Source: Parcubacteria group bacterium Gr01-1014_13 (lineage in GTDB: Bacteria > Patescibacteriota > Patescibacteriia > Magasanikbacterales > GWA2-37-8). Taken from it: a stretch of 64,000 bases of DNA. Positions 1 through 64,000 of this stretch are shown piece by piece. Position 1 is the first letter of the stretch, and each line of letters starts with the position of its first letter. The notes below the pieces were generated by a model that saw only the letters and a program-made list of their open reading frames with translations, was not told where the DNA came from and ran no database searches. The DNA is taken from NCBI GenBank assembly GCA_007376295.1, contig VMGB01000002.1, positions 2,843-66,842 on the forward strand, given 5' to 3'. Both the position numbers and the translations under genes were made by a program.

Positions 1-1447
1 ATCTGACGCCTATTACGCCGACCATTACCACCGCGGCCATCACTACAATCACGCTAAAAGAAAAAGCCAGTTTGTACTGAGGTGTGTTTTCAAGGGTGAA
101 ATGTTTTTCTTTCACCACGTTATGGCCAAGCAGAGATAATCCGGATATTATCATACCCAGTAATAACCACCAGAAAATCCAAAGAGAAACATTATAAAAA
201 TTTGTAACCATACCCACCCACATTACTATCCAGGCAATTACAGTCAAAAATACATCCAAACGGATATTGCTCTTGCTCAAATTAAGACTAAAAGTAATGC
301 CGGAACTGCTCCCTCTAGATTTAAACCAAGTGGTAAACACATGCCCCAAAACGAACAAAAGCATAAACACAAATCCCAAAGCCAACAACAATCCCCCTTC
401 GGATAAAATAGCAAAAAAGGTATTAAGGGGCTGATTAAATCTGAGTGACCATGCGGTTTTATCAAAATTAAAATCAACGGTTCTGAATTTAGAAAAATCA
501 ACGGCAAATGTTCCCAGCCCACTGCCAACCAAAAAATCTTTGGCTCCGGAAAATAAAACATTTTTTGTTATCGACCATGAAGGCTTAGCGCTCAACGAAG
601 TTTCGGCCGGCAAAACCGATTGCAGAGACCGCGGACTGCCAAACATTATAAAGACGCTAGTTACTATCAACAAAGCAAACAAAACCGAAAGCCAGCCCAA
701 TCGGGCATCTTGCAAAAAACTAACTCCCAATAATAAAAGCAGTATCAAGCCTACCAGCATCACCCACCAAAGAAACGCATAACCCATTACCAAGAGCGGC
801 ACTGCCGCTAGTATCATTATAAAAAAATAAAATAAAGCTCTGCTCACGCCAATATTCTTTTTTATCAGCGATCCGGCGGACAGGATAAAAATTATAATCA
901 TCCATAAACTAAAGGAGCTGTTCACGCTATCGACCACATTCCAAGCAAAACCGACAAATGGCAAGTTTAAACCAAAAAGTGTTTTTAAAATAAATAAAGT
1001 AGAAGCCGCTCCTCCCACCAATAATACCGTATCAAAAACTCCGCGCCATCGTTCGGGATTATGAAGCGTATTAACGATAACAAAATAAAATAAAACTAAA
1101 AAAAACAAGAACACAAAATTCAAAATAAAATATTCACCACGACCAAGAAAACTGTCGTACAGATTAACAGAAAACAGAGCGGATACCAAGGCCACCGCTA
1201 AAAATATGAGCAGAGGAATATCAAGTACCGATAACCGATAAGAAATTTTTTTTGCTAAAACAATTTTGACCGCAAAAAGCAACAAACTTAAGAGTAAAAA
1301 ACCTATAAAAACATACTGCTTGGATAATACATGGGGGTTAAATAAATTTTTATCAATAAAAAGAGATGCTAAAATAATATTTAATAGAATAACTCCATAA
1401 GAAGCTAGATCAAAAAATTTAATTAGGCCTTGATTTTGAGTTGACAT
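1..1447 (-). CDS. polytopic membrane protein, O-antigen ligase/Wzy_C-like (N-terminal ~482 aa; C-terminus runs off the window edge)
   Basis: Hand translation from the ATG at 1447 down to position 1 gives an uninterrupted frame. It is absent from the ORF track because the stop lies outside the window. Many TM helices. A GSGLGTF...PLNTFFAILSEGGLLG motif resembles the G-x-G-x-G-x-F...PHN...E-G-LLG motif of the O-antigen ligase paralog at 62621..63895. Confidence 0.5.
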   Translation of the reverse strand, partial: MSTQNQGLIKFFDLASYGVILLNIILASLFIDKNLFNPHVLSKQYVFIGFLLLSLLLFAVKIVLAKKISYRLSVLDIPLLIFLAVALVSALFSVNLYDSFLGRGEYFILNFVFLFFLVLFYFVIVNTLHNPERWRGVFDTVLLVGGAASTLFILKTLFGLNLPFVGFAWNVVDSVNSSFSLWMIIIFILSAGSLIKKNIGVSRALFYFFIMILAAVPLLVMGYAFLWWVMLVGLILLLLLGVSFLQDARLGWLSVLFALLIVTSVFIMFGSPRSLQSVLPAETSLSAKPSWSITKNVLFSGAKDFLVGSGLGTFAVDFSKFRTVDFNFDKTAWSLRFNQPLNTFFAILSEGGLLLALGFVFMLLFVLGHVFTTWFKSRGSSSGITFSLNLSKSNIRLDVFLTVIAWIVMWVGMVTNFYNVSLWIFWWLLLGMIISGLSLLGHNVVKEKHFTLENTPQYKLAFSFSVIVVMAAVVMVGVIGVR

Positions 1448-1615
1448 ATTATTGTTTAAATATTTTAAAGGCAGTGTTTAAATTATACCATGTCTTATAT
1501 TTTCAAGCAAAGTGAACAGAGCAAGTGTTTATACACAGGTTTTTGACAATTTTAAATTAATAAATTATAATGAGTATGTTTCTCAGAGAAACAGAATGTT
1601 TCATAAGAAACTTAT

Positions 1616-1993
1616 GTGTTAGAAACAATTCCGCTCCTACCCCTACCATCATATGACTTCATTGCCGGTCTATTAACTAGTACCGGATCTTTTCTTTGGG
1701 TAAAACAAAAAAACTCAGAGGTACCGGTTTTTCAGCTCAAAATGCAAGCTGGGGATCATGAGCTACTTGAACTTGTCAAATCCAAGTTAAGAATTAAAGA
1801 AAGTATACACCAATATATACATCAAGGCCGTAACTACTCACTTTTGCTCATCAGAAGCAGAAAAACAATTGAAACTATACTTATACCTATCTTTGATGGG
1901 CGGTTATTTGGACAAAAACAGGTTCAATTTGATTTATGGAAAAAGAAATACTTTGAGAAGAAACTTGATTTTGTGTATAAAAAGCATTCTTAA
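1616..1993 (+). CDS. LAGLIDADG-like homing-endonuclease fold protein, probably catalytically degenerate
   Basis: The N-terminal FIAGLLTSTGSF matches the LAGLIDADG-x-F block, but the conserved acidic residues are replaced by Thr. It is about 125 aa, like the single-motif family, and is free-standing rather than inside an intron. Confidence 0.35.
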   Translation: MLETIPLLPLPSYDFIAGLLTSTGSFLWVKQKNSEVPVFQLKMQAGDHELLELVKSKLRIKESIHQYIHQGRNYSLLLIRSRKTIETILIPIFDGRLFGQKQVQFDLWKKKYFEKKLDFVYKKHS

Positions 1994-2140
1994 ATATATA
2001 AATGTTCCGTGTGAAACATTTATCTCAAAAAATGCCTTATACACTGGATAAATTGAGTTATTTGTATACTCTAGTCTATACAATTGTGCACTTAACCACC
2101 CATTTATACACAGAGTTATCCACTTTTATAAACACCCAGA

Positions 2141-2170
2141 CAAAAATAAAAGGAGCGTTTTTGCGCTCCA
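2141..2170 (-). terminator. intrinsic terminator of the Cys-rich three-gene operon
   Basis: GGAGCG/CGCTCC hairpin followed by a T-tract on the minus strand, immediately after the stop of 2184..2489. Confidence 0.6.
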
Positions 2171-2183
2171 GAATAAACAACTA

Positions 2184-2489
2184 TTACTCGTCAGGTACGT
2201 AATCCTTAGGCTTCTCAGAAAAAAGTTTCATAGAAGCAATGGCGTGGGTTTGATCGCTTAGATCTTCACCTGTTACAGCGTCAAATGGTCCCTCCGCAAC
2301 ATCTAACCAAACCTTGCCTTCACTAACAGCTACTACTTCATCCTTCTCATAAAGGCCGCGTATAGCAACCCAAACGGTTTGCCCCTTCTTAAATACAGGC
2401 TTTGCACTAGGTTTTGGCTTATTATTAGCCTTTTTCTTGCTTTTCGCCATTTTTACTTTAACCATCCCTTCTCTTTCATTGCCTTGCAT
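2184..2489 (-). CDS. small hypothetical protein with basic N-terminus and acidic C-terminus; last gene of the operon
   Basis: ORF overlaps the stop of the upstream gene (ATGG overlap at M9), suggesting translational coupling. The true start is probably the internal Met. Confidence 0.45.
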   Translation of the reverse strand: MQGNEREGMVKVKMAKSKKKANNKPKPSAKPVFKKGQTVWVAIRGLYEKDEVVAVSEGKVWLDVAEGPFDAVTGEDLSDQTHAIASMKLFSEKPKDYVPDE

Positions 2490-2692
2490 TCACCGCAACA
2501 ATCCTTAATCTCGGTAGTGAAGTCACTTTCCGAAATTTTGGTAGTCAAGGCATAGCAATGCTTACAATAGTAACACATGGCAGTCCCGGCGGGCAGACTA
2601 CTACTATCTATCATCTTAGGTTCATTTTCGTCACGCCTCTTCTTAAAGGCTTCTACAGCAAGCCTCTGTTCTTTTGATACAGTTTCTTTCAT
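2453..2692 (-). CDS. small Cys-rich (CxxCxxC ... CCGEC) zinc-ribbon-like protein
   Basis: 79 aa ORF with two Cys clusters. Stop/start overlaps its neighbours within an operon. Confidence 0.5.
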   Translation of the reverse strand: MKETVSKEQRLAVEAFKKRRDENEPKMIDSSSLPAGTAMCYYCKHCYALTTKISESDFTTEIKDCCGECKAMKEKGWLK

Positions 2693-3147
2693 TACGGACT
2701 CCTTTTTGGTTCAGAGATCTGGTATAGACGCTCTGATTGGTTGCAACAGACAACTTGACCTTCCACCCATGTTCCTGCCATATACGAGGTATTAGCCAAA
2801 TCATTAAGGTGCCGGTGCCGCGTACAATCACCCTTCATTTCAGACGGACAACAGGCACAAAGATCTTTAACTTCGGCATTAAAAAGTTGCGGCTGAAGAT
2901 TACCAATCGTAGGCTTCGTGGGATCAAACTCTTCACCACGATGACTGAAAATCCGAAGCTTTTGGTATGAGAAACACGTTTTGATGATATGTTCTTGCCG
3001 TACGCCAGGTGTCTTGAATTCACCAATTAAATCAGAAGCCATATGATAGGCACAACCTAATTCATTTCTGCAACTTTTGCAGAGTGACTGAATCTTATGC
3101 TCCTTAAGCGATTTAATATTCTGACATGTTTCTTCTGAATTTGACAT
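2692..3147 (-). CDS. Cys-rich hypothetical protein (151 aa, about 13 Cys)
   Basis: Strong RBS AGGAGG 6 nt upstream of the ATG at 3147. A consensus promoter lies upstream. First gene of a three-gene operon. Confidence 0.6.
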   Translation of the reverse strand: MSNSEETCQNIKSLKEHKIQSLCKSCRNELGCAYHMASDLIGEFKTPGVRQEHIIKTCFSYQKLRIFSHRGEEFDPTKPTIGNLQPQLFNAEVKDLCACCPSEMKGDCTRHRHLNDLANTSYMAGTWVEGQVVCCNQSERLYQISEPKRSP

Positions 3148-3174
3148 GTTGACCTCCTAAAGGTGTTGAAGGCA

Positions 3175-3203
3175 AATATAACGAAAAGGTGACGGCGTGT
3201 CAA
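3175..3203 (-). promoter_or_regulatory. sigma70-like promoter TTGACA-17-TATATT for the Cys-rich operon
   Basis: Minus-strand -35 TTGACA (3198..3203), 17-nt spacer, -10 TATATT (3175..3180), just upstream of the RBS and ATG at 3147. Confidence 0.6.
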
Positions 3204-3244
3204 GCGCTTGCCAACAGATAAATTTTGAGTTAAAATGCCCACAT

Positions 3245-3316
3245 TGCCCCTGTCGTTCAGTGGATAGGACAAGGGTTTCCTAAACCTTAAACCCAGGTTC
3301 GACTCCTGGTGGGGGC
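3245..3316 (+). tRNA. tRNA-Arg (anticodon CCT)
   Basis: Hand-folded cloverleaf: 7-bp acceptor (two G-U pairs), D stem GTTC/GGAC, anticodon stem AGGGT/ACCTT with loop TTCCTAA, T arm CCAGG-TTCGACT-CCTGG, discriminator A. Confidence 0.8.
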
Positions 3317-3329
3317 ACAGAAGGTCAAC

Positions 3330-3400
3330 TGGGCCTATGGTCTAGTGGCATGACGTAGCATTCGCATTGCTGAAACGCGAGTTCGATTCTCGCTAGGTCC
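3330..3400 (+). tRNA. tRNA-Ala (anticodon CGC)
   Basis: Acceptor GGGCCTA/TAGGTCC with the G3:U70 alanine identity pair. Anticodon loop TTCGCAT. T arm GCGAG-TTCGATT-CTCGC. Confidence 0.8.
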
Positions 3401-3407
3401 ACAAAAT

Positions 3408-3626
3408 ATGTTTTCATTACAACCACAATTCTTCGATATATTTGGAGCCATCGCTTTTGTTTTTATCATCTACTTTTCTATACGAGGATTGTTTGACAGA
3501 CAAATTTTGTGGGGACTATTTGGCAAGAAAATTCCTAACTGGATGCTAATTACCCTTTTATCAATAGGACTCTTGGGATTAATCATAGATAGTATAATGG
3601 TTTACACGTTTTATCTAAAATACTAA
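3408..3626 (+). CDS. small two-TM membrane protein (72 aa), hypothetical
   Basis: ORF starts 8 nt after tRNA-Ala. Hydrophobic. An imperfect hairpin plus T-rich tract follows. Confidence 0.35.
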   Translation: MFSLQPQFFDIFGAIAFVFIIYFSIRGLFDRQILWGLFGKKIPNWMLITLLSIGLLGLIIDSIMVYTFYLKY

Positions 3627-3702
3627 GGTATTTTCTTCGTTCACTCGAGAAAGAAAATTTATTTTCTTTCTCCTCATTCAACTTGAAAATAATTTTTACC
3701 GT

Positions 3703-4788
3703 ATGCAAACTCTCATCATCATTTCTCTATTGCTCCTGCTATTTACCTCTCTAGTAATCGCTTTTTTGCTTTTTAAAAAAATAAATGAATCACAAAAACC
3801 AAAGGAAGGCGAACAGAATCTTTTTTTGATGCTGCAAAATCAAATTCAAGATTTAAATAGATTAGTAGAACAAAAAATTACTGACACTCACAAGGTAATG
3901 ACTGAAACGCAAACTAATTTAAACAAAACAATCCAAACGCAATTCGGCCAGAGCATGAAAATAATTACCGATGTTACGGAACAGTTAACTAAATTAGACG
4001 AAACAAACCGTCAAGTAATTAATTTCACGGATCAATTGCAAAGTTTGCAAGATATTTTAAAAAATCCGAAGCAACGCGGAATTTTAGGAGAATATTATCT
4101 GGAAACATTATTAAAAAATGTTTTGGCTCCAAGCCAATATCAAATGCAATACGGATTTAACAATGGCGAAATAGTTGACGCAGTGGTTTTTGTTAAAGAC
4201 AAAATCATACCAGTTGACTCCAAATTCAGTCTGGAGAATTATAACCGCATGATTGAAACAAATGAGCCTGCCGAAAAAATCAGATTAGAAAAACTTTTTG
4301 TAAATGATTTAAAATTGCGTATTAGCGAAACGGCAAAATATATTAGACCCGAAGAAGGGACAATGGAATTTGCTTTTATGTTTATTCCTCACGAAGCTAT
4401 CTACTATGATTTACTGATTAATAAAATCGGCGCTATTACCGAAGATACAGAAAATTTAATCCAACGGGCAGCAGGGAAGTATAAAGTAATAATTGTTTCA
4501 CCAACATCATTTCTCGCTTATTTGCAAACTGTCCTACAGGGTCTAAAGGCAATGCAGATAGAAGAAACAACTAAAGATATTATAAGACGTGTCGGGGAAA
4601 TAGGCACACACTTAAAAAAATACGAGGAATACCATGGCAAGCTAGGCAATTCTCTTGGTACGGTTGTCAGCCATTTCAATAACTCAAGCAAAGAATTCAA
4701 AAAGATAGACAAGGACGTTGTGCGTATTACCGGCGCCTCGGCCGGTTTTGAGACTACTTTGATAGACAAGCCAGACTTGGAAGAATAG
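3703..4788 (+). CDS. rmuC: DNA recombination protein RmuC
   Basis: N-terminal TM plus coiled coil, then a PKQRGILGE...L motif and conserved C-terminal RmuC-domain blocks. 361 aa. Confidence 0.8.
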   Translation: MQTLIIISLLLLLFTSLVIAFLLFKKINESQKPKEGEQNLFLMLQNQIQDLNRLVEQKITDTHKVMTETQTNLNKTIQTQFGQSMKIITDVTEQLTKLDETNRQVINFTDQLQSLQDILKNPKQRGILGEYYLETLLKNVLAPSQYQMQYGFNNGEIVDAVVFVKDKIIPVDSKFSLENYNRMIETNEPAEKIRLEKLFVNDLKLRISETAKYIRPEEGTMEFAFMFIPHEAIYYDLLINKIGAITEDTENLIQRAAGKYKVIIVSPTSFLAYLQTVLQGLKAMQIEETTKDIIRRVGEIGTHLKKYEEYHGKLGNSLGTVVSHFNNSSKEFKKIDKDVVRITGASAGFETTLIDKPDLEE

Positions 4789-4794
4789 ATCCCC

Positions 4795-4823
4795 TTGACA
4801 TATATCTAAAATATAGCTATAAT
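4795..4823 (+). promoter_or_regulatory. perfect consensus sigma70 promoter TTGACA-17-TATAAT for the dinJ-yafQ operon
   Basis: TTGACA 4795..4800, 17-nt spacer, TATAAT 4818..4823, about 30 nt upstream of the ATG at 4853. Confidence 0.7.
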
Positions 4824-4852
4824 ATATATGTTAAATCATTCATTTAAATAAT

Positions 4853-5128
4853 ATGGTAACACAAGTAATCTTCAAAATCGATAAAAAACTCAAAGATAAA
4901 GCTATGGCCAAGGCGCAAAACGAGGGTATTGCTTTTGCTTCAGTTCTTAAATTAGCCACTAAAGCATTTGTGGATGGAGATTTTAATATCGGCCTCATTA
5001 ATAGAGAGCTTAGTCCGCGAACAAAAAAAATGCTTGCTCGTGAAATTAAAGATATAAAGGCCGGTAAAAACATGTCGCCAGCATTTAACAATGCAAAGGA
5101 TGCCATTGCTTATCTTAGGGGATTGTAA
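4853..5128 (+). CDS. dinJ: type II antitoxin, DinJ/RelB family (ribbon-helix-helix)
   Basis: N-terminus KIDKKLKDKAMAKAQNEGI...LKLATKAFV resembles the DinJ RHH. Sits directly upstream (3-nt gap) of a YafQ/RelE-like toxin. Confidence 0.65.
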   Translation: MVTQVIFKIDKKLKDKAMAKAQNEGIAFASVLKLATKAFVDGDFNIGLINRELSPRTKKMLAREIKDIKAGKNMSPAFNNAKDAIAYLRGL

Positions 5129-5131
5129 TTC

Positions 5132-5386
5132 ATGAAAATCGTCTACAAAAAACGGTTTGAAAAAAATTTCAAAAAACTTCCGCCAAATGTCGGGGAACAG
5201 TTTTATCAACGGTTAAACTTATTTTTGCAGGATAAATTTGATAAAACACTTAACAACCATTCGGTATATAAAGTTTTTCCTAATTGCAGAAGTATTAATG
5301 TAAATGGTGATTACCGGGTAATTTTTGAAGATCATGGAGACTTGATTGTATTTATCACTATAGACACTCATTCAAATCTTTACTAA
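5132..5386 (+). CDS. yafQ: type II toxin, RelE/YafQ family mRNA interferase
   Basis: 84 aa with ...GDYRVIFEDHGDLIVFITIDTHSNLY, typical of the YafQ/RelE C-terminus. Confidence 0.75.
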   Translation: MKIVYKKRFEKNFKKLPPNVGEQFYQRLNLFLQDKFDKTLNNHSVYKVFPNCRSINVNGDYRVIFEDHGDLIVFITIDTHSNLY

Positions 5387-5483
5387 CCTTGCCCTTGACT
5401 TTTCTACTTATATATAGTACTCTTATTTCCAGTTAACAAACTTCACTCTCATTTTTGTTGACCTTTAATCGTTAATTTACACT

Positions 5484-5729
5484 ATGCCTAATATACAAAG
5501 CGCCAGAAAAGAACTTCGTAAAGCAAAAAAGCGCGCCGCTCTAAACAAGCTACGCCGCGAAAATTTTAAAGATTCTATCAAAAAGGCAATAAAAACACCT
5601 AGTGCTGACACTATCAAAGCTGCTCAAAAAGCTTTAGACAAGGCAGCAAAAGCCGGTGTAATAAAAAAGAATACGGCTTCCCGTAGACTTTCCCGCCTGA
5701 TGAAGAAACTAGCAAAAACAACAAAATAA
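5484..5729 (+). CDS. rpsT: 30S ribosomal protein S20
   Basis: MPNIQSARKELRKAKKRAALNKLRR... basic alpha-helical 81 aa protein, a classic S20. Confidence 0.9.
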   Translation: MPNIQSARKELRKAKKRAALNKLRRENFKDSIKKAIKTPSADTIKAAQKALDKAAKAGVIKKNTASRRLSRLMKKLAKTTK

Positions 5730-5740
5730 ATTAAAAATTT

Positions 5741-5926
5741 ATGAAAACTGTTAAGTGCGACTTATGCGAAGTAACTGTGGAAGGTGAGACTTTCGAAGAC
5801 TGGATGAACGCTCTTAAACCACACTATTTCGAAGCTCATGCGGACGTAATGAAGGATTCCACTAAAACTAAAGAAGATATGGAGAAGTGGATGGTAGAAA
5901 ATAAGGCGAGATTTGAAGCTGCTTAA
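5741..5926 (+). CDS. DUF1059-like small metal-binding protein
   Basis: MKTVKCDLCEV...FEDW...H..EAH pattern resembles the DUF1059 family. Confidence 0.4.
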   Translation: MKTVKCDLCEVTVEGETFEDWMNALKPHYFEAHADVMKDSTKTKEDMEKWMVENKARFEAA

Positions 5927-6882
5927 GCTAGCTTCCCTACAAACAAATCAATCAGCAAAGACTGGTCCGCAAGACCGGTCTTTGTTTTTATATCAATTTC
6001 GAGTAACTGGTTATATATATCTTTTAATTTATCTAAAGAATATTTTTTTATAAACGGCAAACTTTTTTTCACCACAAACGGATGCAGATCCAACATTTTG
6101 GCCATGGTGTCACTAGTAATATTTTCCTGGCGATTAAATAAATCGCGCATGGAAATTAATATTCTAAATTGTCGCAGTGCCATTCCAAAAATCAAACCGT
6201 CTTCTTCACCCAAACGCCGCTGTTCTTCTATAAGCTTAAAAGCTAATTTGCGATTACCAACTACAATTGCATCCACCATGTTAAAAATATTGTCATCAAC
6301 TTTTTCTTCCAAAAAAAGTTGCACATCAGCCAAAGAAATTTCTTTTCCTTCGGCATAGGCTATCAGTTGATCAATTAATGAATCCGCATACCAAATATCT
6401 TTACCAACATTTTGCGTTAGATACGCTATAGCAGCCGGATTTATACTTCCTCCGCGCTGCTCTGCTTCAGTTTTTATCCAACCACTCAATTGCGCGCCAA
6501 CTAAATTAATAAATTCTTTGGCCCATTTTTCTTTGGCCAATAATTTTTGTAGTTCTTGAACCAATTTGGATTTACCCATTGATTCACTTTGATAAAATAC
6601 CACGATATTTTTTTCTGGAATCTTTTTTATTCCTTCTACCAATGATTCTAATACATCTGTATCTTTGGTAGACAAAATATTTTGTACCACAATCATTTTT
6701 TTCTCTGCTAAAAATGGCGTGGCCGTAATTTCATTCCAAAGCTGACTACTTTCTACTTTTTGGCCATCTAAAAAAACTACGTTCATCCCTTGAGGATCAC
6801 GTTCTTTTTTAAAGCGTTCTACGTTTTGACTCAAAAAATCCCGGCTTCGAAATGTGTCTTCGCCGTATATATAGATGATCAT
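5923..6882 (-). CDS. holA: DNA polymerase III delta subunit
   Basis: 319 aa. The N-terminus MIIYIYGEDTF is the delta-subunit hallmark, and the helical C-terminus matches. Confidence 0.75.
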   Translation of the reverse strand: MIIYIYGEDTFRSRDFLSQNVERFKKERDPQGMNVVFLDGQKVESSQLWNEITATPFLAEKKMIVVQNILSTKDTDVLESLVEGIKKIPEKNIVVFYQSESMGKSKLVQELQKLLAKEKWAKEFINLVGAQLSGWIKTEAEQRGGSINPAAIAYLTQNVGKDIWYADSLIDQLIAYAEGKEISLADVQLFLEEKVDDNIFNMVDAIVVGNRKLAFKLIEEQRRLGEEDGLIFGMALRQFRILISMRDLFNRQENITSDTMAKMLDLHPFVVKKSLPFIKKYSLDKLKDIYNQLLEIDIKTKTGLADQSLLIDLFVGKLA

Positions 6883-7901
6883 ACTAATGCTCTTTTAATC
6901 ATAAATTCCACTTCCGAATTTGTATTAATATATGTTATTTTTTTATCCGGATGAGAATTTTGATAAGCTCTAAAAATCTCATCAACAAATCCTTGACCCA
7001 CCATCTCTACTCTATCGAAATCCAAAACGATTTCTTTAAACTCATTCAAACCGGCTAACAAACGTCTGGCTTGCGAGCGAGAAATAAAACTGGTATCCAA
7101 GGTATAAAGTTTCACTTTTATTTCGGTCTTGGTAAAACCATGCTCTACTCCGGCAAAATGCGCAAAAATATTTGCCAATTTCTTATTTGTATTTATGTTA
7201 ATCTTAAAAAAAACTTTCGTGCCTCGTTTGTGGCGATGCGGACGGACAAAAATATCATTGATTATATTTTCTATAATCAATTCCGTTTTTTCACTGGCCA
7301 AAGAAAAGACGTCGGCAGCTTTGGAAGTAAAGAAAATACCTTCGCCGGAATGAAACTCGCGCGCCGTAGTTTGTTTGCCTTTAAGCAGATCCTGTATGGC
7401 CTCATGTTCATTTTTCAAATGGCGGCTTCTCATGATTTTGTTAAATATGCCCACGCCAAAATCATCTACAACAAACTCTATGGCATTTTCCGCCTTCTTA
7501 AATTCCACAATAATTTGCCGCGAACCGGAGTGATCAATGGCATTATTCAACATTTCCGTAAAAGCGTATTCCAAAATATTGACCGTTTGTTCAGGAATGT
7601 CTTTAAAAAAATCGGAATTGTATTTTATATCTTTAAAAACTTCATCCTCGTTCAAATCTTTATTTTGCAATTGCTTGCGCCAAACCAACCCTTCCAATCG
7701 AAAAGCTTCTTCGGTATAAGCGATATAACGCACCTGATTTGTTCGGCCAAGGCGCATTATTTTTTTTTGATTAATAACCTCTCTTAAAATTCGGTTAACA
7801 TAGGCTCTGCTAAAACCAGTTAAACCAACCAAATCGGCTATGCTAGCCTCTTTTTTGGTGTTTATAAATTTTATTATTTTTTCTTTAATACCTGGCGCCA
7901 T
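6879..7901 (-). CDS. HTH domain - GHKL ATPase (HATPase_c) - DUF4325/STAS-like protein
   Basis: N-terminal wHTH (ADLVGLTGFSRAYVNRILREV). N-box EMLNNAIDHS and G-box VDDFGVGI of GHKL ATPases. C-terminal IVLDFDRVEMVGQGFVDEIF matches the DUF4325 STAS-like module. Confidence 0.6.
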   Translation of the reverse strand: MAPGIKEKIIKFINTKKEASIADLVGLTGFSRAYVNRILREVINQKKIMRLGRTNQVRYIAYTEEAFRLEGLVWRKQLQNKDLNEDEVFKDIKYNSDFFKDIPEQTVNILEYAFTEMLNNAIDHSGSRQIIVEFKKAENAIEFVVDDFGVGIFNKIMRSRHLKNEHEAIQDLLKGKQTTAREFHSGEGIFFTSKAADVFSLASEKTELIIENIINDIFVRPHRHKRGTKVFFKININTNKKLANIFAHFAGVEHGFTKTEIKVKLYTLDTSFISRSQARRLLAGLNEFKEIVLDFDRVEMVGQGFVDEIFRAYQNSHPDKKITYINTNSEVEFMIKRALV

Positions 7902-7955
7902 AAGGCAAATTTTTAAATAAGGGATTTAATGCCTTTATTATAACATAATTACATA

Positions 7956-8027
7956 AACTTGTCAACTAGTTATTAAAACTTGTATACTAACTTATCAACT
8001 AAATTTATTAACTTGTATACTAACTTA
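7956..8027. repeat. iteron-like direct repeats (about 16-18 bp units, AACTTGTATACTAACTTA x2 exact plus 2 variants) in the divergent intergenic region
   Basis: Exact 18-bp copies at 7977..7994 and 8010..8027. Variants at 7956..7972 and 7990..8008. Each contains a GTATAC core. Confidence 0.6.
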
Positions 8028-8129
8028 GATACAAAGGGTGGTTAGGGCGGCATAAGCAAACGGACCCTTTTTGAATATTTACAAAATCAAACTAACAATA
8101 TAATATATTTCTACCCCAAAAGGAGCCAA

Positions 8130-8393
8130 ATGTCCCAGGCACCAAAACCACCAAACCCATTTGACCCAGTGGAAGAAACAAAAAAACCTCGTAGCCAGCC
8201 TGATCAATCTGAGGAAACCCAAATCTCCAATATGGTGAATGAGGGTGGACATGAACCATCTGATTCTGAAACAGTGGTTCAAAGGGCGTTAGAAACCTTC
8301 AAAAGACTAAACGAAGGTGGTCCAGCCCCCAACCTTGTCATCGAGACAGATGGCAACCATAGCTCTGCCAGATGGGAAACTCCCAAGAAGTAG
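8130..8393 (+). CDS. hydrophilic hypothetical protein (87 aa)
   Basis: RBS AAAGGAG 5 nt upstream of the ATG. Low-complexity acidic/Pro-rich sequence. Confidence 0.4.
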   Translation: MSQAPKPPNPFDPVEETKKPRSQPDQSEETQISNMVNEGGHEPSDSETVVQRALETFKRLNEGGPAPNLVIETDGNHSSARWETPKK

Positions 8394-8404
8394 CCACAAA
8401 ACTA

Positions 8405-8433
8405 TTGACAAAAACCAAGAAATAGGGTATTAT
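8405..8433 (+). promoter_or_regulatory. consensus promoter TTGACA-17-TATTAT driving the GC-rich unit A
   Basis: TTGACA 8405..8410, 17-nt spacer, TATTAT 8428..8433. Confidence 0.55.
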
Positions 8434-8439
8434 AAGCCC

Positions 8440-8705
8440 TGCCTAACGATCGCTCGTCTAGGCCTACGGCAACTTTGCCGGGAGAACAGGAGGCAACGTG
8501 AACAGTATCCGCGGACCGACGAACATCAACCATGCCAATCATAACGCGAACTCGATCTCGTTCAATCTCGGCTAGCTCGACCTCGTCGACGCCGGCTCCG
8601 GCCTTGGCACAATTCCTCATTCTGAGGAGCTGAGCGCCACGGCCCCCAACCCCAGGAGGGTGACAAAGTGTCTTCGGACACCGCGTCGCCCTCCTCTTTT
8701 ATTTC
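8440..8705 (+). ncRNA. GC-rich (about 58%) self-contained transcription unit A: candidate sRNA or short-ORF mRNA (26-aa ORF with AGGAGG-GTG at 8498..8575), unclassified
   Basis: Promoter upstream. Strong terminator GGAGGGTGAC...GTCGCCCTCC with an inner UUCG hairpin plus T-tract at 8655..8705. GC content far above the flanking DNA. Confidence 0.35.
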
Positions 8706-8762
8706 ACGCTACTTGCGTGCTTTTTTTATTATGCTACACTACACTGTGTAGTATTTATTTTT

Positions 8763-9143
8763 ATGTTAAAAAATAGCATTCAATCTTTGGGCAGTTTGGA
8801 AGAAGAGATAATGCAAATTATTTGGAAAGAAAAAAACGTATCCGTACGTTTTATTTTTGATAAAATAAAAACAAAACGGCCAATTGCCTATACTACTGTC
8901 ATGACTATAATGTCACGCCTGCATACCAAAGGAATTTTAAACCGGCAACAGCAAGACGGTGCATATATTTATTCCCCGGCCCAAAGCAAAGAAAAGTTTT
9001 TAGAAAAAATTTCCGAAAAAATAATAAAAAATCTGATAAATAGTTATGGCGATGTGGCTGTAGCGCAATTTATCGATATTATTGAAGCGAGTCACTTAAA
9101 AAAATCTTCCGACTGGCAGAAAAGATTAAAAAAAATCAAATAA
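8763..9143 (+). CDS. BlaI/MecI/CopY family transcriptional repressor
   Basis: N-terminal winged helix (EEEIMQIIWKEKNVSVRFIFDKI...YTTVMTIMSRLHTKGIL) typical of penicillinase-repressor family proteins. Confidence 0.8.
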   Translation: MLKNSIQSLGSLEEEIMQIIWKEKNVSVRFIFDKIKTKRPIAYTTVMTIMSRLHTKGILNRQQQDGAYIYSPAQSKEKFLEKISEKIIKNLINSYGDVAVAQFIDIIEASHLKKSSDWQKRLKKIK

Positions 9144-9144
9144 T

Positions 9145-10206
9145 ATGCGTGCCAGCCTGCGAATAAAATCAAATTTGCTTTTTTTTCAAATTGTTTCTTT
9201 GGGAACAATCATATTTTTATTATTTGCCGGTCTGATTTTCAAAATTTATAACTATATTTTTTCCGCCACCGGTGAATTCGCTTTGGATAAAGCTAACGCG
9301 GCTTGCGGATGCACAACATTTGCTTCGCCAAACCACACTACTCTTATCGGCTTTCTTCTTTTTGTTGGTGCGGCTCTGGCACTGACACTAATCATCGCAG
9401 CCGGCCGGGTAATTTTTTCCACTATTAAAACAAACAGATTTGTTCGGTTTAAAAAAACAAAACTGACTCAAAAATCTTTTAAGTTAGCCCAAATTACGGA
9501 TATACTTGGCATTACCAGCAGAGTAGAAGAAATTGCCAGCAATGACCCAACTATCTTTTGCTACGGACTAATCAAACCAAAAATCTGCGTTTCGTCTAAA
9601 GTCGTAGATTCCCTCAGCTCTGCCGAATTGCGAGCAGTGTTAAGGCATGAAACTCAACATATGATCTCACGTGAACCAGCTAAATTACTGGTAATCAAAT
9701 TCATTAATACCTTCCGATTTATTCCGGGGATCAAAAACCTCACAAAAAAATATTTATCTTTTTCTGAACTAGCCGCCGACGAACTTGCCACAAACAATTT
9801 TACAGAAAAAACAGACCTGGCGCGGGCTATGAGCAAAATTTTGGCGCTTGAAGAAAAAACAATCATCCAAAAAGGTATGGCACTTTCCTTTTTCAGTCAA
9901 ATTACCGAAGACCGGGTGCGTGTGTTGAGTGAAAACGACTACATTCCAACATTTAGCCGAGAAATTATAAAAGTTTCTTTGGGTATTGCCGTAGCTATCG
10001 CGATATTTTTTTATTTCTCTTCCGAAATTAAAGCGCAGACAAATTATACCAAACAACTTTATGCAAATTCCCCGTGCATTAACCAAGAACTCAGACCTGA
10101 GCGATGTGAAAATGGCTGGACCAATTGTAAAAACCAAATTTTTCACAAAAAAAATATTTCCTGCAAAAATAACAACGTGTGGATAACTAATACTTTGACA
10201 AAATAA
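9145..10206 (+). CDS. BlaR1-like M56 family membrane metalloprotease (no sensor domain)
   Basis: Multiple TM helices. HExxH zinc motif (LRHETQHMISREP). 1-nt gap to the upstream blaI-like gene. 353 aa, with no beta-lactam sensor domain visible. Confidence 0.65.
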   Translation: MRASLRIKSNLLFFQIVSLGTIIFLLFAGLIFKIYNYIFSATGEFALDKANAACGCTTFASPNHTTLIGFLLFVGAALALTLIIAAGRVIFSTIKTNRFVRFKKTKLTQKSFKLAQITDILGITSRVEEIASNDPTIFCYGLIKPKICVSSKVVDSLSSAELRAVLRHETQHMISREPAKLLVIKFINTFRFIPGIKNLTKKYLSFSELAADELATNNFTEKTDLARAMSKILALEEKTIIQKGMALSFFSQITEDRVRVLSENDYIPTFSREIIKVSLGIAVAIAIFFYFSSEIKAQTNYTKQLYANSPCINQELRPERCENGWTNCKNQIFHKKNISCKNNNVWITNTLTK

Positions 10207-10254
10207 TTCTCTTCTACTACAATACGTAGTAGATATATAAATAATATAAAAATT

Positions 10255-10989
10255 ATGAAACTTCCGTTTCTAGAAAATAAAAAAAATGTTTTAAACTTGG
10301 TGCTATTGGGTCTACTCACAACTTCTATAGTGACCAACCAAACAGTTCTGGCTAATACTAAAAAAATAATTGGTGTAAATCATGGAGTTTTATCATCAAT
10401 CGGCTCAATTAAACTATTTAGCAACACAAAACTTACTGGTAACCTGTCAGAAGATGCCACTAAGATTTCATTTAAACAGGGCATACCCGAAAAATACGGC
10501 CCGGAATTAAATGTTAATTTTGACCAAGTACAGGGTGCTATAGACATTTTGAAACAATATGATCCTGGCTATGGCAGACAAAAAATTTCTTTGGCCGGCG
10601 AAGAAAAACAACGCTACATTAACGTCGGACGAAAAATATCCTGTGAATATTGCTGTGGAGTTGATGGTATTGTCTTTGCAAACGGAGAAGCCGCTTGTGG
10701 TTGCGCTCATTCCCAAGCAATGCGCGGTTTGGCAGCTTATTTAATAAAAAATCACGGCCCAGAATATACGGACGACCAAATTTTAAGAGAACTAGCCGCC
10801 TGGAAGGGTCGTTATTTCCCTAAACAAATGGTACAAAAAACCATGGACCAAATCCAAAGCGGTAAATATACTCCTGATATAGCCGCCCTGCTCTTAGATG
10901 TAAAGCTGCCAAAATATGGAGCAAATGACATCAAATCACCTGCGCCGTCTGACTTAGAAAATGCGCCAGGCATGGTGGGCGGATGTTAA
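10255..10989 (+). CDS. secreted Cys-rich protein ending in ...ENAPGMVGGC
   Basis: Signal peptide. Cys cluster CEYCCGVDG...ACGCAHS. The C-terminal nonapeptide is shared with the next ORF. Confidence 0.5.
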   Translation: MKLPFLENKKNVLNLVLLGLLTTSIVTNQTVLANTKKIIGVNHGVLSSIGSIKLFSNTKLTGNLSEDATKISFKQGIPEKYGPELNVNFDQVQGAIDILKQYDPGYGRQKISLAGEEKQRYINVGRKISCEYCCGVDGIVFANGEAACGCAHSQAMRGLAAYLIKNHGPEYTDDQILRELAAWKGRYFPKQMVQKTMDQIQSGKYTPDIAALLLDVKLPKYGANDIKSPAPSDLENAPGMVGGC

Positions 10990-11030
10990 AAATAATTGAA
11001 ATAATGAATAATTAAAAATAATTTAAAAAT

Positions 11031-11330
11031 ATGCACGACCACACAACAAATCAACAACCAATGCCGGAAAATAACACCCCTCACAACGAATTGGAAGCAA
11101 TAAAAAATGAAGTCACTGCTAAAATGGCAGAAACCAAGGATAAAAATTTACCTTGGGGAAATATTACTGTCACAGTTATTTTAGCAGCGCTTACGCTGAT
11201 GTCTGTGGGACAAACTGTAGAATCTGTTTATATCTTCAACAAACTAAAATCCGGCAATATTGGTCCATCGACTGGCGCGCCGCAGGCGAACTCACCACAG
11301 AACGCTCCGGACATGGTGGGTGGTTGCTAA
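11031..11330 (+). CDS. small membrane-anchored protein ending in ...QNAPDMVGGC
   Basis: One TM helix. Identical NAP-x-MVGGC C-terminal tail, but the body is unrelated to 10255..10989. Confidence 0.5.
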   Translation: MHDHTTNQQPMPENNTPHNELEAIKNEVTAKMAETKDKNLPWGNITVTVILAALTLMSVGQTVESVYIFNKLKSGNIGPSTGAPQANSPQNAPDMVGGC

Positions 11331-11344
11331 AATAAGATTTTATT

Positions 11345-12178
11345 ATGCAAGAAAATACTAAAGACGAATTAAAAATAAATCACCGATTTCTAATGGCGGT
11401 TTCTGCAGTAATATTTTTGGGTACGGCCGTTACTACCGCACTATTTGTCAAAAACAATGACGTTTTAAATAAAAAATTAGCGCAAACAGCTGAAACCAGC
11501 CGCCCAGCCAACTTAGAACTAGTGATGATAAATGACAAAACTTGCCCAGATTGTTTCGACACAGCCGCCATAATTAATCAAATAAAAAAAGAGGGCGTAA
11601 AAATTGATTCCGATAAGAATATAGATCGCTCTAGTGACGAAGGCAAACAACTAATTGCAAAATTTGCTATAAAAAAACTACCAACATTTTTGGTAAAAGG
11701 GGAATTGAAAAAAAATTCCGTCTTAGCCAATTTCTTTTCTCAGGCTGGAGATACAATTGATGATACTTTTGTCTTTAGACAAGTAGGCGGGCCATATTTT
11801 GATACAGCTACTAACAAAGTAAAAGGCAAAGTTAATTTGGTTTTAATTACAGATGTTACCTGCACCCAGTGTTATGATGTTGCCCAACATGAAGCAATTT
11901 TGAAACAATTTGGCATTACCACTGCAGCAAAAGTAGCGGATATAAAATCAGATCTTGGTAAAGCGTTAATAAAAGCTTATGGTATAAAAATGGTTCCGGC
12001 TTTCGTGCTAACTGGTGAAATAAAAGAATATCCTAGTTTGACATCAGTCTGGTCTCAAGTCGGTTTTGTAGCCAAAGACGGTGCTTATGTCTTTACCAAA
12101 GGCGTACCATTTATGGGTACTTACAAAGACCTCGCTACCAACAAAGTGGTAACTCCTGCGCCAGAAACATCTAACTAA
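11345..12178 (+). CDS. membrane-anchored tandem thioredoxin-like (DsbA/TlpA-like) protein, CxxC motifs CPDC and CTQC
   Basis: N-terminal TM. Two repeated domains of about 120 aa, each with a CxxC and the thioredoxin-fold pattern (KKLPTFLV / KMVPAFVL). Confidence 0.6.
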   Translation: MQENTKDELKINHRFLMAVSAVIFLGTAVTTALFVKNNDVLNKKLAQTAETSRPANLELVMINDKTCPDCFDTAAIINQIKKEGVKIDSDKNIDRSSDEGKQLIAKFAIKKLPTFLVKGELKKNSVLANFFSQAGDTIDDTFVFRQVGGPYFDTATNKVKGKVNLVLITDVTCTQCYDVAQHEAILKQFGITTAAKVADIKSDLGKALIKAYGIKMVPAFVLTGEIKEYPSLTSVWSQVGFVAKDGAYVFTKGVPFMGTYKDLATNKVVTPAPETSN

Positions 12179-12183
12179 CTTTT

Positions 12184-12684
12184 ATGAATGGTAATAACCA
12201 AAAATCCTCCCCTGTAGTTTGGATTATTATCGGTTTAATTACCGTTGCTGTTGTATTTCTTATTTTCAAGAGCACAAACGCTCCAGAGCGGCCACCTAAA
12301 ACAAATAGAGAAGTAGCTATGATTTGTACCACAGATATGGCTACCCAATTTCATATCCATCCTAATCTAAAAATTATAATCAATGGCCAGGCACAAGAAC
12401 TCCCCACAAATATCGGCATTAGTAATAGCTGTATGAATCCGCTTCATACTCATGATGACAGCGGAAAAATCCACGTTGAATCACCAGAAAAAAGAGATTT
12501 TACTTTGGCTGATTTCTTTGCCGTTTGGAAAAAAACTTTCACCAAAGACCAGATCCTAAATTACAAAGTTGACGAAACACACACTATCCGTGAAACAGTA
12601 AATGGTGTTGAAACAAAAGATTACGAAAATACCGTGCTTTATGATGGAGACCAAATAATTATCTACTACGAAGAAAAAAAGTAA
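12184..12684 (+). CDS. membrane-anchored extracytoplasmic protein with a His/Cys/Met cluster (HIHP...SCMNPLHTHDD...H), putative metal-binding
   Basis: N-terminal TM, then a beta-rich domain with H-x-H, C-M-x-x-x-H-x-H motifs. Confidence 0.4.
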   Translation: MNGNNQKSSPVVWIIIGLITVAVVFLIFKSTNAPERPPKTNREVAMICTTDMATQFHIHPNLKIIINGQAQELPTNIGISNSCMNPLHTHDDSGKIHVESPEKRDFTLADFFAVWKKTFTKDQILNYKVDETHTIRETVNGVETKDYENTVLYDGDQIIIYYEEKK

Positions 12685-12685
12685 T

Positions 12686-13171
12686 ATGATGTTGCTGCAA
12701 ATTATTACCTCTGTTTTAAAAAGAAAAAAATACGGCCTTATTGCGCTGGGCGCGGGAATTATAATGGCCGGACTTTCGTATTATCTTACAATTGTAAATG
12801 TGGCCTTCCATAGTTTCTCAATTCTTTTACAGATGGACGGACCATTATTTACCACCGTTTCCTTTGCGCTTTCTCTGGCTATTTCGGCGCTATTTGGAAT
12901 CTACCTGGGGTTAATTTTTTTTAGACATGACCTGATGAAAGGCAATAAAAATGCCAAAGCAATGGCATCTGGCTTAGGAGGTACTATTGCCGGGGTTGTC
13001 GCTTCAGCCTGCCCTACTTGCGGAGCGCCCTTACTAGCTTTGTTTGGCGCGCCTTTAGGCCTGATGGCTCTGCCTTTTCAAGGATTGGAAATTAAAGTTG
13101 TGAGTATTTTACTTCTACTTCTTTCTGTTTATCTTCTAGCTCAGAGTATAGAGAAAAAATTGAATTGTTAA
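12686..13171 (+). CDS. integral membrane protein with an intramembrane CPTC (CxxC) motif, possibly a VKOR/DsbB-type thiol oxidoreductase or metal transporter
   Basis: 4-5 TM helices. ASACPTCGAPLLALFGAP within a TM segment. Start overlaps the stop of the upstream gene. Confidence 0.35.
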   Translation: MMLLQIITSVLKRKKYGLIALGAGIIMAGLSYYLTIVNVAFHSFSILLQMDGPLFTTVSFALSLAISALFGIYLGLIFFRHDLMKGNKNAKAMASGLGGTIAGVVASACPTCGAPLLALFGAPLGLMALPFQGLEIKVVSILLLLLSVYLLAQSIEKKLNC

Positions 13172-13240
13172 AACCGACCGGACAAATCCAAATCCCAATC
13201 CAAAACCGCTGACATCCGAATCCAAATTCCAAATCCAAAT
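13172..13240. repeat. degenerate CCAAATC heptamer microsatellite between convergent genes
   Basis: ...caaatccaaatcccaatccaaaacc...atccgaatccaaattccaaatccaaatc... Confidence 0.6.
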
Positions 13241-14347
13241 CTATTTCTGTTTGCGCGAGAGGACGAGACGAACGGCAATATCCGGATTAGCAAAGACACG
13301 CCAGTAGTCGCCTACGCGAGCAGCCCCACCATCATCACGGTCGCGGCCAATAAGGCCGTGACGGTCATCGACCCCAAGAAAATAATTATCAAAATTGGTC
13401 CAAAGATCTTTTTGACCCCAGCCTTGAGCTGACGCTAGTCGGGCATATTCGTCTTGTCTAATGGGGCGAAATTCAAATTGTTCAGGGTCGCATTTTAGTT
13501 TATTTAGGATTTCTTTGTGTTTTTTGGTGGGAATACGTTTGGCCGGATCTCCTTCCCAGAGGGCGGTGTCTAGGTCTTGTCGGCGGATATTTACCGCGCT
13601 ATCAGCAGACTTTCTGCCATGTTGATTGGCCAGCTCTGGAGGAAGCAGGGCTTTTAAAAGTTTGGATGTGTGAGATTTTTTGGCTTTTTTATCTTCATAG
13701 TCTTGTTCTGTCCAGTTATCTACAAAAAGAATTTCGTCTTCTTGAAAACGAGGAGCGGCAGACTGCCTGTCTGCTCCTTCTAAATTAGAGACAATTCTGT
13801 TTTGGGCTAATTGTTGTAGATACCAAAAATCGTTTGGCGGCACACAGGGCATGGAAAGGTTAGGACATTCTTTTTTCCAATTCTTGATAAAGGCTTGTTG
13901 ACCCTGTTCTGTATTTATATCCATCTTGTTGTTTATCACTTCTTGCAACAGACGCTCGGCAGCTTCGCTGCCGCGGATAATACTTAATTCTAGATTATAT
14001 TCTTCTTTGGCTTTTTCATAGTCTATATTATTGGTTTCAGGGTCGGATTGAAGAGCGGCGGCGGCTTCTTCATCAGTAAGTGTTAAAGAATATTGCGAAC
14101 GCAATTTGTCTAATTTTTCTTTAATTATTTTTGGTTCTGGCCAAATTTTTTGATCTATATATTGGAGAATGATATCTGCCTTGGTGGAGTCAAAGCTATT
14201 TAGAAATTCAAAATATTCGGCTGTGTCGGTTTTCACAACTCCCAATTCCTCTAATTTATCATGGAGTACGTGATGCTCCGGAGAGAATTTGGCAACTTCG
14301 ACTTGGATTTTTTGAGATTCGGGGTTAAATTCTTGGGATTCGGACAT
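13241..14347 (-). CDS. hypothetical protein (368 aa), acidic and hydrophilic
   Basis: Long ORF with typical host codon usage. No recognisable motif. Confidence 0.5.
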   Translation of the reverse strand: MSESQEFNPESQKIQVEVAKFSPEHHVLHDKLEELGVVKTDTAEYFEFLNSFDSTKADIILQYIDQKIWPEPKIIKEKLDKLRSQYSLTLTDEEAAAALQSDPETNNIDYEKAKEEYNLELSIIRGSEAAERLLQEVINNKMDINTEQGQQAFIKNWKKECPNLSMPCVPPNDFWYLQQLAQNRIVSNLEGADRQSAAPRFQEDEILFVDNWTEQDYEDKKAKKSHTSKLLKALLPPELANQHGRKSADSAVNIRRQDLDTALWEGDPAKRIPTKKHKEILNKLKCDPEQFEFRPIRQDEYARLASAQGWGQKDLWTNFDNYFLGVDDRHGLIGRDRDDGGAARVGDYWRVFANPDIAVRLVLSRKQK

Positions 14348-14417
14348 ATGGGTTAGAGTTTAAAAATTTAAATTATTTAATTTATACTTACTCTTAAAAA
14401 ACCCCAATTTAAAACGA

Positions 14418-17156
14418 CTACTTCATTTCACCCCAACTGCGGTTGATACTAATACCAACTTTTACCGGTACACGCAGAGTCACCACATTCTCCATTATAC
14501 TTTTTACCAGATCGGCAACTTCGTCGGCCAATTCTTTTTTTACTTCCAAAACCAATTCGTCGTGTACCTGTAAAAGTATTTTGGCCTGACTTAGAGATTT
14601 ATTTTTATTATCTTTTATTTTTTTATGCACTTCAATCATCGCCATCTTCATCAAATCCGCGGCTGTACCCTGTATTGGATGATTTACAGCCATGCGTTCA
14701 GCAGCTGCCCGCATCTGAAAATTAGTTGCGTTTAATTCTGGCAAATAACGGCGGCGGCCAAACAAAGTTTCGCAATAACCTTCTTTTTTAGTAAATTCCA
14801 AAGTCCGGTCTATATATTCCCGCACCCCGCTAAACGCCTCAAAATATTTTCTGATAAAATCTTTGGCTTCGGCCTGGGAAATACCGGTGCGCCAGCTAAG
14901 CCCATACGAACCCATGCCGTAGAGCACGCCAAAGTTTACTTCCTTGGCTGCATAACGCATCTCTTTGGTTACTTCTGAGAGTGGCACGTTGTTTATGGCC
15001 GCGGCAGTCGCTTTATGAATATCTTCATCGTTGTTAAAAATCTCAATCATGCGCTTGTCTTGGGCTAGCGAGGCCACTATACGCAATTCAATCTGTGAAT
15101 AATCCGCGCTGACCAAAACATTGCCCGGTTCAGCCACAAAGGCCTTGCGTATTTCTCGTCCTAACTCGCTACGAATAGGAATATTTTGCAAATTTGGATC
15201 CAAGCTAGACAAACGGCCAGTAGCAGCCACAGTTTGATTAAAGTGAGAGTGGATTCTGCCGGTTTTTTTATTTATCAAATCCGGCAGTACATCTATATAT
15301 GTATTTTTCAGCTTAGCCAGTTCGCGATAGGTAGAAATCTCTTCGATAATCGGATGCAGACCGCGCATTTTTTCCAATTCTTCAGCTGAAGTAGAGAGAC
15401 CGGTCTTGCCTTTTTTTATACCAGCCACAGAAATATCTAATTTATCAAACAGAACTTCCCTTAATTGTATTGGCGAAGCGATATTAAATTCCATGCCGGC
15501 TAGTTTATATATTTTTTTGGTTAATTTGTCTAAACTTTCTGTTGCTTCAACGGATAATTTTTTTAACATGGTTTTATCTACCGCAATGCCATTTAGTTCC
15601 ATCTCAGCCAAAACATATTCCAACTGCATTTCCATTTTTTTAAACAAACCAAAATTATCAGCTTTTTCCAATTCAATTTTTAATTTTTCTTTGGCCTGAT
15701 TGATTAAAAATATCTCTTCCGCCAAACTTTTTTTATCTATGCCAAACAAACTTGTTTGCGCTGTATTTTGCGGCAGAACTTTTCCCAAAACTTTTAGCAG
15801 TATGCTGGTAATATCGTGCGCTTTACTGCCAGAATTTAATAAATACGAAGCAACCATCACATCAAACATGTCATTTTCTGGAACTAATTCAAAATTGTAT
15901 TGCAAAGTTTTTATTAATTCTTTCAGATCATGACCAACTAATTCTAAACTGCTGTCCTTAAACAAAGGTAAAACTTTTTTTACCATTTTAGCATCAACAA
16001 AAAATACTTCTGACTTAACAGTTACCATTAAACCAAGAAATTCACTATCCAAAACTTCTTTGCCGCTTAAAACTGCCCGGCAAGCAAATGATTTATTTTC
16101 TTTTACTAATTTAATTAATTTTTCCAATTCATTTTCTTTATTTACTTCAGAAAAAATCATTTTTTCTGCACTTTTGTGTTTTCCCTGCTTGTCATGTAGT
16201 TCCGCTTCAGTAGAAAAACCGGGAATTCTTTTTAAAAGTGAAACAAATTCAAACTTTTGGAATAGCTTACTGATTTTCTCCTTATCAAAATCTTTAATTT
16301 CGCAATGCTTAAAATCAAACTTTAAATCGGGAACATCACAATTTATGGTCGACAATTCTTTGCTCATCTTAGCGCTGGCTTCGCCCTCAATCAGTTTGGC
16401 TATCACGCCAGGTTTTAATTCTTTAGCTATTTTTTCTCTATTTTTTAATTGTTTATATATATTATCTATACTCCCAAATTTTAAAATTAATTCGGTTGCG
16501 CTTTTCTCTCCGATTCCAGGCACGCCTGGAATATTGTCTGAAGCATCACCGCGTAAAGCTTTATAATCCACCATTTTTTCTGGTCCAAAACCAAATCTGG
16601 CTTTTACGCCAGCTACATCATAAACTACTACATCGCTAATTCCTTTGCGCAAGGTATATACTTTTGCTTTGTCGCTCACTAGTTGTAAAGTATCCATATC
16701 GCCAGTGACGATAAATACTTCTGTGTCCTTTTCTTTTTCCAATTTTTTTACAATCGTGCCAATCACATCATCGGCTTCATAACCTTTTTTTTCATAAATC
16801 GGCAAATCAAAAGATTCTACCAATTCGTGTACCAAAGGTATCTGATCATATAATGCTTGATCTGCTTTTACCCGCGTGGCTTTGTATTCTTTGTATTGCA
16901 CATGCCGAAAAGTCGGGCCAGACATATCAAAAGTCACGGCAATACAGCTTGGCTGTAAATCTTTCCAAACTTTAAGCAGCATGGAAGCAAATCCATAAAC
17001 TGCATTTACCATTTTTCCATCTTTAGTGGTAAGCGGAGGAATAGCGTGATAGGCGCGATGGATAATGGCGTTGCCGTCGAAAATAATAATTCTTTTCATA
17101 CAAAAAACGAAAAAGTTTAGCAGTACTATTCTACCTTGTTGAATTTTTTTGAGCAA
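14418..17156 (-). CDS. polA: DNA polymerase I (5'-3' exonuclease + polymerase domains)
   Basis: MKRIIIFDGNAIIHRAYHA 5'-nuclease N-terminus and conserved polymerase motifs (RRxAKxxNFGxxYG, YxQIELR, HDELVLE). The likely true start is the internal Met about 19 codons into the ORF (near 17099). Confidence 0.95.
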   Translation of the reverse strand: MLKKIQQGRIVLLNFFVFCMKRIIIFDGNAIIHRAYHAIPPLTTKDGKMVNAVYGFASMLLKVWKDLQPSCIAVTFDMSGPTFRHVQYKEYKATRVKADQALYDQIPLVHELVESFDLPIYEKKGYEADDVIGTIVKKLEKEKDTEVFIVTGDMDTLQLVSDKAKVYTLRKGISDVVVYDVAGVKARFGFGPEKMVDYKALRGDASDNIPGVPGIGEKSATELILKFGSIDNIYKQLKNREKIAKELKPGVIAKLIEGEASAKMSKELSTINCDVPDLKFDFKHCEIKDFDKEKISKLFQKFEFVSLLKRIPGFSTEAELHDKQGKHKSAEKMIFSEVNKENELEKLIKLVKENKSFACRAVLSGKEVLDSEFLGLMVTVKSEVFFVDAKMVKKVLPLFKDSSLELVGHDLKELIKTLQYNFELVPENDMFDVMVASYLLNSGSKAHDITSILLKVLGKVLPQNTAQTSLFGIDKKSLAEEIFLINQAKEKLKIELEKADNFGLFKKMEMQLEYVLAEMELNGIAVDKTMLKKLSVEATESLDKLTKKIYKLAGMEFNIASPIQLREVLFDKLDISVAGIKKGKTGLSTSAEELEKMRGLHPIIEEISTYRELAKLKNTYIDVLPDLINKKTGRIHSHFNQTVAATGRLSSLDPNLQNIPIRSELGREIRKAFVAEPGNVLVSADYSQIELRIVASLAQDKRMIEIFNNDEDIHKATAAAINNVPLSEVTKEMRYAAKEVNFGVLYGMGSYGLSWRTGISQAEAKDFIRKYFEAFSGVREYIDRTLEFTKKEGYCETLFGRRRYLPELNATNFQMRAAAERMAVNHPIQGTAADLMKMAMIEVHKKIKDNKNKSLSQAKILLQVHDELVLEVKKELADEVADLVKSIMENVVTLRVPVKVGISINRSWGEMK

Positions 17157-17157
17157 G

Positions 17158-17187
17158 AAAAAAGACGGTTCCCGAAGGATTGCCGTC
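17158..17187 (-). terminator. intrinsic terminator of unit B (GACGG-CAAUCCUUCGGGAACC-GUC plus U6)
   Basis: Hairpin with an inner UUCG-capped stem followed by TTTTTT on the minus strand, about 60 nt upstream of the polA start. Confidence 0.65.
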
Positions 17188-17467
17188 TGTAGTCTGGCTG
17201 GTAAGCCTCTGGTCCAACTTAGCCGGGACTAGAGAAACATCATCAGCCAGGCAAGGGCTAGAATCAAAACGAAAGTGGTTGCTTCCAGCAGAACAATTAC
17301 TGCTGGCTCGATCTTCAGTCCCACCCGCTGCAACCACAGATGGTGGTAGCGGCGGTGTGAAAGCTGCTGATTCTGCAAGTAAGAAGGCCTGTCCTTCATA
17401 TCAATCATTTCTGAAATTCCCCCTTTAGCGATTCTTGTTGTTATGGTGAAAATTCACCAATTACTCG
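17188..17467 (-). ncRNA. GC-enriched transcription unit B: highly structured RNA of about 280 nt, or mRNA of a 59-aa membrane peptide (17229..17408)
   Basis: Consensus promoter upstream and terminator downstream. Several perfect hairpins (CCAGCAG-N8-CUGCUGG; CUCUAGUCC-N10-GGACCAGAG; GGUGAAUUUUCACC). An in-frame 59-aa ORF MIDMKDRPSYLQNQQLSHRRYHHLWLQRVGLKIEPAVIVLLEATTFVLILALAWLMMFL is preceded by GGGGGA. Confidence 0.4.
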
Positions 17468-17473
17468 ACCGCT

Positions 17474-17502
17474 ATTATACTCTAAAACAAGCCTTTTGTC
17501 AA
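17474..17502 (-). promoter_or_regulatory. perfect consensus promoter TTGACA-17-TATAAT for unit B
   Basis: Minus-strand TTGACA at 17497..17502, 17-nt spacer, TATAAT at 17474..17479. Confidence 0.6.
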
Positions 17503-17598
17503 GAGTATAATGCCATTTTTTGGCTAATATTAGAAAAAAGAAGACCCGCCGAGGCTTTATGCCAAGACGGGTTGTTGGTTGGGTCTACTATTATAGAG

Positions 17599-18168
17599 TC
17601 AGAGTCGCCGCCACAAACGGTAAGTGAAGAATAGTGGCGGAATACTGAACAGAAAGAAGCCAAGAGCGTAGAAGATATTGTTGGGAAAGACACTGATGCC
17701 GCTGGGTACTGTTACCTTGTACCCGTCATTCCCGTGATCCAGAAGCGTTTCACGCAACTTGAGTAAGATATTACTCCGCTCCAACTGCGTGGTTTCCGGT
17801 TTCACCTTCTCCAACTCATCGAGAGAAGATTTCAGGTTATTATACCAGAATCCAACATCATCATCTGGAGTATTGTACAGAATGGAAGTGTAGCCTTCCA
17901 TCATCTTGTTCTCTTCGAGATACGAGACAACAATTCTCATTTCCTTCGCAGCCATCTCTACGGTATTTGCATCAGCCGCCCGCTTAATATGATTGCCACA
18001 GTCACGGTCGAACAATACCATCTTAACGACACGCGCCCCGCTCAAAACAAGTAGTGGCAAAAGGACAAGTGTTCCCTTAAACACCCATTTCCAAAGCTTA
18101 TTTCTTGTCTTGGCCTGTTCTTTCTTGATCTCTTCCAGGATGCTTTGTGTCTTTTTACTGTAACTCAT
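17599..18168 (-). CDS. hypothetical membrane-anchored protein (N- and C-terminal hydrophobic segments)
   Basis: RBS GGAGGA 4 nt before the second ATG of ATGATG. An intrinsic terminator (GACCC...GGGTC plus T-tract) follows at about 17540..17585. GC content is somewhat elevated. Confidence 0.5.
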   Translation of the reverse strand: MSYSKKTQSILEEIKKEQAKTRNKLWKWVFKGTLVLLPLLVLSGARVVKMVLFDRDCGNHIKRAADANTVEMAAKEMRIVVSYLEENKMMEGYTSILYNTPDDDVGFWYNNLKSSLDELEKVKPETTQLERSNILLKLRETLLDHGNDGYKVTVPSGISVFPNNIFYALGFFLFSIPPLFFTYRLWRRL

Positions 18169-18267
18169 CATTCCTCCGGTTCGTAGTTGCAGATTCACCT
18201 AAAATTTACTCTAAAAAGACCCTCGTGTCAACAAGATGCTGGGTAAATTTATTACTACTGAAAAGTG

Positions 18268-18339
18268 AGGTCGCGGTGGGAATTGCACCCACGCATAGAG
18301 GTTTTGCAAACCACTGCCTTACTGCTTGGCTACGCGACC
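18268..18339 (-). tRNA. tRNA-Cys (anticodon GCA), with one U-U mismatch in the anticodon stem
   Basis: Acceptor GGTCGCG/CGCGACC, T arm GTGGG-TGCAATT-CCCAC, anticodon loop TTGCAAA, discriminator U73 (a Cys identity element). Confidence 0.7.
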
Positions 18340-18384
18340 ATTTAAGTGATAGAACACTATCACTTATTATAAAATTTTTCAAGC

Positions 18385-19692
18385 CTACTTCACAAATCTA
18401 AACGGATTGGTACGAATATTGTTTACCCAAACCTCAAAGTGCAGGTGGATACCTGTAGGACCGCGTACATTACCAGTGTTACCCATCAAACCGACAGTTT
18501 GTCCGGCGTCAACAAGCTGACCGACATTCACCAACAGTCGGGAATTGTGTCCGTACAAAGTTTTTATTCCACCACCGTGATCTATCACAACTACACAGCC
18601 ATAACCAGAGTTCCAGCCACATTGAGATTTAATGACCACACCCGATTTAACCGCATAGTTCGGAGTAGAAAAGCCCCCGCCAGCAATATCAATACCGCTA
18701 TGCTTCCAAGTAAAGTACTGGGTAACCAAACGAGTCGCAGTCGGCCAAATAAATCCAGAAACAGAAGGTACCTGCCGTGATGATGGCGGTGTGGCAATCC
18801 GGCTAATATTACGCAATGGGACTACATTTAATTTTGTAGGTTGCTTTACTCCATTTGGAACTATGATTTTTTCTCCGATTACCAAATCAGAGCCATCAGC
18901 TTTTAATTTATTGAACTTGATTATGGCTTCTGCAGTAGCGCCATACAGAGTGGCGATTTTTTTGATTGTATCACCTTTCTTTATGACATGAGTCAAACCA
19001 CTAACTGGAAGGATTTTTAATTTATCACCGGGGTGCAAAAAGGAATTCAAACCTAAATTATTTTCCCAAAGAATTGTAGCAATAGTAATCTGGAATTTCT
19101 GCGCGATACTGCCCAAAGAGTCACCGGGCTGTACTTCGTGGGTAATAATTTTATCACGAGTACCACCCGGAGCTTGGCCAGGAAAAATTATTGGTTTTGA
19201 TAAAGCCGACCCACCGGCCACCACGCTACCTAACTCGATATCTTGAATTGAGGTGTAAGAAAATTGATCTGAACTGACTGCGCCCGCTGTCCAAAATGGA
19301 GATGGGGAAGTAAACTGCGTTTCGTCAGCAAAAACTTCCTCTATGGAATAATCTGTATCAGAAGGGGTTAAGCGGTAAGCCAAGGTTTGTTGGCCCGGCA
19401 AACTGACCTCTTTTTTAGCATAAAGCTTGGTTTGGGGCAGGGCTACTATAAATAGAATAAGAAAAACAGCCACTTGCAAATTGTCGCGTTTTACCAGCTG
19501 TCGGTCTAGCCCGGCGGCACTGATTATTTTTTTGAAAAAATACTCAGTCTTGTAATGAATAAAGCCGATTAAACGCCAGCCAGGAGCGAATATTTTGGCT
19601 AAAACAAAAAGACTTTTGGCGCCTAACCACCAAAAAAATCTTTTTACGTATATCAGGACTCGCAGCGTTTTAAGCAGTATTTTATAACGCAT
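18385..19692 (-). CDS. M23 family metallopeptidase with two LysM domains (cell-wall hydrolase)
   Basis: LysM repeats (GDSLGSIAQKF, GDTIKKIATLYG). C-terminal M23 motifs (HxxxD ... GNTGNVRGPTGIHLHFEV). Confidence 0.85.
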   Translation of the reverse strand: MRYKILLKTLRVLIYVKRFFWWLGAKSLFVLAKIFAPGWRLIGFIHYKTEYFFKKIISAAGLDRQLVKRDNLQVAVFLILFIVALPQTKLYAKKEVSLPGQQTLAYRLTPSDTDYSIEEVFADETQFTSPSPFWTAGAVSSDQFSYTSIQDIELGSVVAGGSALSKPIIFPGQAPGGTRDKIITHEVQPGDSLGSIAQKFQITIATILWENNLGLNSFLHPGDKLKILPVSGLTHVIKKGDTIKKIATLYGATAEAIIKFNKLKADGSDLVIGEKIIVPNGVKQPTKLNVVPLRNISRIATPPSSRQVPSVSGFIWPTATRLVTQYFTWKHSGIDIAGGGFSTPNYAVKSGVVIKSQCGWNSGYGCVVVIDHGGGIKTLYGHNSRLLVNVGQLVDAGQTVGLMGNTGNVRGPTGIHLHFEVWVNNIRTNPFRFVK

Positions 19693-19697
19693 ATAGC

Positions 19698-19726
19698 TTG
19701 ACGTAAAAGCTATATTAGCATATCAT
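19698..19726 (+). promoter_or_regulatory. promoter TTGACG-17-TATCAT upstream of hppA
   Basis: Spacing and hexamers close to consensus, about 80 nt upstream of the ATG at 19808. Confidence 0.45.
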
Positions 19727-19807
19727 ATTGATTAAAACAACCTGGCTTTTGGGCTTTTTAAAGACTCAAACCGGGGCAAAATATCTAATTTTTAAATCAA
19801 ACAACGT

Positions 19808-21793
19808 ATGACCGTTTTTTTATACGCGATATTGCCAGCTCTTTTGGCAATAATTTATGGAGTAGTTTTAATTACCTGGATAAACAGACAACCAAATGGC
19901 GATGACCGCATGAAGTCTATTGCCAAGGCTATCCAAGAAGGCGCCAAAGCCTATTTGGGACGACAATACAAAACAATTGCGATCGTAGCTGCAGCCGTCT
20001 TTGTAGTGTTATGGTTAACCGTAGGATCGCTCACAGCGCTTGGTTTCTTGACTGGCGCGTTTTTATCTGGTCTAGCGGGAGTTATTGGCATGAACGTTTC
20101 TGTACGCGCTAATATCAAAACTGCTGAAGCTGCCAAAAAAGGATTAAAAGAAGCTTTGAATGTGGCTGTTCGCGGCGGAGCCACCACTGGTTTATTCGTT
20201 GTCGGTTTGGGATTACTCGGTGTAGCTGGTTTTTATTTACTAACAAAAGATTTATCCGCTCTAATCGGTCTGGCATTTGGCGGCAGTTTGATTTCAATTT
20301 TTGCCAGAATCGGCGGCGGTATATTTACTAAAGCGGCTGACGTGGGCGCAGATTTAGTAGGTAAAGTAGAAAAAGGAATTCCTGAAGATGATCCACGCAA
20401 CCCAGCTGTGATTGCTGACAATGTCGGAGACAATGTTGGTGACTGTGCTGGCATGGCGGCAGATTTATTTGAAACATACGCAGTGACTGCTATTGCCACT
20501 ATGGTACTTGGCGGATTAATTTTTGTGGGCAATGAAAAAGTTGTTATCTATCCTTTAGTTTTGGGCGGCGTATCAATTATTGCTTCCATCTTGGGAACTT
20601 TCTTCATCCGCTTGGGCAAAACTCAACACATCATGAATTCTTTATACAAAGGTTTGGCTGCTTCCGGAATTCTTGCTCTCATCGCTTTTTATCCAGTGAC
20701 CAAATGGCTCATGACCGGACTTGATGGATACAGTGTGAACAAAATTTATCTTGCTTCTGTAATTGGTTTGGTTCTGGCCGCCGTTATGGTTTGGATTACT
20801 GAATATTATACTTCTACTGAATACGCTCCGGTAAAACAGATTGCCAAGGCGAGTGAAACTGGCCACGGCACTAATGTTATTTCCGGTTTGGCAGTATCAA
20901 TGAAATCTACCGCTTGGCCGACATTCTTTATAGTTGCCGCAATTTTATCTACTTACTGGCTAGCTGGATTATACGGCGTAGCTGTCGCAGCTATGAGCAT
21001 GCTATCTCTGGCTGGAATTATCGTTACTATTGATGCTTACGGACCAATCACTGACAATGCTGGCGGTATTGCTGAAATGAGTGAACTACCAGAAAATGTC
21101 CGTGAAATTACTGATAAATTAGATGCGGTTGGCAACACTACTAAAGCTGTTACTAAAGGTTACGCTATTGCCTCTGCCGCTCTTGCCTCCCTCGTTCTCT
21201 TTGCCGATTACACTCACAAACTTCCAGATACAGTAAAATTCCTAATTAATGATCCAAAAGTTTTAGCCGGATTATTTATCGGCGGTTTGCTTCCATATCT
21301 ATTTGGTTCCATGCTTATGGAATCAGTTGGAAAAGTTGCGGGAAAAGTTGTAGAAGAAGTACGCCGACAATTTAGAGAAATTCCAGGAATTATGGAAAGA
21401 ACTGCCAAGCCAGATTACGGCAAGGCGGTAGACATCGTAACCAAAGGCGCGATTGGCCAAATGATTTTACCAGCCACTATCCCTGTTTTAGCTCCGGTAC
21501 TAGTTGGTTGGATTTTGGGTGTAGAAGCTTTAGGCGGATTACTTCTTGGAACTATCATCACCGGATTATTCGTGGCCATTTCTATGACTACCGGCGGCGG
21601 CGCTTGGGATAACGCAAAGAAATATATTGAAAAAGGAAATTACGGCGGCAAGGGATCTTTTGCTCACCAAGCTGCAGTTACTGGAGATACCGTTGGTGAC
21701 CCATACAAAGATACTGCTGGTCCGGCTATTAACCCAATGATTAAAGTTGCCAACATTGTCGCTTTATTGATTGTAGGGTTGTTGATTAGATAA
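19808..21793 (+). CDS. hppA: membrane-bound proton/sodium-translocating pyrophosphatase
   Basis: 661 aa, about 15 TM helices. Conserved [21 protein letters not shown] and [14 protein letters not shown] motifs. Confidence 0.95.
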
Positions 21794-21811
21794 AATATTA
21801 TATTAAAAACA

Positions 21812-21843
21812 AAAGAAGGTCGTTAACAGCGATCTTCTTTTTA
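21812..21843 (+). terminator. intrinsic terminator after hppA
   Basis: GAAGGTCG-TTAACA-GCGATCTTC hairpin plus TTTTT. Confidence 0.6.
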
Positions 21844-21914
21844 ATTTGCCAACAATACAAGCCATTGACTTTGTCTAATAAAAATGATAGTGTCCTCCTC
21901 ATAGGAGGTTTCAA

Positions 21915-22352
21915 ATGCAAATCGACGTGGAAGTGGAAATAGAACAAACTCCACCAAGTAAACTGTACTTTGGCAAAATCCTCATCAAAATTGAGGAATG
22001 TCGATTTTCCAAAAATTTTACATTCACAATTGACGGTAATAAAGAAGATGGCACTAGGCATCTAACTATCCGAAAAGGGTTAGAAAAAGATAGTGAGACT
22101 GTGTTGAATATTACTACGGCCGCAATCAAAACCGGAGTTCTTTCAACTTTATCAGAGAAGCAACTCACGATGTACGAAATAACTTTTCCAGTAATACAGC
22201 GAGCACTTTTGAACCTAGCTGAGGAGCACTACAAACCTCCTCGCTATATATTGTTGGGTAAAAAATACGAAGCAACGGCAGAATGCAAAGTCACTGCAAA
22301 CAACAAAAGTGACATCAAGCGTATCTTGCATGATCTAGAAATATCAGCCTAA
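21915..22352 (+). CDS. hypothetical protein (145 aa)
   Basis: Strong RBS AGGAGG 6 nt upstream. No recognisable domain. Confidence 0.5.
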   Translation: MQIDVEVEIEQTPPSKLYFGKILIKIEECRFSKNFTFTIDGNKEDGTRHLTIRKGLEKDSETVLNITTAAIKTGVLSTLSEKQLTMYEITFPVIQRALLNLAEEHYKPPRYILLGKKYEATAECKVTANNKSDIKRILHDLEISA

Positions 22353-22362
22353 ACTTTGGCCA

Positions 22363-22397
22363 GGCCGTCACGATCAAATCGAGACGGTTTTTATTTT
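22363..22397 (+). terminator. intrinsic terminator, copy 1 of a duplicated about 36-nt terminator element
   Basis: GGCCGTCACGATCAAATCGAGACGGTTTTTATTTT. The near-identical copy is at 22981..23017. Confidence 0.6.
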
Positions 22398-22490
22398 ACA
22401 ACTTAATATTTTTAATATCAACGCTGCGGACTTATTGATTATCTCTCCGTTATATGCTAGGGTAAATCCACACACAAAGGAGTGTGGCTC

Positions 22491-22730
22491 ATGCCAACAA
22501 TCAAAGTCAAAATGAATGACACGCAATTTAAAAACGCGATGGCTATAATTGAGGCTTGGGAAAAAGATCCAAAATATTCCGGTCTAATAGAGGTTCTGGA
22601 CACTCCCGATGAGGAGAGACACAAGGATATCGAAACGACTTTGCTAAAGGTAAGCGGCGGAATTACCTACGATATCTGGAATGAGTTTTGCCGCCACCTA
22701 AGAATGAAGATTCCGTTCCCCATTAATTAG
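22491..22730 (+). CDS. small hypothetical protein, paralog 1 of a tandem pair (MPTIKVKM...WNEFC)
   Basis: RBS AAGGAG. Clearly alignable to the next ORF (MPKIAKVKM...DP+..GLI...W NEFC). Confidence 0.5.
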   Translation: MPTIKVKMNDTQFKNAMAIIEAWEKDPKYSGLIEVLDTPDEERHKDIETTLLKVSGGITYDIWNEFCRHLRMKIPFPIN

Positions 22731-22747
22731 GAATAAGGAGCAATGTC

Positions 22748-22972
22748 ATGCCAAAAATTGCAAAAGTCAAAATGACCGCAAATCAGGTGGGTGTAGCTCT
22801 AGACATACTTCGCGATTGGAACCAAGACCCAAAACGTAAAGGTCTAATAAAGATTATAGCGGAAACCTTGGATAAATTTGTCTGGATTCAAGCAAGCAGC
22901 GATATTACCGAGGAACTGTGGAATGAATTCTGCGCGCAAGTGGAAATTCAAGGCCCCGTCACATGGCATTAG
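22748..22972 (+). CDS. small hypothetical protein, paralog 2 of the tandem pair
   Basis: RBS AAGGAG. 74 aa. Conserved blocks shared with 22491..22730. Confidence 0.5.
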   Translation: MPKIAKVKMTANQVGVALDILRDWNQDPKRKGLIKIIAETLDKFVWIQASSDITEELWNEFCAQVEIQGPVTWH

Positions 22973-22980
22973 GAGGCAGC

Positions 22981-23017
22981 GGCCGTCATGATAAAATCGA
23001 GACGGCTTTTTTATTTC
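22981..23017 (+). terminator. intrinsic terminator, copy 2 of the duplicated element
   Basis: GGCCGTCATGATAAAATCGAGACGGCTTTTTTATTTC. Confidence 0.6.
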
Positions 23018-23027
23018 TCATCCACCA

Positions 23028-23056
23028 TTGACAATTGCCTAGTTTTATACTATACT
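23028..23056 (+). promoter_or_regulatory. promoter TTGACA-17-TATACT
   Basis: Precedes RBS GGAG and the ATG at 23090. Confidence 0.55.
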
Positions 23057-23089
23057 CCGACCGAACAACCGAAACAAAACAGGAGAACC

Positions 23090-23524
23090 ATGTCTCTACT
23101 ATGTGGCGTCTGCAAGTATGATATTCGTGAAGGCTATGGACTTATCTATGGCCTACAGCGTAGTAAAGATGGCGATATCATCCTTCCCGACATGAAAAAT
23201 GATATCGTGCCGCCAAATTGTGCGGTGTGCGACGGGTGTTTTGGGAGGGTACCGGAGGGTATCGTTGGGCCAGTAACTTCTGCCCAAGATCTGACAAAGA
23301 TGGATGACCCCATCTATGTCTATGCAAAAGCAAGTAGTGGCACTGGCATGTTTGGTGCCAGGGAATGGAGTAGTATCCAGGCCGACGACAACAATCTTCG
23401 TCCTGTACAGGCGGCGTGGCTCAAACAAAATTTTGCTTTCCTTGCTAAAATTATTGCCAACATGGCAAAGAACAAGGAAGAACCGATGGAAATTCGGGTT
23501 GGAGTTGTTACCACAAAAGCCTAA
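23090..23524 (+). CDS. hypothetical protein with an N-terminal CxxC...CxxC zinc-ribbon
   Basis: Internal Met start with RBS AGGAGAA. CGVCKYD ... CAVCDGC. Confidence 0.5.
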   Translation: MSLLCGVCKYDIREGYGLIYGLQRSKDGDIILPDMKNDIVPPNCAVCDGCFGRVPEGIVGPVTSAQDLTKMDDPIYVYAKASSGTGMFGAREWSSIQADDNNLRPVQAAWLKQNFAFLAKIIANMAKNKEEPMEIRVGVVTTKA

Positions 23525-23585
23525 GTATAGAAATATGCTCATGGCAGGCTACTAGCGACAATGTCGTAAGTAGCCTTTTTTATTT

Positions 23586-23626
23586 TAATTAAAAAACCCC
23601 AAGTAGAAAATTATTCTACTTGGGGC
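23586..23626 (-). terminator. 12-bp perfect hairpin terminator (bidirectional) after the minus-strand small membrane gene
   Basis: CCCCAAGTAGAA-AATTA-TTCTACTTGGGG flanked by A-run/T-run. Confidence 0.65.
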
Positions 23627-23646
23627 CAGATACAAGACAAAAATTT

Positions 23647-23859
23647 TTAGTCCCCCCAATACATTTGACGATCCCGAAGATACTTCAAATTCTTATAGTT
23701 CTTAACTGTAAAAAATACAGATATGATTACCATCAATGAAAGCACAAAGACTTTCATCCACTCTTCCTGAAACGCATTTAATACAACGAAACTGCTAAGA
23801 AGAATGATGCCAAAAATACTGAACATAATAACCAGACTAACTGAGGTGGTGGGCTTCAT
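23647..23859 (-). CDS. small two-TM membrane protein (about 70 aa)
   Basis: RBS AAAGGAG before the internal Met at 23859. Hydrophobic. Confidence 0.45.
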   Translation of the reverse strand: MKPTTSVSLVIMFSIFGIILLSSFVVLNAFQEEWMKVFVLSLMVIISVFFTVKNYKNLKYLRDRQMYWGD

Positions 23860-23967
23860 TTTCTTTCTCCTTTGAACCACACTATCACATATAAACCCCA
23901 AAGTCAATGCTTGACATTTCGCTATTTTTCAATTAAAATTAGCGGGTATTAAATACTATATAACTAT

Positions 23968-25254
23968 ATGAAATACGAAGTAAAACCAATGGAAAAATCA
24001 CAAGTAGAACTGACTATTACTGTCGAGCCTGATGACTACAAAAAAGAAATGGATGCTGCCGCTGTCCGCATCTCCGAACGAGCCGCTATCAAAGGCTTCC
24101 GCCCAGGTAAAGCCACCTATGACACCGTCAAACAACAGGTTGGCGAAATCCGCATCATTGAAGAAGCTATGCAAAGCATTGTGGAAAAGAACTTTTTTGA
24201 TGCTGTTAAAAAAGAAGGGCTAGACACCGTAGGCATGCCGCAAATTACCATTACTAAAGTAGCTCCGGGCAATGCATTAGAATTTAAAGCGGTTGTTGGC
24301 TTGTTGCCAAAAATTAAACTGGGTGATTTTAGTTCAGTAAAAGTAAAACACCAAGCCAAAGAAATTTCCGACAAAGACGTGGATGCTGTTTTGAATGATT
24401 TGAAAAAAATGCAGACCAAAGAAATTTTAAAAAATGGCGCTGCTACCAAAGAAGATAAGCTGGTGGTAAATTTAGAAATGTTTTTGGATAAAGTACCAGT
24501 CGATGGCGGCCAAGCTCCGAACCACCAAGTATATCTAAACGAACCTCACTATATCCCCGGCCTCGCCGAACAATTAATCGGTGTAAAAAAAGACGACATC
24601 CGTGAATTTAACTTAAAATTCCCTAAAGATCATTACCAAAAAAATTTAGCTGGTAAAGACATTGATTTTAAAGTAAAAATCAATGATGTTTTTGAGTTAC
24701 AACATCCCGCCTTGGACGACGAATTTGCCAAATCTCTGGGACAGGAAAGTATGGAAAAATTAAAAAATGTTTTGCGAGAAAATTTAATTGCTGATGCTAA
24801 ACACAAGGATGATCAGAAGATAGAGATAGAAATTTTGGACAATCTGATTGAATCCAGCGAGATCAGCGAAGTGCCAGACGTTCTTATCAATGCCGAAAAA
24901 AATAAAATCTTCCATGAGTTGAAAAATAGTCTTGGCTCCCAAGGTATAGAAATGGAACAATACCTAAAAGATCTAAAAAAATCCGAAGAAGATATCTACA
25001 AAGACTTTACCGAACAGGCTTTGCGCCGGGTAAAGGCTGCCTTAGTGTCCCGCCAAGTGGCTTTGGAAAACAAAATTGAAGCAGACAAAAAAGATATTGA
25101 GGAAGAAGTAAAAATGATTAAAGCCGCTTATCCAGACAACAAAAATGTAGAAGAAAATCTCAAGAAACCGGAGGTTATGGAAACTCTGGCTCTTACCATT
25201 CAAAACCGCAAAGTTCTTAGCTTCTTAAAAGAAAAAATCTTAGATAAAAAGTAA
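23968..25254 (+). CDS. tig: trigger factor
   Basis: 428 aa. N-terminal ribosome-binding domain with the GFRPGK motif. Central FKBP-like and C-terminal helical arm. Confidence 0.9.
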   Translation: MKYEVKPMEKSQVELTITVEPDDYKKEMDAAAVRISERAAIKGFRPGKATYDTVKQQVGEIRIIEEAMQSIVEKNFFDAVKKEGLDTVGMPQITITKVAPGNALEFKAVVGLLPKIKLGDFSSVKVKHQAKEISDKDVDAVLNDLKKMQTKEILKNGAATKEDKLVVNLEMFLDKVPVDGGQAPNHQVYLNEPHYIPGLAEQLIGVKKDDIREFNLKFPKDHYQKNLAGKDIDFKVKINDVFELQHPALDDEFAKSLGQESMEKLKNVLRENLIADAKHKDDQKIEIEILDNLIESSEISEVPDVLINAEKNKIFHELKNSLGSQGIEMEQYLKDLKKSEEDIYKDFTEQALRRVKAALVSRQVALENKIEADKKDIEEEVKMIKAAYPDNKNVEENLKKPEVMETLALTIQNRKVLSFLKEKILDKK

Positions 25255-25325
25255 TACTGATTGGAAATAAAAATGTCCTGCCCGATAAATATCGAACAGG
25301 ACGCCTACGCCCTCCCCTCAACCAA

Positions 25326-25541
25326 CTAACTGCTGCTGAAATCCTTGTTATCGTCCCGTTTCTGTTCTCGCTCTTCCAGAATCATTTCGAGCGTCTCCTC
25401 TTCTTCTCGAGGAGAGCCCTCCTTTGCGTATAGTTTTGCCAGATTGGCAAAAAAATTATCCTCATGACAGTCATTACAGATGTCTGGATTGTCACTGTCG
25501 CTGGGCCTGAAGCGCACCTGACAACACTTGCATATTTGCAT
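25326..25541 (-). CDS. small zinc-ribbon protein (paralog of the 25559..25849 gene)
   Basis: MQICKCCQVRF...C..C N-terminus parallels MIQCKRCSLCF...C..C of the upstream ORF. Confidence 0.4.
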   Translation of the reverse strand: MQICKCCQVRFRPSDSDNPDICNDCHEDNFFANLAKLYAKEGSPREEEETLEMILEEREQKRDDNKDFSSS

Positions 25542-25558
25542 TCTTTTTCCTCCTATCC

Positions 25559-25849
25559 TTACTCTTCTACGGGGCTTTGTTTGAACCACGCCGCTTCTTC
25601 AGGAGACAACGACCCCCAGCCAACGTCGAAGCCTTCATTAGGAGATCGTGGAAGAGAAATCACGACTTCTTTTTTGGGCCTTTCGGGCAACACGACCTTG
25701 CTTGGCTTGTAATCTTTGTGCACTTCCGCCAATAAGCGGCTCAAGCCTGGTCTCTCCTTAAGACAGCTGTTGCAGACGACCTGGCTAATATTGCTAGGTT
25801 CGAAACAAAGGCTGCAACGCTTGCACTGGATCATGCAGATAGTAATCAA
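25559..25849 (-). CDS. small zinc-ribbon protein
   Basis: Four-Cys N-terminus. Paralog of 25326..25541. Confidence 0.4.
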   Translation of the reverse strand: MITICMIQCKRCSLCFEPSNISQVVCNSCLKERPGLSRLLAEVHKDYKPSKVVLPERPKKEVVISLPRSPNEGFDVGWGSLSPEEAAWFKQSPVEE

Positions 25850-25930
25850 AACAACGCTCCCTGGTTATGGTCTGCAAAATTACAGACGGGAACATTTATA
25901 CCACAGGTACTCCAGGTTGTCAAGATAACT

Positions 25931-25959
25931 TTGACGATAAAATTTTTAAATACTATAAT
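25931..25959 (+). promoter_or_regulatory. promoter TTGACG-17-TATAAT upstream of nfo
   Basis: Near-consensus hexamers with 17-nt spacing, 30 nt upstream of the ATG. Confidence 0.55.
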
Positions 25960-25988
25960 CTATATATCGTAATATTTTAAATATTTTT

Positions 25989-26819
25989 ATGTATTTTGGA
26001 GCTCATATATCTATTGCCGGCGGTTTGCCTAATGCGCCGCTAAACGCAGCCAAAATTGGCTGTGAAGTTTTTCAGATGTTTACTCGTTCTCCCCGTGGCG
26101 GCTGGGTAGCTCCGCTAGATGAAGCCATTGCCAAACAGTTTAAAGATAATTGTAAAGAAAAAAACCAAAAAGAATGGGTCATCCACGCCCCGTATTTTAT
26201 AAACTTCTCTTCTGCCAACCCAAAAATTAAGCATGGCTCAATTTCCGTAATCCGCCAGGAACTTGAACGCGGCACTATGCTCGGCGCCGCTTACCTTATG
26301 ACCCACCTGGGCAGCTACAAAGACTTAGGACCAGAAAAAGGATTTAAAGCCTTAATAGACGGCCTGGCAGAATCAATCAAAGGTTACAAAGGCACTACAC
26401 AACTGCTAGTAGAAATTTCTGCGGGCTCCAGCAATGCTATTGGCAGTACATTTGAAGAATTAGGAAAAATTGTTCACCATCCCAAATTAAAAAACAAGGT
26501 TGGTGTCTGTTATGACACCCAGCATGGCTTTGTCGCTGGCTATGATTGCCGCACTCCCCAATCTGCCAAGGCCACTTTAGATAAATTTGACCAGGAAATT
26601 GGTCTGGAATATTTCAAAATGTCTCATTGTAATGATTCCAAAACTGATTTTGGCTCTCATGCCGATAGGCACGACCATATTGGTGATGGCAAAATTGGCT
26701 TGGGCGGATTTAAGTCTCTGTTAGCAGACAAAAGACTCGCTAAAGTTAACTTTATTCTGGAGACCGAAGACGACAAGGTTGTACAGGATTTGGAAATATT
26801 GAAAAAAATAAGGGGATAA
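25989..26819 (+). CDS. nfo: endonuclease IV (AP endonuclease family 2)
   Basis: MYFGAHISIAGG...HAPYFINF...THLGSY blocks of the TIM-barrel Nfo family. Confidence 0.9.
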   Translation: MYFGAHISIAGGLPNAPLNAAKIGCEVFQMFTRSPRGGWVAPLDEAIAKQFKDNCKEKNQKEWVIHAPYFINFSSANPKIKHGSISVIRQELERGTMLGAAYLMTHLGSYKDLGPEKGFKALIDGLAESIKGYKGTTQLLVEISAGSSNAIGSTFEELGKIVHHPKLKNKVGVCYDTQHGFVAGYDCRTPQSAKATLDKFDQEIGLEYFKMSHCNDSKTDFGSHADRHDHIGDGKIGLGGFKSLLADKRLAKVNFILETEDDKVVQDLEILKKIRG

Positions 26820-26887
26820 ATAAATGACAACATTTTTGTCTTGTAGTAAAATATAATTACTGCGATTTTAATTTAAACTTCTGTATT

Positions 26888-27991
26888 ATGTTCAACTCTT
26901 CAAATCTTCTCTGGTTTGGTTTAGTTTTAGCAGCTACGGCTGTTGTTTATTTTGTCCAAAGAAAAAAAGGCGGGTCTTTTTTCTCCAAATTTCAGGGTGG
27001 TAGTTCTAATACTCCTTTTCTAAGTTTGTACACCGTAGATTTCACCAAAATGGCCAAGGATGGCAAGTTAGATCCGGTTGTTGGCCGAGAAGAAGAGGTC
27101 CGAAAACTTACCCAGATTTTAGCCAGACGCGGAAAAAATAACGCTATGCTGATTGGTGATCCGGGAGTAGGCAAAACCGCTATTGTCGAGGGATTTGCCA
27201 ACCTCATTGCTAAGGGAGATATCCCAGATACGCTCAAAGACAAACGAGTATTGGCATTAGATGTAGCTGGCCTGCTATCTGGCACAAAATACCGTGGAGA
27301 ATTTGAAAACAGAGCTAAAAAAATCGTCCAGGAAATCAGCAACTCCCACCGTTCTATAATCCTTTTCATCGATGAAGTCCAATCTGTGGTTCAATCCCAG
27401 GGCAGCGAGGGCTCAATTAACTTTTCCGATATCCTCAAGCCAGCCCTAGCACGTGGTGATTTACAGATGATCGGGGCCACCACTGTAAATGAATATGAAA
27501 AATATATTAAAACCGATCTTAGTTTAGAAAGAAGATTCCAGCCGATAGAGGTTGGCGAACCAAGCGAAGATGAAACATTTACAATCATGACTGGAATCAA
27601 AGACAGATACAGAGAATACCACAAAGTAGAGTTTACCGATGCCGCTCTAAAAGCCGCTGTGGAATTAACTAAAAAAATGATTAATGACAGAAAGCTTCCG
27701 GATAAAGCTATTGATGCCATAGACGAAGCAGCTGCCATGGTGCGTGTTTCTCATCTTCACGGGGCAGTTTCGGCTGTGCTGTATAAAGCAGTGGCGGAAA
27801 AATATCCAAATGTGGAAACACTCTGGAAACAGATCCAAGATACTGATGCTAAAATTAGCCAAAGTACTGGCTCTGATAAAGAATCCGCCATCAAACAAAG
27901 AGAAGATCTGGAAGCTCAGTTATCGGCTGAGGGTATGTCTGTTGTTGATTCAAGCGACATTGAAAAAGTAGTAACAGAATGGGTTAAATAA
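26888..27991 (+). CDS. membrane-anchored ClpA/ClpB-like AAA+ D1 module only (truncated Clp ATPase, possible pseudogene)
   Basis: N-terminal TM instead of the Clp N-domain. Walker A GDPGVGKT and Walker B ILFIDE. The ORF stops at the D1/D2 junction (...DIEKVVTEWVK). Confidence 0.55.
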   Translation: MFNSSNLLWFGLVLAATAVVYFVQRKKGGSFFSKFQGGSSNTPFLSLYTVDFTKMAKDGKLDPVVGREEEVRKLTQILARRGKNNAMLIGDPGVGKTAIVEGFANLIAKGDIPDTLKDKRVLALDVAGLLSGTKYRGEFENRAKKIVQEISNSHRSIILFIDEVQSVVQSQGSEGSINFSDILKPALARGDLQMIGATTVNEYEKYIKTDLSLERRFQPIEVGEPSEDETFTIMTGIKDRYREYHKVEFTDAALKAAVELTKKMINDRKLPDKAIDAIDEAAAMVRVSHLHGAVSAVLYKAVAEKYPNVETLWKQIQDTDAKISQSTGSDKESAIKQREDLEAQLSAEGMSVVDSSDIEKVVTEWVK

Positions 27992-28035
27992 ATATCTCAA
28001 GGTCGATAAATATTTTAATTATATAAAATTTTACT

Positions 28036-28479
28036 ATGCCAACTGATACTTTAACAAAAACTAAAACTAAAACAAAACTTTTAATAGCCACTGCTGCTTT
28101 AGCCGCGGCCGGCGGACTGGCTTTTATTATGTTACCAAGGCTTTCTTCTTCCCTTACGACTACCAAAACTGCCATTACCAGTACCAGTAGTCTCATTTGC
28201 GTAGATTCCGACGGAGGAAACAAGCCAGGTACAAAAGGAACGGCTAGTGTTCAAGACACTGCCAATAATTACAATGTAGTCACCTCTGGCACAGATTATT
28301 GTATATTCTCTACTGCACTAATAGAATTTAACTGTTTAAGCAGTTCTACTATAGAACAATCTCTAGCTTCCTGTACTTATGGTTGTACATCCGGATTTTG
28401 CGCGTCCCAATTTTCTCTTCCAACTACTCTGCCAAAAACGGAGGTATATCAAACATCAACAAATGTACTAACGCAATAA
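28036..28479 (+). CDS. secreted Thr/Cys-rich small protein, paralog 1 (shared N-terminal KLLIATAALAAAGGLAF)
   Basis: Signal/anchor segment near-identical to the next ORF. 12 Cys in the C-terminal half. Confidence 0.45.
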   Translation: MPTDTLTKTKTKTKLLIATAALAAAGGLAFIMLPRLSSSLTTTKTAITSTSSLICVDSDGGNKPGTKGTASVQDTANNYNVVTSGTDYCIFSTALIEFNCLSSSTIEQSLASCTYGCTSGFCASQFSLPTTLPKTEVYQTSTNVLTQ

Positions 28480-28480
28480 T

Positions 28481-28723
28481 ATGGATAAACTACTTAATAA
28501 AAATATGCAAACAATAACTTCAACTACAACTAAATCAATCACCAAAACAAAAATGCTGATCGCTACTGCTGCTTTGGCAGCCGCGGCTGGGCTGGCTTTT
28601 CTTGCGACTCCAAAACTGCAATCTCCGACTAACACTAATACCACTACTACCAGTCCAACCCTTGCGGAATACAGCATTATCACCGCAGTAATCAATGTAA
28701 TCAATGTGCTCACTAGTAAATAG
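28481..28723 (+). CDS. secreted Thr-rich small protein, paralog 2
   Basis: Shares the KMLIATAALAAAAGLAF segment with 28036..28479. Confidence 0.4.
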   Translation: MDKLLNKNMQTITSTTTKSITKTKMLIATAALAAAAGLAFLATPKLQSPTNTNTTTTSPTLAEYSIITAVINVINVLTSK

Positions 28724-28740
28724 GAAAAAATTGTCTACCA

Positions 28741-28776
28741 AAAAACCATCCCGACTTAATCGGGATGGTTTTTTAA
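28741..28776. terminator. bidirectional intrinsic terminator
   Basis: ACCATCCCGA-CTTAA-TCGGGATGGT hairpin flanked by A6 and T6. Confidence 0.7.
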
Positions 28777-28796
28777 ATTAAATTACTAAAAACGGA

Positions 28797-29081
28797 TTAT
28801 TTAACAGGGTCAACCCCACCTTTAGTCCAAGGATTACAACGCAAAATACGCCAAGCTGTTTTGAGGATACCGATTATTAGGCCGTATTTCTGGATACTTT
28901 GGTAGCCATATTCACTACAAGTAGGGTAAAACCGGCAATAACCGTGCGGAAAAGCAGCTTTAAACAAGCCATGATCCGGAGAGATAGTATTTTGATAGAA
29001 TTTTATTAATAACAAAATTGGTTTTCTTGGCAGAGTTAAGAGAAAATGTACTATTTTATTACTCATACGCTTTATATTCAC
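28797..29081 (-). CDS. yidD: membrane protein insertion efficiency factor YidD
   Basis: [10 protein letters not shown]...AI.KYG...RILRCNPW signature. Confidence 0.85.
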
Positions 29082-29128
29082 CCCCTGAATTTACAGAATT
29101 TATCCGCTTCACGGAGAACGATAAATAT

Positions 29129-29524
29129 CTATGCTTTTAAAACTTTCCCGCGGCTTAACAATAACTTCAATTCTGCGCTAATCTCTGCATAATTTTTATC
29201 CAAAACTTCCTTTTTTGCCACTATTAAAACATAAAAACCAATTTTTAATAGATTATCCTTAATTAGAAGCCGGATGGCTTCCCTGATCTGCCGGCGCACC
29301 CGATTCCGCTTTACAGCGCTTTTATGCACCTTTAAACCGGCTGCAATGGCTAACTTTAGCTGTTTTTTGAAACTTTCCGGATCTTCTTTTTTGGGAAAAA
29401 AGTTTTGATTCTTGGCTAACTCTAATACTTTGATATCCAAAAACCGGCCATTTACCCATTGGCCATGCTTCATTACCAAGTTAAAGTCTCTTAATTTCCT
29501 TAGTCGGTTGTCTTGCTGTAACAT
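29129..29524 (-). CDS. rnpA: ribonuclease P protein component
   Basis: Basic 131-aa protein with AVKRNRVRRQIREAIR. Located between rpmH and yidD, the classic order. Confidence 0.85.
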   Translation of the reverse strand: MLQQDNRLRKLRDFNLVMKHGQWVNGRFLDIKVLELAKNQNFFPKKEDPESFKKQLKLAIAAGLKVHKSAVKRNRVRRQIREAIRLLIKDNLLKIGFYVLIVAKKEVLDKNYAEISAELKLLLSRGKVLKA

Positions 29525-29575
29525 ATCTACAATATTACCATAATAAAACCCGCTTTAGAAGCGGGTCTTATGTTA

Positions 29576-29755
29576 TTAACGTGTTTTTCTAGTTCTCTTT
29601 CCCTTTCTCTCGTCAGAAACCGTAAGTTTCTTTCGTCCTTTTAGGCGTCTGCGGCTTAAAACTCCGCGTCCACCTTTAGTTTTCATTCTAGCGCGAAAAC
29701 CATGGGACTTAGCTCGCTTTCTTTTCTTTGGTTGATAGGTTCTCTTTGTTGACAT
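29576..29755 (-). CDS. rpmH: 50S ribosomal protein L34 (59 aa, C-terminally extended)
   Basis: Hand translation: [46 protein letters not shown]... Absent from the ORF track because it is under 60 aa. Confidence 0.8.
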
Positions 29756-29984
29756 ATTTTTAAAAGACCATTAAGATTTACAGAGAGATTATACGTCACT
29801 TTTTAAACTCTGTCAAGCCGGTAAGAAAAATTTCCCACACCTATCCCCAGTTCATCCCCATTCTTTCCCCTCACATCTTTTCTTCACTATTGGTCCTTAT
29901 TTCTTACTGTGATAGAATTAAATTTCCGAAGAACTCTTAGGGCGCTTCTAAAAATTTTAACTCTCTACTTTTTCAACCTCGTTT

Positions 29985-31379
29985 ATGTCCAACCACGAAA
30001 TATGGCAAGCTGTTCTGGCAGAGCTAGAATTGTCTATTTCTAAACCAAATTTTGTAACTTGGTTTAAAAATACTGACATAATCTCCTACCAAGATGGCTG
30101 TGCTGTCGTGTGTGTTCCCAATGAATTTAATCGTGCCTGGATGGAAAAAAAATACAATCAAATGATTGTTAAATCTCTGGAGAGAGTAACCGGAAAACCG
30201 ATAAAAAAACTTGAGTATAAAATCTGTAGTATTAAAAATATCCCTGCTCAACAACCGGTTAGTCAACAGGAAAACAAAGTTGAAGAATTTTCCACTATTT
30301 CTACAAGTTCTGCTCCAAGTGAAGCAGCCGTTCCGCCGCGAATAGGTGAATTTGGTTTAAATCAAAAATATGTTTTTGAAACTTTTGTAGTTGGCGGCGG
30401 TTCCGAACTAGCTTATGCTGCCGCTCAAGCGGTGGTAAACAAACCCGGCGAAGCTTACAACCCGTTATTTATCTATGGCGGTGTCGGATTAGGTAAAACT
30501 CATCTTATCCAAGCTATTGGTAATCATATTTTAGCTGTCCGGCCCCAAACCAGTATCATGTATGCTAGCGCCGAGAAGTTTACCAACGACTATATCTCTT
30601 CAATGCGCGATGGTAGCGCTAAAAATTTTCAAAACAGATACCGCAACATCGATGTTTTACTTATCGACGACATTCAATTCATTTCTGGTAAAGAAAAAAG
30701 CCAGGAATCTTTCTTCCATACCTTCAATGACTTACACCAACAGAACAAGCAGGTGGTAATGACCTCTGACAGGCCACCAAAAGCCATTCCTGCCCTAGAA
30801 GACCGCTTAAAATCACGTTTTGAGTGGGGTATGATTGTAGATGTGGCTCCACCAGACCTAGAGACACGCATCGCTATTTTACAAAAAAAGTGTCTAGAAA
30901 AGAGTTTTGCTCTGGCCCAAAACATTTTACAAGTAGTAGCCGCCACCTTCCAACGAAACATCCGTGAATTAGAAGGTGCGTTAAACAAAATTATCGCTTT
31001 CCACCAACTAAAGGCTATGGAACCGACTCTAGAATCGGTAAAATCACTTCTTTCTAGTTTAGAAGTACGATCTATCCACCGTTCAGTCACACCCCAACAG
31101 ATTATAGATGCGGCTAGTCAGTTCTACGCGATAAATATTTCCGACCTACTTGGCCAAAGCAGAGAAAAAAAGTTCTCCTTCCCTCGCCAAATCATTATGC
31201 ACTTGATGAGAAAAGAACTTAGTATGTCTTATCCAGCCATCGGCAACGAACTTGGCGGCCGAGATCACACCACAGCTATGCACGCTGATAATAAAATAAC
31301 TCGTGAATCAGAAAATGATTTGAAATTGAAACAAGAAATAGAGTTAATAAAACAAAAATTGTATATAAACATGATGTAA
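29985..31379 (+). CDS. dnaA: chromosomal replication initiator DnaA
   Basis: 464 aa. AAA+ domain with GGVGLGKTHL Walker A. C-terminal DNA-binding helix. Confidence 0.95.
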   Translation: MSNHEIWQAVLAELELSISKPNFVTWFKNTDIISYQDGCAVVCVPNEFNRAWMEKKYNQMIVKSLERVTGKPIKKLEYKICSIKNIPAQQPVSQQENKVEEFSTISTSSAPSEAAVPPRIGEFGLNQKYVFETFVVGGGSELAYAAAQAVVNKPGEAYNPLFIYGGVGLGKTHLIQAIGNHILAVRPQTSIMYASAEKFTNDYISSMRDGSAKNFQNRYRNIDVLLIDDIQFISGKEKSQESFFHTFNDLHQQNKQVVMTSDRPPKAIPALEDRLKSRFEWGMIVDVAPPDLETRIAILQKKCLEKSFALAQNILQVVAATFQRNIRELEGALNKIIAFHQLKAMEPTLESVKSLLSSLEVRSIHRSVTPQQIIDAASQFYAINISDLLGQSREKKFSFPRQIIMHLMRKELSMSYPAIGNELGGRDHTTAMHADNKITRESENDLKLKQEIELIKQKLYINMM

Positions 31380-31660
31380 AAAGTTAACAACCTGGGGATA
31401 ACAAATGTATAAGTGTAAAAATTTATTAACTTTTCACACACTTACGAGATAAGTTATAAACACCAACTGAAAAAATAAATTTCTTTCCACACACTTTATA
31501 GATTTATCCTCAACAAGTTTTGCACTGATAAAAAAATAAAAAACGTTTAGATTACAGTAAAAAAATAGTTTTACCACCTTATCCACTCCATTATAGTTAC
31601 GATTATAATTTATAAATAAATATTTAGACAATATAACGATGCAAATAAAATGAATAAAAA
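31380..31660. promoter_or_regulatory. candidate oriC: AT-rich dnaA-dnaN spacer with at least 5 DnaA-box-like 9-mers and an A/T-rich unwinding tract
   Basis: Box matches: TTATCCCCA (reverse, 31393), TTATAAACA (31453), CTTTCCACA (31484), TTATCCTCA (31504), TTATCCACT (31578). An AT-run lies at 31530..31575. Confidence 0.5.
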
Positions 31661-31690
31661 ACCCGCTGGTTGGCGGGTAAGGTAACAAAT
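31660..31690 (-). terminator. intrinsic terminator of the GC-rich gene C
   Basis: CCCGCCAACCAGCGGG hairpin plus T-tract on the minus strand. Confidence 0.6.
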
Positions 31691-31707
31691 AACTAAATTG
31701 TGTGCTG

Positions 31708-32004
31708 CTAGCGGTGACGACCGTTGTTGACTCGCCAGTAGCTGGCGCCGCGACTCTCACGACGCAGATCGCCGTCGCGGAGCCTGGCATCCTTGCGGAG
31801 GCCGACGGTGCGCGGGGAGGTCTGAGGATTGAACTCCCTCAGGTAGATACCCCGTTCGGAGACGTCTTCCACGATGTTGTGGAAGTGGTCGTCCTCGATG
31901 TCTTCAATGAGCTTGAGGGTATGGTCGGGGATCCAGCGGAAGCGACGGTTGACCTGGAAGTTGCCTTCGGGGTCGGCGGACGCGATCATCGTATCCTGCA
32001 GCAT
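31708..32004 (-). CDS. GC-rich (about 60%, GC3-biased) foreign-looking gene for a 98-aa hydrophilic protein, inserted between dnaA and dnaN
   Basis: Codon usage (CTG/GAC/ATC/GCG) unlike the host. RBS AGGAAGG. Host-type consensus promoter and terminator. Confidence 0.55.
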   Translation of the reverse strand: MLQDTMIASADPEGNFQVNRRFRWIPDHTLKLIEDIEDDHFHNIVEDVSERGIYLREFNPQTSPRTVGLRKDARLRDGDLRRESRGASYWRVNNGRHR

Positions 32005-32056
32005 CTAGAGATCCTTCCTGTAAAAGTGTGGTTTTTAGCCAAAATGGCTGGAGCAG

Positions 32057-32085
32057 ATAATATCACAAAAACACGATTTTGTCAA
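32057..32085 (-). promoter_or_regulatory. consensus promoter TTGACA-17-TATTAT for gene C
   Basis: Minus-strand TTGACA 32080..32085, TATTAT 32057..32062. Confidence 0.6.
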
Positions 32086-32107
32086 TATATAACAATAATC
32101 TACCTAT

Positions 32108-33229
32108 ATGAAATTCTTTTGTACTAGAGAAAACCTATCTAAAGCCTTAGCGCTAGTAATCGGTATAGCTGGAAAAAGCATTAATTTGCCTATACTTAGC
32201 AATGTTTTGATCCGGGCTAGTGAACAAAAAGTGGAATTTATTGCCACCAACCTGGAATTGGCTATAGTTTCCAATTTACGGGCTAAAATAGAAGAACCAG
32301 GGATGTTTACTGTCCCAGCCAGAACGCTAAACGACTTTGTAAACCTGCTTTCTGATGAAAAAGTAGAATTAAGACTAAAGGATAATGAGTTAGAGGTGGT
32401 TAGTGGTAAGTCGGCTACAAAGATAAAAGGTACTCCAGCAGATGAGTTTCCGGTTGTGCCGGTAGTTGGAGAGGGTAAAGGATATTTAATCGATGCAGAG
32501 GCCTTTAAAAGAGGTTTAGGACAGGTATCACAGGCTGCGGCCAAGACCGAGATTCGTCCAGAGTTGGCTGGAGTACTGTTTTGTTTTAATGATGAACCAA
32601 ACACTCTTACTATGGCCGCCACAGACAGTTATCGTTTGGCTGAAAAAAAGATAAAACTATTACAAGGTGAAGAAAAGGCGAGAATAATAATCCCTGCCCG
32701 TACAGCGCAGGAGATAAATCATATCCTATCTTTGTCAAAGGGTATGGAAAATGAAAAAAATGTCCGTTTACTAGTTACTGATAGTCAGGTAGTACTACGC
32801 TGTAACGAGGTGGAGTTAGTTTCTCGGTTGGTAGAGGGGCAATATCCGGATTATACCCAGATTATTCCAAAAGAATTCAAAACAGTGGCCGAATTTTCAA
32901 CAAATCAAATTACTAAAGAGATAAAAGCGGCTAGTTTGTTTACTACGACCGGTGTAAATGCGGTGAATTTTGATTTTGACACTGCCGCTGGCGCTATTTT
33001 AATCTCTTCTACATCTACCCAGACCGGCGAACACAAATCTGAAGTTACGTCGGATATTAAAGGAGATAAAAATAATATATTACTCAACCATAGATATGTT
33101 TTGGATGGTTTAGCAAATATCGATACGGAAAACTCTTTATTGAAAGTGATTAACGCAGACAGTCCTTGTGTTTTTGCGCCGAAGGAAGATAAAAATTTCG
33201 TTTATATTGTGATGCCGATTCGGCAGTAG
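32108..33229 (+). CDS. dnaN: DNA polymerase III beta sliding clamp
   Basis: 373 aa, three-domain clamp. MKFFCTRENLSKAL N-terminus. Follows dnaA. Confidence 0.95.
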   Translation: MKFFCTRENLSKALALVIGIAGKSINLPILSNVLIRASEQKVEFIATNLELAIVSNLRAKIEEPGMFTVPARTLNDFVNLLSDEKVELRLKDNELEVVSGKSATKIKGTPADEFPVVPVVGEGKGYLIDAEAFKRGLGQVSQAAAKTEIRPELAGVLFCFNDEPNTLTMAATDSYRLAEKKIKLLQGEEKARIIIPARTAQEINHILSLSKGMENEKNVRLLVTDSQVVLRCNEVELVSRLVEGQYPDYTQIIPKEFKTVAEFSTNQITKEIKAASLFTTTGVNAVNFDFDTAAGAILISSTSTQTGEHKSEVTSDIKGDKNNILLNHRYVLDGLANIDTENSLLKVINADSPCVFAPKEDKNFVYIVMPIRQ

Positions 33230-33252
33230 GTTTAATAAAATATTTTTAAATT

Positions 33253-33759
33253 ATGGACGAAGATACTAATAAATCAGTAGAGCAACAATTTGCTAAAATG
33301 CTAGCAGATCGGGAGTGGAATGATGTTAAGTATTCAAATGATAGGGAAAATAAAGTTTCAGATCAAATGATGGCTACGGAGGTGCAGGCATCTGCTATTT
33401 TTATAACGCTTCTGGGGGTTTTTCTTGGGAAGGGGGAAGGTTTGGTGTTTCTCGATAAATTATTTTTAGTGGTTGGAATTCTTTTGTTTGCTATAAGTAT
33501 TGTTTTTGGAATTTTGGGTTTTTATATTAAAGAATTGTTTTGGAAAGGTATGGCAAAAAAATATAATCTTTCTAGTTCAGAATGGGTTGAAGTTTGGAGA
33601 GGGAGATCAAAAGAGGAACATGCGTTAAAATTTGTGCAATTTATTAGAAATGGTGTTACTTACAATCAGTCACCATCCTGGCCGGTATTACTACAAATAG
33701 TCTTCTTTTTTCTTGGGTTAGTATTGTCTTTTATTGGTTTGGTCAGCGGTAGTTTTTAG
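33253..33759 (+). CDS. hypothetical membrane protein (168 aa, 4 TM)
   Basis: Hydrophobic ORF. Confidence 0.45.
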   Translation: MDEDTNKSVEQQFAKMLADREWNDVKYSNDRENKVSDQMMATEVQASAIFITLLGVFLGKGEGLVFLDKLFLVVGILLFAISIVFGILGFYIKELFWKGMAKKYNLSSSEWVEVWRGRSKEEHALKFVQFIRNGVTYNQSPSWPVLLQIVFFFLGLVLSFIGLVSGSF

Positions 33760-33866
33760 AGGTGTATCTTCTGAAAAAATTAAAAAATATACCCAGAACG
33801 GGGTGTTTAATATTGACACCGCGTTATATTTTTGTTATACATAAACTAACCTCAGTAGGAGAAATC

Positions 33867-34157
33867 ATGCCCGTTAAACAGAAGTGGAAGACGTTTTTCT
33901 TTGACTCCAACACATGGTTTGATGTGGTGGAAACACCGGACAAATTTAAAGATTTGTTGTACACGCATAATGGTAATCTAGAAGAAATTCTTGGTTCGAA
34001 GCGTTCGGTGATGTCAGAAGAGAAAAAACATACCGATGAAATGCCAAGGTTTGGTAATCGCCGTGAGCATGTTGGCGGTAAGCAAACTCTTGGTGAATGG
34101 TTAAAAGAAAACAAAATTGATTTGGGGTTTTTAAAATCCCAGAAAAGGAAAAAATAA
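33867..34157 (+). CDS. hypothetical protein (internal start with RBS AGGAGAA)
   Basis: Promoter TTGACA-17-TATACA at about 33803..33831. Basic C-terminus. Confidence 0.4.
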   Translation: MPVKQKWKTFFFDSNTWFDVVETPDKFKDLLYTHNGNLEEILGSKRSVMSEEKKHTDEMPRFGNRREHVGGKQTLGEWLKENKIDLGFLKSQKRKK

Positions 34158-34426
34158 TGCGTAAAGGAAGAGGGTTGGTTGAAGTGGAAATTTATGACGA
34201 GCTCCTTAAGATTACTGGTTGCGCAAAAATTCTTTTGGATAACATTTGTAATCACAGAGAAAATCCAAAAACAAAAAAGTTGTGCGCGGAAATTAATGAG
34301 GAAGCTTGGCCACAGGTTAAGAAGATGGTCGCAGACTTCAAGCGTCTAAAGGCACAAAAAAAGAAGACGTCTCCAGAACAACTTCCATCACCAGTTGAGG
34401 GTAAATACTCGGTAAGACGAAGATAA
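34157..34426 (+). CDS. hypothetical basic protein (89 aa)
   Basis: TAATG overlap with the upstream gene. Confidence 0.4.
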   Translation: MRKGRGLVEVEIYDELLKITGCAKILLDNICNHRENPKTKKLCAEINEEAWPQVKKMVADFKRLKAQKKKTSPEQLPSPVEGKYSVRRR

Positions 34427-34470
34427 GGAGAAAGAAAATTTAGGCAGCTAAAAAATAGCTGTCTGTTTTA

Positions 34471-37320
34471 TTATGATTCTATATTGACACTCAAAACCTT
34501 TTCGACAGTTTGTCCTGAGTTACCTGTTAAAATTGCTCTGAGGGTATGTAAGCCAGCTGCAGGCGCATTTTTCCAAGTAAATATTAATTGGTTATTGGTT
34601 AGATTGTCCTCTTTATGATTGAAATTGTAAATTAATTTTGGCGTACCAGTTTCAGAAGAAAGATAGATATCAATTTGTTTGGTATCTTCCCAGCGGAATG
34701 GATTTATACTCATGCTGCGAGGAAATTCTTCCGGACTTAGTGTTACTGAACTGCCATCAGCCCAATCAAAATTTGGCGGATCAAATTCTGCTTGCAAAGC
34801 AAAATTAACACTTTTTTGGGTGCTGTTGTTTTGGTCGTCAATCGCTACCGCGCTTAAAGTATGGGGGCCTTTTAATAGCGCTTGGGCGTAGTAAGAAAAG
34901 TTAAAAGGAAACTCCGTAACTTCGCCAATGGAATGTCCATCTAATTGGTACATAACTTTTTTGACTCCACGCGCTGAGCTGGCGCTTACTTGAATATCGA
35001 TAGTGCGCGAATTTAATATTGCGCCTTCGGTTGGAGAAATAAATTCTAGAGTTGGTACCAAGTCAGAAGAATTTGGGTCGTCATACTGAGTTGGTGGTTC
35101 TTCTAGTGTTATGCTTCCTCCCAAGCCATTTGCCCAAGCGTGTAGACCGGCTTCCCAAGCCATATATTGTGGATCATCAGCTGGAAAAGCTGGATAAGGT
35201 CCGCGTGGATCGTCTTTAATCACATAATGCAAAATATCATGAGGTGGTAAATAGGTGCGTTGGACAATTAAACTTTCCGGAGTAGATGAACTGGCTATTT
35301 TTCCAGTTTCGGAATTTATATTCAAAGTAATACCGCCGCTACCACCTCGTAGTACTGGTTTGGTAGCATCATTTGGCAGTGGGGCTGGGAAATATTCCGG
35401 CTGAGTACCCTTTAATGATTCACGCATGAATTTATTCCAAATTGTACCGGCTAACGCGTTACCACCAGCTTTCATTGGTGAAGGAATTGTGTTGCCCACC
35501 CAGACACCAACAGCCAGTGATGGCACATACCCCATAGTCCAGGCATCCTTATTGTCATTGGTAGTACCGGTTTTAGCTGCGACTGGGCGATCTGGAAGAG
35601 TAAGGTTGCCACGAGCGCCGAAAATAAAGGCGCGTTGTACATCGTCGCTAAGAACATCCGAAATTGTAGCGGCAAGTTCTGGTGTTACTGCCTCTTGTTC
35701 GCTAGCCGGTGTCCATTCGTAGAGGGTTTCGTCAGCACTGTTGGTAATTTTCAAAACACTGGCGGGTTCTTTGTATGCACCATTGTTGGCCAAAGTGGCA
35801 TAACCGTTGGTGTGTTCTAATAAATTTACTTCCTCACCACCTAAAACTAACCCTAAACCAGATACTCCGGTAAAAGTACTGTAGCCAAATTTTTTGGCAA
35901 AGTTTATAGTATTTTTTGTGCCTACTAAATAAAGGGTTTTTACGGCCGGAATGTTTAGTGATCCTTGCAGGGCGCGGCGCATAGTAACTAAACCGTGGCT
36001 TTTGCCATCATAATTTTTCGGAGTGAAATTTTCACCGGCGCGCGCATCAAAATTTGTAGTAACATCGTAGAGAACAGTTTCTGGAGTGTAGCCTTTTTCA
36101 AAGGCGGCAGTATAAACAAAAGGTTTAAAAGAAGAACCAGGCTGACGTTTGCCGAGCGTAGCTACATTGAATTGGCCATTGATATCTTCGTTGTTGTAAT
36201 CACGTGAACCTACCATTGCCAAAATTTGCGCAGTTTTTGGATCTATAGCCACAAGTGCAGCATTGTTGGCGTTGGCATTCTTTGCATTCTTATCTCCCAA
36301 TTCTTTTACAATAGCTTCTGCACTTTTTTGTTTATCATAATCAAGGGTGGTGATTACTTTTAATCCGCCCTCATCGATTGTTCTCTCACCGAATCTGTCA
36401 GCCAAAAGTTGTTTTACATAAAGTACAAAGTGCGGCGCGTCCATAGGTCCGCCACTGCGGAAAATTCGCAGTGCTGCGCCCTGCGCTTCTTTTTTTTCTG
36501 CTTCGGTGATGTATCCTTGATCATGCATTAAAGCCAAAACCAAATCGCGGCGATCGCGCAACGCGTCTAAATTATTTAAATATTTACTTGGAGCTTTTGG
36601 TATGGCTGCTAAAGTAGCGCTTTCGGCTAAATTTAATTCCGCAGCTGTTTTATGGAAATATGATTGGCTGGCCGCCTCTATACCGTAGTTGGTGGAGCCG
36701 TAAGGAATTTCGTTTAAGTATAATTTTAGGATTTGATCTTTGGTATATTTTTTTTCTAGACGAATAGCCAGAATCGCTTCCTTTAATTTTCTAAAGTAGC
36801 CTGCGAAACCTCTGCGTTCATCGCCGACAATCGCGTTTTTAATAAGTTGTTGGGTAAGGGTGGAGGCTCCTCCCGAACCGGCTTTGCGTCCAATTAAGTT
36901 GTTAAATCCGGCCCGGATAATACTTTTGACCTGTATACCGCCATGCTCATAAAAATTTTTGTCTTCTACGGCTACAGTGGCTTTTAGCGCTGAGGTGGCA
37001 ATTTTATCTAACTCAACTAAAGTTCTCTTTTGGTTTTGATAAACTTCATAAAGCATGTGCTCGCCAGTGCGATCGTAGATTTTTGTGCTTTGGGAGACTT
37101 GGCGGTCATTTAATCTGTTTGGGTCAGGCAAGTCCCGGCTTACCCAGGCAACAAGGATTGTACCGATAACAAAAAGAATAGTTGCACCTATTAAGGCGGC
37201 TTGGGAAATAAGTTTTATTAGCTTTTTTCTGTTATGGGCAGCCTTTTCTTTGCGGGGAGCTGGTTCGGTATCAGGGAGCCGTCCATAATGTCGGGATTGG
37301 TGTAATTGGGGAATTGGCAT
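34471..37320 (-). CDS. mrcA: class A penicillin-binding protein (transglycosylase + transpeptidase) with a long C-terminal extension
   Basis: N-terminal TM. GT51 motifs (EDKNFYEHGG, RKAGSGGASTLTQQL). Transpeptidase SxxK/SxN/KTG motifs. About 300-aa C-terminal beta-rich extension. Confidence 0.9.
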   Translation of the reverse strand: MPIPQLHQSRHYGRLPDTEPAPRKEKAAHNRKKLIKLISQAALIGATILFVIGTILVAWVSRDLPDPNRLNDRQVSQSTKIYDRTGEHMLYEVYQNQKRTLVELDKIATSALKATVAVEDKNFYEHGGIQVKSIIRAGFNNLIGRKAGSGGASTLTQQLIKNAIVGDERRGFAGYFRKLKEAILAIRLEKKYTKDQILKLYLNEIPYGSTNYGIEAASQSYFHKTAAELNLAESATLAAIPKAPSKYLNNLDALRDRRDLVLALMHDQGYITEAEKKEAQGAALRIFRSGGPMDAPHFVLYVKQLLADRFGERTIDEGGLKVITTLDYDKQKSAEAIVKELGDKNAKNANANNAALVAIDPKTAQILAMVGSRDYNNEDINGQFNVATLGKRQPGSSFKPFVYTAAFEKGYTPETVLYDVTTNFDARAGENFTPKNYDGKSHGLVTMRRALQGSLNIPAVKTLYLVGTKNTINFAKKFGYSTFTGVSGLGLVLGGEEVNLLEHTNGYATLANNGAYKEPASVLKITNSADETLYEWTPASEQEAVTPELAATISDVLSDDVQRAFIFGARGNLTLPDRPVAAKTGTTNDNKDAWTMGYVPSLAVGVWVGNTIPSPMKAGGNALAGTIWNKFMRESLKGTQPEYFPAPLPNDATKPVLRGGSGGITLNINSETGKIASSSTPESLIVQRTYLPPHDILHYVIKDDPRGPYPAFPADDPQYMAWEAGLHAWANGLGGSITLEEPPTQYDDPNSSDLVPTLEFISPTEGAILNSRTIDIQVSASSARGVKKVMYQLDGHSIGEVTEFPFNFSYYAQALLKGPHTLSAVAIDDQNNSTQKSVNFALQAEFDPPNFDWADGSSVTLSPEEFPRSMSINPFRWEDTKQIDIYLSSETGTPKLIYNFNHKEDNLTNNQLIFTWKNAPAAGLHTLRAILTGNSGQTVEKVLSVNIES

Positions 37321-37427
37321 AATTTTATTGATTTTTTCCCCGCCAAAGCGGAATTCTCCTTCGGGGAACCCTGATATTCTATACCAAGTGGTCAGATTTT
37401 ACCAGTCCTCTGACTCTGTCCGAATGA

Positions 37428-37456
37428 TTGACAAAAAGCTCAATTTATGGTATGAT
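37428..37456 (+). promoter_or_regulatory. promoter TTGACA-17-TATGAT for the 3D-domain gene
   Basis: Consensus -35 and 17-nt spacer. Confidence 0.55.
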
Positions 37457-37512
37457 TCTCCGTTAATTCATTGAAGGTATCCCTAAGGGGTACTTTCGTT
37501 AAATAACGAATT

Positions 37513-38067
37513 ATGAGCATGGTTAACACGAAATCTGCCACGATTACCTTGCAAATTGCCATTAATTTGGCAGTTTTAGGAGCTGTAATTAGCCAAATTG
37601 CCCTTCCGCTGGTAGTAAAAGCTAATGTTAGCACAGAAATGCCTAAGATTAGTCCAGATACTGTATTTCAGAAGCCAACTTTCATAAAACTTCCATCTGC
37701 CCCTACTAAACTCGGATTACGACCAGCAGATAGGGAAGTACCTGATAGGGTAATTACCAAAGCTGTAATTACTGCCTATACCAGTACCCCTGACCAGACT
37801 GATGATTCTCCGTTTATTGCTGCTTCTGGTAAAAGAGTACATGATGGTATGATTGCCGCCAACGGTTTACCGTTTGGTACCAGAGTCAAAATCCCAGCTG
37901 TTTATGGTGAAAAGATCTTTGTGGTCGAAGACCGCATGAATCGTCGCTATGGATACGGACGTTTTGATGTTTGGTTGGATACAACCAGAGCTGAAGCCAG
38001 AAAGTTTGGCGTGAAGCGAGTGGAGGTAGAAATATTCTATCCGGAGAAAATGGTTGCTAAGAAATAA
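37513..38067 (+). CDS. 3D (Asp-Asp-Asp) domain cell-wall-binding protein (MltA/RlpA-like fold)
   Basis: Signal/anchor, then ...AANGLPFGTRVKIPAVYGEKIFVVEDRMNRRYGYGRFDVWLD, typical of the 3D domain. Confidence 0.7.
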   Translation: MSMVNTKSATITLQIAINLAVLGAVISQIALPLVVKANVSTEMPKISPDTVFQKPTFIKLPSAPTKLGLRPADREVPDRVITKAVITAYTSTPDQTDDSPFIAASGKRVHDGMIAANGLPFGTRVKIPAVYGEKIFVVEDRMNRRYGYGRFDVWLDTTRAEARKFGVKRVEVEIFYPEKMVAKK

Positions 38068-38079
38068 TACTTAATAAAA

Positions 38080-38110
38080 CAAAAAAGACCCATTATGGGT
38101 CTTTTTTGTT
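38080..38110. terminator. bidirectional intrinsic terminator
   Basis: AGACCCATTATGGGTCT flanked by A6/T6. Confidence 0.7.
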
Positions 38111-38122
38111 TTATTTTAAAAT

Positions 38123-38857
38123 TTATTTCTCCACGATTTCAATCGAAAGAATTTTTACTGGATTAACGGGTTTAGAATTTTCACCGGATGAACTCATAGT
38201 TACTTGAGCCATAGCAATTTTATCGACTACATCCAGACCTTTGGTAACTTTTCCAAAAATTACATAATTTGGCGGCAATGGATAATCATCATGCATGATG
38301 AAAAATTGACTGCCATTAGTATTTGGTCCGGAGTTGGCCATAGCCAAAGTGCCGCGTAAGTATTCACCGGTAAATGGCTCGTCATTAAATTTATATCCTG
38401 GTCCGCCTTTGCCAGTTCCTTCTGGATCGCCACCTTGAATCATAAATCCTTTTATTACGCGGTGGAAAATAGTGTTGTCGTAGAAATTTTTCTTGGACAG
38501 GAACACAAAATTGTTTACAGTTTCCGGTGTCATGCTTGCATTCAAAGCAATTTCCATTTCTCCGGCGGTTGTTTTCATTTTGGCGGTGTAAGTTTTCTTT
38601 TGATCGATAATCATAATCGGAATTTTGTATATAGATAAATCCATATTTAATTTGCTTTTAGGGGTGTTGTCTACGGTAGAAGTTGTGCTGGTAGAGTTTG
38701 GTGCAGTTACGTTCATATCGGTTGAGGTAGGCTGGGAAGTTTGGGTGCTGGTAGTTTCTGTAGCCGGTTGTGGTGATGCGGCCTTTTGTTTACGGTATAA
38801 GTAAGCTCCGCCAACCAAAACTGCTACAACGAGCAGGAAAATAAATGCTTTTTTCAT
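38123..38857 (-). CDS. ppiB: cyclophilin-type peptidyl-prolyl cis-trans isomerase, membrane-anchored with a low-complexity linker
   Basis: FHRVIKGFMIQGGDP...GTLAMANSGPNTNGSQFFI catalytic blocks. Confidence 0.9.
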   Translation of the reverse strand: MKKAFIFLLVVAVLVGGAYLYRKQKAASPQPATETTSTQTSQPTSTDMNVTAPNSTSTTSTVDNTPKSKLNMDLSIYKIPIMIIDQKKTYTAKMKTTAGEMEIALNASMTPETVNNFVFLSKKNFYDNTIFHRVIKGFMIQGGDPEGTGKGGPGYKFNDEPFTGEYLRGTLAMANSGPNTNGSQFFIMHDDYPLPPNYVIFGKVTKGLDVVDKIAMAQVTMSSSGENSKPVNPVKILSIEIVEK

Positions 38858-38917
38858 GTTAATTTAATTAAATTTTAATTGTTAGAATTGTAACAGGAAC
38901 AAATTTTTTTAGCAAAT

Positions 38918-39358
38918 TTATTCAACTTTTTTTGTTTTTAAGCCGAATAGATATATTACTAGTCCTCCCACTATCAACACATCACCTAAATTTATTATAG
39001 CCGTACCGATTAAAAAATAATCTATTACCTGATGGTAAATTATTCTATCAAGCAAATTGGAGATTGATCCAGCCAGCAACATAGACCAAGCTAATAAAAG
39101 TTTTGGCGTATTTAAATTTTTATAAAATAAATAAGTGATCAGTCCGATCATCGGCAGAGTGATTAGGATAGTAAAAATATTTGACAGTGGCAAACCAAAA
39201 GCTACGCCTTTGTTTAAGAAAAGTTGCCAGCCAAAGTAGGGAAAAATTAATTTTGTTGTAGTCCAATGATAAAAGGCTTGAAATTTTAAAATTTGGTCTG
39301 TTAACAAAAAAAGCCCGCTGAAAATAATTATTATCAAACGAGCTTTTTTCGGAGACAT
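38918..39358 (-). CDS. lspA: lipoprotein signal peptidase II
   Basis: 146 aa, 4 TM. NKGVAFGL and ISNLLDRI..HQVIDYF conserved blocks. Confidence 0.85.
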   Translation of the reverse strand: MSPKKARLIIIIFSGLFLLTDQILKFQAFYHWTTTKLIFPYFGWQLFLNKGVAFGLPLSNIFTILITLPMIGLITYLFYKNLNTPKLLLAWSMLLAGSISNLLDRIIYHQVIDYFLIGTAIINLGDVLIVGGLVIYLFGLKTKKVE

Positions 39359-39359
39359 A

Positions 39360-39752
39360 TTAAACCTCTTGGGTAATAGTTTTTTTGCAACTCATGCAAG
39401 AGCTGGAAGTCAGTCTGGCGAGCAATCTTTTTTCTTCAATTGGTTTGTGGCAATACTTGCAGATGCCATAGTCGCCTTTTTCCATTCTGGCCAAGGATTG
39501 ATTGGTATCACGTAAGGATTTTTCTAAATTTTCTTCCAAAGAAAGATTTACCACATAGTCGGCCACTTCGGCAGCGTTTTCATCTTCTTTATCGCCGTAG
39601 TCAGGGAAAGTAGTATCAAAATCATCACCAGAGTTGGATTTTTTTTTGGCAAACTTAGCCAATTCTTTTTCGAGTTTGGTTTTTTCTTCCAAAAGCAAAG
39701 CTTTTACTTTCTTTAGGAAATCAGCTGAATAGGGTAATTTTGTCTTGCTCAT
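39360..39752 (-). CDS. DksA/TraR family C4 zinc-finger protein
   Basis: Coiled-coil N-terminus. C-terminal CKYCHKPI...SSSCMSCK four-Cys finger. Confidence 0.8.
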   Translation of the reverse strand: MSKTKLPYSADFLKKVKALLLEEKTKLEKELAKFAKKKSNSGDDFDTTFPDYGDKEDENAAEVADYVVNLSLEENLEKSLRDTNQSLARMEKGDYGICKYCHKPIEEKRLLARLTSSSCMSCKKTITQEV

Positions 39753-39861
39753 AAGGGCAGGGGTTCTATTTTAGAAAAAATAAAGCAGTCGGAGCGACTG
39801 TTTTTACTGTCTGTGAGTATTTTATCAGTGAGCTGCACGGTTGTCAATAACAGCAACTGTA

Positions 39862-40212
39862 AGCAAATTAATTATAAAAGGCGATCACCTTCTACCTCAA
39901 TTTTTAAATTGATACAGAAGGCGGATCGCCTTTGAAGATATTACTAAGGGGAGGTACTTTCTCCCTCTTAAGGAGAACTTGTACGCTACCTACCTCTGGT
40001 AATATTGAAATTTTGACCCTAACCGCTTGTGGGTAGAGCCCCAGTGTTAAAGTGACCCGAGGGTATTTAACTAATTTAGGGTTACCCGGGAAGAAGTTGG
40101 GCACGCCATTGCTTTTTTTCTATGTAAAGCAGTTGTTTGCCCAGTTCTAAATTGCAGTTTATAGGTCATTTGTATACAGAAGTGTATACATTTGAATTGT
40201 AGAATGAACTAC
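39862..40212 (-). ncRNA. candidate structured ncRNA of about 340 nt (unit E), unclassified
   Basis: Perfect TTGACA-17-TATAAT promoter at 40219..40247 on the minus strand. A 17-bp-stem terminator hairpin at 39877..39934 is followed by a U-rich tract. Multiple internal hairpins. The only ORF (GTG start, no RBS, Pro-rich) is unconvincing. Confidence 0.4.
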
Positions 40213-40374
40213 AAAGATATTATAGCATTTTTTTCACCCTTTGTCAACTATTTGTATACACTAGTATATACAAATATATTTTAGCTGTAATTAGCTAAAA
40301 TTTCCACAGTTTATCCACATTCCCTATAGGTTATACCCAAAGTTATCCACAGTTGTATACACTAGTGTATACAA
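40171..40374. promoter_or_regulatory. regulatory hub: three paired palindromic TGTATACA operators (40171..40190, 40253..40272, 40353..40374) and two perfect DnaA boxes TTATCCACA (40311..40319, 40343..40351) plus weaker boxes
   Basis: Each operator is two self-complementary 8-mers separated by 4 nt (TTGTATACActagTGTATACAA is a perfect 22-bp palindrome). The boxes lie in the same orientation between divergent promoters. Confidence 0.6.
40219..40247 (-). promoter_or_regulatory. perfect consensus promoter TTGACA-17-TATAAT for unit E
   Basis: Minus-strand TTGACA 40242..40247, TATAAT 40219..40224. Confidence 0.6.
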
Positions 40375-40399
40375 ATTTTAATTTTTTTAAATTAACAAC

Positions 40400-40428
40400 T
40401 TGACAAAACACCTGTTTCATCATATATT
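40400..40428 (+). promoter_or_regulatory. promoter TTGACA-17-TATATT for the 40445 gene
   Basis: Followed by RBS GGAGG and an ATG. Confidence 0.55.
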
Positions 40429-40444
40429 CTGTTTGGAGGTTACA

Positions 40445-40921
40445 ATGAACGTACCCCGGATAAAATCAGTCGACCAAGCAACTATTGGGTTAGTCAGTCT
40501 CATCAAAGAGGCAGTCGGCCCAAAAAACATCTACAATATCCACGAGAATTTCTTTTCCAAGCAGTTCAGGAAAAAGGGTATCCTAATGGGTGGGAAGCCA
40601 CTCATTGCGCCATTTTTGGATGGTGAGACTGGCTATGGAGCCCTGAATCGTCTGGCTGCTCATTATACAGGTAAAAATTTCGAATTCTCAAATACATTTA
40701 GCTTGGCTCGGTACATGATTGATAATTCGGCTGAAGTTAGTAAATTTGCCGGAGTTTTGGCTATGAGCGGGGACTCCCTGTGGGTATCGCCGGATAGCCA
40801 TGCTTACTACGCTCCATATGCTTTTGCGAGTGGCGATAGGCGTCGAAGCTTTAGCTTTTATGAGCTTGGTGCTAAGTTCAGTTCTAGGCAAGGGATACTC
40901 CTTTTTGGTCCTAGCGCCTAA
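40445..40921 (+). CDS. hypothetical protein, paralog 1 (..SGDSLWVSPDSHAYYAPYA..)
   Basis: Internal Met with RBS GGAGG. Shares an S-x-D-S-x-W-x-x-P-D block with 41063..41662. Confidence 0.5.
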   Translation: MNVPRIKSVDQATIGLVSLIKEAVGPKNIYNIHENFFSKQFRKKGILMGGKPLIAPFLDGETGYGALNRLAAHYTGKNFEFSNTFSLARYMIDNSAEVSKFAGVLAMSGDSLWVSPDSHAYYAPYAFASGDRRRSFSFYELGAKFSSRQGILLFGPSA

Positions 40922-40945
40922 AAAGGTGGTTAGTAAGGAGTAGAT

Positions 40946-40970
40946 GGGGTTCCACAAGGACCCCTTTTTT
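40946..40970 (+). terminator. intrinsic terminator
   Basis: GGGGTTCCACAAGGACCCC plus T6. Confidence 0.65.
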
Positions 40971-40972
40971 AA

Positions 40973-41001
40973 TTGACAAAACCTTTTATCCACTATATAT
41001 T
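40973..41001 (+). promoter_or_regulatory. promoter TTGACA-17-TATATT containing a DnaA-box-like TTTTATCCAC in its spacer
   Basis: Immediately after the terminator. Drives 41063..41662. Confidence 0.5.
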
Positions 41002-41062
41002 TGTATTTACAATTGACGCTAAAAACATCCAGTTTTGGGATAGTGCGTCTAGGAGGAAAAAC

Positions 41063-41662
41063 GTGGAGAATACAGAGGATAAGAATAATCTCAATCGTGG
41101 GTTTTTGGTTTCCTATGATCAGTCAATGGACATTCAAGAGTTGATGAAACTATCCCTGAATGTGCTAAATAGTAGAAACATCAACTATGATATTACCCAA
41201 GAGCATTTTGACAAACTCTCGGGAGTTGGTATTCGGACAGTGAGTTTGCGGGTAGAGCCGTACCTTTTGATTGAAACAAGCGCACAGGCTGTCCTGCGAC
41301 TAGTAGCCGCGGGTCACACTTTGGCAAACCTGAAGGATCTGGCGGCCTTTATTCGTAGTTATCCCGAGGAAGCAAAAAAGTGGTGGTGGATATTTGCGCT
41401 CAGTGAGGACTCTTGGTGGGCATACCCTGATAATACTAGAGTGGTATATGCCAATATGCAGGGTTGGCTTGGTTACACTCATTGGGGTTTACGCGACCAG
41501 GTCAGTTCGTCAAAATCTGATCTAAACGGAATTCTTGTGTTGGCGGAATCCGACGAGGTATTGGAAGCAAAACGAATTCTTGCTTCAGCTCCCGTGCTGA
41601 AGAAGGGAGACAAAGTAGATCTAGATCAGCTGCAGAAAGATATTAGTAAGTTGGGAACTTAA
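41063..41662 (+). CDS. hypothetical protein, paralog 2 (..SEDSWWAYPDNTRVVYANMQG..), GTG start
   Basis: RBS AGGAGG 6 nt before an in-frame GTG. Trp-rich. Confidence 0.45.
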   Translation: MENTEDKNNLNRGFLVSYDQSMDIQELMKLSLNVLNSRNINYDITQEHFDKLSGVGIRTVSLRVEPYLLIETSAQAVLRLVAAGHTLANLKDLAAFIRSYPEEAKKWWWIFALSEDSWWAYPDNTRVVYANMQGWLGYTHWGLRDQVSSSKSDLNGILVLAESDEVLEAKRILASAPVLKKGDKVDLDQLQKDISKLGT

Positions 41663-41764
41663 ACCACACCCCTCAAATTCGCATCGCGGTTTGGGGGTTT
41701 TATATTTTTGACTTGTGTATCGGGGGTGATATAATTCAAAAGGCTAATTTTTACCTTAATTTGT

Positions 41765-43198
41765 ATGCGTCATATCCCTTTGGCTTTAACTTACGACGAT
41801 GTTTTAATTATTCCAAAAAGATCCACACTTTTTTCCCGAAGCGAAGCAATTACCAAAACTCGACTCACCAAAAAAGTTAATTTAAATATTCCGATTGTTA
41901 GTTCCAATATGGATACGGTCAGTGAATCAGAAATGGCGATTGCTATGGCGCGATTGGGTGGAATTAGTATCATCCACCGGTTCATGACTATCGAAGAAAA
42001 TGCCGAAGAAATTAAAAGAGTAAAACGCGCGCAGAATTTTATTGTTCCCGATCCGTATACTATTGATGTAAACAAAACAGTTGGCGAAGCAAAAAGATTT
42101 ATTGCCGCTCACGGGGTGAGCGGGCTACTCGTTACTAGTGGCGATCGCCGACTTCGCGGCATACTTTCTAAACGTGATTTTGTTTTTGTAAAAGATGATA
42201 ATCAGTTTGTGGAACAAGTGATGACTCCGAGAGAAAAATTAATTGTTGGCGGCAGAAATACAAATTTTGTGGAAGCTAAGGAAAAAATGATGATGTATAA
42301 AATAGAAAAGTTGCCTCTAGTGGATGAAAATGATTTTATTATCGGACTAATTACGGCAGATGATATTAAAAATTTAACTGAATACCCATTAGCCAATATT
42401 GATTCTTCCGGCCGGTTGATTGTCGGTGGTTCAGTAGGCGTGCATGGTGATTATTTAGAACGAGCGCAAGAATTGGTGAAAGCCGGAGCAGATGTGCTCG
42501 TGGTAGATATTGCGCATGGCCATTCAGAAATGATGTTTAATGCTTTAAAAAATTTACGAGATAAATGTGGTGACGCGCAAGTTATTGCTGGCAATGTTGC
42601 CACAGCTGATGGCGCCAGAGAATTATGTGAAGCCGGAGTAGATGCAATAAAAGTTGGCGTCGGGCCAGGTACGATTTGTATTACCAGATTAGTTACCGGT
42701 TGTGGTGTACCGCAACTCACTGCGGTAATGGAAGCCGCAGATATGGCTAAAAAATATGGCGTGCCGGTGATTGCTGATGGTGGTATTCAAAAATCAGGAG
42801 ATATAGTAAAGGCTTTGGGCGCGGGTGCAGACAGTGTGATGCTGGGCGGATTATTGGCCGGTACCAAAGAAAGTCCGGGGGTAATAATGTCGCGCGGCGA
42901 TAAAAAATATAAAGTATGTCGAGGCAGCGCCAGTTTTGCCGTGGCTCAGCGTCGCCAAGCTGTACAGCAGGAAAATAAAAATTTAAGCGAAGTTGTTCCC
43001 GAAGGCGTGGAATCGGTAGTGCCATACAAAGGGCCAGTGGCAGATTTGGTAGGCCAATTGGTGGGCGGTTTGAAGTCGGGAATGAGTTATACAAATTCAC
43101 ACACAATTGCAGAACTACAAAATAATACGGACTTCGTACAAATTACTTCTGCGGGTTCTCGCGAAAGCGGGGCGCATGATTTGATAGATGTGAAATAG
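41765..43198 (+). CDS. guaB: inosine-5'-monophosphate dehydrogenase
   Basis: 477 aa TIM barrel with a CBS pair. [18 protein letters not shown] catalytic-Cys loop. [18 protein letters not shown]. Confidence 0.95.
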
Positions 43199-43274
43199 AT
43201 TGACAAAATCATACTTCTGTATTTAAATTGAATGAACAATTCAGCGAATTTTTCGTTGGAAAAAAATAGGAGGC

Positions 43275-44255
43275 ATGCTCATGGCCGAAGACGTTACAGC
43301 ATTTGTGGAAAGAGTTGGATTGACCGATGCGCTAGAAATTTTGGGCGAGGATGTTTGGAAATACACCAAATTTTCTTTTGAACAGTGGGCTGAAGAGCAC
43401 AACCCTTGTATGTATGATCAGGCGCTAAAGGCAAAGGTCTTGGCCAAAATGGTGGAGATCGCTTCTGTTACTGAGCATTGGCTCAAGATTTGGCATCTGG
43501 CACCGGCTGATAGTGTGGAGCACAGGTTGGTCATTGAAAAAATAAAAGAGAGGCTCAATTTGTTAACCACCTTTGAAGAAGTTCAGAAGTGGCAGCCGTT
43601 TGATTTTCGCCTGGATTTTCAGGGAAAGAACAAAAAGCTAAACACGCTTTGGCTGCAGAGATTAGCAGAGGTGGCGATAGGCTTTGAACAGTGGAAAGCT
43701 GTTTTTTACGAAGCAAATAATTTGCCGACAAAAAATAGCGACGTGTCTGATTTGGCTTTGGCAAATATGGTGGGGAATGCCACAAACGGCAGACGCTGGC
43801 TGGAAGTTTATCATGCTGCTCAAGACGGTAGCTTTGCGCAAAAGAAAGCGCTTGATTATTTCTTCAATCAAGCCAAGACGTATGACGATTGGTTTGATGT
43901 TTGGTATAGAGCCAGAAATAAAGATGAAAATATGGCAAAGCTGGCGCTGGCCAAAGCAGTTCGTAGCGCCGAAACTTTTTCACAGTGGCATCAGTTATTC
44001 TCGCACCACAAAGACAACCAAACACTTCGTGATCTTTGTCTAGAAAAACTTGTGCCTCGGGCCAAAACCTTTTACGATTGGCTATGTGTTTATCAGGCAA
44101 GCGAAGGCCAGGCAAAGCTGGACGCTTTGGAGCAATTGTTGACCAAACCAGAAAATGTAGGTGACTGGCTACATATTTGGCATCATACCCCCGAAGACAG
44201 CAAAGCCAAAGCCAGGGCATTGCACTGGCTGCAAAGTTTCGTCATTAGAGATTAG
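43275..44255 (+). CDS. Trp-rich internal-repeat protein (WLxIWHxxPxDS repeats), hypothetical
   Basis: At least four repeats of about 40 aa (WLKIWHLAPADS ... WLHIWHHTPEDS). Confidence 0.5.
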   Translation: MLMAEDVTAFVERVGLTDALEILGEDVWKYTKFSFEQWAEEHNPCMYDQALKAKVLAKMVEIASVTEHWLKIWHLAPADSVEHRLVIEKIKERLNLLTTFEEVQKWQPFDFRLDFQGKNKKLNTLWLQRLAEVAIGFEQWKAVFYEANNLPTKNSDVSDLALANMVGNATNGRRWLEVYHAAQDGSFAQKKALDYFFNQAKTYDDWFDVWYRARNKDENMAKLALAKAVRSAETFSQWHQLFSHHKDNQTLRDLCLEKLVPRAKTFYDWLCVYQASEGQAKLDALEQLLTKPENVGDWLHIWHHTPEDSKAKARALHWLQSFVIRD

Positions 44256-44375
44256 TTTTGTTCATTATCCAACCAGTGTACAGAAACACTGGTTTTTTGT
44301 TTACTTTTTTACAACCTTTGTTATATAATAAGCGTACATTAAAATGTATAGGGAGGGAGAAGCTTCTGTGTTGTT

Positions 44376-46931
44376 ATGAAAAAGTTCGTTGCTGCTTTTG
44401 GTATTTTATTACTGGGCAGTTTTTTTGTTTTTAATACAGTTTTTTCTGCTAATACGGACATTATTATAAACGAAATTGGCGCGTATGCTACCAGCACGCA
44501 CGAATGGATTGAAATTTGGAACAAAGGCAGTGAGCCGGTAGATCTAACTGGTTGGAAATTTTGGGAAAACAATACCAATCATGGTTTGTCAGTTAGTAGT
44601 ACGGATGCAGTTGTATCTGTGGGTGAATACGCAGTCATTGTACAAGATGCAAATCAATTTATTTTAGATTATCCTTTTTTTCTCGGCTCAATTTTTGATT
44701 CTTCTTGGACAAGTTTAAATGAAAGTGGTGAAGAGATCGGTTTAAAAGATAGTGAAGGAAATTTTATTGAACAATTCACATATATTTCCGCCCCAGACTA
44801 TTCTCTGCAGAGACGTGATCCGTTTTTGGCAGATTATACGAGCGCCAATTGGGCCGAACATGTAAGCAGTAATACAGTTGGATTTTTAAATAATTTTTTG
44901 AATATAATTTCTACTACCACCGCTTCTTCCACAGATAATGAAGACGATGGCGTGGGTGGTACACCAACTGAGTCGGATTATAGTAATTGGTTAAATTTAA
45001 AACTTAATGAATTTGTTTCCGATCCGGATTTGGGAAATGAGTGGGTAGAAATATTTAATCTCACAACCAGCAGTTTGGATGTTGCAGGCGGATATATTTG
45101 TGATTCCAAGAACACCACTTCCACCTGCAAAATTATTAGCGGCATAATTCCGGCAAATGGCTGGTTAAAAATAGATTTACAGACTGATAGTTATTTAAAT
45201 AATACCGGGGACACAGTGATTTTGAAAAATCCTGATGGCGATATTATTGATTCTGTTGTTTATAGCGAAGATAACGCGCCGACCAAAGGCCAGTCATGGG
45301 CCCGCAGTGTGGATGGCGAAGGAAACTGGCAAATTACCACTCAAATTACTCCGGAGGCGGCTAATGTTATAGTTGCTCCAGTTGTTCAGTCGCAATCAGG
45401 CTCCGGAAGCGGTGGCGGCAGTTCTTTTGTACTGGAAAGTCCAAACACTGTCAGCAGCAGTTCCAAAAAAACTAATTCGGCCAGTACAATAAAAAAATCA
45501 AAAGAAGAAAAAAACATTGGTTTGAAATGGAAGATAAAATATGATTTGCGCTTGCGCCAAAATGAAGAAAATGTTTTTGACGCTTCCAAAAGTATAGATC
45601 CCCGCGGGGGCAGGATAAATTATAGTTGGAATTTTGGCGGTCAAATTATTTCTGGAGCCACTATTAAATATTCTTTTACTACTTCGGGAACTCATTCTGT
45701 AGTTGTCCGCGCCACCAGCACTGCTGGTACAGTCGATGAAAAGAAATTAACAATTATGGTGTATCCGGCTACAGAAACTTCTGGGTCAGGAATAATTTTC
45801 AGTGAACTTTTGCCTCGTGCCAGTAGTATAGAAGACGAATATATCCAATTGAAAAATATTTCCGACCATGCGGTGAACATGTCCAATTGGAAAATAGTTT
45901 ATAAAAACGATATTTACGAAATTCCGACCAGTACGTTTTTGTCAGCCAATGATTATTTAACTTTTTATCAAACTATCACCGGATTTACTTTAAATAATTC
46001 GGGTGCGGAGTTGTTGCTTTTGAATCAGGAAAATATTTTAATAGACCAAATGGAATATGGAAAAGCAGATGAAAATGTGGCATATATATTTAATGGTGAA
46101 AAATGGAGTTGGAAAGTTCCGACAACATCAGCCAAAGTATTGGGGATTAAAATAACAACGACTGAGAAAAAAACATCGACTTCCGGCAAATTCTTTACTA
46201 GTATTGCCGATGCTCGTGCTGGACAAAAAGGCGACTGGGCCAGAGTTAAAGGAGTAGTGGCAGTTTTGCCTGGAATTTTTGGCAGTCAATATTTTTACCT
46301 CACTGACGGCAATAGCGGTATCCAAATTTATCAAAATAAAAAAGATTTTCCGCCTTTAGAGGTGGGGGATTTGGTGCAAGTATATGGCATGATTTCGGAA
46401 GCCAGTGGTATCAAAAGAATTAACGCAAGAAGCAAGGACGATATAGATATTTTGGCTATTGGTGGCATTGTAACCAGCACAGAATTAAATGTAGACGAAA
46501 TTGATGAGGCTTTGGCTGGCGGACTGGTGCAAACAGAGGGCGAGATTACCGAGATAAAAAGCAATTTTATGTATATCGATAATGGCTCTGATGAAACGGT
46601 CGCATATTTCAAACAAGGAGCAAAAATAGATAAGCATAAGTTTAAAGAGGGAGAAAATGTGCGGGTGGTGGGTATTTTGGAGCAGACAAAGACTGGTTGG
46701 CAGATTTGGCCGCGTTCCCAAAGTGATATTGAATCCCTGGGTCCGTCGGCAGATTTACTGGCTAAAGAGAGTGTAAACAAGGCAGTTGGTGCAAAACCGA
46801 AGTATTGGACAGCTACCGCTGGCGGGGCGGCTGCCATGATATTGGCGTTTTTAGCCAGAGCACGAGGGCCGATGATGTTAGGTGGAATAAAGAAAATTTT
46901 TAAGAAAGATAAGATAGAGAACCAGCCTTGA
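44376..46931 (+). CDS. secreted surface protein with three lamin-tail domains (LTD), a PKD domain and a C-terminal OB-like module, TM-anchored
   Basis: LTD signatures (IIINEIGAYA..EWIEIWNKG..DLTGWKF; LNEFVSDPD..EWVEIFN; IIFSELLP..EYIQLKN..MSNWKIV). PKD (INYSWNFGG...TSGTHSVVV). C-terminal TM. Confidence 0.7.
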   Translation: MKKFVAAFGILLLGSFFVFNTVFSANTDIIINEIGAYATSTHEWIEIWNKGSEPVDLTGWKFWENNTNHGLSVSSTDAVVSVGEYAVIVQDANQFILDYPFFLGSIFDSSWTSLNESGEEIGLKDSEGNFIEQFTYISAPDYSLQRRDPFLADYTSANWAEHVSSNTVGFLNNFLNIISTTTASSTDNEDDGVGGTPTESDYSNWLNLKLNEFVSDPDLGNEWVEIFNLTTSSLDVAGGYICDSKNTTSTCKIISGIIPANGWLKIDLQTDSYLNNTGDTVILKNPDGDIIDSVVYSEDNAPTKGQSWARSVDGEGNWQITTQITPEAANVIVAPVVQSQSGSGSGGGSSFVLESPNTVSSSSKKTNSASTIKKSKEEKNIGLKWKIKYDLRLRQNEENVFDASKSIDPRGGRINYSWNFGGQIISGATIKYSFTTSGTHSVVVRATSTAGTVDEKKLTIMVYPATETSGSGIIFSELLPRASSIEDEYIQLKNISDHAVNMSNWKIVYKNDIYEIPTSTFLSANDYLTFYQTITGFTLNNSGAELLLLNQENILIDQMEYGKADENVAYIFNGEKWSWKVPTTSAKVLGIKITTTEKKTSTSGKFFTSIADARAGQKGDWARVKGVVAVLPGIFGSQYFYLTDGNSGIQIYQNKKDFPPLEVGDLVQVYGMISEASGIKRINARSKDDIDILAIGGIVTSTELNVDEIDEALAGGLVQTEGEITEIKSNFMYIDNGSDETVAYFKQGAKIDKHKFKEGENVRVVGILEQTKTGWQIWPRSQSDIESLGPSADLLAKESVNKAVGAKPKYWTATAGGAAAMILAFLARARGPMMLGGIKKIFKKDKIENQP

Positions 46932-47006
46932 AATTTTTATGGTTTTGTGATAGTTTATTAGAGCTCTATAAAAATATTGGCAACAGAGCCTGCCCGGCAA
47001 CAGAGC

Positions 47007-47093
47007 GGAGGGGTGCGAGAGTGGTTTAACCGAACAGTCTTGAAAACTGTCGCCCATGAAAGTGGGCCGTGGGTTCGAATCCCACCCCCTCCG
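47007..47093 (+). tRNA. tRNA-Ser (anticodon TGA)
   Basis: Acceptor GGAGGGG/CCCCTCC, anticodon loop CTTGAAA, long variable arm, T arm GTGGG-TTCGAAT-CCCAC, discriminator G. Confidence 0.85.
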
Positions 47094-47152
47094 CTCTTGT
47101 GCTGGGTCTCATCGCCCTTAACGGCGAATCACGTCGCAAGGCGTCACCGAAT

Positions 47153-47181
47153 AAAAAAGAAGCGAAAAGCTTCTTTTTTGA
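47153..47181 (+). terminator. intrinsic terminator after tRNA-Ser
   Basis: AAGAAGC-GAAAA-GCTTCTT plus T6. Confidence 0.6.
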
Positions 47182-47235
47182 TTCAGCTTGCCAACAAGAA
47201 GCGGTTAAGCTAAGGTGTAAATATAGAGTATTAAC

Positions 47236-48381
47236 ATGCTTATGGAACCCCTTGCTTATAAAATCAGACCTAAAAATTTAGCCGAATTTATCGGCCAAAA
47301 ACATTTGGTGGAAAAAGGTAAACCACTCGAAGTTGCTATATCCAAAAAACACCTGTTCTCTTTTATTCTTTGGGGGCCGTCCGGTGTAGGTAAAACAACT
47401 TTGGCAAAAATTTACGCCAAAGCTCTTAATGCGGATTATCACGAACTTTCCGCTGTTTCTGCCAGCAAAGAAGATATAAAGAAAATTATTAATTCTGACG
47501 GCGGACTTTTTGGTCCAAAGATTTTATTTTTAGACGAGATACATCGTTTTAATAAAGCTCAACAGGATTTTTTGTTGCCCTACGTGGAGTCGGGCAAATT
47601 AACGCTAATAGGTGCGACTACGGAAAATCCAAGCTTTGAAGTTATCTCGGCTTTATTATCTCGTTGCCGGGTTTTTGTTTTAAACGAATTAAGTGATAGT
47701 GAAATGGAAGAAATAGTGAAAAGAACCGGGTTTGCTTTGGATAAGGAAGCCGAAGATTGGCTGATTAGCATGGCCGCAGGTGATGCCAGACAAGCAATTG
47801 CTATGCTGGAAAATACTCATAAGTTATATGGAAAAATAACGGTTGAGAATTTAAAAAATACCTTGCAGTCCAAACATTTGCGTTACGATAAAAAAGGAGA
47901 TGAGCACTATAATACTATCAGTGCTTTTATAAAAAGTATGCGGGCTAGCCAACCCGATGCAGCCCTGTATTATTTGGCACGGATGATTGATTCAGGGGAG
48001 GATCCAAAATTTATCGCTAGACGAATGGTGATATTTGCTAGCGAAGATATTGGTATGGAAGATCCTCATGCCTTGGTTTTGGCCAACGCGGTTTTTCGGG
48101 CGGTAGAAATTATTGGTTATCCAGAAGCAGGAATAAATCTTTCTCACGGTGTAGTTTATCTTTCTATGGCACCAAAAACTAAAGCCGTTTATTACGCCTA
48201 TTTGGCGGCCATGAAAGACGCTAAAGAGTATGGGAATTTACCAATTCCAATGAAAATTCGCAATGCCCCCACAAAACTAATGAAAGATTTGGGATATGGA
48301 GAGGATTATGAAAAGTATACTAAAGAGGACCTATTGCCGGAAAAGATAAAAGGCAAAAAATATTTTAATCCTAAGAAGTAA
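47236..48381 (+). CDS. rarA: replication-associated recombination protein A (AAA+)
   Basis: FIGQKHL..ILWGPSGVGKTTLA Walker A, then LFLDEIHRF, and the C-terminal MgsA helical domain. Confidence 0.9.
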   Translation: MLMEPLAYKIRPKNLAEFIGQKHLVEKGKPLEVAISKKHLFSFILWGPSGVGKTTLAKIYAKALNADYHELSAVSASKEDIKKIINSDGGLFGPKILFLDEIHRFNKAQQDFLLPYVESGKLTLIGATTENPSFEVISALLSRCRVFVLNELSDSEMEEIVKRTGFALDKEAEDWLISMAAGDARQAIAMLENTHKLYGKITVENLKNTLQSKHLRYDKKGDEHYNTISAFIKSMRASQPDAALYYLARMIDSGEDPKFIARRMVIFASEDIGMEDPHALVLANAVFRAVEIIGYPEAGINLSHGVVYLSMAPKTKAVYYAYLAAMKDAKEYGNLPIPMKIRNAPTKLMKDLGYGEDYEKYTKEDLLPEKIKGKKYFNPKK

Positions 48382-48383
48382 TT

Positions 48384-49151
48384 TTATTTTTCGCTTAATT
48401 CCTGTGAATCTGCAAAGTAAATCATCCCGTCCCTCATAAATTCTGCTAAGCCTGTGGCCACGTTTTCATAATTTACTTTGAATCTTGGGTCATCCACATA
48501 CATTTTAGCCATACCTCGGTACATTTGTAGATTCGGTTCATAGAATGTCCGCAGGCTATCATAATGTCTGGCAATTAGTTTTTGTACGGCTTCACTTTTT
48601 GGATCTTGGCCAGCAGCCATAGCCGCGGCAATTTCCAAAGTTAGTTTACCACTCTCTTCCAATACTTTATTTAAACCAGCTTTACCCATCTTTTTTACTC
48701 TTTCCTGTGATTGTTTGAATGCTTCGGTGTGGCCCCAACGTTGCTTAGCTTCTTCGGTATATTTTTCCATTTCTTCTTTGGAAAAATTTCCGTATAATTC
48801 TTCGTCTTTCATATTTATTTTTTTATTAATTTTTTTAATTGTCTTATCTATAGTTTTTATTAGCCCATCCAGGCGATTTCTTTTGAGTTTAATCAATTCT
48901 TTTTGGTCGCGTAACGCTGATTTCATATCAAAGCGGGGAGAAGAGAGGATGCGCCGTATATCATCCAAAGAAAAATCTAGCTCACGGAAGAACATTATCT
49001 GTTGCAACTTTAACAATTCGGTTTCTTCGTAATAGCGATACCCGTTGCTTTGCACCCGGGCTGGTTTGAGTAGACCCACTTCGTCATAGTAGTGGAGGGT
49101 GCGTACACTGACCCCCGCTAGATTGGCTAATTGTTGCACTGTATAAGACAT
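48384..49151 (-). CDS. MerR family regulator with a TipAS-like C-terminal effector domain
   Basis: MSYTVQQLANLAGVSVRTLHYYDEVGLL HTH. Coiled-coil. TipAS-like C-terminus. The start is taken at the internal Met of the track ORF. Confidence 0.75.
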   Translation of the reverse strand: MSYTVQQLANLAGVSVRTLHYYDEVGLLKPARVQSNGYRYYEETELLKLQQIMFFRELDFSLDDIRRILSSPRFDMKSALRDQKELIKLKRNRLDGLIKTIDKTIKKINKKINMKDEELYGNFSKEEMEKYTEEAKQRWGHTEAFKQSQERVKKMGKAGLNKVLEESGKLTLEIAAAMAAGQDPKSEAVQKLIARHYDSLRTFYEPNLQMYRGMAKMYVDDPRFKVNYENVATGLAEFMRDGMIYFADSQELSEK

Positions 49152-49317
49152 ATTTTGGTGTCGACCTAGTATTTTTAGACTCACCTTAACATACTGTAAA
49201 CTATTACGCAACGTCAGAGTCAAGAGTGAGAACAAGTATTGTTCATTTTTTCTACATGTTTGTTTTGTTATAGTATGTGGTATTATGTAGAAGCTTTTTA
49301 ATTAAATAATTAAACAT

Positions 49318-49728
49318 ATGTACAAAAATCCTGTCGTCCATTTTGAAATGCCAGCCGAGGATAAGGCGCGCATGAATAAATTCTATGAAAGCGCTTTTGG
49401 CTGGGAAACGAGACAGCTCGGCCCGGAAATGGGAGAGTATGTAATCGTTACCACTACCGAGACCGATGAAAATCGGATGGTAAAAACTCCTGGCACTATT
49501 AATGGCGGATTTTATCAGAAAAAAAAGCCAGATCAGTATACCAGAATCACAATTGCGGTAGATGATATCCAAGAGGCAATGAAAAAAGTAATAGAAGCTG
49601 GTGGTACAGTTGTTGGCGGCATGCAAAATCCTGGTCAGCCAGATAATATTCCTGGCGTTGGACTTTATGCGACTTTTATAGACACCGAAGGCAACCTTGC
49701 TAGCATGCTACAGCCTTTTAATAAATAA
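49318..49728 (+). CDS. VOC (glyoxalase/bleomycin-resistance) family protein
   Basis: VVHFEMPAEDKARMNKFYESAFGW fold signature. Confidence 0.75.
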   Translation: MYKNPVVHFEMPAEDKARMNKFYESAFGWETRQLGPEMGEYVIVTTTETDENRMVKTPGTINGGFYQKKKPDQYTRITIAVDDIQEAMKKVIEAGGTVVGGMQNPGQPDNIPGVGLYATFIDTEGNLASMLQPFNK

Positions 49729-49738
49729 TTAAAAAAAT

Positions 49739-50230
49739 ATGCAAAAAGAATTTAAAATTACTCGCGTTTTTGACGCACCACGTGAGGTGGTCTGGGCAGC
49801 ATTTACTGAACCAGAAATGGTGAAGCACTGGTGGGGACCAAAAGATTTTACTGCACCAAGCATAAAAATTAATTTAAGGGTTGGTGGCAAATACATTTTT
49901 GCTATGCAAGGACCTGCGGGTTCAGAGTGGGACAAAGTAATGTACAGCGCTGGTACATACAAAGAAATTGTTCCAATGGAAAAAATTGTCTGTACGGATC
50001 ATTTCTCCAATGAAAAGGGAGATATCCTTCCGCCAGAGTCATATGGTTTGCCAGCCAATTTTCCAAAGGAAAATATTGTGATGTTTACCTTTGAGAGCAT
50101 GGGCGACGACAAAACAAAACTCACTATTCTATATGTAGTTGATGAGGAAGTTCTAGAGATTATGAATAAAGTTAAAATGAGGGAAGGTTGGGAAAGTTCT
50201 CTAGATAAACTGGCTGAGATTTTAGAATAA
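49739..50230 (+). CDS. SRPBCC/AHSA1-domain protein
   Basis: ITRVFDAPREVVWAAFTEPEMVKHWWGP is the Aha1-domain hallmark. Confidence 0.75.
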   Translation: MQKEFKITRVFDAPREVVWAAFTEPEMVKHWWGPKDFTAPSIKINLRVGGKYIFAMQGPAGSEWDKVMYSAGTYKEIVPMEKIVCTDHFSNEKGDILPPESYGLPANFPKENIVMFTFESMGDDKTKLTILYVVDEEVLEIMNKVKMREGWESSLDKLAEILE

Positions 50231-50240
50231 GATGTAAAAT

Positions 50241-50660
50241 ATGAATCAAGATAATACAATCACTGTAGAAACCATGGTACATGCCCCAATGGAAAAAGTT
50301 TGGGAGTCTTGGACAAAACCGGAGCATATTGTAAATTGGGCCTTTGCTTCTGATGATTGGGAGGCGCCTGTTGCGGAAAATGATTTACGTGTCGGTGGAA
50401 AATTTAAAACTGTGATGGCGGCAAAAGATAAGAGTGCCAGCTTTGATTTCGCAGGAGTCTATACAGATGTGCAAGAACATGGTTTTATTGAATACACCAT
50501 GGATGATGGCCGGGTAGTAAGCATACAATTTGTACAACTTCCCGAAGGTATAAAAATTATTGAGGTTTTTGATCCAGAAAAAATAAATTCGCAAGAGAAG
50601 CAACGTGCCGGCTGGCAGGCAATTTTAGATAATTTTAAAAAATATACGGAGAGTTTATAA
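50241..50660 (+). CDS. SRPBCC/AHSA1-domain protein (tandem paralog)
   Basis: VHAPMEKVWESWTKPEHIVNW. Confidence 0.75.
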   Translation: MNQDNTITVETMVHAPMEKVWESWTKPEHIVNWAFASDDWEAPVAENDLRVGGKFKTVMAAKDKSASFDFAGVYTDVQEHGFIEYTMDDGRVVSIQFVQLPEGIKIIEVFDPEKINSQEKQRAGWQAILDNFKKYTESL

Positions 50661-50672
50661 ATAATAATCAAT

Positions 50673-51074
50673 ATGAATATGAAAAAAAATCGGACAAAAA
50701 CGAACTCAGCCAAGTACGTTGATGGATTTGTGCTCGTGGTTCCCAAAAAGAAAGTAGCCGCTTATCGCAAAATGGCTCAAGAGGGTAGTAGAATATGGAA
50801 GAAGTACGGAGCGCTTGAGTACAAGGAATGTGTGGGTGATGATCTCAGCCCTAATATGGGAGGTATGCCGGCACTTACCTTTCCGAAGATGATAAAATTA
50901 AAAAAGGGCGAGACTGTGTGGTTTTCATTTGTTACTTATAAATCACGCGCGCACCGCGACCAGGTAAATAAAAAAGTGATGGCAGAGATGGATAAGAAAT
51001 ACAAAGACGCGCCGCCTATGCCATTTGATATGAAACGGATGGCCTATGGTGGGTTTAAAGTAATAGTTGATTAA
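50673..51074 (+). CDS. DUF1428 (YbaA-like) protein
   Basis: YVDGFVLVVPKKKVAAYRKMAQEGSRIWKKYGALEYKECVGDD pattern. Confidence 0.7.
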   Translation: MNMKKNRTKTNSAKYVDGFVLVVPKKKVAAYRKMAQEGSRIWKKYGALEYKECVGDDLSPNMGGMPALTFPKMIKLKKGETVWFSFVTYKSRAHRDQVNKKVMAEMDKKYKDAPPMPFDMKRMAYGGFKVIVD

Positions 51075-51098
51075 AACTAATTCTTTAACTTTAATTGT

Positions 51099-51986
51099 AT
51101 GCAAAAAATTACCCCAAATTTATGGTATAACAAAGAAGCTAAAGAGGCCGCCGAGTTTTATGTTTCGGTATTTCCGGATTCAAAAATTAACAGCCTAAGA
51201 ACCCTTCGTAACACTCCATCTGGAGATACTGATGTTGTATCTTTTGAACTTTTAGGCTACAAATTTATGTCGATTAGTGCAGGTCCTTTTTTTAAATTCA
51301 ATCCATCAGTTTCATTTTTAGTTACCTGTCAAAGCAAAGAAGAGGTTGATAATTTCTGGAAAAAACTCTCTCCAGGTGGCAAAGTAATGATGGAGCTCGG
51401 AGAGTATCCTTTTAGTAAACACTACGGCTGGACAGCTGATAAATATGGAGTTTCGTGGCAAATAATGCTCGCTGATGAACATTATCAATTTAAACAGAAG
51501 TTAACACCGACATTGATGTTTGTCGGAGAAAATGCAGGTAAAGCAGAAGAAGCAATGACATTTTATGCTTCAATATTCCCAGATAGTAAGGTTGGCGGGA
51601 TAGCAAGGTACCCTGCTGGAATGGATCCGGAAAAAGAAGGCACGGTTATGCATGGAGCTGTTGTTTTGGCTGGACAGGAATTCTTTGCAATGGACAGCGC
51701 TCGCGAACACAAGTTCGCTTTTAACGAAGCAATATCGTTTATTGTCAACTGCGATACGCAAGAAGAAATTGATTATTTCTGGGAAAAGCTTTCAGCTGTT
51801 CCCGAATCCGAACAGTGCGGCTGGTTAAAAGATAAATATGGTTTTTCCTGGCAAATTGTTCCTAATATTATGGATGAAATGATGAAAGATAACGATGAAG
51901 AAAAGCTGGCGCGAGTTACCGAAGCGTTTCTTAAAATGAAGAAGTTTGACATCGCGAAGTTAAAAGAAGCGTACGAAGGAAAATAA
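51099..51986 (+). CDS. tandem PhnB-like VOC-fold protein (3-demethylubiquinone-9 3-methyltransferase-like domains x2)
   Basis: Two repeated halves, each with ITPNLWYNKEA../LTPTLMF and YGVSWQI / YGFSWQI. Confidence 0.7.
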   Translation: MQKITPNLWYNKEAKEAAEFYVSVFPDSKINSLRTLRNTPSGDTDVVSFELLGYKFMSISAGPFFKFNPSVSFLVTCQSKEEVDNFWKKLSPGGKVMMELGEYPFSKHYGWTADKYGVSWQIMLADEHYQFKQKLTPTLMFVGENAGKAEEAMTFYASIFPDSKVGGIARYPAGMDPEKEGTVMHGAVVLAGQEFFAMDSAREHKFAFNEAISFIVNCDTQEEIDYFWEKLSAVPESEQCGWLKDKYGFSWQIVPNIMDEMMKDNDEEKLARVTEAFLKMKKFDIAKLKEAYEGK

Positions 51987-51990
51987 TTTT

Positions 51991-52788
51991 TTATTTTAAC
52001 AAAAAGTAAATCAGCACCAATACTCCAAGAACAATTCGGTAATATCCAAACGGAACGAAGTTTTTTGTTTGAATATATTTCATGAACATTTTGATTACTG
52101 CCAGTGCAACCAAAAAAGAAGTTACAAATCCGGTGAGTAGGATAACAGCCTCTGAACCAGTCATATTTAATCCATTTTTGAGCAAGGAATATATGGAAGC
52201 GGCCGCGATAGTAGGGATAGCCAAGAAAAAAGAAAATTCTGCCGCTAGTACTCGCGAAGCACCAAGCAACATCGCACCGATAATGGTGGCTGCCGAGCGG
52301 GAAGTGCCTGGTATCATGGCCAGAGTTTGAATTAAGCCGATAGCAAAAGCTGTTTTGTAGCTTAATTCGGCTACGGAATTAATTTTATGATCCACCTTTC
52401 TTCTTTCCAGTAAAATTAAAGCTATACCGCCGATGATAAGGGTAATGGCAACTGTGATTGGATTAAAAAATTTGGCTTCTATTGTTTTGGCCAGAAAAAA
52501 TCCAATTACCAGTGCTGGTAGAACAGCGACCAGAGTTTTTCTCCAAAGCGCAAACACTTCTTTTTTATTTGCATATCGGCTAAGTGGGCAAATACGAGAG
52601 TTGAAGTACAATGCTACAGCTACAATTGCTCCAAGCTGAATCACAATATCAAACATTTGGGTAAAATGCTTGTCAAACTTCAGCCACTCGTTTACTATTA
52701 TCAAGTGTCCGGTAGAGGAAATTGGTAGAAATTCGGTAATTCCTTCTACAGCGCCCAGGATTATGGCTTTAAGCAAGTCAAAAATCAT
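51991..52788 (-). CDS. uppP: undecaprenyl-diphosphate phosphatase
   Basis: ILGAVEGITEFLPISSTGHL signature. 8 TM. The start is taken at the internal Met so it does not overlap the divergent glycosylase gene (the track ORF extends to 52872). Confidence 0.85.
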   Translation of the reverse strand: MIFDLLKAIILGAVEGITEFLPISSTGHLIIVNEWLKFDKHFTQMFDIVIQLGAIVAVALYFNSRICPLSRYANKKEVFALWRKTLVAVLPALVIGFFLAKTIEAKFFNPITVAITLIIGGIALILLERRKVDHKINSVAELSYKTAFAIGLIQTLAMIPGTSRSAATIIGAMLLGASRVLAAEFSFFLAIPTIAAASIYSLLKNGLNMTGSEAVILLTGFVTSFLVALAVIKMFMKYIQTKNFVPFGYYRIVLGVLVLIYFLLK

Positions 52789-52833
52789 AAAAAAGTTAAA
52801 TAACAGAATTATTATATCCCAAAGCCAGACTTT

Positions 52834-53460
52834 ATGCCATTGAAAGTTAATTTTAAAAAATCCATAGATCATTTAAAGTCAGTCGATCCTATTTTAGCAA
52901 AGTTGTTCGATTCTTGCTCGCCAGTTGTTTTGCGTCCGCATACTAATTATTTTCAATCGCTCACAGAAGCGATTATTAGTCAGCAATTGTCTGACAAAGC
53001 AGCTACAACCATTGTAAATCGGTTTAAAGCTTTGTTTCCCGGCGTAGATTTCCCATCGCCAAAACAAGTTTTACGCAAAAAAGATAGTGATTTGCGTAGT
53101 GTTGGTGTGTCTGGGGCTAAAGCTTCGTATATTAAAAATTTAGCCACCGCTATGGAAGATAAAACGGTTCATTTTGTAGATATATCCAAAATGACAGATG
53201 AAGAAATTATTGAAATGTTGGTGAAAGTAAAAGGGATTGGACGTTGGACTGCGGAGATGTTTCTAATTTTTTCTTTGGGCAGATTGGATGTATTTTCTTT
53301 TGGAGATTTAGGATTACGTAATGCGATAAAAAAATTATATTCTCTGCGCCAAGATCCGTCGCCGAAACAAATGCAAAAAACGTCTATCTGTTGGCAACCA
53401 TATCGCACTTGCGCTTCACTGTATTTGTGGGCGAGTTTGAATAATAGACAAAAGCCTTAA
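52834..53460 (+). CDS. HhH-GPD superfamily DNA glycosylase (AlkA/3-methyladenine glycosylase II-like)
   Basis: Helix-hairpin-helix with GIGRWTAEMFLIFSLGR and the catalytic Asp region. Confidence 0.75.
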   Translation: MPLKVNFKKSIDHLKSVDPILAKLFDSCSPVVLRPHTNYFQSLTEAIISQQLSDKAATTIVNRFKALFPGVDFPSPKQVLRKKDSDLRSVGVSGAKASYIKNLATAMEDKTVHFVDISKMTDEEIIEMLVKVKGIGRWTAEMFLIFSLGRLDVFSFGDLGLRNAIKKLYSLRQDPSPKQMQKTSICWQPYRTCASLYLWASLNNRQKP

Positions 53461-53491
53461 TTTTCGATAGAATTCGCGTATTCGTATATTA

Positions 53492-53580
53492 TGGAGAGGT
53501 GTCTGAGTGGTCGAAAGTGCCGCTCTCGAAAAGCGGTAGGGTTCATAGCCCTCGTGGGTTCGACTCCCACCCTCTCCGCC
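53492..53580 (+). tRNA. tRNA-Ser (anticodon CGA), CCA encoded
   Basis: Acceptor GGAGAGG/CCTCTCC, anticodon loop CTCGAAA, long variable arm, T arm GTGGG-TTCGACT-CCCAC, G73 then CCA. Confidence 0.85.
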
Positions 53581-53676
53581 AAGTTTTGAATTCCAGCAGA
53601 CTTGACGAAATAACCAGTGCATGGCATGCTATGGTCTCATTCTCCCCACAAAAAACAACAGAAAGGATTGTGTAAA

Positions 53677-53976
53677 ATGAAGACCCCTGAAGTGTCATTG
53701 GATGTTGCTTTTAGCCAGCTTAGCAAACGTGAACGACAAGTGCTCGTCGCGCTCGCGCAGGGTTATTCTAACCGTGAGGTTGCGACGGAGCTTGGGGTTA
53801 ACCCAAAAACTGTCGATTCGCATCGAAGCCAGGTACGCAAGAAGCTCGGTCTACGCAACAACAGTGATTTTGTTCGCTATGCCATCAAGAACGGATTGAT
53901 GGATGTCAACGGCAAGGAGTCTCCGACTCCACCGCCGGTTGAAAGATTTGATCCGCAGGCCGAACAGATGTTGTAG
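53677..53976 (+). CDS. LuxR/GerE-family HTH solo regulator, GC-rich (about 55%) foreign-looking gene
   Basis: LSKRERQVLVALAQGYSNREVATELGVNPKTVDSHRSQVRKKLGL. RBS AGGA before the internal Met. A terminator follows (GCACCTC-UCCG-GAGGUGC plus U-run, 53993..54019). Confidence 0.7.
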   Translation: MKTPEVSLDVAFSQLSKRERQVLVALAQGYSNREVATELGVNPKTVDSHRSQVRKKLGLRNNSDFVRYAIKNGLMDVNGKESPTPPPVERFDPQAEQML

Positions 53977-54089
53977 ATATTTGTACCAGTACGCACCTCT
54001 CCGGAGGTGCGTTTTCTCTCCAGTTTGCTTTTTTTAAACTATCGTGTATAATACTAACCAGATAAATTAATTTATTTAATTCAAAAGTT

Positions 54090-54344
54090 ATGCCAAAAGC
54101 AAACTCTGCTTTTATGAAGCCGTTGAATGTCAGCGCCGAACTCGCCGCTGTCGTTGGTAAAGGTCCTATGCCACGCTCAGAAGTGGTCAAAAAACTCTGG
54201 GTTTATATCAAAAGCAAGAATCTACAGGACCCAGCCAAGAAGCGTAATATTCACGCCGACGCAGCTTTAAAAGCAGTATTTGGCGGTAAAGAAACAGTGG
54301 ACATGTTTGAAATGACAAAACTCGTTTCCAAACACCTTTCCTAA
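54090..54344 (+). CDS. SWIB/MDM2 domain protein
   Basis: LSAELAAVVGKGPMPRSEVVKKLWVYIKSKNLQDPAKKRNIHADAALKAVFG matches the SWIB fold consensus. Confidence 0.8.
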   Translation: MPKANSAFMKPLNVSAELAAVVGKGPMPRSEVVKKLWVYIKSKNLQDPAKKRNIHADAALKAVFGGKETVDMFEMTKLVSKHLS

Positions 54345-54394
54345 TTATAAAAAACAAAAAATCCTCCAACTTATGGGGGATTTTTTTGTAGCGG

Positions 54395-55717
54395 TTAATT
54401 TCCCAAATCTTTTATATCCTGTTCATATTTGGCAGTCAGGGTCAAAACATTATCGCCATAAAAACGATATTTGGTATTGGTTCCTCCGGAGAAGTAACGC
54501 ATAGCTGCTTTCCATTGTCCGTCTTTAGTATTATTAGCTCCATTATTTTTTAAAAGCAGACCAGCAGCCATAAACGCATCGCGAATATCCCAAGGGTCAG
54601 CTGGACTTTTTCCGGTTAAAGCGCTGACTTTGTCTTTATATCCAATCCAAGTGGAAGGAATAAATTGAGCCGGTCCCATGGCTCCGCCCCAGCCTAGCTG
54701 ACTGCCATTTTTATTTTTCATGGGGCAAGAAACCGGAGTTATATCCGGATCACGGCCTAACTCTTCGGTAATTTTTTTAAATGGTTCCTGGTCACGAGCG
54801 GGCTTCATAATAACCCTCCAGCCTTTTTCGGGTGGATCGCCCGGCCGGTTGCAAGTGCCGACATTTTTCCCCAAGTTTGATTCTTGAGTGAGGATAGCCA
54901 GAAGAAATGCCGCTGGCACGCCGGTTTGGCTATCGGTTGCTTGAGCAATCGTAACGGCTTGGCCAAAAGTAATTTGAGTACCGACTCCCAATAATTCGTA
55001 AATACGGCTTCTGATTTCGGCCGCTTGTTTTTTACTATCCTTTAAAAGATTTTGGAAAGTGGTTTCCAGCCCTTGAGTCTGCTTCAGTAGTTGCGTTTGT
55101 TCGTCTAATTTGCCGACAAGAGAATTTTGTTGAATTTTAGCAATGCTTAAAAGTTCGCGAGTATCATCCTGTTGCTCTTCATAGGTTATTTGTTGGGAAT
55201 TTAATTGTTGTTCCGCTATTCTGGACTCTTGCACTAGGGCGCCAATAGAAGTGGATAATTTTTGGTAATTAGCTAATTCGGTAAATGCTTCATTTAAACC
55301 GCCATCAACCAAAAGCTTAAGCAAGAACAGTTCTTGATCTTTTTGATTTAAAAGTCGTAGCAATTTGGATAAATCTATTTTTAAACGCGCGATTTTGGCT
55401 TTGTTGGTCTCTATAGCTTTGACTGTGGTGGAAATTTTTTTATCTAAATCACCCAATTTAATATTGGTAGATTTAATCTGCAGACGCAGACGCTCTTGTT
55501 CGTTTTTGAGTTGTTTAATTTTATTTGCCAGAGTTTTTTTCTCGCCTTTAGTGGTGTTTAATTGTTGTTCTAGGGCCGTGATTTGGGTTTGAATGACTTG
55601 TAATTGTTGTTCCAGCTCTAGTCGGGCGGCTTCATCTGGTGCGGCGGCTGTTAAAATCGGGAAAACTAAAAAAATAACTAGGAGGGCGCCAATATATTTT
55701 TGCCAGAGTTTTTTCAT
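54395..55717 (-). CDS. coiled-coil + lytic transglycosylase (SLT domain) membrane-anchored cell-wall enzyme
   Basis: N-terminal TM, about 250 aa of heptad repeats. C-terminal ...LTQESNLG...GPAQFIPSTW is the SLT family 1 signature. Confidence 0.7.
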   Translation of the reverse strand: MKKLWQKYIGALLVIFLVFPILTAAAPDEAARLELEQQLQVIQTQITALEQQLNTTKGEKKTLANKIKQLKNEQERLRLQIKSTNIKLGDLDKKISTTVKAIETNKAKIARLKIDLSKLLRLLNQKDQELFLLKLLVDGGLNEAFTELANYQKLSTSIGALVQESRIAEQQLNSQQITYEEQQDDTRELLSIAKIQQNSLVGKLDEQTQLLKQTQGLETTFQNLLKDSKKQAAEIRSRIYELLGVGTQITFGQAVTIAQATDSQTGVPAAFLLAILTQESNLGKNVGTCNRPGDPPEKGWRVIMKPARDQEPFKKITEELGRDPDITPVSCPMKNKNGSQLGWGGAMGPAQFIPSTWIGYKDKVSALTGKSPADPWDIRDAFMAAGLLLKNNGANNTKDGQWKAAMRYFSGGTNTKYRFYGDNVLTLTAKYEQDIKDLGN

Positions 55718-55836
55718 AGTAGAGGTAGGATACCAACTTTTACTATATTTTTCAATTTATGCACAGTCTTCTAGCAGTTAAAGTTAATTTTTGTTATAAT
55801 TAAGTACAAGTTAATTTATTCATTTTTTTAAAGCTT

Positions 55837-58443
55837 ATGTTCAAGCTTAAGGAAATTCTCAAATTCGGCGCGTTGTCGCTGGCTTTGAGTTTGGTTATAA
55901 TATTTTCTGCGCAAGCGCAGACCGCAACGGATACAAGCTCTGGTTCTACAACACAGACCCATGACGAGCAGTGTTTAAGTGGTGGCGGAAAATTGTGTAA
56001 GAATTCAGACGGGAGCAATTGGTGTTCTTACTCTACGAGTCCTTGTCCAGCTTATGACACAGCCAGCTGTTCTTCGCAAGGCGGAGAATGGTGCAATTAT
56101 GCTGGCACTACCAATGGTTATTGCGCCAGCACTCCTGGAAGTTGTCCTATAAACGATGAAGCGGGTTGTACGGCCAAGAGTAGGCCATGGTGCAAGTATA
56201 GCACTGGCGGTTCTGGTTATGGTGGAGGATGGTGCGCCGAGGTGGGGTATAAGTGCCCGGCCTATGACGAACCTTCCTGTGTCGCGCAAGGTAGTGAATG
56301 GTGCACATCTTCATACGGATCCGGATGGTGCAGTACCACACCTGGAAGTTGTCCGGTAAATGATAAGGCGACTTGTGAATCAAAAAGCAGAACATGGTGT
56401 GTTGATAGTAGTTCATATAGTACTAGTGGCGGTTGGTGCGCTAATACCGGCAGCACCTGTCCGAGCAGTTCCACAAGCACAACTCCTACCCCAACACCTG
56501 TATACCCAATTTCTTCCTGGCCAAATACAGAAAGCGATTGTACGAAATATAAAGGTGTTTGGTGTGTAAATACATATACCAGTGGTTATGGCACGATGTC
56601 CGGCTCTTGTATGACGGCAGGGCAAACCTGTTATGTGACTCCTCCGTCTGGAAAAATGAGTTGCTGGGATGGTTCTTTTGTGGACACATATTCCAGTTGT
56701 CCGTCCACTCCTACCACCAAAAGTGATTGTGAAACAAAAGGAAACAAATGGTGTGATTCGTCCACTGTTTCCACTTACAGTACTTATAGTTCCGGTTGGT
56801 GTACTGGAAAAACTCAAAACTGTCCCGCTTATCCTCCGGTCGGAAAAATGACTTGTCCGGATGGCGTTACTTTTGCTACAACCTTAACCGAGTGTCCGAC
56901 TGCTGGGACAACTTTGATTTCACCAACTCTAAAAACTTGCCCAGACGGATCTATTGTAGATAAATCATGGGTATGTCCGGTAGTTCTCATTATTTGTTCA
57001 GATGGCACTAAACTTAGAGACTCAACTGACTGTCCGGTAAAAACCGACGACAGCGTATCTGTTTGTCTTAACAAGAAAGGTGTCTGGTGTTTGGATAAAG
57101 CGGGCGGGAGCGGGTATTGCGCGTTAGAGGGCAGATGTAAGACAGATTTACCAGATGAAAAAGAGGTGCTTGATGCCAAGCAAATTAAACTAATAGAAAG
57201 CATGAAGAAAGATTATGCGCGTAATCTGGATACTTTGGAAAAAACATTTAAACGCTTGGAAGATACAGAATCATTGGCAAAAATTGCGGCCCTGAAGGAA
57301 AAATTAGCTTCATTGCCATCTGACACATCTGTTTTTGATGCCTTGGAAGCTATGAAAGACGACATCATGACTCTGCGTGAGGTAAAGGATGATTTAATTA
57401 GCAAAAAAGGCGAGATTGAAATGTCGGAACGGGATTTGGAGATGCAAGCAAAAGCCTTAAAACAGATGAAGAAGAATATGCTTGCTTTTGAAAAGCAGCT
57501 TAAGAAAATGGATACAAAGGCCGCTGCGCTAAAAAAACAAGGGTTTAGTTTGCCCAGCGCGCTTGAGGACATTTTAACGCAAGGAAAAGTATTGATGGGA
57601 AAAATCAAAGCCAGTACAAATTTTGAGGAAGCGCGCGATGCTGGGGAATCGCTGGCTGAATTAAGTGAAGATTTGAATTTATGGGCAATAAATATTGACC
57701 AGTTGGTAAAAATAAGTTCTGTGCTTAGGAATATAAATGGGCAGATTACCAACCGAGAATCAGCTCTTAAGAGTGTAAAGGCGCTGGCCACAAGATTAAA
57801 AGTTGATTTGCAAGCAAATTTGGACGACGTTAGCGCGACACTTGCCTCTGTTCGGGAAGCGTATGGCCAATTAAAGACAAGGGCATGGGGGGAAGAAGAG
57901 CCATTTGAATTTGTTCAATCAGCCATCATTGATAAGCTGGAAAATGCGGATAATGACATGGCCAATATCAGGGCCCTTGCCAACCTGAAGGCCTCGGTAA
58001 ATAAAATAGCGACCCAAATCAAGAACTTTGATACCAGAATTGCTCGTCTGGTAAAACAAAAGAAAGATGTGGCGGAATTGGCGAGTCTTGTTGATCAATT
58101 AAAAGAAGTTCATGGTGAGCTAAAAGCATTAGCTGGAGAAAAATTGGCTAACTTGGATCTGGATAATGTGCTTGAAAAATTAGGCGCCGCGAACTCTTTA
58201 ATGGAAGAAATTAATGACTTGTTAAAGATTAGCGCTCCTTCTATTCTGGAGAGACAGTTGAAACAAAATTTTAAAGTGGAGAAAATAAATGTTCCAGAAG
58301 TTGAAAAAGAAGTAATCCGCGCTTATAGGGTCGCCACATTCTTCCGCAGAGCTCCTGCACAGATGGCAGAATACGTAAGTTCTATAAAGGAAGCCGGTGT
58401 TAATACTATTAACCGATGGAGAAATCGTTTGGCGATTGATTAG
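55837..58443 (+). CDS. secreted protein: N-terminal Cys-rich tandem repeats (C-x-S-x-G-G-E-W-C ... G-x-G-W-C ... G-S-C-P) and a C-terminal about 400-aa coiled coil
   Basis: Signal peptide. At least 8 repeats of roughly 30-60 aa, each with an invariant WC and CP. Long heptad-repeat C-terminal half. Confidence 0.6.
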   Translation: MFKLKEILKFGALSLALSLVIIFSAQAQTATDTSSGSTTQTHDEQCLSGGGKLCKNSDGSNWCSYSTSPCPAYDTASCSSQGGEWCNYAGTTNGYCASTPGSCPINDEAGCTAKSRPWCKYSTGGSGYGGGWCAEVGYKCPAYDEPSCVAQGSEWCTSSYGSGWCSTTPGSCPVNDKATCESKSRTWCVDSSSYSTSGGWCANTGSTCPSSSTSTTPTPTPVYPISSWPNTESDCTKYKGVWCVNTYTSGYGTMSGSCMTAGQTCYVTPPSGKMSCWDGSFVDTYSSCPSTPTTKSDCETKGNKWCDSSTVSTYSTYSSGWCTGKTQNCPAYPPVGKMTCPDGVTFATTLTECPTAGTTLISPTLKTCPDGSIVDKSWVCPVVLIICSDGTKLRDSTDCPVKTDDSVSVCLNKKGVWCLDKAGGSGYCALEGRCKTDLPDEKEVLDAKQIKLIESMKKDYARNLDTLEKTFKRLEDTESLAKIAALKEKLASLPSDTSVFDALEAMKDDIMTLREVKDDLISKKGEIEMSERDLEMQAKALKQMKKNMLAFEKQLKKMDTKAAALKKQGFSLPSALEDILTQGKVLMGKIKASTNFEEARDAGESLAELSEDLNLWAINIDQLVKISSVLRNINGQITNRESALKSVKALATRLKVDLQANLDDVSATLASVREAYGQLKTRAWGEEEPFEFVQSAIIDKLENADNDMANIRALANLKASVNKIATQIKNFDTRIARLVKQKKDVAELASLVDQLKEVHGELKALAGEKLANLDLDNVLEKLGAANSLMEEINDLLKISAPSILERQLKQNFKVEKINVPEVEKEVIRAYRVATFFRRAPAQMAEYVSSIKEAGVNTINRWRNRLAID

Positions 58444-58584
58444 TAATTGAAATTAAAAAAAGACCCGCCTGGTTTTTATCGGGCGGGTCTTTTTTATGGA
58501 CAAGTAGTATTGATTTTGATATATTTAATATTATATCGCAATTGACTTTACGCATAGATTTTGTGTTTAATTTTATAGATTAGT

Positions 58585-61500
58585 GTGATTAGCTTGAGAA
58601 ATTTATTTTTAACTTTGGTACGGGGCAGAAATGGAAAGCGCCTTTTCGCTTTTCTTTTAGTGTTATCATTGCTTTTTCAGAATTTCTTATTTCTAGTTCC
58701 CTCCGTATCTGCTGTAGATTGGTATAGTTCGGAGTGGTCTTACCGGAAACCAATTACCATCAACAACTCAAGTAACTCCGAGTCTTTGACGAACTATCAA
58801 GTGCAAGTTTCTCTTGACTCTTCTAATTTTGATTTTTCAAAAGCGTTGAGTAGCGGGAATGATATCCGATTTACAGATGACGATGGGGACACCCTTATCA
58901 GTCACCACACTGAAAGTTACGACTCAAGCTCGCAAACAGGAACAATTTGGGTCAAAGTACCATCAATCTCTGCTTCTTCTAACAAAACTATATATATGTA
59001 CTATGGCAATTCGTCAGCCACTAGCACATCAAACGCCAATGATACATGGGTTTTATACGATGAATTCACCAGTGGCAGCACTATTACAACAAGCAGTATC
59101 TATACGGCAGTAGAAAACGCAATCGGCGAAGAAACAGGAAGTGATGGCGGAGCTCTCTACGATTTAGATCAAGACGGTAAGATGGATATGGTGGTTTCGG
59201 CAGAAGAAGGCGGAAAAATTATGTGGTACAAACAGGTGTCCTCAACTTCATGGACAGAGTTTACGATTACCAGCGGATGGGGAGGAGGGCCAGAAGATGT
59301 GGATGCAGGAGATTTAGATAATGATTCTGATACAGATCTAGCTTTTGTTACTGATTTAGAAGGGGATGTTGTCATCGCAATAAATACTACGACAGCAACT
59401 ACCACTCCATGGACTACAAGAGTGCTGTTAGCTGGAGCAACAAGTGTAAATAGGCCAATAAATACCAAACTCACAGATGTAAATGGCGATGGCTACAAAG
59501 ATATTATTTATGCGGACAAAGGATCCACCTCAAGCAAGTATGTATGGCTTGAGAATCCCGACGGTGATACTTTGTCAGGGACGTGGCTTCCCCATATCAT
59601 GACTACAAGTACTAATGCAAACGGAGCTTTTGAAGTAACGTTGGTTGACTGGGATTCAGATGGAGATACTGATGTATTAGGATCAGGAAGAGACTCTAAT
59701 GATATATTTTGGCTTGAACACCCTGCAGATCCGGCAGCGATATGGACACTTAATCGTATCGCTACAGATATAGTTACTGATCCCACAGAAGTAGAAACAG
59801 CCGATATTGATAGAGATGGAGATAATGATGTAGTAGTCACTGCATTTACAGGCCAACAAGTTGTTTGGTTTAGAAATGAAGGAAATAATAACTTTACAGA
59901 TTTTTTAGTATCCAATACTACTAGCACTGTTCAAGGACTTGGCCTCTATGATGTCGATGGTGACGGCCAGACAGAAATTGTCGTTGCAGACTACATAAGC
60001 ACCGACAACACTTCAAGTATCCATATTTTTGAACCCAATAACGGGGTAACAGAAACTTGGACGCCTTTCGCCTTGATAAACAATATAACCTCAGGTGATG
60101 AGATATTTTTTCATGATGTAGACAGCGATGGTACGGTAGAACTTTTTACGACTAGCAATGACCGATCTTTTACTGCTGCAGGCGGGAGAACGTTTTGGCT
60201 GGATCTTACTATTGGAGCCTCTTCAATCGGTACAGTCAGTACCAGTAAATGGGCTGTGGGGCCAGCATATCCTAGTATTTCAGGCGGAGTTGCTTCCCTC
60301 GATGAGAACAAGCATATTAGGACTGTATCAAAACTTGGACAGTCAGAAAAACTGATTGTCGAGACAAGGGTGAGAAATTCTTCAGGAGATCCACAGCTCT
60401 CAAATACATTTTCCGATCATGCGCGAAGTTTAGATTTTAACGGAGGGGATTATGTAAAGATACCCGATCATGCCGACTTTGATTTAACTAATGGCACGCT
60501 AGAGTTTTGGTTTAAGCCTGATGGTGGCTGGGATGGCACAGATTCTAACAGCCAGTTTGTTTTTAGCAAGAATGCTTCTGTAGCTGCAGCAGGAGATCTT
60601 CAGTTAACTTTAGCCGGATCAGGTACGCCATCTGAGGCAGGCAAGTTAAAGTTTTCCATACATGGTGGTGGATCATTTCGAAATATTTTTTCCGGTTCTA
60701 CGTCCTGGAATGATCAGTGGTATCATGTCGCTGCTACTTGGGGCAGTGCAGGCATAAAGATGTATGTTGATGGCGCATTACAAACTAGCACGCATGCCAA
60801 CACCAGTTCATCCATGAATAATGCGCAAGACTTTTATATAGGTACACGGGCAACAGCTCCCACAAATGCAAATACGTCGTTTGATGGAAAACTTGATGAT
60901 GTCCGGATATGGAATACAGCCAGAACTATAACAGAAATTCAAAATAATAAGGACCAGGAGTTAAATGGAGATGAAAGTGGATTGTATTTTTATTGGAAAT
61001 TTAATGATGTTGGAACCCAGAATACGCTTGATTCAACCGATAGAGGTCATACCGGAGATTTAGGTGTGGGTGGACTTGTAGATTCTGGCGATCCGGCGTG
61101 GCCAACCGATTATTGGAATTCAAGTATTTTTATAAAAGAAAACAATAGCGCGTTTGGCTATCCAAGTTCATCGCTTGAAGTGTGGAGTGCTGTCGACGAA
61201 ATTGGCAGAATGGTTTGGTTTACAAGTTCTTCGCAAAGTAACGATGCCAGCACGCGAGCGGGCTGGGAAACATATCGTTGGTTTTGGGAATCTGATAAAT
61301 TAAGAGGGTATAGGGTAGATAGCACAACTCAAAGTTTCTCTCAGGATTTTACAGCCCTTTATGGAAGTTATTTGGATGGATATTTTAACTATGGCGGAAC
61401 ACAGCCAACTGCAGCGGGCGGATTTTATTTAGAATTTTTTACGGATTCTCCTACCCAAAGCACAGAAATTGATTATGTAAAAGTGCGTAAATATACTGCA

Positions 61501-62022
61501 ACCGAGCCATCCACTTCGGTTGGAAGTGAAGAGGATAATGCTCCTGCATCTGGCACAACTCCGACAAGTTACGTAATTCTTTCTCCTTTTTCTCCCTCTA
61601 AATTAATTGAAATGTCCAACCAATTGTTTAATACATTAGTTAATCAGCCAAACTCTGTGCAGCCAAAATTAGAACCGGTTATACCAGTTATACCAACACC
61701 AACACAAGAAGATCAGGAGGTGCCCGTTCCAACGCCAACAAAACAGATAAGCATTCCTATAGAATCTCCTAGCGGAAACTCGGGTAGCGTCAAAGTGATC
61801 GAGAATACCAGAACACCTGTCGAAGTAGTTACAGCAACTTTGTTTTTAACTCCGGAGGCAGCAACCACAAGCAAAAAAGAAGAAGTTATAAATGTTAAGG
61901 ATGTTGAAACCAAACAAAAAGCTTCAGCTTTTCGTAGTGCATACAAATCAATTGCTAATGCTGTAGGTTCGATATTTACTGCCATTTCTAATCTTTTTGC
62001 AAAGATGAAATGGAAATTATAG
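58585..62022 (+). CDS. giant (1145 aa) surface protein: DUF2341-like N-terminus, FG-GAP/VCBS beta-propeller repeats, LamG/ConA-like lectin domain, Pro/Thr-rich stalk, C-terminal hydrophobic tail
   Basis: FG-GAP calcium-binding repeats (DLDQDGKMDMV, VDWDSDGDTDV, DIDRDGDNDVV, YDVDGDGQTEIV). LamG block (LDFNGGDYVKIPDHADFDLTNGTLEFWFKPD ... FDGKLDDVRIWNTARTITEI). Confidence 0.7.
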   Translation: MISLRNLFLTLVRGRNGKRLFAFLLVLSLLFQNFLFLVPSVSAVDWYSSEWSYRKPITINNSSNSESLTNYQVQVSLDSSNFDFSKALSSGNDIRFTDDDGDTLISHHTESYDSSSQTGTIWVKVPSISASSNKTIYMYYGNSSATSTSNANDTWVLYDEFTSGSTITTSSIYTAVENAIGEETGSDGGALYDLDQDGKMDMVVSAEEGGKIMWYKQVSSTSWTEFTITSGWGGGPEDVDAGDLDNDSDTDLAFVTDLEGDVVIAINTTTATTTPWTTRVLLAGATSVNRPINTKLTDVNGDGYKDIIYADKGSTSSKYVWLENPDGDTLSGTWLPHIMTTSTNANGAFEVTLVDWDSDGDTDVLGSGRDSNDIFWLEHPADPAAIWTLNRIATDIVTDPTEVETADIDRDGDNDVVVTAFTGQQVVWFRNEGNNNFTDFLVSNTTSTVQGLGLYDVDGDGQTEIVVADYISTDNTSSIHIFEPNNGVTETWTPFALINNITSGDEIFFHDVDSDGTVELFTTSNDRSFTAAGGRTFWLDLTIGASSIGTVSTSKWAVGPAYPSISGGVASLDENKHIRTVSKLGQSEKLIVETRVRNSSGDPQLSNTFSDHARSLDFNGGDYVKIPDHADFDLTNGTLEFWFKPDGGWDGTDSNSQFVFSKNASVAAAGDLQLTLAGSGTPSEAGKLKFSIHGGGSFRNIFSGSTSWNDQWYHVAATWGSAGIKMYVDGALQTSTHANTSSSMNNAQDFYIGTRATAPTNANTSFDGKLDDVRIWNTARTITEIQNNKDQELNGDESGLYFYWKFNDVGTQNTLDSTDRGHTGDLGVGGLVDSGDPAWPTDYWNSSIFIKENNSAFGYPSSSLEVWSAVDEIGRMVWFTSSSQSNDASTRAGWETYRWFWESDKLRGYRVDSTTQSFSQDFTALYGSYLDGYFNYGGTQPTAAGGFYLEFFTDSPTQSTEIDYVKVRKYTATEPSTSVGSEEDNAPASGTTPTSYVILSPFSPSKLIEMSNQLFNTLVNQPNSVQPKLEPVIPVIPTPTQEDQEVPVPTPTKQISIPIESPSGNSGSVKVIENTRTPVEVVTATLFLTPEAATTSKKEEVINVKDVETKQKASAFRSAYKSIANAVGSIFTAISNLFAKMKWKL

Positions 62023-62071
62023 ATGGGTCTTTAATGGACAAGCGAAGAATATTTTGTTACAGTAATGTCCT

Positions 62072-62617
62072 ATGAAAAAAGAACGCCTCGGCCCCGTAAA
62101 ACAAGTTTTTAAAGGAACTATCTTTAATATTTTGCAAAGAGACGTCTTTTTTCCCAATGGAAAAAAGAAACTTTTTGAATTTTGCGTGCGTCCAGATTCT
62201 GTTACAATTTTGCCATTTGATAGCCAGGGAAGACTACTTTTAATAAAAGAATACAGGCACGGTTTTCGCAAGAATGTTTGGTTTTTGCCAGCCGGAAGAA
62301 TTGATAAAGGCGAGTCGCCGCTAGAGGCAGCTAAAAGAGAACTGCGTGAAGAAACCGGGTTAGGCGCAAAAATTTTTAAAAAAATTTATCAAAAATCTCC
62401 AAGCAATACTTTGATTTGGGATATCCATATCTATGCTGCCAAGAATTTGTTTCCGGCGCCGTTAAAGGGCGACGAGGATTATCCGATAAAAGTAGTGCCG
62501 ACTCCTTTTGCCAAAGCGCTAAAAATGGCATTGGACGGTACGATAAAGAACGAATTTATCGCTTTTCATATTATTAAGTTTGATTACATGCTTAAGCATG
62601 GGCAGTTTAAGTGGTAA
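62072..62617 (+). CDS. NUDIX hydrolase
   Basis: Nudix box GRIDKGESPLEAAKRELREETGL. Confidence 0.85.
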   Translation: MKKERLGPVKQVFKGTIFNILQRDVFFPNGKKKLFEFCVRPDSVTILPFDSQGRLLLIKEYRHGFRKNVWFLPAGRIDKGESPLEAAKRELREETGLGAKIFKKIYQKSPSNTLIWDIHIYAAKNLFPAPLKGDEDYPIKVVPTPFAKALKMALDGTIKNEFIAFHIIKFDYMLKHGQFKW

Positions 62618-62620
62618 TTT

Positions 62621-63895
62621 ATGGTTGTTGCTTTAGTGGCAATTTATTTTTTACTTTTTTTCTTACTGGCTTGGAAAAATTTTCGTTTGGCGTTTGTTTT
62701 TTTTATAATTCTTCTTCCTACTTATCTTATACGATTTCAAGTTGGGCCGTTACCATCTACGGTTTTAGAGTTATCTTTTGGCGCTTTATTTTTAGTCTGG
62801 CTCATTAAATACAGTCGGTATGATTATAAAAATATTTGGGCGGTAAGCCAAAAACATAAGCTGTTATTTATTGCCTTTGATATATTTTTTCTTTCTTCCA
62901 TAGTCAGTATCTTTGTTAGCGACATGTGGTGGTTTTCGTTGGGTGAATGGCGTGCTTACTTTTTAGAGCCAATGATCCTGTTTTTGATTTTGGTGGGACG
63001 AAAAAACGCTGTAAAAATATCGGACTTGGTTTGGGGTTTGGCGCTTTCGACAGTTAGTATTAGCTCTTACTCGGTAGTACAAAAATTTACCGGTTGGGGT
63101 ATAGCTACTCCTGAATGGACCGATGAAGCAACTCGCAGAGTGACGGCTTTTTTTAGTTCTCCCAACGCCGTGGCCTTATATCTGGCACCGATATTTATTC
63201 TGGTAATTTTTTTAATTATAAATAAAAAGGAAAAGCCTAAGAATTTAGAGTTTTGGGGTGCGGTTGTAATAGGGGTATTATCACTTCTAACAATAGTTTT
63301 CACCAAGTCTCAAGGCGCCTGGGTAGGGTTGGCAGCCGCAGTGTTAGCCTTTTTATTTTTTGTTGGCTACAAGAAAATAGCTATAGCTATGGCAGTTTTG
63401 GGTGTAATTTTTGCTTTGGTTGTACCCCCGATGCGGCAAGCTGTTTTATTCCAAGACCAGGCCAACCAAAACCGTTTGCGGCTTTGGGGTTATTCTTGGA
63501 CATTTCTTGGTCATTCACCCAAGAATTTTGTTTTAGGTACAGGCGTGCGGCAGTTTTTTAGAAAAGTGCAAAAGCCATACTATGACAAAATAGTTATGGA
63601 GAGGTTAATTTATCCTCACAATATTTTTATTAATTTTTGGACAGAGACAGGTCTTTTGGGGATGCTGGCAATAACTACAATATTGGGGTATACTTTTTAT
63701 CTGGCCAACAAAATAAGAAAGACTAATAAATTAATGGGTGCCGCGCTTTTAGGCGTGCTGACAGTATTGGTGGTACACGGTTTGGTAGATGTGCCATATT
63801 TCAAAAACGACCTATCATTTTTATTTTGGATAATTATCGCGTTTCCATTTTTTTATCATGAAAATTTTTATCAAAGCCAAACCAATGTCGCATGA
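62621..63895 (+). CDS. O-antigen ligase/Wzy_C-like polytopic membrane protein
   Basis: About 12 TM helices. GTGVRQFF...YPHNIFINFWTETGLLG signature loop. Confidence 0.7.
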   Translation: MVVALVAIYFLLFFLLAWKNFRLAFVFFIILLPTYLIRFQVGPLPSTVLELSFGALFLVWLIKYSRYDYKNIWAVSQKHKLLFIAFDIFFLSSIVSIFVSDMWWFSLGEWRAYFLEPMILFLILVGRKNAVKISDLVWGLALSTVSISSYSVVQKFTGWGIATPEWTDEATRRVTAFFSSPNAVALYLAPIFILVIFLIINKKEKPKNLEFWGAVVIGVLSLLTIVFTKSQGAWVGLAAAVLAFLFFVGYKKIAIAMAVLGVIFALVVPPMRQAVLFQDQANQNRLRLWGYSWTFLGHSPKNFVLGTGVRQFFRKVQKPYYDKIVMERLIYPHNIFINFWTETGLLGMLAITTILGYTFYLANKIRKTNKLMGAALLGVLTVLVVHGLVDVPYFKNDLSFLFWIIIAFPFFYHENFYQSQTNVA

Positions 63896-64000
63896 GGAAA
63901 AAGTTGAGAAAATCGAAGGGTCTCATTTTTTGGTTTGTGTACCCGAACCTCCACAGAATGGGCTGGCAAACAAAGGGATTGTGAGAGCTTTGGCAAAATA
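63885..64000 (+). CDS. DUF167 (YggU-like) protein, partial (runs off the window)
   Basis: MSHEEKVEKIEGSHFLVCVPEPPQNGLANKGIVRALAK... ATG overlaps the stop of the upstream gene. Confidence 0.4.
   Translation, partial: MSHEEKVEKIEGSHFLVCVPEPPQNGLANKGIVRALAK

What the first reader, a model, noticed from the sequence alone, without database searches (positions are those of the whole stretch)
2141..3203. Compact operon of three small Cys-rich proteins with consensus promoter, strong RBS and translational coupling
The operon is promoter TTGACA-17-TATATT, then AGGAGG, then a 151-aa protein with about 13 Cys (several CxxC/CC pairs). Next comes a 79-aa CxxCxxC...CCxxC protein whose stop overlaps the start (ATGG) of a 100-aa basic/acidic protein, and then a terminator. 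None matches a family I recognise. The density of Cys and the tight coupling suggest a metal-cluster or redox module of unknown function.
Basis: seen in the sequence. Interest (0 to 1): 0.55.

Follow-up and report, generated by a model that had tools for sequence, protein, structure and literature searches.

The report
Orphan double-module cysteine metalloprotein operon
A real, strongly signalled three-gene operon in a Parcubacteria genome whose first gene founds a rare, uncharacterised family of probable two-metal-site proteins; the three genes are not a conserved unit and the third has no cysteine at all.

Summary
The operon is real and lies on the minus strand: promoter TTGACA-17-TATATT, AGGAGG, three tightly packed ORFs, terminator. 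The genome is Parcubacteria group bacterium Gr01-1014_13. Corrections to the finding: gene1 has 11 Cys, not about 13. Gene2 has 6 Cys, of which only 4 are conserved (CxxC...CxxC). Gene3 has none. The one-base stop/start overlap (TAATG) is between gene1 and gene2.

Gene1 is the core. It has no Pfam, NCBIfam, PADLOC or PDB sequence match. It has about 25 relatives among billions of proteins, all stand-alone proteins of 133-157 aa. Eight Cys are invariant and a ninth is present in 23 of 24 sequences. The protein is an internal duplication of a roughly 50-aa module, CxxC-x5/7-C-helix-strand-C. It ends in a near-invariant, flexible peptide, LxQIxEP. A confident AlphaFold model (pLDDT 89) has no Foldseek match in PDB or BFVD.

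I infer two Cys4 metal centres, Fe-S more likely than Zn, and a docking tail.

Gene2 and gene3 occur only in a narrow subclade. L007 carries gene1 alone between the same promoter and terminator. Deep-branching relatives instead show gene1-(GNAT)-RimK-family ligase-YchF. Interest is moderate.

The parts
3175..3203 (-). Sigma-70-type promoter: TTGACA (3203..3198), 17-nt spacer, TATATT (3180..3175)
   Evidence: 11 of 12 matches. Both hexamers are conserved in L004 and L007, and the -35 also in L010, L011 and L012.
3153..3158 (-). Shine-Dalgarno AGGAGG, 5 nt upstream of the gene1 ATG
   Evidence: (A)GGAGG is conserved in 6 of 7 orthologous loci.
2692..3147 (-). Gene1: 151-aa protein (G01um101413_516) with 11 Cys. 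It is a tandem duplication of a CxxC-x5/7-C-helix-strand-C module and has the C-terminal peptide RLYQISEP.
   Evidence: dN/dS is 0.11-0.19.
2699..2704 (-). Internal SD (AAGGAG) for gene2, lying inside the end of gene1. The gene1 stop and gene2 start share one base (TAATG).
   Evidence: junction sequence AAAGGAGTCCGTAATGAAAG.
2453..2692 (-). Gene2: 79-aa protein (G01um101413_515). It has an N-terminal helix (LAVEAFKKRR) and a 4-Cys zinc-ribbon-like motif, C43xxC46-x19-C66xxC69.
   Evidence: dN/dS is 0.10 against L004.
2184..2450 (-). Gene3: 88 aa from ATG 2450 (alternative starts 2465 and 2489). It has no Cys, a Lys-rich N-terminal tail, a small beta-rich domain and an acidic C-terminus.
   Evidence: The AlphaFold model is unreliable (pLDDT 46).
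2142..2169 (-). Intrinsic terminator: GGAGCG-CAAAAA-CGCTCC followed by TTTTATTTTT
   Evidence: An equivalent hairpin follows gene1 directly in L007.

Best explanation
The region is a real, highly expressed operon of a Parcubacteria (CPR) chromosome.

Its functional core is gene1, a stand-alone protein of about 150 aa. It was made by internal duplication of a roughly 50-aa module: (I/V)xxLC-xx-C-x5/7-C, then a helix, then a strand ending in Cys.

The two modules supply 4 + 4 invariant cysteines: C23, C26, C32, C58 and C97, C100, C108, C135. N-terminal C8 is a ninth, almost invariant Cys. I infer that these build two Cys4 metal centres in a pseudo-symmetric fold. The CxxC-x5-C-plus-distal-Cys pattern, in a helical context, is the pattern of [4Fe-4S] sites in Wbl, EndoIII/MutY and AddB/Cas4-type proteins, so I favour Fe-S over Zn.

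The flexible, near-invariant C-terminal peptide LxQIxEP followed by a few mostly basic residues is inferred to dock the protein onto a conserved partner. The protein would then act as a cofactor-dependent (redox- or metal-sensitive) adaptor or regulator, not as an enzyme.

Gene2 (a 4-Cys zinc ribbon) and gene3 (Cys-free, with a Lys-rich tail and a small beta domain, so possibly nucleic-acid binding) are lineage-specific add-ons co-translated with gene1. They are not obligatory subunits.

Shown: operon anatomy, coding status, Cys conservation, the duplication, tail conservation and variable neighbours. Inferred: metal identity, tail docking and the regulatory role.
For: Operon signals: conserved across loci.

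Purifying selection: dN/dS is 0.10-0.19.

Family size and shape: 7 clusters in 5.8 billion sequences, and 19 matches in 1.84 billion representative sequences, 18 of them real. Full-length members are 133-157 aa.

Conservation: 8 Cys are invariant and C8 is present in 23 of 24 sequences. The motif L141/Q143/I144/P147 is at least 90% conserved.

Internal duplication: hhalign of the N-half against the C-half gives probability 93.9%, E = 1.5e-7.

Structure: the AlphaFold model has pLDDT 88.8 and pTM 0.79, with a low-confidence tail at residues 139-151.

No known family or fold.

Gene1 stands alone between the same promoter and terminator in L007. It has unrelated downstream genes in L010-L012, L016, L018, L021 and L023.

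Gene2 has four invariant Cys. Gene3 has none.
Against: - No metal, redox or binding data exist. Zn(Cys)4 sites cannot be excluded.
- Consensus expression signals fit an abundant structural protein or electron carrier as well as a regulator.
- No partner has been identified for the tail.
- The AlphaFold DB could not be searched, so 'no known fold' rests on PDB and BFVD only.
Confidence: 0.5

Rival explanations
1. Gene1 is a protein substrate or carrier for a RimK/LysX-family ATP-grasp ligase. It would work like ribosomal protein S6 (RimK) or the Zn-binding carrier LysW (LysX). A small metal-stabilised globule presents a flexible conserved C-terminal tail, and the tail's conserved Glu (E146) or its C-terminus is ligated to an amino acid.
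For: In all four deep-branching lineages with enough flank, gene1 is the first gene of gene1-(GNAT, a 219-aa unknown, or nothing)-RimK-family ligase-YchF, often with overlapping stop and start codons. These lineages are L016/17, L018, L021/22 and L023/24.

The ligase matches TIGR00768 rimK_fam best and LysX second.

S6 in L016 and L018 does not end in Glu, so S6 is not an obvious substrate there.

The gene1 tail is flexible and near-invariant.
Against: - No ATP-grasp ligase or YchF lies within the 64-kb window, or next to gene1 in the window-like clade.
- The tail ends in variable basic residues, not an acidic terminus like S6 or LysW.
- Synteny in these loci extends to unrelated genes (TPR protein, S6-SSB-S18). 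Adjacency may therefore reflect conserved gene order, not function.
Confidence: 0.15
2. Gene1 works like a WhiB-like (Wbl) [4Fe-4S] transcription factor. A cluster-dependent fold would bind the RNA polymerase sigma factor and sense NO, O2 or redox state.
For: C8-x14-C23-x2-C26-x5-C32 has the same local spacing as WhiB1 (C9, C37, C40, C46), and gene1 is of similar small size (PMC6282962).

There is a weak PHROG WhiB-like hit (E = 0.033).

There is local similarity around A..(K/D)LCxxCP.

Basic residues follow the conserved C-terminal motif.
Against: - There is no G[V/I]WGG motif.
- Pfam gives no hit.
- hhalign probability against WhiB1 is 1.5%.
- Only 1-2 of 24 members touch WhiB-like PHROGs, and only weakly.
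- Wbl proteins are exclusive to Actinobacteria and their phages.
- The Foldseek PDB search returned no WhiB structure.
Confidence: 0.1
3. The three proteins form an obligate metal-cluster or redox complex.
For: There is tight translational coupling (TAATG, and a 2-nt gap or 13-nt overlap) under one promoter and one terminator.

The trio recurs in L004. A gene2+gene3 pair lies on the P0011/P0014 contig.
Against: - Gene3 has no Cys.
- L001 lacks gene3, and L007 lacks gene2 and gene3 while keeping the promoter and terminator.
- More distant gene1 homologues never have gene2 or gene3.
- The gene2 relative P0012 sits in an unrelated phage-like contig without gene1.
Confidence: 0.1
4. It is a mobile, defence or toxin-antitoxin-like cassette inserted next to tRNA genes and a homing-endonuclease gene.
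For: - The genes are small and coupled, with patchy presence of gene2 and gene3.
- tRNA-Arg and tRNA-Ala lie on one side and a LAGLIDADG ORF on the other.
- Gene2 has a homologue in a phage-like contig.
- Gene1 and gene2 evolve faster than their neighbours.
Against: - There are no PADLOC or PHROG hits, and no hits in viral contigs or phage genomes.
- GC content (0.42-0.43) is close to the window mean of 0.40.
- Gene1 keeps the same chromosomal synteny (RmuC-tRNAs-gene1-LAGLIDADG-TPR) in four lineages.
- dN/dS is about 0.1-0.2.
Confidence: 0.07

Closest known systems
WhiB-like (Wbl) [4Fe-4S] proteins of Actinobacteria (e.g. M. tuberculosis WhiB1)
   Same: Both are small, stand-alone, mostly helical proteins. 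The Cys spacing is C-Xn-C-X2-C-X5-C, with CxxCP in the second module. A short conserved motif plus basic residues lies near the C-terminus.
   Different: - There is no G[V/I]WGG motif.
- There is no significant profile or fold match.
- Gene1 has two modules and 8-9 conserved Cys where Wbl has 4.
- Gene1 contains beta-strands.
- It is found in Parcubacteria, not Actinobacteria.
LysW amino-group carrier protein / ribosomal protein S6 as substrates of the RimK/LysX-family ATP-grasp ligases
   Same: Gene1 is a small protein with a Cys-bound metal globule (as in LysW) and a flexible conserved C-terminal tail. Deep-branching gene1 homologues sit directly upstream of a RimK/LysX-family ligase. The features of LysW and S6 are from my own knowledge and from the abstract of PMC10375531.
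   Different: - The tail is LxQIxEP plus basic residues, not an acidic EDWGE or EE terminus.
- Gene1 is three times the size of LysW.
- No lysine or arginine pathway genes are nearby.
- No ligase lies in the window.
Clostridial-type 2x[4Fe-4S] ferredoxins
   Same: Both arise from tandem duplication of a Cys-rich module, giving two 4-Cys sites and pseudo-twofold symmetry. Both have strong expression signals.
   Different: - There is no CxxCxxCxxxCP motif and no Fer4 Pfam hit.
- The module is about 50 aa with a helix and a strand, whereas the ferredoxin module is about 26 aa.
- The pI is neutral (7.5), not acidic.
- No redox enzymes are nearby.
Small C4 zinc-ribbon proteins (e.g. bL33, DksA/TraR-type fingers), for gene2
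   Same: Gene2 has CxxC-x19-22-CxxC with four invariant Cys after an N-terminal helix. There is a weak PDB sequence hit to bL33 (E = 0.76).
   Different: No significant match to any Pfam, NCBIfam or PDB family. Only 5 homologue clusters are known.

Membership tests
WhiB-like (Wbl) family | Four invariant Cys with C-Xn-C-X2-C-X5-C spacing | tested here: met
   C8-x14-C23-x2-C26-x5-C32. C23, C26 and C32 are invariant and C8 is present in 23 of 24 sequences. WhiB1 has C9, C37, C40 and C46.
WhiB-like (Wbl) family | Universally conserved G[V/I]WGG turn after the last Cys | tested here: not met
   The motif is absent from alignment A2. The feature is taken from PMC6282962.
WhiB-like (Wbl) family | Significant profile or fold similarity to Wbl proteins | tested here: not met
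   No Pfam hit. hhalign probability against WhiB1 is 1.5%. PHROG WhiB-like hits are E = 0.033 in 1 of 24 members and E = 0.93 in another. The Foldseek PDB search returned no WhiB entry.
WhiB-like (Wbl) family | Binds a [4Fe-4S] cluster and sigma-A region 4 | not testable with these tools
   This needs anaerobic purification with spectroscopy, and interaction assays.
2x[4Fe-4S] ferredoxin (Fer4) | Two CxxCxxCxxxCP motifs and a Fer4 profile match | tested here: not met
   The motifs are CxxC-x5-C and CxxC-x7-C. No Fer4 family appears in the Pfam scans of all 24 members.
LysW-type amino-group carrier protein | Protein of about 54 aa with an acidic C-terminal EDWGE-like tail ending in Glu | tested here: not met
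   Gene1 is 151 aa. Its tail is RLYQISEPKRSP, and the termini across the family are variable and mostly basic. The LysW features are from my own knowledge.
LysW-type amino-group carrier protein | Encoded next to a LysX/RimK-family ATP-grasp ligase | tested here: inconclusive
   Met in L016/17, L018, L021/22 and L023/24. Not met in the window, nor in L001, L004, L007 and L010-L012.
C4 zinc ribbon (gene2) | Two CxxC knuckles, about 15-25 residues apart, invariant in homologues | tested here: met
   C43xxC46-x19-C66xxC69 is invariant in 6 sequences. The other two Cys of the window protein are not conserved. Zn binding itself is untested.
Known anti-phage defence or TA systems | Match to a PADLOC model or a toxin/antitoxin Pfam family | tested here: not met
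   No PADLOC hit at E <= 10. No relevant Pfam hit.

The most novel reading that the evidence does not exclude
Gene1 defines a new fold of tandem-module Fe-S protein, apparently restricted to CPR bacteria. Its invariant C-terminal peptide would be the handle or acceptor for a RimK/LysX-family ATP-grasp ligase: a third kind of protein-tail ligation system beside S6-RimK and LysW-LysX, here coupled to a redox-sensitive cofactor. In the window's clade this protein would have been re-partnered with a zinc-ribbon protein and a Lys-rich protein.
Probability: 0.12. Interest if true: 0.7.

Novelty: new variant of a known kind. Interest (0 to 1): 0.4.

Why it matters
CPR bacteria make up a large part of bacterial diversity, and their genomes are full of small proteins of unknown function. 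This family is cleanly defined. It is confidently modelled, has no PDB or BFVD fold match, and has 8-9 conserved cysteines, a clear internal duplication and a near-invariant tail motif. It is also small enough for direct biochemistry. If it carries Fe-S clusters and docks onto a RimK/LysX-type ligase or another conserved partner, it would reveal a regulatory or protein-modification mechanism specific to Parcubacteria. If it is only a Zn-stabilised scaffold, it remains one more lineage-specific orphan.

Tried and rejected
- **Family libraries.** Pfam, NCBIfam, PHROGs and PADLOC scans of all three proteins gave nothing significant. The same held for all 24 members of the gene1 family.
- **PDB by sequence.** Searches with single sequences and with the family profile gave nothing significant.
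- **Foldseek on the gene1 model.** Against PDB and BFVD, the best E was above 1 and TM was 0.23 or lower.
- **Gene3 structure.** The AlphaFold model with 3 sequences failed (pLDDT 46), so I ran no fold search on it.
- **Wbl membership.** Rejected.
- **Phage or mobile origin.** There were no hits in IMG/VR for any gene or in INPHARED phage genomes.
- **Wider locus recovery.**
  - The genome-contig scan returned only one short contig, identical to L012.
  - The metagenome scan returned only loci already in hand.
  - Wide alignments were too divergent for the pattern-based locus finder.
- **Spurious hit.** P0029, a 1398-aa repeat protein, was a spurious hit in the profile search.
- **Literature.** Searches found nothing on this family.
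- **Rfam.** Only the two tRNAs were found near the operon.
- **RimK, YchF and GNAT homologues.** A tblastn search of the window found none.

Full report
**1. Observation**

The feature lies on the minus strand. Reading 5' to 3' on that strand, it consists of:
- TTGACA (3203..3198), a 17-nt spacer and TATATT (3180..3175);
- AGGAGG (3158..3153), followed 5 nt later by the ATG at 3147;
- gene1, 3147..2692, 151 aa;
- gene2, 2692..2453, 79 aa;
- gene3, ending at 2184;
- a GC-rich hairpin and T-run at 2169..2142.

The gene1 stop and the gene2 start share one base (TAATG), with AAGGAG 7 nt upstream. The gene2 stop is 2455..2453.

Gene3 can start at 2489, 2465 or 2450. The L004 orthologue starts MAKTKKK, which matches ATG 2450 (MAKSKKK), so I prefer the 88-aa form.

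The count of promoter-like sites in the region is not above shuffles (4 against 3.4). However, this promoter and the SD are conserved in orthologous loci, which is the better evidence.

Cys counts are 11, 6 and 0 for the three genes. Against a background of 0.76% Cys in long ORFs of the window, gene1 (P = 3e-8) and gene2 (P = 3e-5) are strongly enriched.

**2. Source and reality of the genes**

Gene1 and gene2 are identical to G01um101413_516 and _515 of Parcubacteria group bacterium Gr01-1014_13.

dN/dS is 0.11-0.19 for gene1 and 0.10 for gene2. Gene3 has 74-78% identical homologues. All three are therefore real coding genes.

Their GC content (0.42-0.43) is close to the window mean of 0.40.

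Gene1 and gene2 are less conserved than their neighbours. Protein identities to the window:

| Protein | Identity to orthologues in L001, L004 and L007 |
|---|---|
| Gene1 | 63-79% |
| Gene2 | 43-67% (L001 and L004 only) |
| RmuC | 70-94% |
| HolA | 88-95% |

**3. Gene1 is the core**

It has no match in Pfam, NCBIfam, PADLOC or PDB sequences.

The family is very small. There are 7 clusters among 5.8 billion sequences. There are 19 matches among 1.84 billion representative sequences, one of them spurious. Apart from one truncated 82-aa sequence, the real matches are stand-alone proteins of 133-157 aa.

In a 24-sequence alignment:
- C23, C26, C32, C58, C97, C100, C108 and C135 are invariant;
- C8 is present in 23 of 24 sequences;
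- C134 is present in 14 of 24;
- the C-terminal motif L141-x-Q143-I144-x-(E)-P147 is at least 90% conserved, while the rest of the protein drops to 22-30% identity.

hhalign of the N-half against the C-half aligns residues 12-58 with 86-134 at 93.9% probability (E = 1.5e-7). The protein is therefore a tandem duplication of a module: (I/V)xxLC-xx-C-x5/7-C, then a helix, then a strand ending in Cys.

AlphaFold2 gives a confident model (pLDDT 88.8, pTM 0.79). Its secondary structure mirrors the two modules, and the tail has low confidence. Foldseek finds nothing in PDB or BFVD (best E above 1).

**4. Gene2 and gene3**

Gene2 homologues (5 clusters) keep only C43, C46, C66 and C69, plus the helix LAVEAFKKRR. 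This is a C4 zinc-ribbon-like protein.

One relative, P0012 (49% identity), sits in a high-GC contig with endonuclease VII and a phage-type methyltransferase, and without gene1.

Gene3 has a Lys-rich N-terminus, a beta-rich core of about 45 aa and an acidic end. L004 has a 205-aa version that shares the N-terminus and the core (44% identity, E = 2e-7). Its AlphaFold model was unusable. The weak hits to SH3 and ProQ-C-like domains are not significant.

**5. Conservation of the unit**

The synteny RmuC-tRNA(Arg)-tRNA(Ala)-gene1-...-LAGLIDADG-TPR protein holds in the window, L001, L004 and L007.

| Locus or lineage | Genes downstream of gene1 |
|---|---|
| Window | gene2, gene3 |
| L004 | gene2, long gene3 |
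| L001 | gene2 only |
| L007 | none; same promoter and a terminator about 50 nt after the gene1 stop |
| L010, L011, L012 (54-57% identity) | unrelated genes: a 200-aa protein, YchF, a PEP-utilising-like enzyme |
| L016/17, L018, L021/22, L023/24 (25-32% identity) | (GNAT, a 219-aa unknown, or nothing), then a RimK-family ATP-grasp ligase, then YchF |

In the deep-branching lineages, stop and start codons often overlap. The ligase scores best against TIGR00768 rimK_fam, with LysX second.

The trio is therefore confined to a narrow subclade. No RimK, YchF or GNAT homologue lies in the 64-kb window.

**6. Mechanism**

Shown: a conserved, strongly signalled gene for a duplicated 4+4(+1)-Cys protein with an invariant flexible tail.

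Inferred:
- There are two Cys4 metal centres.
- I favour [4Fe-4S] because CxxC-x5-C plus a distal Cys, in a helical setting, is the pattern of Wbl proteins and, from my own knowledge, of EndoIII/MutY and AddB/Cas4 clusters. Zn sites more often use two CxxC knuckles. This is not decisive.
- The tail is most simply read as a short linear docking motif for a conserved partner.

The best candidate partner, on gene order in deep-branching relatives, is the RimK/LysX-family ligase or YchF. Both known protein substrates of this ligase family, S6 and LysW, present flexible C-terminal tails, and LysW is a Cys-bound Zn protein (own knowledge). S6 in L016 and L018 does not end in Glu.

Against this:
- the gene1 tail is basic at its end;
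- the window clade lacks an adjacent ligase;
- synteny in these loci extends to unrelated genes, so adjacency may only reflect conserved gene order.

I therefore keep the ligase link as a rival and as the novel case.

**7. Comparison with known families**

- Wbl: the Cys spacing is met. GVWGG, profile and fold similarity, and taxonomic range are not met. Gene1 is not a member.
- Fer4 ferredoxins: the motif is not met.
- LysW: size and tail are not met, and ligase adjacency is met only in part.
- Defence or TA systems: no hits.

Gene1 is an unclassified family. In kind it is another small Cys-ligated metalloprotein, but with its own fold as far as PDB and BFVD show.

**8. Verdict**

Novelty: a new variant of a known kind. 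Interest is moderate (0.4). The family is cleanly defined, testable, and has an intriguing tail and ligase link. Set against that, its function is unknown, the family is rare, and the 'three-protein module' does not hold.

Noticed in passing
window 2040-2125 (between the operon terminator and the 3' end of the LAGLIDADG ORF): A non-coding block of about 70 bp (GGATAACTCTGTGTATAAATGGGTGGTTAAGTGCACAATTGTATAGACTAGAGTATACAAATA on the minus strand) is almost invariant in L001, L004 and L007, although the flanking genes differ. It contains several DnaA-box-like 9-mers (TTATACACA at 2104, TTATCCACT at 2116). It has no Rfam match. It could be a DnaA-box cluster or the binding site of the adjacent LAGLIDADG protein.
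   Followed up: partly
window 1616-1993 (+): A free-standing 125-aa LAGLIDADG_1 ORF (Pfam E = 5e-7) sits at the same syntenic position in four lineages. It is 77-89% identical between them, so more conserved than gene1. This suggests a domesticated homing-endonuclease-like DNA-binding protein, not a mobile one.
   Followed up: partly
window 29985-33229: dnaA (29985-31379) and dnaN (32108-33229) flank a 728-bp gap with DnaA-box-like sites at 31393-31587. The cumulative GC-skew minimum falls at about 30-32 kb. This is the probable chromosomal origin.
   Followed up: partly
window 40311-40351: Two perfect DnaA boxes (TTATCCACA at 40311 and 40343) lie beside an 18-mer that resembles the conserved block at 2104-2121 (2 mismatches). 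This may be a second DnaA-box cluster.
   Followed up: no
window 4853-5386 (+): A ParE/YafQ-like toxin ORF (5132-5386, Pfam E = 4e-7) is preceded by a 91-aa ORF with no Pfam hit. This is a likely type II toxin-antitoxin pair inserted between rmuC and rpsT. The syntenic loci L001, L004 and L007 show no such pair there.
   Followed up: partly
L013 5001-5291 and L014 4494-4784: A gene2 relative (P0012, 49% identity over 69 aa) lies in a high-GC, phage-like contig with endonuclease VII and a phage methyltransferase. It is closer to the window's gene2 than the syntenic L001 orthologue is (40-43%). This hints at horizontal movement of this small zinc-ribbon gene.
   Followed up: partly
L016 9119-11036, L018 8981-10898, L021 8490-10377, L024 1120-3037: A RimK/LysX-family ATP-grasp ligase gene overlaps the start of ychF in four divergent Parcubacteria-like lineages. 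S6 in L016 and L018 carries a long C-terminal extension ending in ...EGNIL or ...EGKIV, not in Glu. The substrate of the ligase is therefore unclear.
   Followed up: partly
window 3208-3402 (+): A promoter-like site, TTGCCA-17-TAAAAT (3208-3236), lies back-to-back with the operon promoter. It precedes tRNA-Arg(CCT) at 3246-3318 and tRNA-Ala(CGC) at 3331-3402.
   Followed up: no
window 6879-7901 (-): A 340-aa protein combines a histidine-kinase-like ATPase domain (HATPase_c_2) with a C-terminal STAS-like DUF4325. It overlaps the holA start by 4 nt. Its function is unknown.
   Followed up: no

What the first reader, a model, noticed from the sequence alone, without database searches (positions are those of the whole stretch)
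8400..8705. GC-rich mini transcription unit A (promoter, about 260 nt, strong terminator) between the HTH-ATPase gene and blaI
TTGACA-17-TATTAT at 8405..8433 is followed by about 260 nt at roughly 58% GC in a roughly 37% GC context. The unit ends at a 10-bp G/C stem enclosing a UUCG-capped inner hairpin plus a U-tract (8655..8705). Inside is a 26-codon ORF with a perfect AGGAGG-N4-GTG (MNSIRGPTNINHANHNANSISFNLG) and GC3-rich codons. The same frame continues GC3-rich after the TAG, which may mean a decayed longer gene. Alternatively the unit is an sRNA. It is one of four similarly built GC-rich units in this window (A at 8.4 kb, B at 17.3 kb, C at 31.8 kb, D/LuxR at 53.7 kb).
Basis: seen in the sequence. 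Interest (0 to 1): 0.6.

Follow-up and report, generated by a model that had tools for sequence, protein, structure and literature searches.

The report
Conserved GC-rich micro-gene cassette upstream of blaI
The GC-rich stretch is a real, self-contained mini gene, conserved in related groundwater Parcubacteria, that makes a structured RNA of about 270 nt carrying a 25-codon reading frame that appears to be translated; its role is unknown and it matches no described RNA or protein family.

Summary
A near-consensus promoter (8405-8433) is followed by about 265 nt at 58% GC in 33-35% GC flanks. There is an AGGAGG-N4-GTG 25-codon ORF (8498-8575), then a UUCG-capped 11+5 bp hairpin with a U-tract (8654-8704).

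The unit is not chance and not a decayed gene. It lies between an 87-aa ORF and blaI in at least 9 distinct related metagenomic loci, twice in tandem in one of them, and is absent in one. Three hairpins covary (12 of 28 pairs compensatory; 0 of 500 shuffles reach this).

The small ORF behaves as coding:
- the SD is kept;
- the start switches ATG/GTG;
- in codons 4-8 (IRGPT) all four variable sites are synonymous third positions;
- GC3 is 0.71-0.95 in every member, against 0.37 for the window's genes.

No Rfam family matches. A read-through product has no homologue. No conserved antiterminator was found, and the unit carries no BlaI operator.

Modules are mosaic between genomes, while promoter and 3' hairpin are conserved. 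Magasanikbacteria-type relatives carry arrays of other GC-rich mini genes at the same site.

Best reading: an autonomous, moron-like micro-gene, meaning a stable small mRNA for a hydrophilic peptide that may also act as an RNA. Units B, C and D share the layout but are unrelated in sequence.

The parts
8405..8433 (+). Sigma-70-type promoter: -35 TTGACA at 8405-8410, 17-nt spacer, -10 TATTAT at 8428-8433. Start of transcription inferred near 8440.
   Evidence: 11 of 12 matches. TTGACA and TAnnAT are kept in all homologues and spacer positions are also conserved. The promoter module is 72-97% identical across members. The same promoter type, TTGACA-N13-AGnGTAnnAT, occurs 4 times in the window against 0.1 expected.
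8441..8463 (+). 5'-terminal stem-loop H0 (9 pairs), beginning about 1 nt after the inferred transcription start.
   Evidence: MFE folds. L003, L005 and L006 form a hairpin at the same place with different sequences (CUAGCGA/UCGCUAG; CAAAGC/GCUUUG). It is absent in L004, L007, L045 and L012.
8467..8480 (+). 5'-UTR stem-loop H1 (CGGCAA CU UUGCCG), 8 nt upstream of the SD.
   Evidence: RNAalifold helix 1. Four of 6 pairs show changes on both sides (CGGC/GCCG, CCGC/GCGG, CAGC/GCUG, UGGC/GCCA), and 96% of cells are paired.
8488..8493 (+). Shine-Dalgarno sequence AGGAGG, 4 nt before the GTG.
   Evidence: GGAG is invariant in the 9 aligned members.
8498..8575 (+). Small ORF: GTG start, 25 codons (MNSIRGPTNINHANHNANSISFNLG), TAG stop.
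   Evidence: Starts alternate ATG and GTG. In codons 4-8 of the 7 IRGPT members, all four variable sites are synonymous third positions. The FNLG motif is shared with L012b, L004 and L007. GC3 is 0.71-0.95 in all members. The codons are minority codons for this genome.
8576..8653 (+). 3' UTR body, including the conserved hairpin Hb (8613-8629, UUCCUCA UUC UGAGGAG) and a C-rich tract (8643-8653).
   Evidence: RNAalifold helix 2, with 4 of 6 pairs changed on both sides. This module is 79-85% identical to L005 and L006 but 44-53% identical to the others.
8654..8704 (+). Long 3' hairpin (11-bp outer stem, AAA/CGC internal loop, 5-bp inner stem, UUCG loop) plus the U-tract CUUUUAUUU. Acts as an intrinsic terminator and 3' stabiliser.
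   Evidence: helices 3 and 4: 98-100% of cells paired, 4 pairs with compensatory change. The module is 69-95% identical in all members. The U-tract is present in window, L003-L006 and L054, but not in L007, L012 or L068.
8705..8727 (+). Second, small terminator: CACGC UACUU GCGUG, C, then U7. Its 3' half carries the -35 (TTGCGT, 8713-8718) of the blaI promoter.
   Evidence: It is present after every cassette, including the internal ones of the L068 array and L012. In L011 it directly follows the 87-aa-ORF homologue, with no unit A.
8130..8393 (+). Context: the 87-aa acidic ORF immediately upstream. It has no terminator of its own, so its transcript should run into unit A.
   Evidence: Homologues precede the unit in all loci. 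No Pfam match. The family is small, with 20 hits in 1.8 billion representatives.

Best explanation
Unit A is an autonomous micro-gene, a member of a lineage-specific family of GC-rich expression cassettes in Magasanikbacteria-related Parcubacteria.

Proposed mechanism:
1. A strong constitutive sigma-70-type promoter starts an RNA near 8440.
2. One or two 5' stem-loops and a very stable UUCG-capped 3' hairpin bracket the RNA. These should protect it from exonucleases and, together with the U-tract and a back-up terminator, end transcription before the separately regulated blaI promoter.
3. A canonical SD drives translation of a 25-codon ORF. The product is a hydrophilic peptide with a conserved N-terminal MNxIRGPT motif, a conserved FNLG motif and a variable middle.

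The cassette is moron-like: promoter, payload and terminator with deviant base composition, present in some genomes and absent in one. Its modules are reshuffled between genomes.

Shown: the sequence signals, their conservation, covariation of three hairpins, and a coding-type substitution pattern. Inferred: that transcription and translation actually occur, that the hairpins stabilise the RNA, and that the peptide is the main product. The cellular role of the peptide is unknown.
For: - Conservation: the unit lies between the 87-aa ORF and blaI in window, L003-L007, L012 (two tandem copies), L045 and L054, with a divergent copy in L068.
- Translation signals: SD invariant; start codon ATG or GTG; codons 4-8 vary only at synonymous third positions (4 of 4 variable sites, hypergeometric P about 0.004 by my count); L004 and L007 differ by 3 synonymous and 2 non-synonymous changes.
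- Strand: the same substitutions would be non-synonymous in the minus-strand shadow ORF.
- Codon periodicity: GC3 is 0.71-0.95 in all 10 sORFs, but there is no periodicity in most 3' UTRs.
- Structure: three hairpins, 96.4% of cells paired, 12 of 28 pairs with compensatory change, 0 of 500 shuffles as good, slid controls 44-63% paired.
- Cassette behaviour: L011 lacks the unit; L012 has two copies; module identities are mosaic, while promoter and hairpin are conserved.
- Unit similarity does not track BlaI identity.
- No BlaI operator lies in the unit. The operators are at 8737-8753 and 10215-10231.
- No Rfam family matches in the window or in 12 related loci.
Against: - No expression data of any kind; transcription and translation are inferred from sequence.
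- Only about 9-10 distinct members, several of them closely related, so both the covariation and the synonymous-site arguments rest on few independent events.
- The peptide is tiny, has no recognisable fold, signal or known motif, and its middle part is poorly conserved (window versus L012b: 5 synonymous against 7 non-synonymous codon differences).
- GC3 far above the genomic level at synonymous sites implies selection on the RNA itself, or some other process that a pure 'peptide gene' model does not explain.
- The big hairpin is more conserved in sequence (69-95%) than a terminator needs to be.
Confidence: 0.6

Rival explanations
1. The RNA is the main effector, as a regulatory or dual-function sRNA. 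The 3' domain (hairpin Hb, the C-rich tract and the SD/anti-SD-like long hairpin) would act in trans on mRNAs or bind a protein. The sORF would be secondary, for example stabilising the RNA through ribosome loading.
For: - Covarying hairpins.
- GC-rich synonymous sites maintained against a genomic GC3 of 0.37.
- The big hairpin is 69-95% identical across members, more than the sORF at 45-90%.
- A C-rich single-stranded tract lies just 5' of the terminator.
- Own promoter and terminator, and no downstream ORF in the unit.
Against: - No target or complementarity was tested or found.
- The 3'-UTR body is the least conserved module between subfamilies (44-60%).
- The SD, the start codon and the synonymous-only variation in IRGPT are hard to explain without translation.
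- No Rfam family matches.
Confidence: 0.2
2. It is a cis-acting leader of the blaI-blaR operon. Translation, or stalling at IRGP, of the leader peptide would decide whether transcription from the strong promoter stops at the hairpin or reads into blaI. Alternatively the unit merely insulates or feeds the blaI promoter.
For: - Every member found lies upstream of blaI, including loci from the context-blind DNA pattern scan.
- The position is kept even where BlaI is only 53% identical.
- The back-up terminator overlaps the blaI -35.
- IRGP loosely resembles the SecM arrest core IRAGP (my own knowledge).
Against: - blaI has its own promoter and operator immediately after the unit, and keeps them in L011, which lacks the unit.
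- Two or more complete units, each with its own promoter and terminators, stand in tandem in L012 and L068.
- There are two successive terminators.
- No consistent alternative partner exists for the 5' arm of the terminator in 10 homologues.
- The stop codon lies 77-139 nt before the hairpin.
- The leader has no run of one regulatory amino acid.
Confidence: 0.08
3. It is the decayed remnant of a longer, horizontally acquired GC-rich gene. The TAG at 8573 would be a disabling mutation and the unit would be on its way to loss.
For: - GC3-type periodicity continues after the TAG in the window (0.69/0.57/0.79 for 8576-8660) and in L045.
- The spacing between the TAG and the GGCACAAUUCC block is a multiple of 3 in window, L005 and L006 (30, 36 and 30 nt; my count).
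Against: - The same short ORF with the same stop context is kept in four diverged loci, and other subfamilies stop at other conserved sites.
- Most 3' UTRs show no periodicity.
- The extended frame has no stop before the terminator, and its frame is not conserved across the hairpin (my reading).
- No homologue of the read-through product exists.
- Promoter, SD and hairpins are under selection.
Confidence: 0.05
4. The real gene is the 72-aa ORF on the minus strand (8620-8402).
For: It is an open frame of 72 codons with GC1 0.74.
Against: - It is the expected shadow frame of a GC3-rich plus-strand sequence.
- It has no SD and no promoter, and it runs through the plus-strand promoter.
- The terminator is unidirectional for the + strand.
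- The conserved third-position changes of the plus frame fall on its first codon positions.
- No Pfam match.
Confidence: 0.02

Closest known systems
Dual-function sRNAs / small mRNAs with a translated sORF (B. subtilis SR1/SR1P, S. aureus RNAIII/delta-haemolysin, E. coli SgrS/SgrT, AzuCR)
   Same: An independent promoter-to-terminator unit of about 200-500 nt. A structured RNA with a short SD-led ORF of 20-45 codons. No further gene in the transcript.
   Different: No sequence or Rfam relationship. No base-pairing target is known. The base composition is unusual (58% GC, GC3 0.77 in a 40% GC genome). The family is modular, tandemly duplicated and mosaic.
Phage 'morons' (autonomous promoter-ORF-terminator inserts with deviant base composition; Hendrix/Juhala concept, from my own knowledge)
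   Same: A self-contained promoter, small ORF and factor-independent terminator. GC content differs sharply from the neighbours. The insert lies between two genes that are adjacent in a relative (L011).
   Different: The context is a core chromosomal region (rpsT, holA, polA nearby), not a prophage. No match was found in phage or viral collections apart from a promoter-only hit and one chance hit. The family is vertically persistent at one locus.
Leader-peptide transcription attenuators (trpL, ermCL; S. meliloti rnTrpL/peTrpL)
   Same: A short SD-led ORF followed by an intrinsic terminator upstream of an operon. The released attenuator RNA and peptide can act in trans in the S. meliloti case (PMC7298713, PMC7968998, abstracts seen).
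   Different: The downstream operon has a separate promoter and operator. No antiterminator was found. Tandem complete copies exist. The operon exists without the unit.
Ribosome arrest peptides of the SecM (IRAGP) and RAPP type
   Same: An R-G-P / R-G-R-P core near a proline, conserved at the amino-acid level.
   Different: The motif sits at residues 4-7 of a 19-29-aa peptide, not at the C-terminal end of a longer exported protein. There is no N-terminal export signal (GRAVY -0.5 to -1.6). There is no sec or yidC gene downstream.
Tandem RiPP or bacteriocin precursor genes
   Same: Short peptides with a conserved N-terminus and a variable C-terminal part, sometimes in tandem, evolving fast.
   Different: The conserved N-terminal part is only about 8 residues. 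No modifying enzyme, C39 peptidase or exporter was recognised among the neighbours examined by Pfam. No Cys pattern is present.

Membership tests
Any Rfam RNA family | Match to a curated covariance model at or near its gathering score | tested here: not met
   Window at gathering thresholds gave only 5 tRNAs. Region 8350-8760 at E<=10 gave only noise of 9.7-12.5 bits against thresholds of 50-75. Twelve homologous loci gave no match.
Dual-function sRNA | Independent transcription unit (own promoter and intrinsic terminator, no other gene in it) | tested here: met
   Met at the sequence level only. The promoter scores 11 of 12, and a hairpin with U-tract plus a second terminator follow. All are conserved in homologues. 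No transcript data.
Dual-function sRNA | The small ORF is translated | tested here: inconclusive
   Comparative signature only: invariant SD, ATG/GTG switching, synonymous-only variation in IRGPT codons, GC3 periodicity confined to the ORF. No Ribo-seq or proteomics.
Dual-function sRNA | The RNA regulates targets by base pairing | not tested
   No target search was run. Covarying hairpins show structure, not function.
Leader-peptide transcription attenuator | Lies in the 5' leader of the regulated operon, which has no promoter of its own in between | tested here: not met
   The blaI promoter (TTGCGT-16-TACACT) and operator (8737-8753) follow the unit. L011 has them without the unit.
Leader-peptide transcription attenuator | Conserved mutually exclusive terminator and antiterminator structures | tested here: not met
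   Folds of transcripts truncated before the 3' arm show no consistent partner for the 5' arm in 10 homologues. RNAalifold finds only three simple hairpins.
Leader-peptide transcription attenuator | Run of codons for the sensed amino acid, or a defined drug-dependent stall site | tested here: inconclusive
   No shared run exists: Asn-rich in window and L012b, Ser/Thr/His-rich in L005 and L006, Thr/Ala-rich in L003. Stalling at IRGP is not testable here.
SecM/RAPP-type arrest peptide | C-terminal arrest motif in an exported or membrane-targeted ORF upstream of a protein-localisation gene | tested here: not met
   The motif is at residues 4-7, the peptides are hydrophilic, and the downstream genes are blaI and blaR.
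Type I toxin-antitoxin | Small hydrophobic membrane toxin plus an overlapping antisense RNA | tested here: not met
   GRAVY is -0.46 to -1.57, with no hydrophobic 9-residue window above 0.5. The only minus-strand promoter-like hit inside the unit is weak, 9 of 12 at 8565-8538.
Phage moron | Promoter-ORF-terminator insert of deviant composition between genes that are adjacent in a relative | tested here: met
Phage moron | Located in a phage or prophage genome | tested here: not met
   The neighbours are rpsT, holA, blaI/blaR and polA. There is no full-length similarity in the phage, plasmid or viral collections searched.
Integron gene cassette | Promoterless ORF followed by an attC site, in an array next to an intI integrase | tested here: not met
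   Each unit has its own consensus promoter. No integrase appears among the called genes within about 7 kb. No RYYYAAC/GTTRRRY core was seen in the hairpin, judged by reading.
RiPP precursor array | Adjacent maturation enzymes or a dedicated exporter | tested here: not met
   Pfam on the neighbours gives only HATPase/DUF4325, Penicillinase_R, M56 peptidase, thioredoxin-like domains and unknowns.

The most novel reading that the evidence does not exclude
The unit could belong to a previously undescribed class of exchangeable GC-rich micro-gene cassettes in Magasanikbacteria-type CPR bacteria. Such cassettes would have conserved expression ends (promoter, 5' hairpin, GGCGAC...GUCGCC 3' hairpin, small terminator) flanking rapidly replaced payloads of 19-100 codons. 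They would be held at one chromosomal site next to the blaI-blaR module. Their G/C-rich synonymous sites would be maintained by selection on the RNA, so each cassette would be a bifunctional RNA and peptide. These could be diversifying molecules used in interaction with hosts or competitors.
Probability: 0.2. Interest if true: 0.7.

Novelty: new member of a known kind. Interest (0 to 1): 0.5.

Why it matters
CPR/Patescibacteria genomes are small, uncultivated and full of unannotated space. Almost nothing is known about their small RNAs and micro-proteins.

This unit is invisible to gene callers (25 codons) and to Rfam, yet it carries the strongest expression signals in its neighbourhood and is conserved with coding-type and structure-type constraints.

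The wider pattern poses a concrete compositional puzzle: 58-77% GC mini genes with native AT-rich promoters, arrayed at one locus in 38-43% GC genomes and reshuffled between lineages. What keeps synonymous sites GC-rich?

It also gives a tractable target for metatranscriptomics, metaproteomics or heterologous expression. If the function turns out to be mundane, the value is mainly better annotation of small genes in this phylum.

Tried and rejected
- Rfam at gathering and at permissive thresholds, on the window and on 12 related loci: nothing.
- blastn against phages: only a 39-nt promoter-like hit to Enterococcus phage promoters. Against plasmids: nothing.
- Pfam on the minus-strand 72-aa ORF, the post-stop frame and the 87-aa ORF: nothing.
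- Self-similarity of unit A inside the window, to test whether the four units are paralogues: none.
- Read-through or pseudogene hypothesis: no homologue of the fused product.
- Viral reservoir for the cassette: one chance hit in a 61% GC contig, no homology.
- Antiterminator search: no conserved partner.
- Profile search with the 87-aa family: 20 hits. The top long proteins are tandem-repeat artefacts (P0010), with no functional lead.
- Homologues of the unit C protein, to test horizontal transfer from GC-rich organisms: only two, both metagenomic orphans.
- Literature searches for CPR small RNAs, sORFs or Magasanikbacteria: nothing describing such units.
- Considered and dropped without dedicated tests:
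  - diversity-generating retroelement template/variable repeat, because the window has no second copy;
  - integron cassettes;
  - lasso-peptide resemblance (GTPISFYG of microcin J25 versus GPTISFNLG), which I judged coincidental.
- Most of the 51 metagenome pattern hits were chance matches to the hairpin motif. Only L012, L019, L045, L050 and L054 were true.

Full report
**Where the window comes from.** The proteins flanking the finding occur on a 159.6-kb metagenomic contig. NCBI names the 87-aa neighbour as a hypothetical protein of 'Parcubacteria group bacterium Gr01-1014_13'. The closest BlaI proteins among GTDB species representatives (68-73% identity) are in Magasanikbacteria-type MAGs. 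The window is 39.7% GC.

**Observation.**
- Promoter: TTGACA-17-TATTAT at 8405-8433, 11 of 12 matches.
- Composition: 8440-8705 is 58.3% GC, against 33-35% in the flanks.
- ORF: AGGAGG (8488-8493), CAAC, then GTG at 8498 opens a 25-codon ORF ending in TAG at 8573-8575.
- Hairpin: an 11-bp G/C-rich stem (8654-8664 / 8685-8695) encloses a 5-bp stem capped by UUCG and is followed by CUUUUAUUU.
- Codon-position GC: in the ORF frame it is 0.54/0.51/0.75 over 8441-8660, and GC3 is still 0.79 after the stop.

Two points were missed. The left neighbour is an 87-aa ORF on the same strand (8130-8393) with no terminator of its own. A second small terminator, CACGCUACUUGCGUG plus U7 at 8705-8727, follows the big hairpin and overlaps the -35 of the blaI promoter.

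**No known family.** Rfam gives nothing at curated thresholds for the window. At E<=10 for 8350-8760 it gives only noise. The homologous loci give nothing either. Phage and plasmid collections give only a 39-nt promoter look-alike.

**Conservation.** The 87-aa ORF has six homologues at 46-61% identity. On every contig long enough to judge, the order is small ORF, a gap of 357-415 nt, blaI, then a blaR-like M56 peptidase.
- Aligning the gaps shows unit A is conserved from the promoter through the SD, the start codon and the first eight codons, to a hairpin in the 3' UTR and the long UUCG hairpin.
- A context-blind scan of metagenome contigs for the hairpin motif returned 51 loci. Profile search showed five to be true members: L012, L045, L054, and duplicates L019 and L050. 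All lie next to blaI.
- L012 carries two complete units in tandem.
- L011 carries none. There the small-ORF homologue is followed directly by the small terminator and the blaI promoter and operator.
- There is only one copy in the window.

**Is the short ORF translated?** The ten sORFs are listed.

| Locus | Peptide |
|---|---|
| window | MNSIRGPTNINHANHNANSISFNLG |
| L012b | MKSIRGPTNTNQANENANFLNFNLG |
| L004 | MNTIRGPTISFNLGTRHAN |
| L007 | MNTIRGPTINFNLGARHAN |
| L005 | MNTIRGPTQYTSPLNHSSHSSTHTG |
| L006 | MHTIRGPTCKLSPFNHSSSTSTDGG |
| L045 | MNQIRGPTTSNKAKNNATSHSDAAAAT |
| L003 | MKQANGPNTSTETNLCKNATTTTDAAAAT |
| L012a | MKQTNGPNNGSTETVIAQN |
| L068u2 | MKNHSATNPRGRPNKNMQLFRADKMMLDNDDGNNS |

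- GGAG of the SD is invariant. The start codon is ATG in five of the ten sORFs (four of the nine aligned members) and GTG in five.
- In the seven IRGPT members, codons 4-8 vary at four sites: CGC/CGT, GGA/GGT, CCG/CCC and ACG/ACT. All are third positions and all are synonymous. By my count the chance of this is about 0.004.
- The same changes would hit first codon positions of the 72-aa minus-strand ORF. That ORF is therefore a shadow frame.
- L004 and L007 differ by three synonymous and two non-synonymous changes.
- A second motif, FNLG, is shared by window, L012b, L004 and L007.
- GC3 is 0.71-0.95 in every sORF, while most 3' UTRs show no periodicity.
- The stop is at the same place (GGC TAG C) in window, L005, L006 and L012b.
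- A hypothetical read-through product has no homologue among 5.8 billion proteins.

I conclude that the ORF is a genuine, selected coding frame and not the stump of a longer gene. The peptides are hydrophilic, with no membrane or signal segment.

**RNA structure.** RNAalifold on nine members finds three conserved hairpins: H1 in the 5' UTR, Hb in the 3' UTR, and the long 3' hairpin.
- On this structure 96.4% of cells form standard pairs, and 12 of 28 pairs show changes on both sides.
- None of 500 shuffles reaches the observed values.
- Slid controls give 44-63% pairing.
- Window, L003, L005 and L006 have an additional 5'-terminal hairpin of unrelated sequence at the same position.
- The U-tract after the long hairpin is present in window, L003-L006 and L054 but missing in L007, L012 and L068. 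There the small hairpin plus U7 must terminate.

So the long hairpin is a conserved element in its own right, 69-95% identical across members, not merely a terminator.

**Not an attenuator of blaI, as far as can be tested.**
- blaI has its own promoter (TTGCGT-16-TACACT) and a palindromic operator at 8737-8753. A second operator sits at 10215-10231, before the next operon.
- Unit A has no operator.
- The promoter and operator persist in L011 without the unit.
- Complete units stand in tandem.
- The sORF stop lies 77-139 nt before the hairpin.
- Folds of transcripts truncated before the 3' arm show no consistent alternative partner for the 5' arm.

**Cassette behaviour and the wider pattern.** Identity by module is mosaic. 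The window's 5' UTR is closest to L003 (75%), its sORF to L012b (78%), and its 3' UTR to L006 and L005 (85% and 79%). The promoter (72-97%) and the long hairpin are conserved in all members.

Unit similarity does not follow BlaI similarity. BlaI is 92-98% identical to L012, L003, L045, L004 and L007, but their units are only 72-80% identical to unit A. BlaI is 53-54% identical to L005 and L006, yet those units are 79% identical.

In the six closest GTDB relatives, the region upstream of blaI holds one to four mini genes at 58-77% GC in 38-43% GC genomes. Most have a TTGACAAAA-type promoter, an SD, an ORF of 23-98 codons, a long GC hairpin (often GGCGAC...GUCGCC) and the small terminator.
- Two of the L068 sORFs contain RGRP, an AT-hook-like core. 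I note this only as a resemblance.
- More distant Patescibacteria with BlaI homologues have no such islands.
- The sORF codons are minority codons for this genome. Mean GC3 of 42 long ORFs is 0.37.
- No GC-rich donor was found. The unit C protein, with the same layout, has only two homologues anywhere, and the viral scans were empty.

GC-rich third positions kept over this divergence point to selection on the RNA, or to some exchange process, in addition to peptide coding. I cannot say which.

**The other 'units'.**
- B (17.16-17.50 kb, - strand) has the same promoter type and encodes a 59-aa protein with a C-terminal hydrophobic helix.
- C is a 98-aa orphan ORF on the - strand with GC3 0.79.
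- D is a GerE/LuxR-type HTH protein.

All are small genes with strong signals and raised GC, but they are not related to A.

**Interpretation.** The best-supported reading (0.6) is an autonomous, moron-like micro-gene. A constitutive promoter produces an RNA of about 265-290 nt bracketed by stabilising hairpins. An SD-led 25-codon ORF on that RNA is translated into a hydrophilic peptide with conserved MNxIRGPT and FNLG motifs.

The main rival (0.2) is that the RNA itself is the effector, as a dual-function sRNA. A cis-acting role at blaI (0.08), a decayed gene (0.05) and the minus-strand ORF (0.02) are less likely.

No step of expression has been observed, and the family is still small, with about ten distinct members. 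The function of the peptide or RNA is unknown.

Noticed in passing
window 39950-40250 (- strand); L045:3090-3450; L004:444-797: An ORF-poor stretch lies behind a promoter (TTGACAAAGGGTGAAAAAAATGCTATAAT) flanked by TGTATACA palindromes. It is 85% identical over 210 nt to L045 and 90% identical to L004, where it sits just upstream of the 87-aa-ORF homologue. The L045 copy folds with z = -7.8. No Rfam, tRNA or tmRNA match. It is a candidate unknown structured RNA.
   Followed up: partly
window 7978-7995 and 8011-8028; also 40180-40370; L045:3030-3135: Repeated TGTATAC(A/T) motifs (AACTTGTATACTAACTTA twice) lie in the divergent promoter region between the HTH-ATPase/holA operon and the 87-aa ORF. 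The same motif surrounds other promoters. It looks like the operator of an unidentified regulator.
   Followed up: no
window 8737-8753 and 10215-10231: Two BlaI-type palindromic operators (TACTACA-N3-TGTAGTA, one mismatch each) overlap the -10 regions of the blaI promoter and of the promoter of the next operon. Equivalent TACTACAAT -10 boxes occur downstream of blaR in L045, L063-L065 and L068.
   Followed up: partly
window 10255-10989 and 11031-11330: Two proteins encoded downstream of blaR (244 aa and 99 aa) both end in ...AP(G/D)MVGGC. Neither has a Pfam match. They are followed by a double thioredoxin-like protein (CPDC, CTQC) and a membrane protein with CPTCG. This may be a shared C-terminal processing or metal-binding motif.
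   Followed up: no
window 31640-32100 (- strand): Unit C is a 98-aa ORF (31708-32004) with GC3 0.79, a consensus promoter with extended -10, a 5' hairpin, an SD and a terminator. It has only two homologues in 5.8 billion proteins and no Pfam match. It is a GC-rich orphan mini gene with the same layout as unit A.
   Followed up: partly
L068:850-2820; L063:2330-2960; L065:2380-2800; L066 and L067:2030-2940: Arrays of one to four mini genes at 58-77% GC lie directly upstream of blaI in Magasanikbacteria-type MAGs. The ORFs have 23-98 codons and encode hydrophilic products. L063 and L068 unit 4 share a DASLH(I/R)SS motif. L067 and L068 carry GC-rich versions of the 87-aa ORF.
   Followed up: partly
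window 8397-8435: The unit A promoter, including its spacer, is 90% identical over 39 nt to repeated intergenic promoters of Enterococcus phages of the EF24C group. This is probably convergence on a strong promoter and extended -10 consensus.
   Followed up: no
L012:381-420 and 714-754: The two tandem units of L012 have almost identical promoters and first 5'-UTR bases (97%) but different sORFs and 3' UTRs. This suggests gene conversion or recombination at the conserved cassette ends.
   Followed up: partly

What the first reader, a model, noticed from the sequence alone, without database searches (positions are those of the whole stretch)
10255..13171. Extracytoplasmic Cys/His-rich gene cluster in which two unrelated proteins share an identical C-terminal tail NAP[G/D]MVGGC
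Five same-strand genes encode the following. (1) A signal-peptide protein with a CEYCCGVDG...ACGCAHS cluster. (2) A small single-TM protein. (3) A membrane-anchored tandem thioredoxin-fold protein with CPDC and CTQC active sites. (4) A membrane-anchored domain with an H-x-H / C-M-x3-H-x-H metal-site-like motif. (5) A polytopic membrane protein with an intramembrane CPTC. Proteins 1 and 2 are otherwise dissimilar, yet both terminate in ...NAP(G/D)MVGGC-COOH. A conserved terminal peptide ending in Cys grafted onto different proteins suggests a C-terminal sorting, processing or attachment signal, or a shared metal/thiol-handling tag. It may be serviced by the neighbouring thioredoxin/CxxC membrane proteins. 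I do not recognise this tail as any described sorting motif (LPXTG, PEP-CTERM, GlyGly-CTERM and the like).
Basis: partly seen in the sequence, partly recalled or inferred. Interest (0 to 1): 0.75.

Follow-up and report, generated by a model that had tools for sequence, protein, structure and literature searches.

The report
Shared cysteine-ended tail on two proteins
Two otherwise unrelated membrane-anchored proteins in a stress-regulated gene cluster of ultra-small bacteria and archaea both end in the same flexible peptide tipped with a cysteine; the two tails evolve in step, and they most likely act as mobile thiol "arms" in an undescribed cell-surface redox/metal-handling system.

The parts
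8738..8752 (.). Operator-like perfect dyad ACTACACTGTGTAGT, 11 nt upstream of the repressor gene's start codon (dyad centre about 18 nt upstream)
   Evidence: It is one of only two perfect ACTAC-N5-GTAGT sites in the 64-kb window (chance mean 0.68). The relaxed dyad ACTAY-N5-RTAGT lies within 150 nt upstream of blaI-like genes in 18-21 related loci. A promoter-like TTCACG-18-TATTAT sits at 8703-8732.
8763..9143 (+). BlaI/MecI/CopY-family winged-helix repressor (126 aa) with no cysteines, so no CopY-type metal site
   Evidence: Pfam Penicillinase_R E=2e-25, 89.8 bits against a cut-off of 22.6. NCBIfam CopY_TcrY E=1e-13, below its cut-off. No conserved Cys in 48 homologues. It is linked to P1 in 31 of 42 fully flanked loci.
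9145..10206 (+). BlaR1-like M56 zinc metalloprotease (353 aa, 3 predicted TM). It lacks a penicillin-binding sensor domain and has Cys-rich extracytoplasmic segments (ACGC in loop 1, four Cys in the C-terminal 60 aa)
   Evidence: Pfam Peptidase_M56 E=4e-8, 33.1 bits against a cut-off of 31. H168, E169, H172 and E208 are invariant. C56 is conserved in 41/41 and C54 in 33/41 homologues, and C311, C321, C328 and C340 in about 30/41.
10195..10223 (+). Sigma-70-like promoter TTGACA-17-TACAAT for the P1 operon
   Evidence: It is the best promoter-like match in 8500-13400, 11 of 12 positions. This is a consensus match only.
10216..10230 (.). Second operator-like perfect dyad ACTACAATACGTAGT. It overlaps the -10 hexamer and lies in the 48-nt gap between M56 and P1
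   Evidence: The same dyad lies within 120 nt upstream of P1 in 25 related loci.
10255..10989 (+). P1: N-terminal TM helix or signal, an all-alpha Cys/His-rich domain (invariant C130, C133, C134, C148, C150, H152), a flexible linker, and the tail
10960..10986 (+). Tail of P1: NAPGMVGGC followed by a stop codon
11031..11330 (+). P2: small protein with a variable N-terminus, one TM helix carrying a conserved S..Q..Q motif, a low-complexity linker, and the tail
   Evidence: A tail-bearing small TM ORF lies directly downstream of P1 in 70 of 81 loci and in 57 of 66 metagenome cases with enough upstream sequence.
11301..11327 (+). Tail of P2: NAPDMVGGC followed by a stop codon
   Evidence: Six synonymous codon differences from the P1 tail.
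11345..12178 (+). P3: membrane-anchored tandem thioredoxin-fold protein (CPDC, CTQC)
   Evidence: Thioredoxin-family and PDO/MJ0307 hits, all below curated cut-offs. All four Cys are conserved in 52/53 homologues. Present in 33 of 42 fully flanked loci.
12184..12684 (+). P4: membrane-anchored beta-grasp domain with a conserved His cluster (H57, H59, H88, H90, H97)
12686..13171 (+). P5: 4-TM membrane protein with CPTC in TM3 and a C-terminal Cys
   Evidence: The family has 77 proteins, none annotated, those with a source name all from candidate-phyla bacteria, and no Pfam model. It is present in 21 of 28 bacterial and 0 of 14 archaeal loci. Every bacterial locus with at least 6 kb downstream has P5, a CcdA/DsbD-type protein, or both (8/6/11, none lacking both).

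Best explanation
The tail is a tethered, mobile cysteine "arm". A flexible Pro/Ser/Gly-rich linker ends in a short recognition element ([L/A]-P-x-[M/Q]-V) and a maximally exposed Gly-Gly-Cys-COOH. P1 and P2 both present this arm on the outer face of the membrane.

The arm thiol undergoes reversible covalent chemistry, most likely thiol-disulfide exchange. That could mean a mixed disulfide with a partner cysteine, with the other arm, or with an external oxidant or adduct. It is then recycled by a relay built like the thio-reduction branch of cytochrome c maturation:

1. A membrane electron conduit (P5 in this genome; CcdA/DsbD-type proteins elsewhere).
2. The membrane-anchored tandem thioredoxin P3.
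3. The helical CxxC(C)/CGC domain of P1, possibly CcmH-like, which would dock a Cys-bearing peptide.
4. The arm.

The P1-P2-P3-P4-P5 operon is held off by the BlaI-like repressor bound at the dyad over its promoter. It is switched on when the sensor-less, Cys-rich M56 protease detects the same thiol-reactive stress (oxidant or a thiophilic metal such as copper) and inactivates the repressor.

**Shown:** the conservation, restriction and co-variation of the tail; the gene linkage; the operator and promoter arrangement; and the fold predictions.

**Inferred:** the outside topology, the redox chemistry, the direction of electron flow, the docking of the arm on P1, and the inducing signal.
For: 1. 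The terminal Cys is as invariant as the core cysteines, and G-3 is nearly invariant (A4 invariants G242 and C244). The tail and linker have low pLDDT (61-68) next to a confident domain, which fits a flexible arm.
2. Only P1 and P2 carry the tail. All 150 tail ORFs in 81 loci belong to the P1/P2 module. In 117 tail-first metagenome loci, 188 tail ORFs were 85 P1, about 97 P2-like, 4 fragments and 2 junk ORFs.
3. The two arms co-vary within genomes. Position -5 is identical in 70 of 71 pairs (62 M/M, 8 Q/Q, 1 mixed), and positions -8 and -6 are also above shuffle expectation. Rare variants match too: MAGGC/MAGGC in L042 and QQGGC/QQGGC in L044. In the independent metagenome set, 64 of 67 partners of an M tail are M and none is Q.
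4. Q-type tails are scattered among M-type relatives. Codon identity at identical residues is only 0.49 within genomes against 0.33 between, and only 1 of 71 pairs is fully identical. So selection, not recent gene conversion, keeps the arms matched.
5. Neighbouring genes in 42 fully flanked loci: tandem thioredoxin 33, DUF1573 with an SCGCT motif 30, CcdA-like 23. DUF1573 is listed as a selenoprotein family with a UGC motif (PMC9312934); I take a Sec/Cys pair to mark a redox-active site (my own knowledge).
6. Other island proteins also end in Gly-flanked Cys. A GILT/DsbA-like protein ends GGCGG in 5 loci (L004, L006, L007, L010, L011), and some archaeal DUF1573 proteins end GxFGC.
8. Regulation: Penicillinase_R and M56 hits; two perfect dyads in the window, one over the best promoter match upstream of P1; the dyad upstream of P1 in 25 loci; and conserved extracytoplasmic Cys in M56.
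9. The positive-inside rule favours N-in/C-out for P1 (43 against 11), P2 (36 against 18) and P4 (12 against 2).
10. Precedent: the SoxY carrier arm, with its GGC functional motif (PMC5336275 and PMC11237559).
Against: - There is no biochemical evidence of any kind, and what the arm carries is unknown.
- The CcmH link is weak. Foldseek against the PDB found nothing, hhalign probability is below 1%, and no Pfam CcmH hit appeared in 114 diverse members.
- AlphaFold2 does not dock the tail onto the P1 domain with confidence. No P1-domain column tracks the tail's M/Q state (maximum MI 0.16 of 0.57 bits). So the arm's receptor is not identified and may not be P1.
- The four cysteines C130, C133, C148 and C150 could form a structural Zn(Cys)4 site rather than redox centres.
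- Metal genes are common in the islands: HMA, Cupredoxin_1, CsoR-family, DUF2933 and the His-cluster protein P4. Metal binding could therefore be the primary chemistry.
- No Sec variants of P1 or P2 were found in the sampled loci.
- The outside topology rests only on charge statistics.
Confidence: 0.45

Rival explanations
1. Metal-ligand arm. The terminal cysteinate, possibly with Met at -5 and the free carboxylate, binds a thiophilic metal, most likely Cu(I). The P1 and P2 arms either form a shared two-coordinate S-metal-S site or hand the metal on to the P1 Cys/His cluster, the His-cluster protein P4, or HMA/cupredoxin proteins. The operon would then be an envelope copper (or Zn/Cd/Hg) buffering and detoxification system induced through M56 and BlaI.
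For: - The island includes HMA-DsbD_2-Cupredoxin_1 fusions (14 of 42 fully flanked loci), stand-alone Cupredoxin_1 proteins (15 loci), DUF2933, and CsoR-family repressors (10 loci). About half of the CsoR-family proteins show Cys...His-x3-Cys, which I recall as the Cu(I)-CsoR fingerprint.
- CxxC, CxC and His motifs, and a roughly 170-aa island protein ending DCCKE, are typical metal ligands.
- The repressor belongs to the BlaI/CopY family (PMC7253601).
- A symmetric arm-metal-arm or arm-arm contact would explain why positions -5 and -4 switch together in P1 and P2 with no change in the P1 domain.
Against: - Met at -5 is replaced by Gln in about 13% of family members, so it is not an essential soft ligand.
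- The repressor lacks the CopY CxCx4CxC site; it has no Cys at all.
- The window itself carries none of the HMA, cupredoxin or CsoR genes, yet it keeps P1, P2, P3 and P5.
- Thioredoxin and CcdA-type partners are more constant than metal genes.
- Copper stress and disulfide stress are mechanistically linked, so this rival overlaps the main explanation rather than excluding it.
Confidence: 0.25
2. Signal input for the protease. The C-terminal peptides of P1 and P2 are the ligands, or co-sensor subunits, of the sensor-less M56 protease. The state of the terminal Cys (free, oxidised or metal-bound) decides whether the tail engages the Cys-rich extracytoplasmic loops of M56 and so triggers cleavage of the BlaI-like repressor. 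This would be comparable to C-terminal OMP peptides activating DegS.
For: - M56 here lacks any penicillin-binding sensor domain but has conserved extracytoplasmic cysteines, including a CGC like that of P1.
- P1 is always the gene next to the blaI/M56 pair: downstream on the same strand in CPR, divergent in DPANN with the dyad TGYAAAGCWTTRCA between them.
- The P1 and P2 TM helices carry conserved polar residues (N28/Q29 in P1; S..Q..Q in P2) that could pack against M56.
- One shared receptor would explain the matched tails.
Against: - About a quarter of fully flanked loci have P1/P2 with no blaI or M56 nearby (31 and 29 of 42).
- P1/P2 are themselves under operator control, which is more typical of effectors, although autoregulated sensors exist.
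- No co-variation test with M56 was possible because there are too few Q-type loci.
Confidence: 0.15
3. Sorting, processing or attachment signal. The tail is recognised by a dedicated enzyme that cleaves it, lipidates the Cys, or links it covalently to the envelope.
For: - It is a conserved C-terminal motif with Pro and small residues, superficially like LPxTG or double-glycine (ELxxIxGG) sites.
- It is found in organisms with unusual envelopes.
- The upstream protease also scores against Peptidase_M48 (Ste24/HtpX-like).
Against: - No TM helix or basic tail follows the motif; the proteins end at Cys.
- Only two protein families carry it, and always in the same operon. Sorting signals usually mark many cargo families.
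- No sortase, exosortase, rhombosortase or C39-type gene is among the conserved neighbours.
- The same tail is conserved in bacteria and archaea, whose envelopes and lipid chemistry differ.
- Both proteins already have an N-terminal membrane anchor.
Confidence: 0.08
4. Chance resemblance or a recent local duplication of a 3' end with no function.
For: The two genes are adjacent, so a duplication of the 3' end at the origin of P2 is plausible historically. hhalign also hints weakly at TM similarity (probability 10%).
Against: - There are six synonymous differences in nine codons in the window.
- The tail is conserved across hundreds of species in two domains of life.
- Codon comparisons rule out recent conversion.
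Confidence: 0.01

Closest known systems
SoxY carrier-arm cysteine (SoxYZ sulfur carrier; C-terminal GGCGG 'swinging arm')
   Same: A periplasmic or extracytoplasmic protein presents one Cys flanked by glycines at the very C-terminus of a flexible peptide. The Cys carries pathway intermediates covalently between partner active sites (PMC5336275; 'GGC' functional motif in PMC11237559). One island protein, GILT/DsbA-like, even ends in GGCGG.
   Different: P1 is all-alpha and P2 has no globular domain, whereas SoxY as I recall it is an Ig-like fold paired with SoxZ. There is no SoxY Pfam or NCBIfam hit. No Sox enzymes are among the conserved neighbours. The Cys here is the last residue, and it is preceded by a conserved [L/A]Px[M/Q]V element. 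The cargo is unknown.
CcmH (System I cytochrome c maturation thiol-oxidoreductase) with CcmG and DsbD/CcdA
   Different: No sequence-level support and no Foldseek support. P1 is about twice as large, and has an inserted hairpin with extra invariant Cys and His (CxxCC...CGCAH). No heme-handling Ccm genes are among the conserved neighbours, and no CXXCH client was looked for. The presumed client is the protein's own or its neighbour's C-terminal arm.
BlaI/BlaR1 (MecI/MecR1) proteolytic signal transduction, and CopY-type repressors
   Same: A Penicillinase_R winged-helix repressor and an M56 HExxH membrane protease are encoded together. An inverted-repeat operator containing TAC...GTA half-sites overlaps the promoters. 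This is comparable to the family's TACANNTGTA-type boxes and to proteolytic inactivation of BlaI/MecI (abstracts of PMC7253601 and PMC1935004, listed).
   Different: There is no penicillin-binding sensor domain; short Cys-rich extracytoplasmic segments take its place. The repressor has no CopY metal-binding Cys motif. The regulon is a thiol/metal island, not a beta-lactamase or a copper ATPase. The system also occurs in DPANN archaea, with a different dyad.
Other C-terminal thiol shuttle tails (DsrC C-terminal arm; mammalian thioredoxin reductase GCUG; MerA C-terminal Cys pair; Erv2p CGC tail). From my own knowledge, not tested here
   Same: Each has a flexible C-terminal segment with Cys or Sec next to Gly, which moves substrate, electrons or metal between a buried active site and partners.
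   Different: In those systems the tail belongs to the catalytic protein itself. Here an arm-only protein (P2) carries the same tail as the domain protein (P1), and the two co-evolve.
Scs (suppressor of copper sensitivity) and similar envelope thioredoxin/DsbD systems. From my own knowledge
   Same: It is an operon of a DsbD-like membrane protein plus membrane-anchored or periplasmic thioredoxin-fold proteins, and it protects the envelope against copper-induced thiol damage.
   Different: The Scs system as I recall it has no equivalent of P1, P2 or the tail, and its regulation is different.

Membership tests
C-terminal sorting signals (LPXTG/sortase, PEP-CTERM/exosortase, GlyGly-CTERM/rhombosortase, PGF-CTERM/archaeosortase) | The motif is followed by a hydrophobic TM segment and a basic tail | tested here: not met
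   Both proteins, and nearly all full-length homologues, end at the Cys directly after the motif.
C-terminal sorting signals (LPXTG/sortase, PEP-CTERM/exosortase, GlyGly-CTERM/rhombosortase, PGF-CTERM/archaeosortase) | The signal is present on many unrelated cargo proteins in a genome | tested here: not met
   Only the P1 and P2 families carry it, in 81 loci (about 1.2 Mb) and in 117 tail-first metagenome loci. Whole proteomes were not scanned.
C-terminal sorting signals (LPXTG/sortase, PEP-CTERM/exosortase, GlyGly-CTERM/rhombosortase, PGF-CTERM/archaeosortase) | A cognate sorting enzyme gene is present or linked | tested here: inconclusive
   No such family is among the 25 most conserved neighbour clusters. 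An unlinked enzyme cannot be excluded.
SoxY | SoxY fold and family signature (Pfam SoxY, NCBIfam SoxY models) | tested here: not met
   No hit at E<=0.1 for P1 or P2. The P1 model is all-alpha.
SoxY | A Gly-flanked carrier Cys in a C-terminal arm (GGC motif) | tested here: met
   VGGC-COOH is conserved. The SoxY motif is taken from PMC11237559.
SoxY | SoxZ partner and sox enzyme genes in the neighbourhood | tested here: not met
   They are absent from the conserved neighbour clusters.
CcmH/NrfF/CycL | Sequence membership (Pfam CcmH; LRCxxC signature) | tested here: not met
   No Pfam hit in P1 or in 114 diverse members. The PDB profile search found no CcmH. hhalign against E. coli CcmH gives probability below 1%.
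CcmH/NrfF/CycL | Three-helix-bundle fold with CxxC between helix 1 and helix 2, anchored by a single TM helix | tested here: inconclusive
CcmH/NrfF/CycL | Part of a cytochrome c maturation system (CcmA-I, c-type cytochrome clients) | tested here: not met
   No Ccm heme-handling genes are among the conserved neighbour clusters or in the inventoried loci. The window's other ORFs were compared only with island families.
BlaI/BlaR1-type regulatory pair | Penicillinase_R repressor domain | tested here: met
   E=2e-25, 89.8 bits against a cut-off of 22.6.
BlaI/BlaR1-type regulatory pair | M56 peptidase domain with HExxH | tested here: met
   33.1 bits against a cut-off of 31. H168, E169, H172 and E208 are invariant in 41 homologues.
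BlaI/BlaR1-type regulatory pair | C-terminal extracellular penicillin-binding (transpeptidase-like) sensor domain | tested here: not met
   The protein has 353 aa. After the last TM there are only about 60 Cys-rich residues, with no such Pfam domain.
BlaI/BlaR1-type regulatory pair | Repressor cleaved by the protease on induction | not testable with these tools
   This needs biochemistry.
CopY-type copper repressor | C-terminal CxCx4CxC metal site | tested here: not met
   There is no Cys in the window protein and no conserved Cys in 48 homologues. The CopY_TcrY score of 51.5 bits is far below its cut-off of 121.95.
Thioredoxin-fold oxidoreductase (P3) | Thioredoxin fold with a CxxC active site | tested here: inconclusive
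   There are several thioredoxin-family hits for both halves, all below curated cut-offs. Both CxxC motifs are conserved in 52 of 53 homologues. No structure was predicted.

The most novel reading that the evidence does not exclude
P1 and P2 define a new class of tethered C-terminal cysteine-arm proteins that form a self-contained surface thiol device shared by CPR bacteria and DPANN archaea. The two matched arms pair with each other, through a disulfide or a bridging metal ion. That pairing state is both the stimulus read by a sensor-less BlaR1-type protease and the substrate recycled by a CcmH-like/thioredoxin/CcdA relay. This would be a new signal-perception principle for the BlaR1 family and a new kind of carrier-arm system unrelated to Sox or Dsr.
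Probability: 0.15. Interest if true: 0.85.

Novelty: new variant of a known kind. Interest (0 to 1): 0.68.

Why it matters
CPR bacteria and DPANN archaea are a large, mostly uncultured part of microbial diversity with very small genomes, and few of their envelope systems are understood. This study defines a conserved, regulated gene island with no Pfam or NCBIfam model for its core proteins. It is shared across the two domains.

The island has a testable molecular signature. Two proteins carry a co-evolving Cys-terminated arm, next to a BlaR1-like protease that lacks its usual sensor. If the arm is a thiol or metal shuttle, it extends the "swinging-arm" principle known from SoxY and DsrC to a new fold and setting. 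It would also show how these organisms cope with oxidant or copper stress at their surface, where they contact hosts.

If the arms feed the protease, that would reveal how BlaR1-type receptors can sense something other than beta-lactams.

The operator and promoter pair gives an immediate handle for reporter assays.

Tried and rejected
- **Literal-motif literature search.** "MVGGC" returned only irrelevant hits. "Patescibacteria" plus "BlaR1" returned nothing relevant.
- **Family libraries.** Pfam and NCBIfam have no model for P1, P2, P4 or P5. Scanning 114 diverse P1 members against Pfam at E<=10 showed no recurrent family.
- **PDB sequence searches.** Searches with the P1 profile and with P4 gave nothing meaningful.
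- **Foldseek.** The P1 model against the PDB gave nothing (E>=1). AFDB50 was not available.
- **hhalign, P1 against E. coli CcmH.** The CxxC motifs align in the expected register, but the probability is below 1%, so homology is not claimed.
- **Fusion partners.** Long P1 family members showed nothing informative: one FKBP domain and weak hits, possibly gene-call fusions.
- **CopY/BlaI box.** The strict pattern TACANNTGTA has 3 hits in the window, none at the promoters. TACA-N2-4-TGTA lies upstream of blaI in only 6 of 72 cases. The real conserved dyad is ACTAC-N5-GTAGT.
- **Arm docking on P1.** Co-variation between the tail's M/Q state and P1-domain columns is weak (maximum MI 0.16 of 0.57 bits). 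Docking of the arm on P1 is therefore not supported by this test.
- **Selenocysteine variants.** In-frame TGA at the conserved Cys positions of P1 and P2 gave only out-of-frame noise.
- **Other island families in the window.** None of the extended-island families (DUF1573, CcdA, HMA, cupredoxin, CsoR and others) occurs elsewhere in the window.
- **Is P2 a P1 lacking its domain?** Only the tail and linker align with confidence.
- **Recent duplication or gene conversion.** Rejected by codon analysis.

Full report
**1. Checking the observation**

The five + strand ORFs are present exactly as described.

| Protein | Coordinates | Length | Key features |
|---|---|---|---|
| P1 | 10255-10989 | 244 aa | CEYCCG...ACGCAHS; ends NAPGMVGGC |
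| P2 | 11031-11330 | 99 aa | one TM segment; ends NAPDMVGGC |
| P3 | 11345-12178 | 277 aa | CPDC and CTQC |
| P4 | 12184-12684 | 166 aa | HxH...CMxxxHTH |
| P5 | 12686-13171 | 161 aa | CPTC in a TM segment |

At the DNA level the nine tail codons differ at six synonymous positions plus the one G/D replacement. The identity is therefore in the peptide, not the nucleotides. No other ORF in the 64-kb window ends this way. Profile comparison shows that P1 and P2 share only the tail and linker.

**2. What the tail is**

The window matches Parcubacteria group bacterium Gr01-1014_13. P1 belongs to a family of more than 1116 proteins, all "hypothetical". The family has 267 clusters at 50% identity and is encoded in 493 GTDB species genomes. 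Those genomes cover CPR/Patescibacteria and DPANN archaea (Woese-, Micr-, Aenigm-, Pace-, Iain- and Nanoarchaeota), plus at least one Anaerolineae.

The tail is a family-defining feature:
- Of the 120 closest homologues, 118 end in [MQ][VI]GGC.
- Of 150 diverse representatives, 104 end in VGGC. Most of the rest end in VG[S/D/A/E/K]C, and those without a terminal Cys are mostly fragments.
- In a 114-sequence alignment at 30-50% identity, the only invariant positions are C130, C133, C134, G144, C148, C150, H152, P189, G242 and C244.

The consensus is [L/A/M]-P-x-[M/Q]-V-G-G-C-COOH. It is often preceded by P-S-x-[I/L]-x-[N/D].

In 70 of 81 loci, a small single-TM ORF directly downstream of P1 carries the same tail.

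I then scanned the metagenome collection for the back-translated tail plus a stop codon, a search that does not depend on P1 homology. This gave 188 tail ORFs in 117 loci: 85 P1, about 97 small P2-like TM proteins, 4 fragments and 2 junk ORFs. P2 had P1 immediately upstream in 57 of the 66 cases with enough sequence, and most of the remaining cases had P1 within about 1 kb. The tail is therefore a feature of one two-gene module, not a portable tag on many cargo proteins.

**3. The tails evolve together**

- In 71 P1/P2 pairs, position -5 is identical in 70 (62 M/M, 8 Q/Q, 1 mixed; shuffle mean 56).
- Position -8 matches in 49 pairs (shuffle mean 29), and position -6 in 24 (shuffle mean 10).
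- Rare variants also match: MAGGC/MAGGC in L042 and QQGGC/QQGGC in L044.
- In the independent metagenome pairs, the partner of an M tail was M in 64 of 67 and never Q, although Q makes up about 13% of the family.

Q tails are phylogenetically scattered. The nearest core-domain neighbour of a Q-type P1 is M-type in 23 of 45 cases. Switches are therefore frequent and concerted.

Codon identity at identical tail residues is 0.49 within genomes against 0.33 between genomes. Only 1 of 71 pairs has fully identical codons. Recent gene conversion cannot explain the match.

No column of the P1 globular domain tracks the M/Q state. The simplest readings are that both arms fit the same external site or that the two arms contact each other symmetrically. 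The shuffle controls ignore phylogeny, so the numbers are descriptive. The repeated independent switches are the stronger argument.

**4. Anatomy of the proteins**

*P1.* The AlphaFold2 model has mean pLDDT 85.6. It shows a long N-terminal helix (6-39), a disordered segment, a confident all-alpha domain (60-212) with a small hairpin carrying the Cys cluster, and a low-confidence tail (pLDDT 61-68).

The analogy is apt. CcmH is a single-TM, periplasmic helical CxxC oxidoreductase. It forms a mixed disulfide with a Cys-containing peptide of apocytochrome c. Thioredoxin-like CcmG resolves that disulfide, and DsbD/CcdA supplies the electrons (PMC3884852).

*Topology.* Charge statistics favour N-in/C-out for P1, P2, P3 and P4. 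The archaeal P4 homologue examined (L056) has an N-terminal C2H2 zinc-finger-like segment, by a weak Pfam hit below cut-off, which would also place that end inside.

*P4.* The model has pLDDT 92. It is a beta-grasp domain resembling transcobalamin beta-domains and a "putative metal binding protein". It has five conserved His, and one homologue is fused to an HMA domain.

*P5.* This is a small, unannotated family of 77 proteins; those with a source name all come from candidate-phyla bacteria.

**5. Genomic context and regulation**

Two same-strand genes upstream belong to the unit:
- A Penicillinase_R (BlaI/MecI/CopY-family) repressor at 8763-9143.
- A Peptidase_M56 (BlaR1-like) protease at 9145-10206.

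The protease keeps HExxH and the downstream Glu but has no penicillin-binding sensor. Instead, its extracytoplasmic loop 1 carries a conserved CGC (C56 in 41/41, C54 in 33/41). Its short C-terminal tail carries four conserved Cys. The repressor has no cysteines, so it is not a CopY-type metal sensor.

The perfect dyad ACTAC-N5-GTAGT occurs exactly twice in the window. One copy (8738-8752) ends 11 nt upstream of the repressor gene. The other (10216-10230) sits in the 48-nt gap before P1. That second copy overlaps the -10 hexamer of the best sigma-70-like promoter match in the region, TTGACA-17-TACAAT at 10195-10223.

Across related loci the dyad lies within 120 nt upstream of P1 in 25 loci and upstream of blaI in 18-21. 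Archaeal loci use a different dyad, TGYAAAGCWTTRCA, and all 7 hits fall within 150 nt upstream of blaI, which there is transcribed divergently from P1. The P1-P5 operon is thus predicted to be a direct target of the repressor. The logic of repressor inactivation by the cognate membrane protease comes from BlaI/MecI (PMC1935004), and the related TACANNTGTA box from CopY (PMC7253601).

Linked genes in the 42 loci with at least 4 kb on both sides:

| Gene family | Loci (of 42) |
|---|---|
| blaI-like repressor | 31 |
| M56 protease | 29 |
| Tandem thioredoxin (P3) | 33 |
| DUF1573 (SCGCT motif, often several copies) | 30 |
| CcdA-like | 23 |
| P5 | 21 (bacteria only) |
| HMA-DsbD_2-Cupredoxin_1 fusion | 14 |
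| P4 | 11 |

Every bacterial locus with enough downstream sequence has P5, a CcdA/DsbD-type protein, or both. This fits P5 acting as an alternative membrane redox conduit, but it is only an inference.

Further island members:
- CsoR-family repressors (10 loci).
- Stand-alone cupredoxins (15 loci).
- DUF2933.
- A roughly 170-aa protein ending DCCKE (19 loci).
- A GILT/DsbA-like protein ending GGCGG (5 loci).

DUF1573 is listed as a selenoprotein family with a UGC motif (PMC9312934). I take that to mean its CGC is redox-active. P1 and M56 have the same tripeptide.

The window itself holds only the minimal seven-gene version.

**6. How it most likely works**

I favour a tethered thiol arm. A flexible linker presents a Gly-Gly-Cys-COOH whose thiol undergoes reversible covalent chemistry and is recycled by a relay: membrane conduit (P5, or CcdA-type elsewhere), then tandem thioredoxin (P3), then the P1 CxxC/CGC domain. 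The whole operon would be induced through the Cys-rich M56 protease and the BlaI-like repressor under thiol-reactive stress. The precedents are the SoxY carrier arm (PMC5336275, PMC11237559) and the CcmH-peptide mixed disulfide (PMC3884852).

- *Shown:* conservation, restriction to two families, co-variation, linkage, the operator and promoter layout, and the fold predictions.
- *Inferred:* topology, chemistry, direction of electron flow, the docking site and the inducer.

The main rival is that the arm is a metal (copper) ligand or hand-off element. The HMA, cupredoxin, CsoR and His-cluster genes support this, and a symmetric S-metal-S bridge between matched arms would be elegant. It overlaps the redox model, because copper stress and disulfide stress are coupled.

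A third reading makes the arms the stimulus-receiving element of the sensor-less M56 protease. A sorting or processing signal is unlikely, and chance or duplication is excluded.

**7. Comparison with known systems, and novelty**

The tail is not a member of any described C-terminal sorting class, because no TM or basic segment follows it and it has only two carrier families. It is not SoxY either, because the fold differs and there are no Sox genes. It cannot be assigned to CcmH by sequence.

The regulatory pair does qualify as BlaI/M56 by domain, but it lacks the defining penicillin-binding sensor of BlaR1.

No Pfam or NCBIfam model (the library dates are given in the tool outputs) and no text hit covers P1, P2 or the motif.

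I therefore rate it a new variant of a known kind: a C-terminal cysteine carrier or shuttle arm in a new protein context, with a new arm-only partner. There is a minority chance that it is something categorically new in signal perception.

**8. Verdict**

This is a conserved, cross-domain, regulated and entirely uncharacterised module with an unusual co-evolving feature and clear experiments to run, but no mechanism has been demonstrated.

Noticed in passing
window 8738-8752 and 10216-10230; L001-L047 upstream of the blaI-like and P1 genes: A conserved operator-like dyad, ACTAC-N5-GTAGT, marks both the repressor promoter and the P1 promoter. It occurs exactly twice in the 64-kb window, and the relaxed form ACTAY-N5-RTAGT has 64 hits in 1.19 Mb of related loci, of which 43-46 lie at these two promoter positions. 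Some 'unassigned' copies precede an extra gene inserted between M56 and P1.
   Followed up: yes
L048-L080 (e.g. L055 about 9760-9860, L049, L051, L056, L071): DPANN archaea carry the same BlaI-like/M56 pair, transcribed divergently from P1, with a different palindrome (TGYAAAGCWTTRCA) upstream of blaI (7 of 7 hits). A BlaI/BlaR1-type proteolytic switch in archaea is itself unusual.
   Followed up: partly
L006 9128-9958; also L004 9151-9984, L007 1089-1919, L010 8950-9780, L011 2898-3731, L009 9169-9984: A membrane-anchored GILT/DsbA-like thioredoxin-fold protein with a single-Cys CPYG site lies between M56 and P1, in at least five of these loci preceded by the dyad. It ends ...A(G/A)GCGG-COOH in five loci (GCGN in L009), which is the SoxY-type arm ending. 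This is a third arm-bearing family with a different tail.
   Followed up: partly
L017 17855-18382, L060 2176-2700, L061 11871-12410 and 16 further loci: A roughly 170-aa, apparently soluble helical protein ends ...[V/I][D/N]CC[K/D/G]E-COOH (a vicinal Cys pair at the C-terminus). It recurs in 19 bacterial and archaeal islands and has no Pfam family.
   Followed up: no
L048 5222-5839, L049 237-851, L051 7284-7853, L052 2876-3451, L067 13216-13887: Archaeal DUF1573 proteins in the island end in Gly-flanked terminal Cys (GEFGC, GSFGC, GAGTC). DUF1573 copies carry an SCGCT motif, and the literature lists DUF1573 as a selenoprotein family with UGC.
   Followed up: partly
L017 18491-18766 and 9 other loci (L018, L020, L023, L026, L027, L038, L043, L044, L046): CsoR/RcnR-family metal-sensitive repressors (Pfam Trns_repr_metal, 7e-23) sit in the islands. 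About half have Cys...His-x3-Cys (which I recall as the Cu(I)-CsoR pattern) and the others have His at the last position. Stand-alone Cupredoxin_1 proteins occur in 15 loci.
   Followed up: partly
L076 9578-10456 (Anaerolineae): A P1 homologue outside CPR/DPANN ends EFPEFMPQMVGDC and has no P2 downstream. It belongs to a subfamily with an EFPEF[L/M]PxMVG[G/D/S]C tail (P0136, P0142, P0146 and others). Its neighbours include DUF2933-like and HMA-like ORFs (read by eye, not scanned) and a membrane protein with a CCAHH motif.
   Followed up: no
window 12686-13171 (P5): P5 itself ends in a Cys (...KKLNC-COOH), conserved in 38 of 68 relatives. By the positive-inside rule this end is cytoplasmic, unlike the P1 and P2 tails.
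   Followed up: no
window 13241-14347 (- strand): A 368-aa ORF convergent with the operon has no Pfam or NCBIfam match. DNA polymerase I follows at 14418-17156 on the - strand; I identified it from its sequence (my own reading, not scanned), and it marks the end of the island.
   Followed up: no
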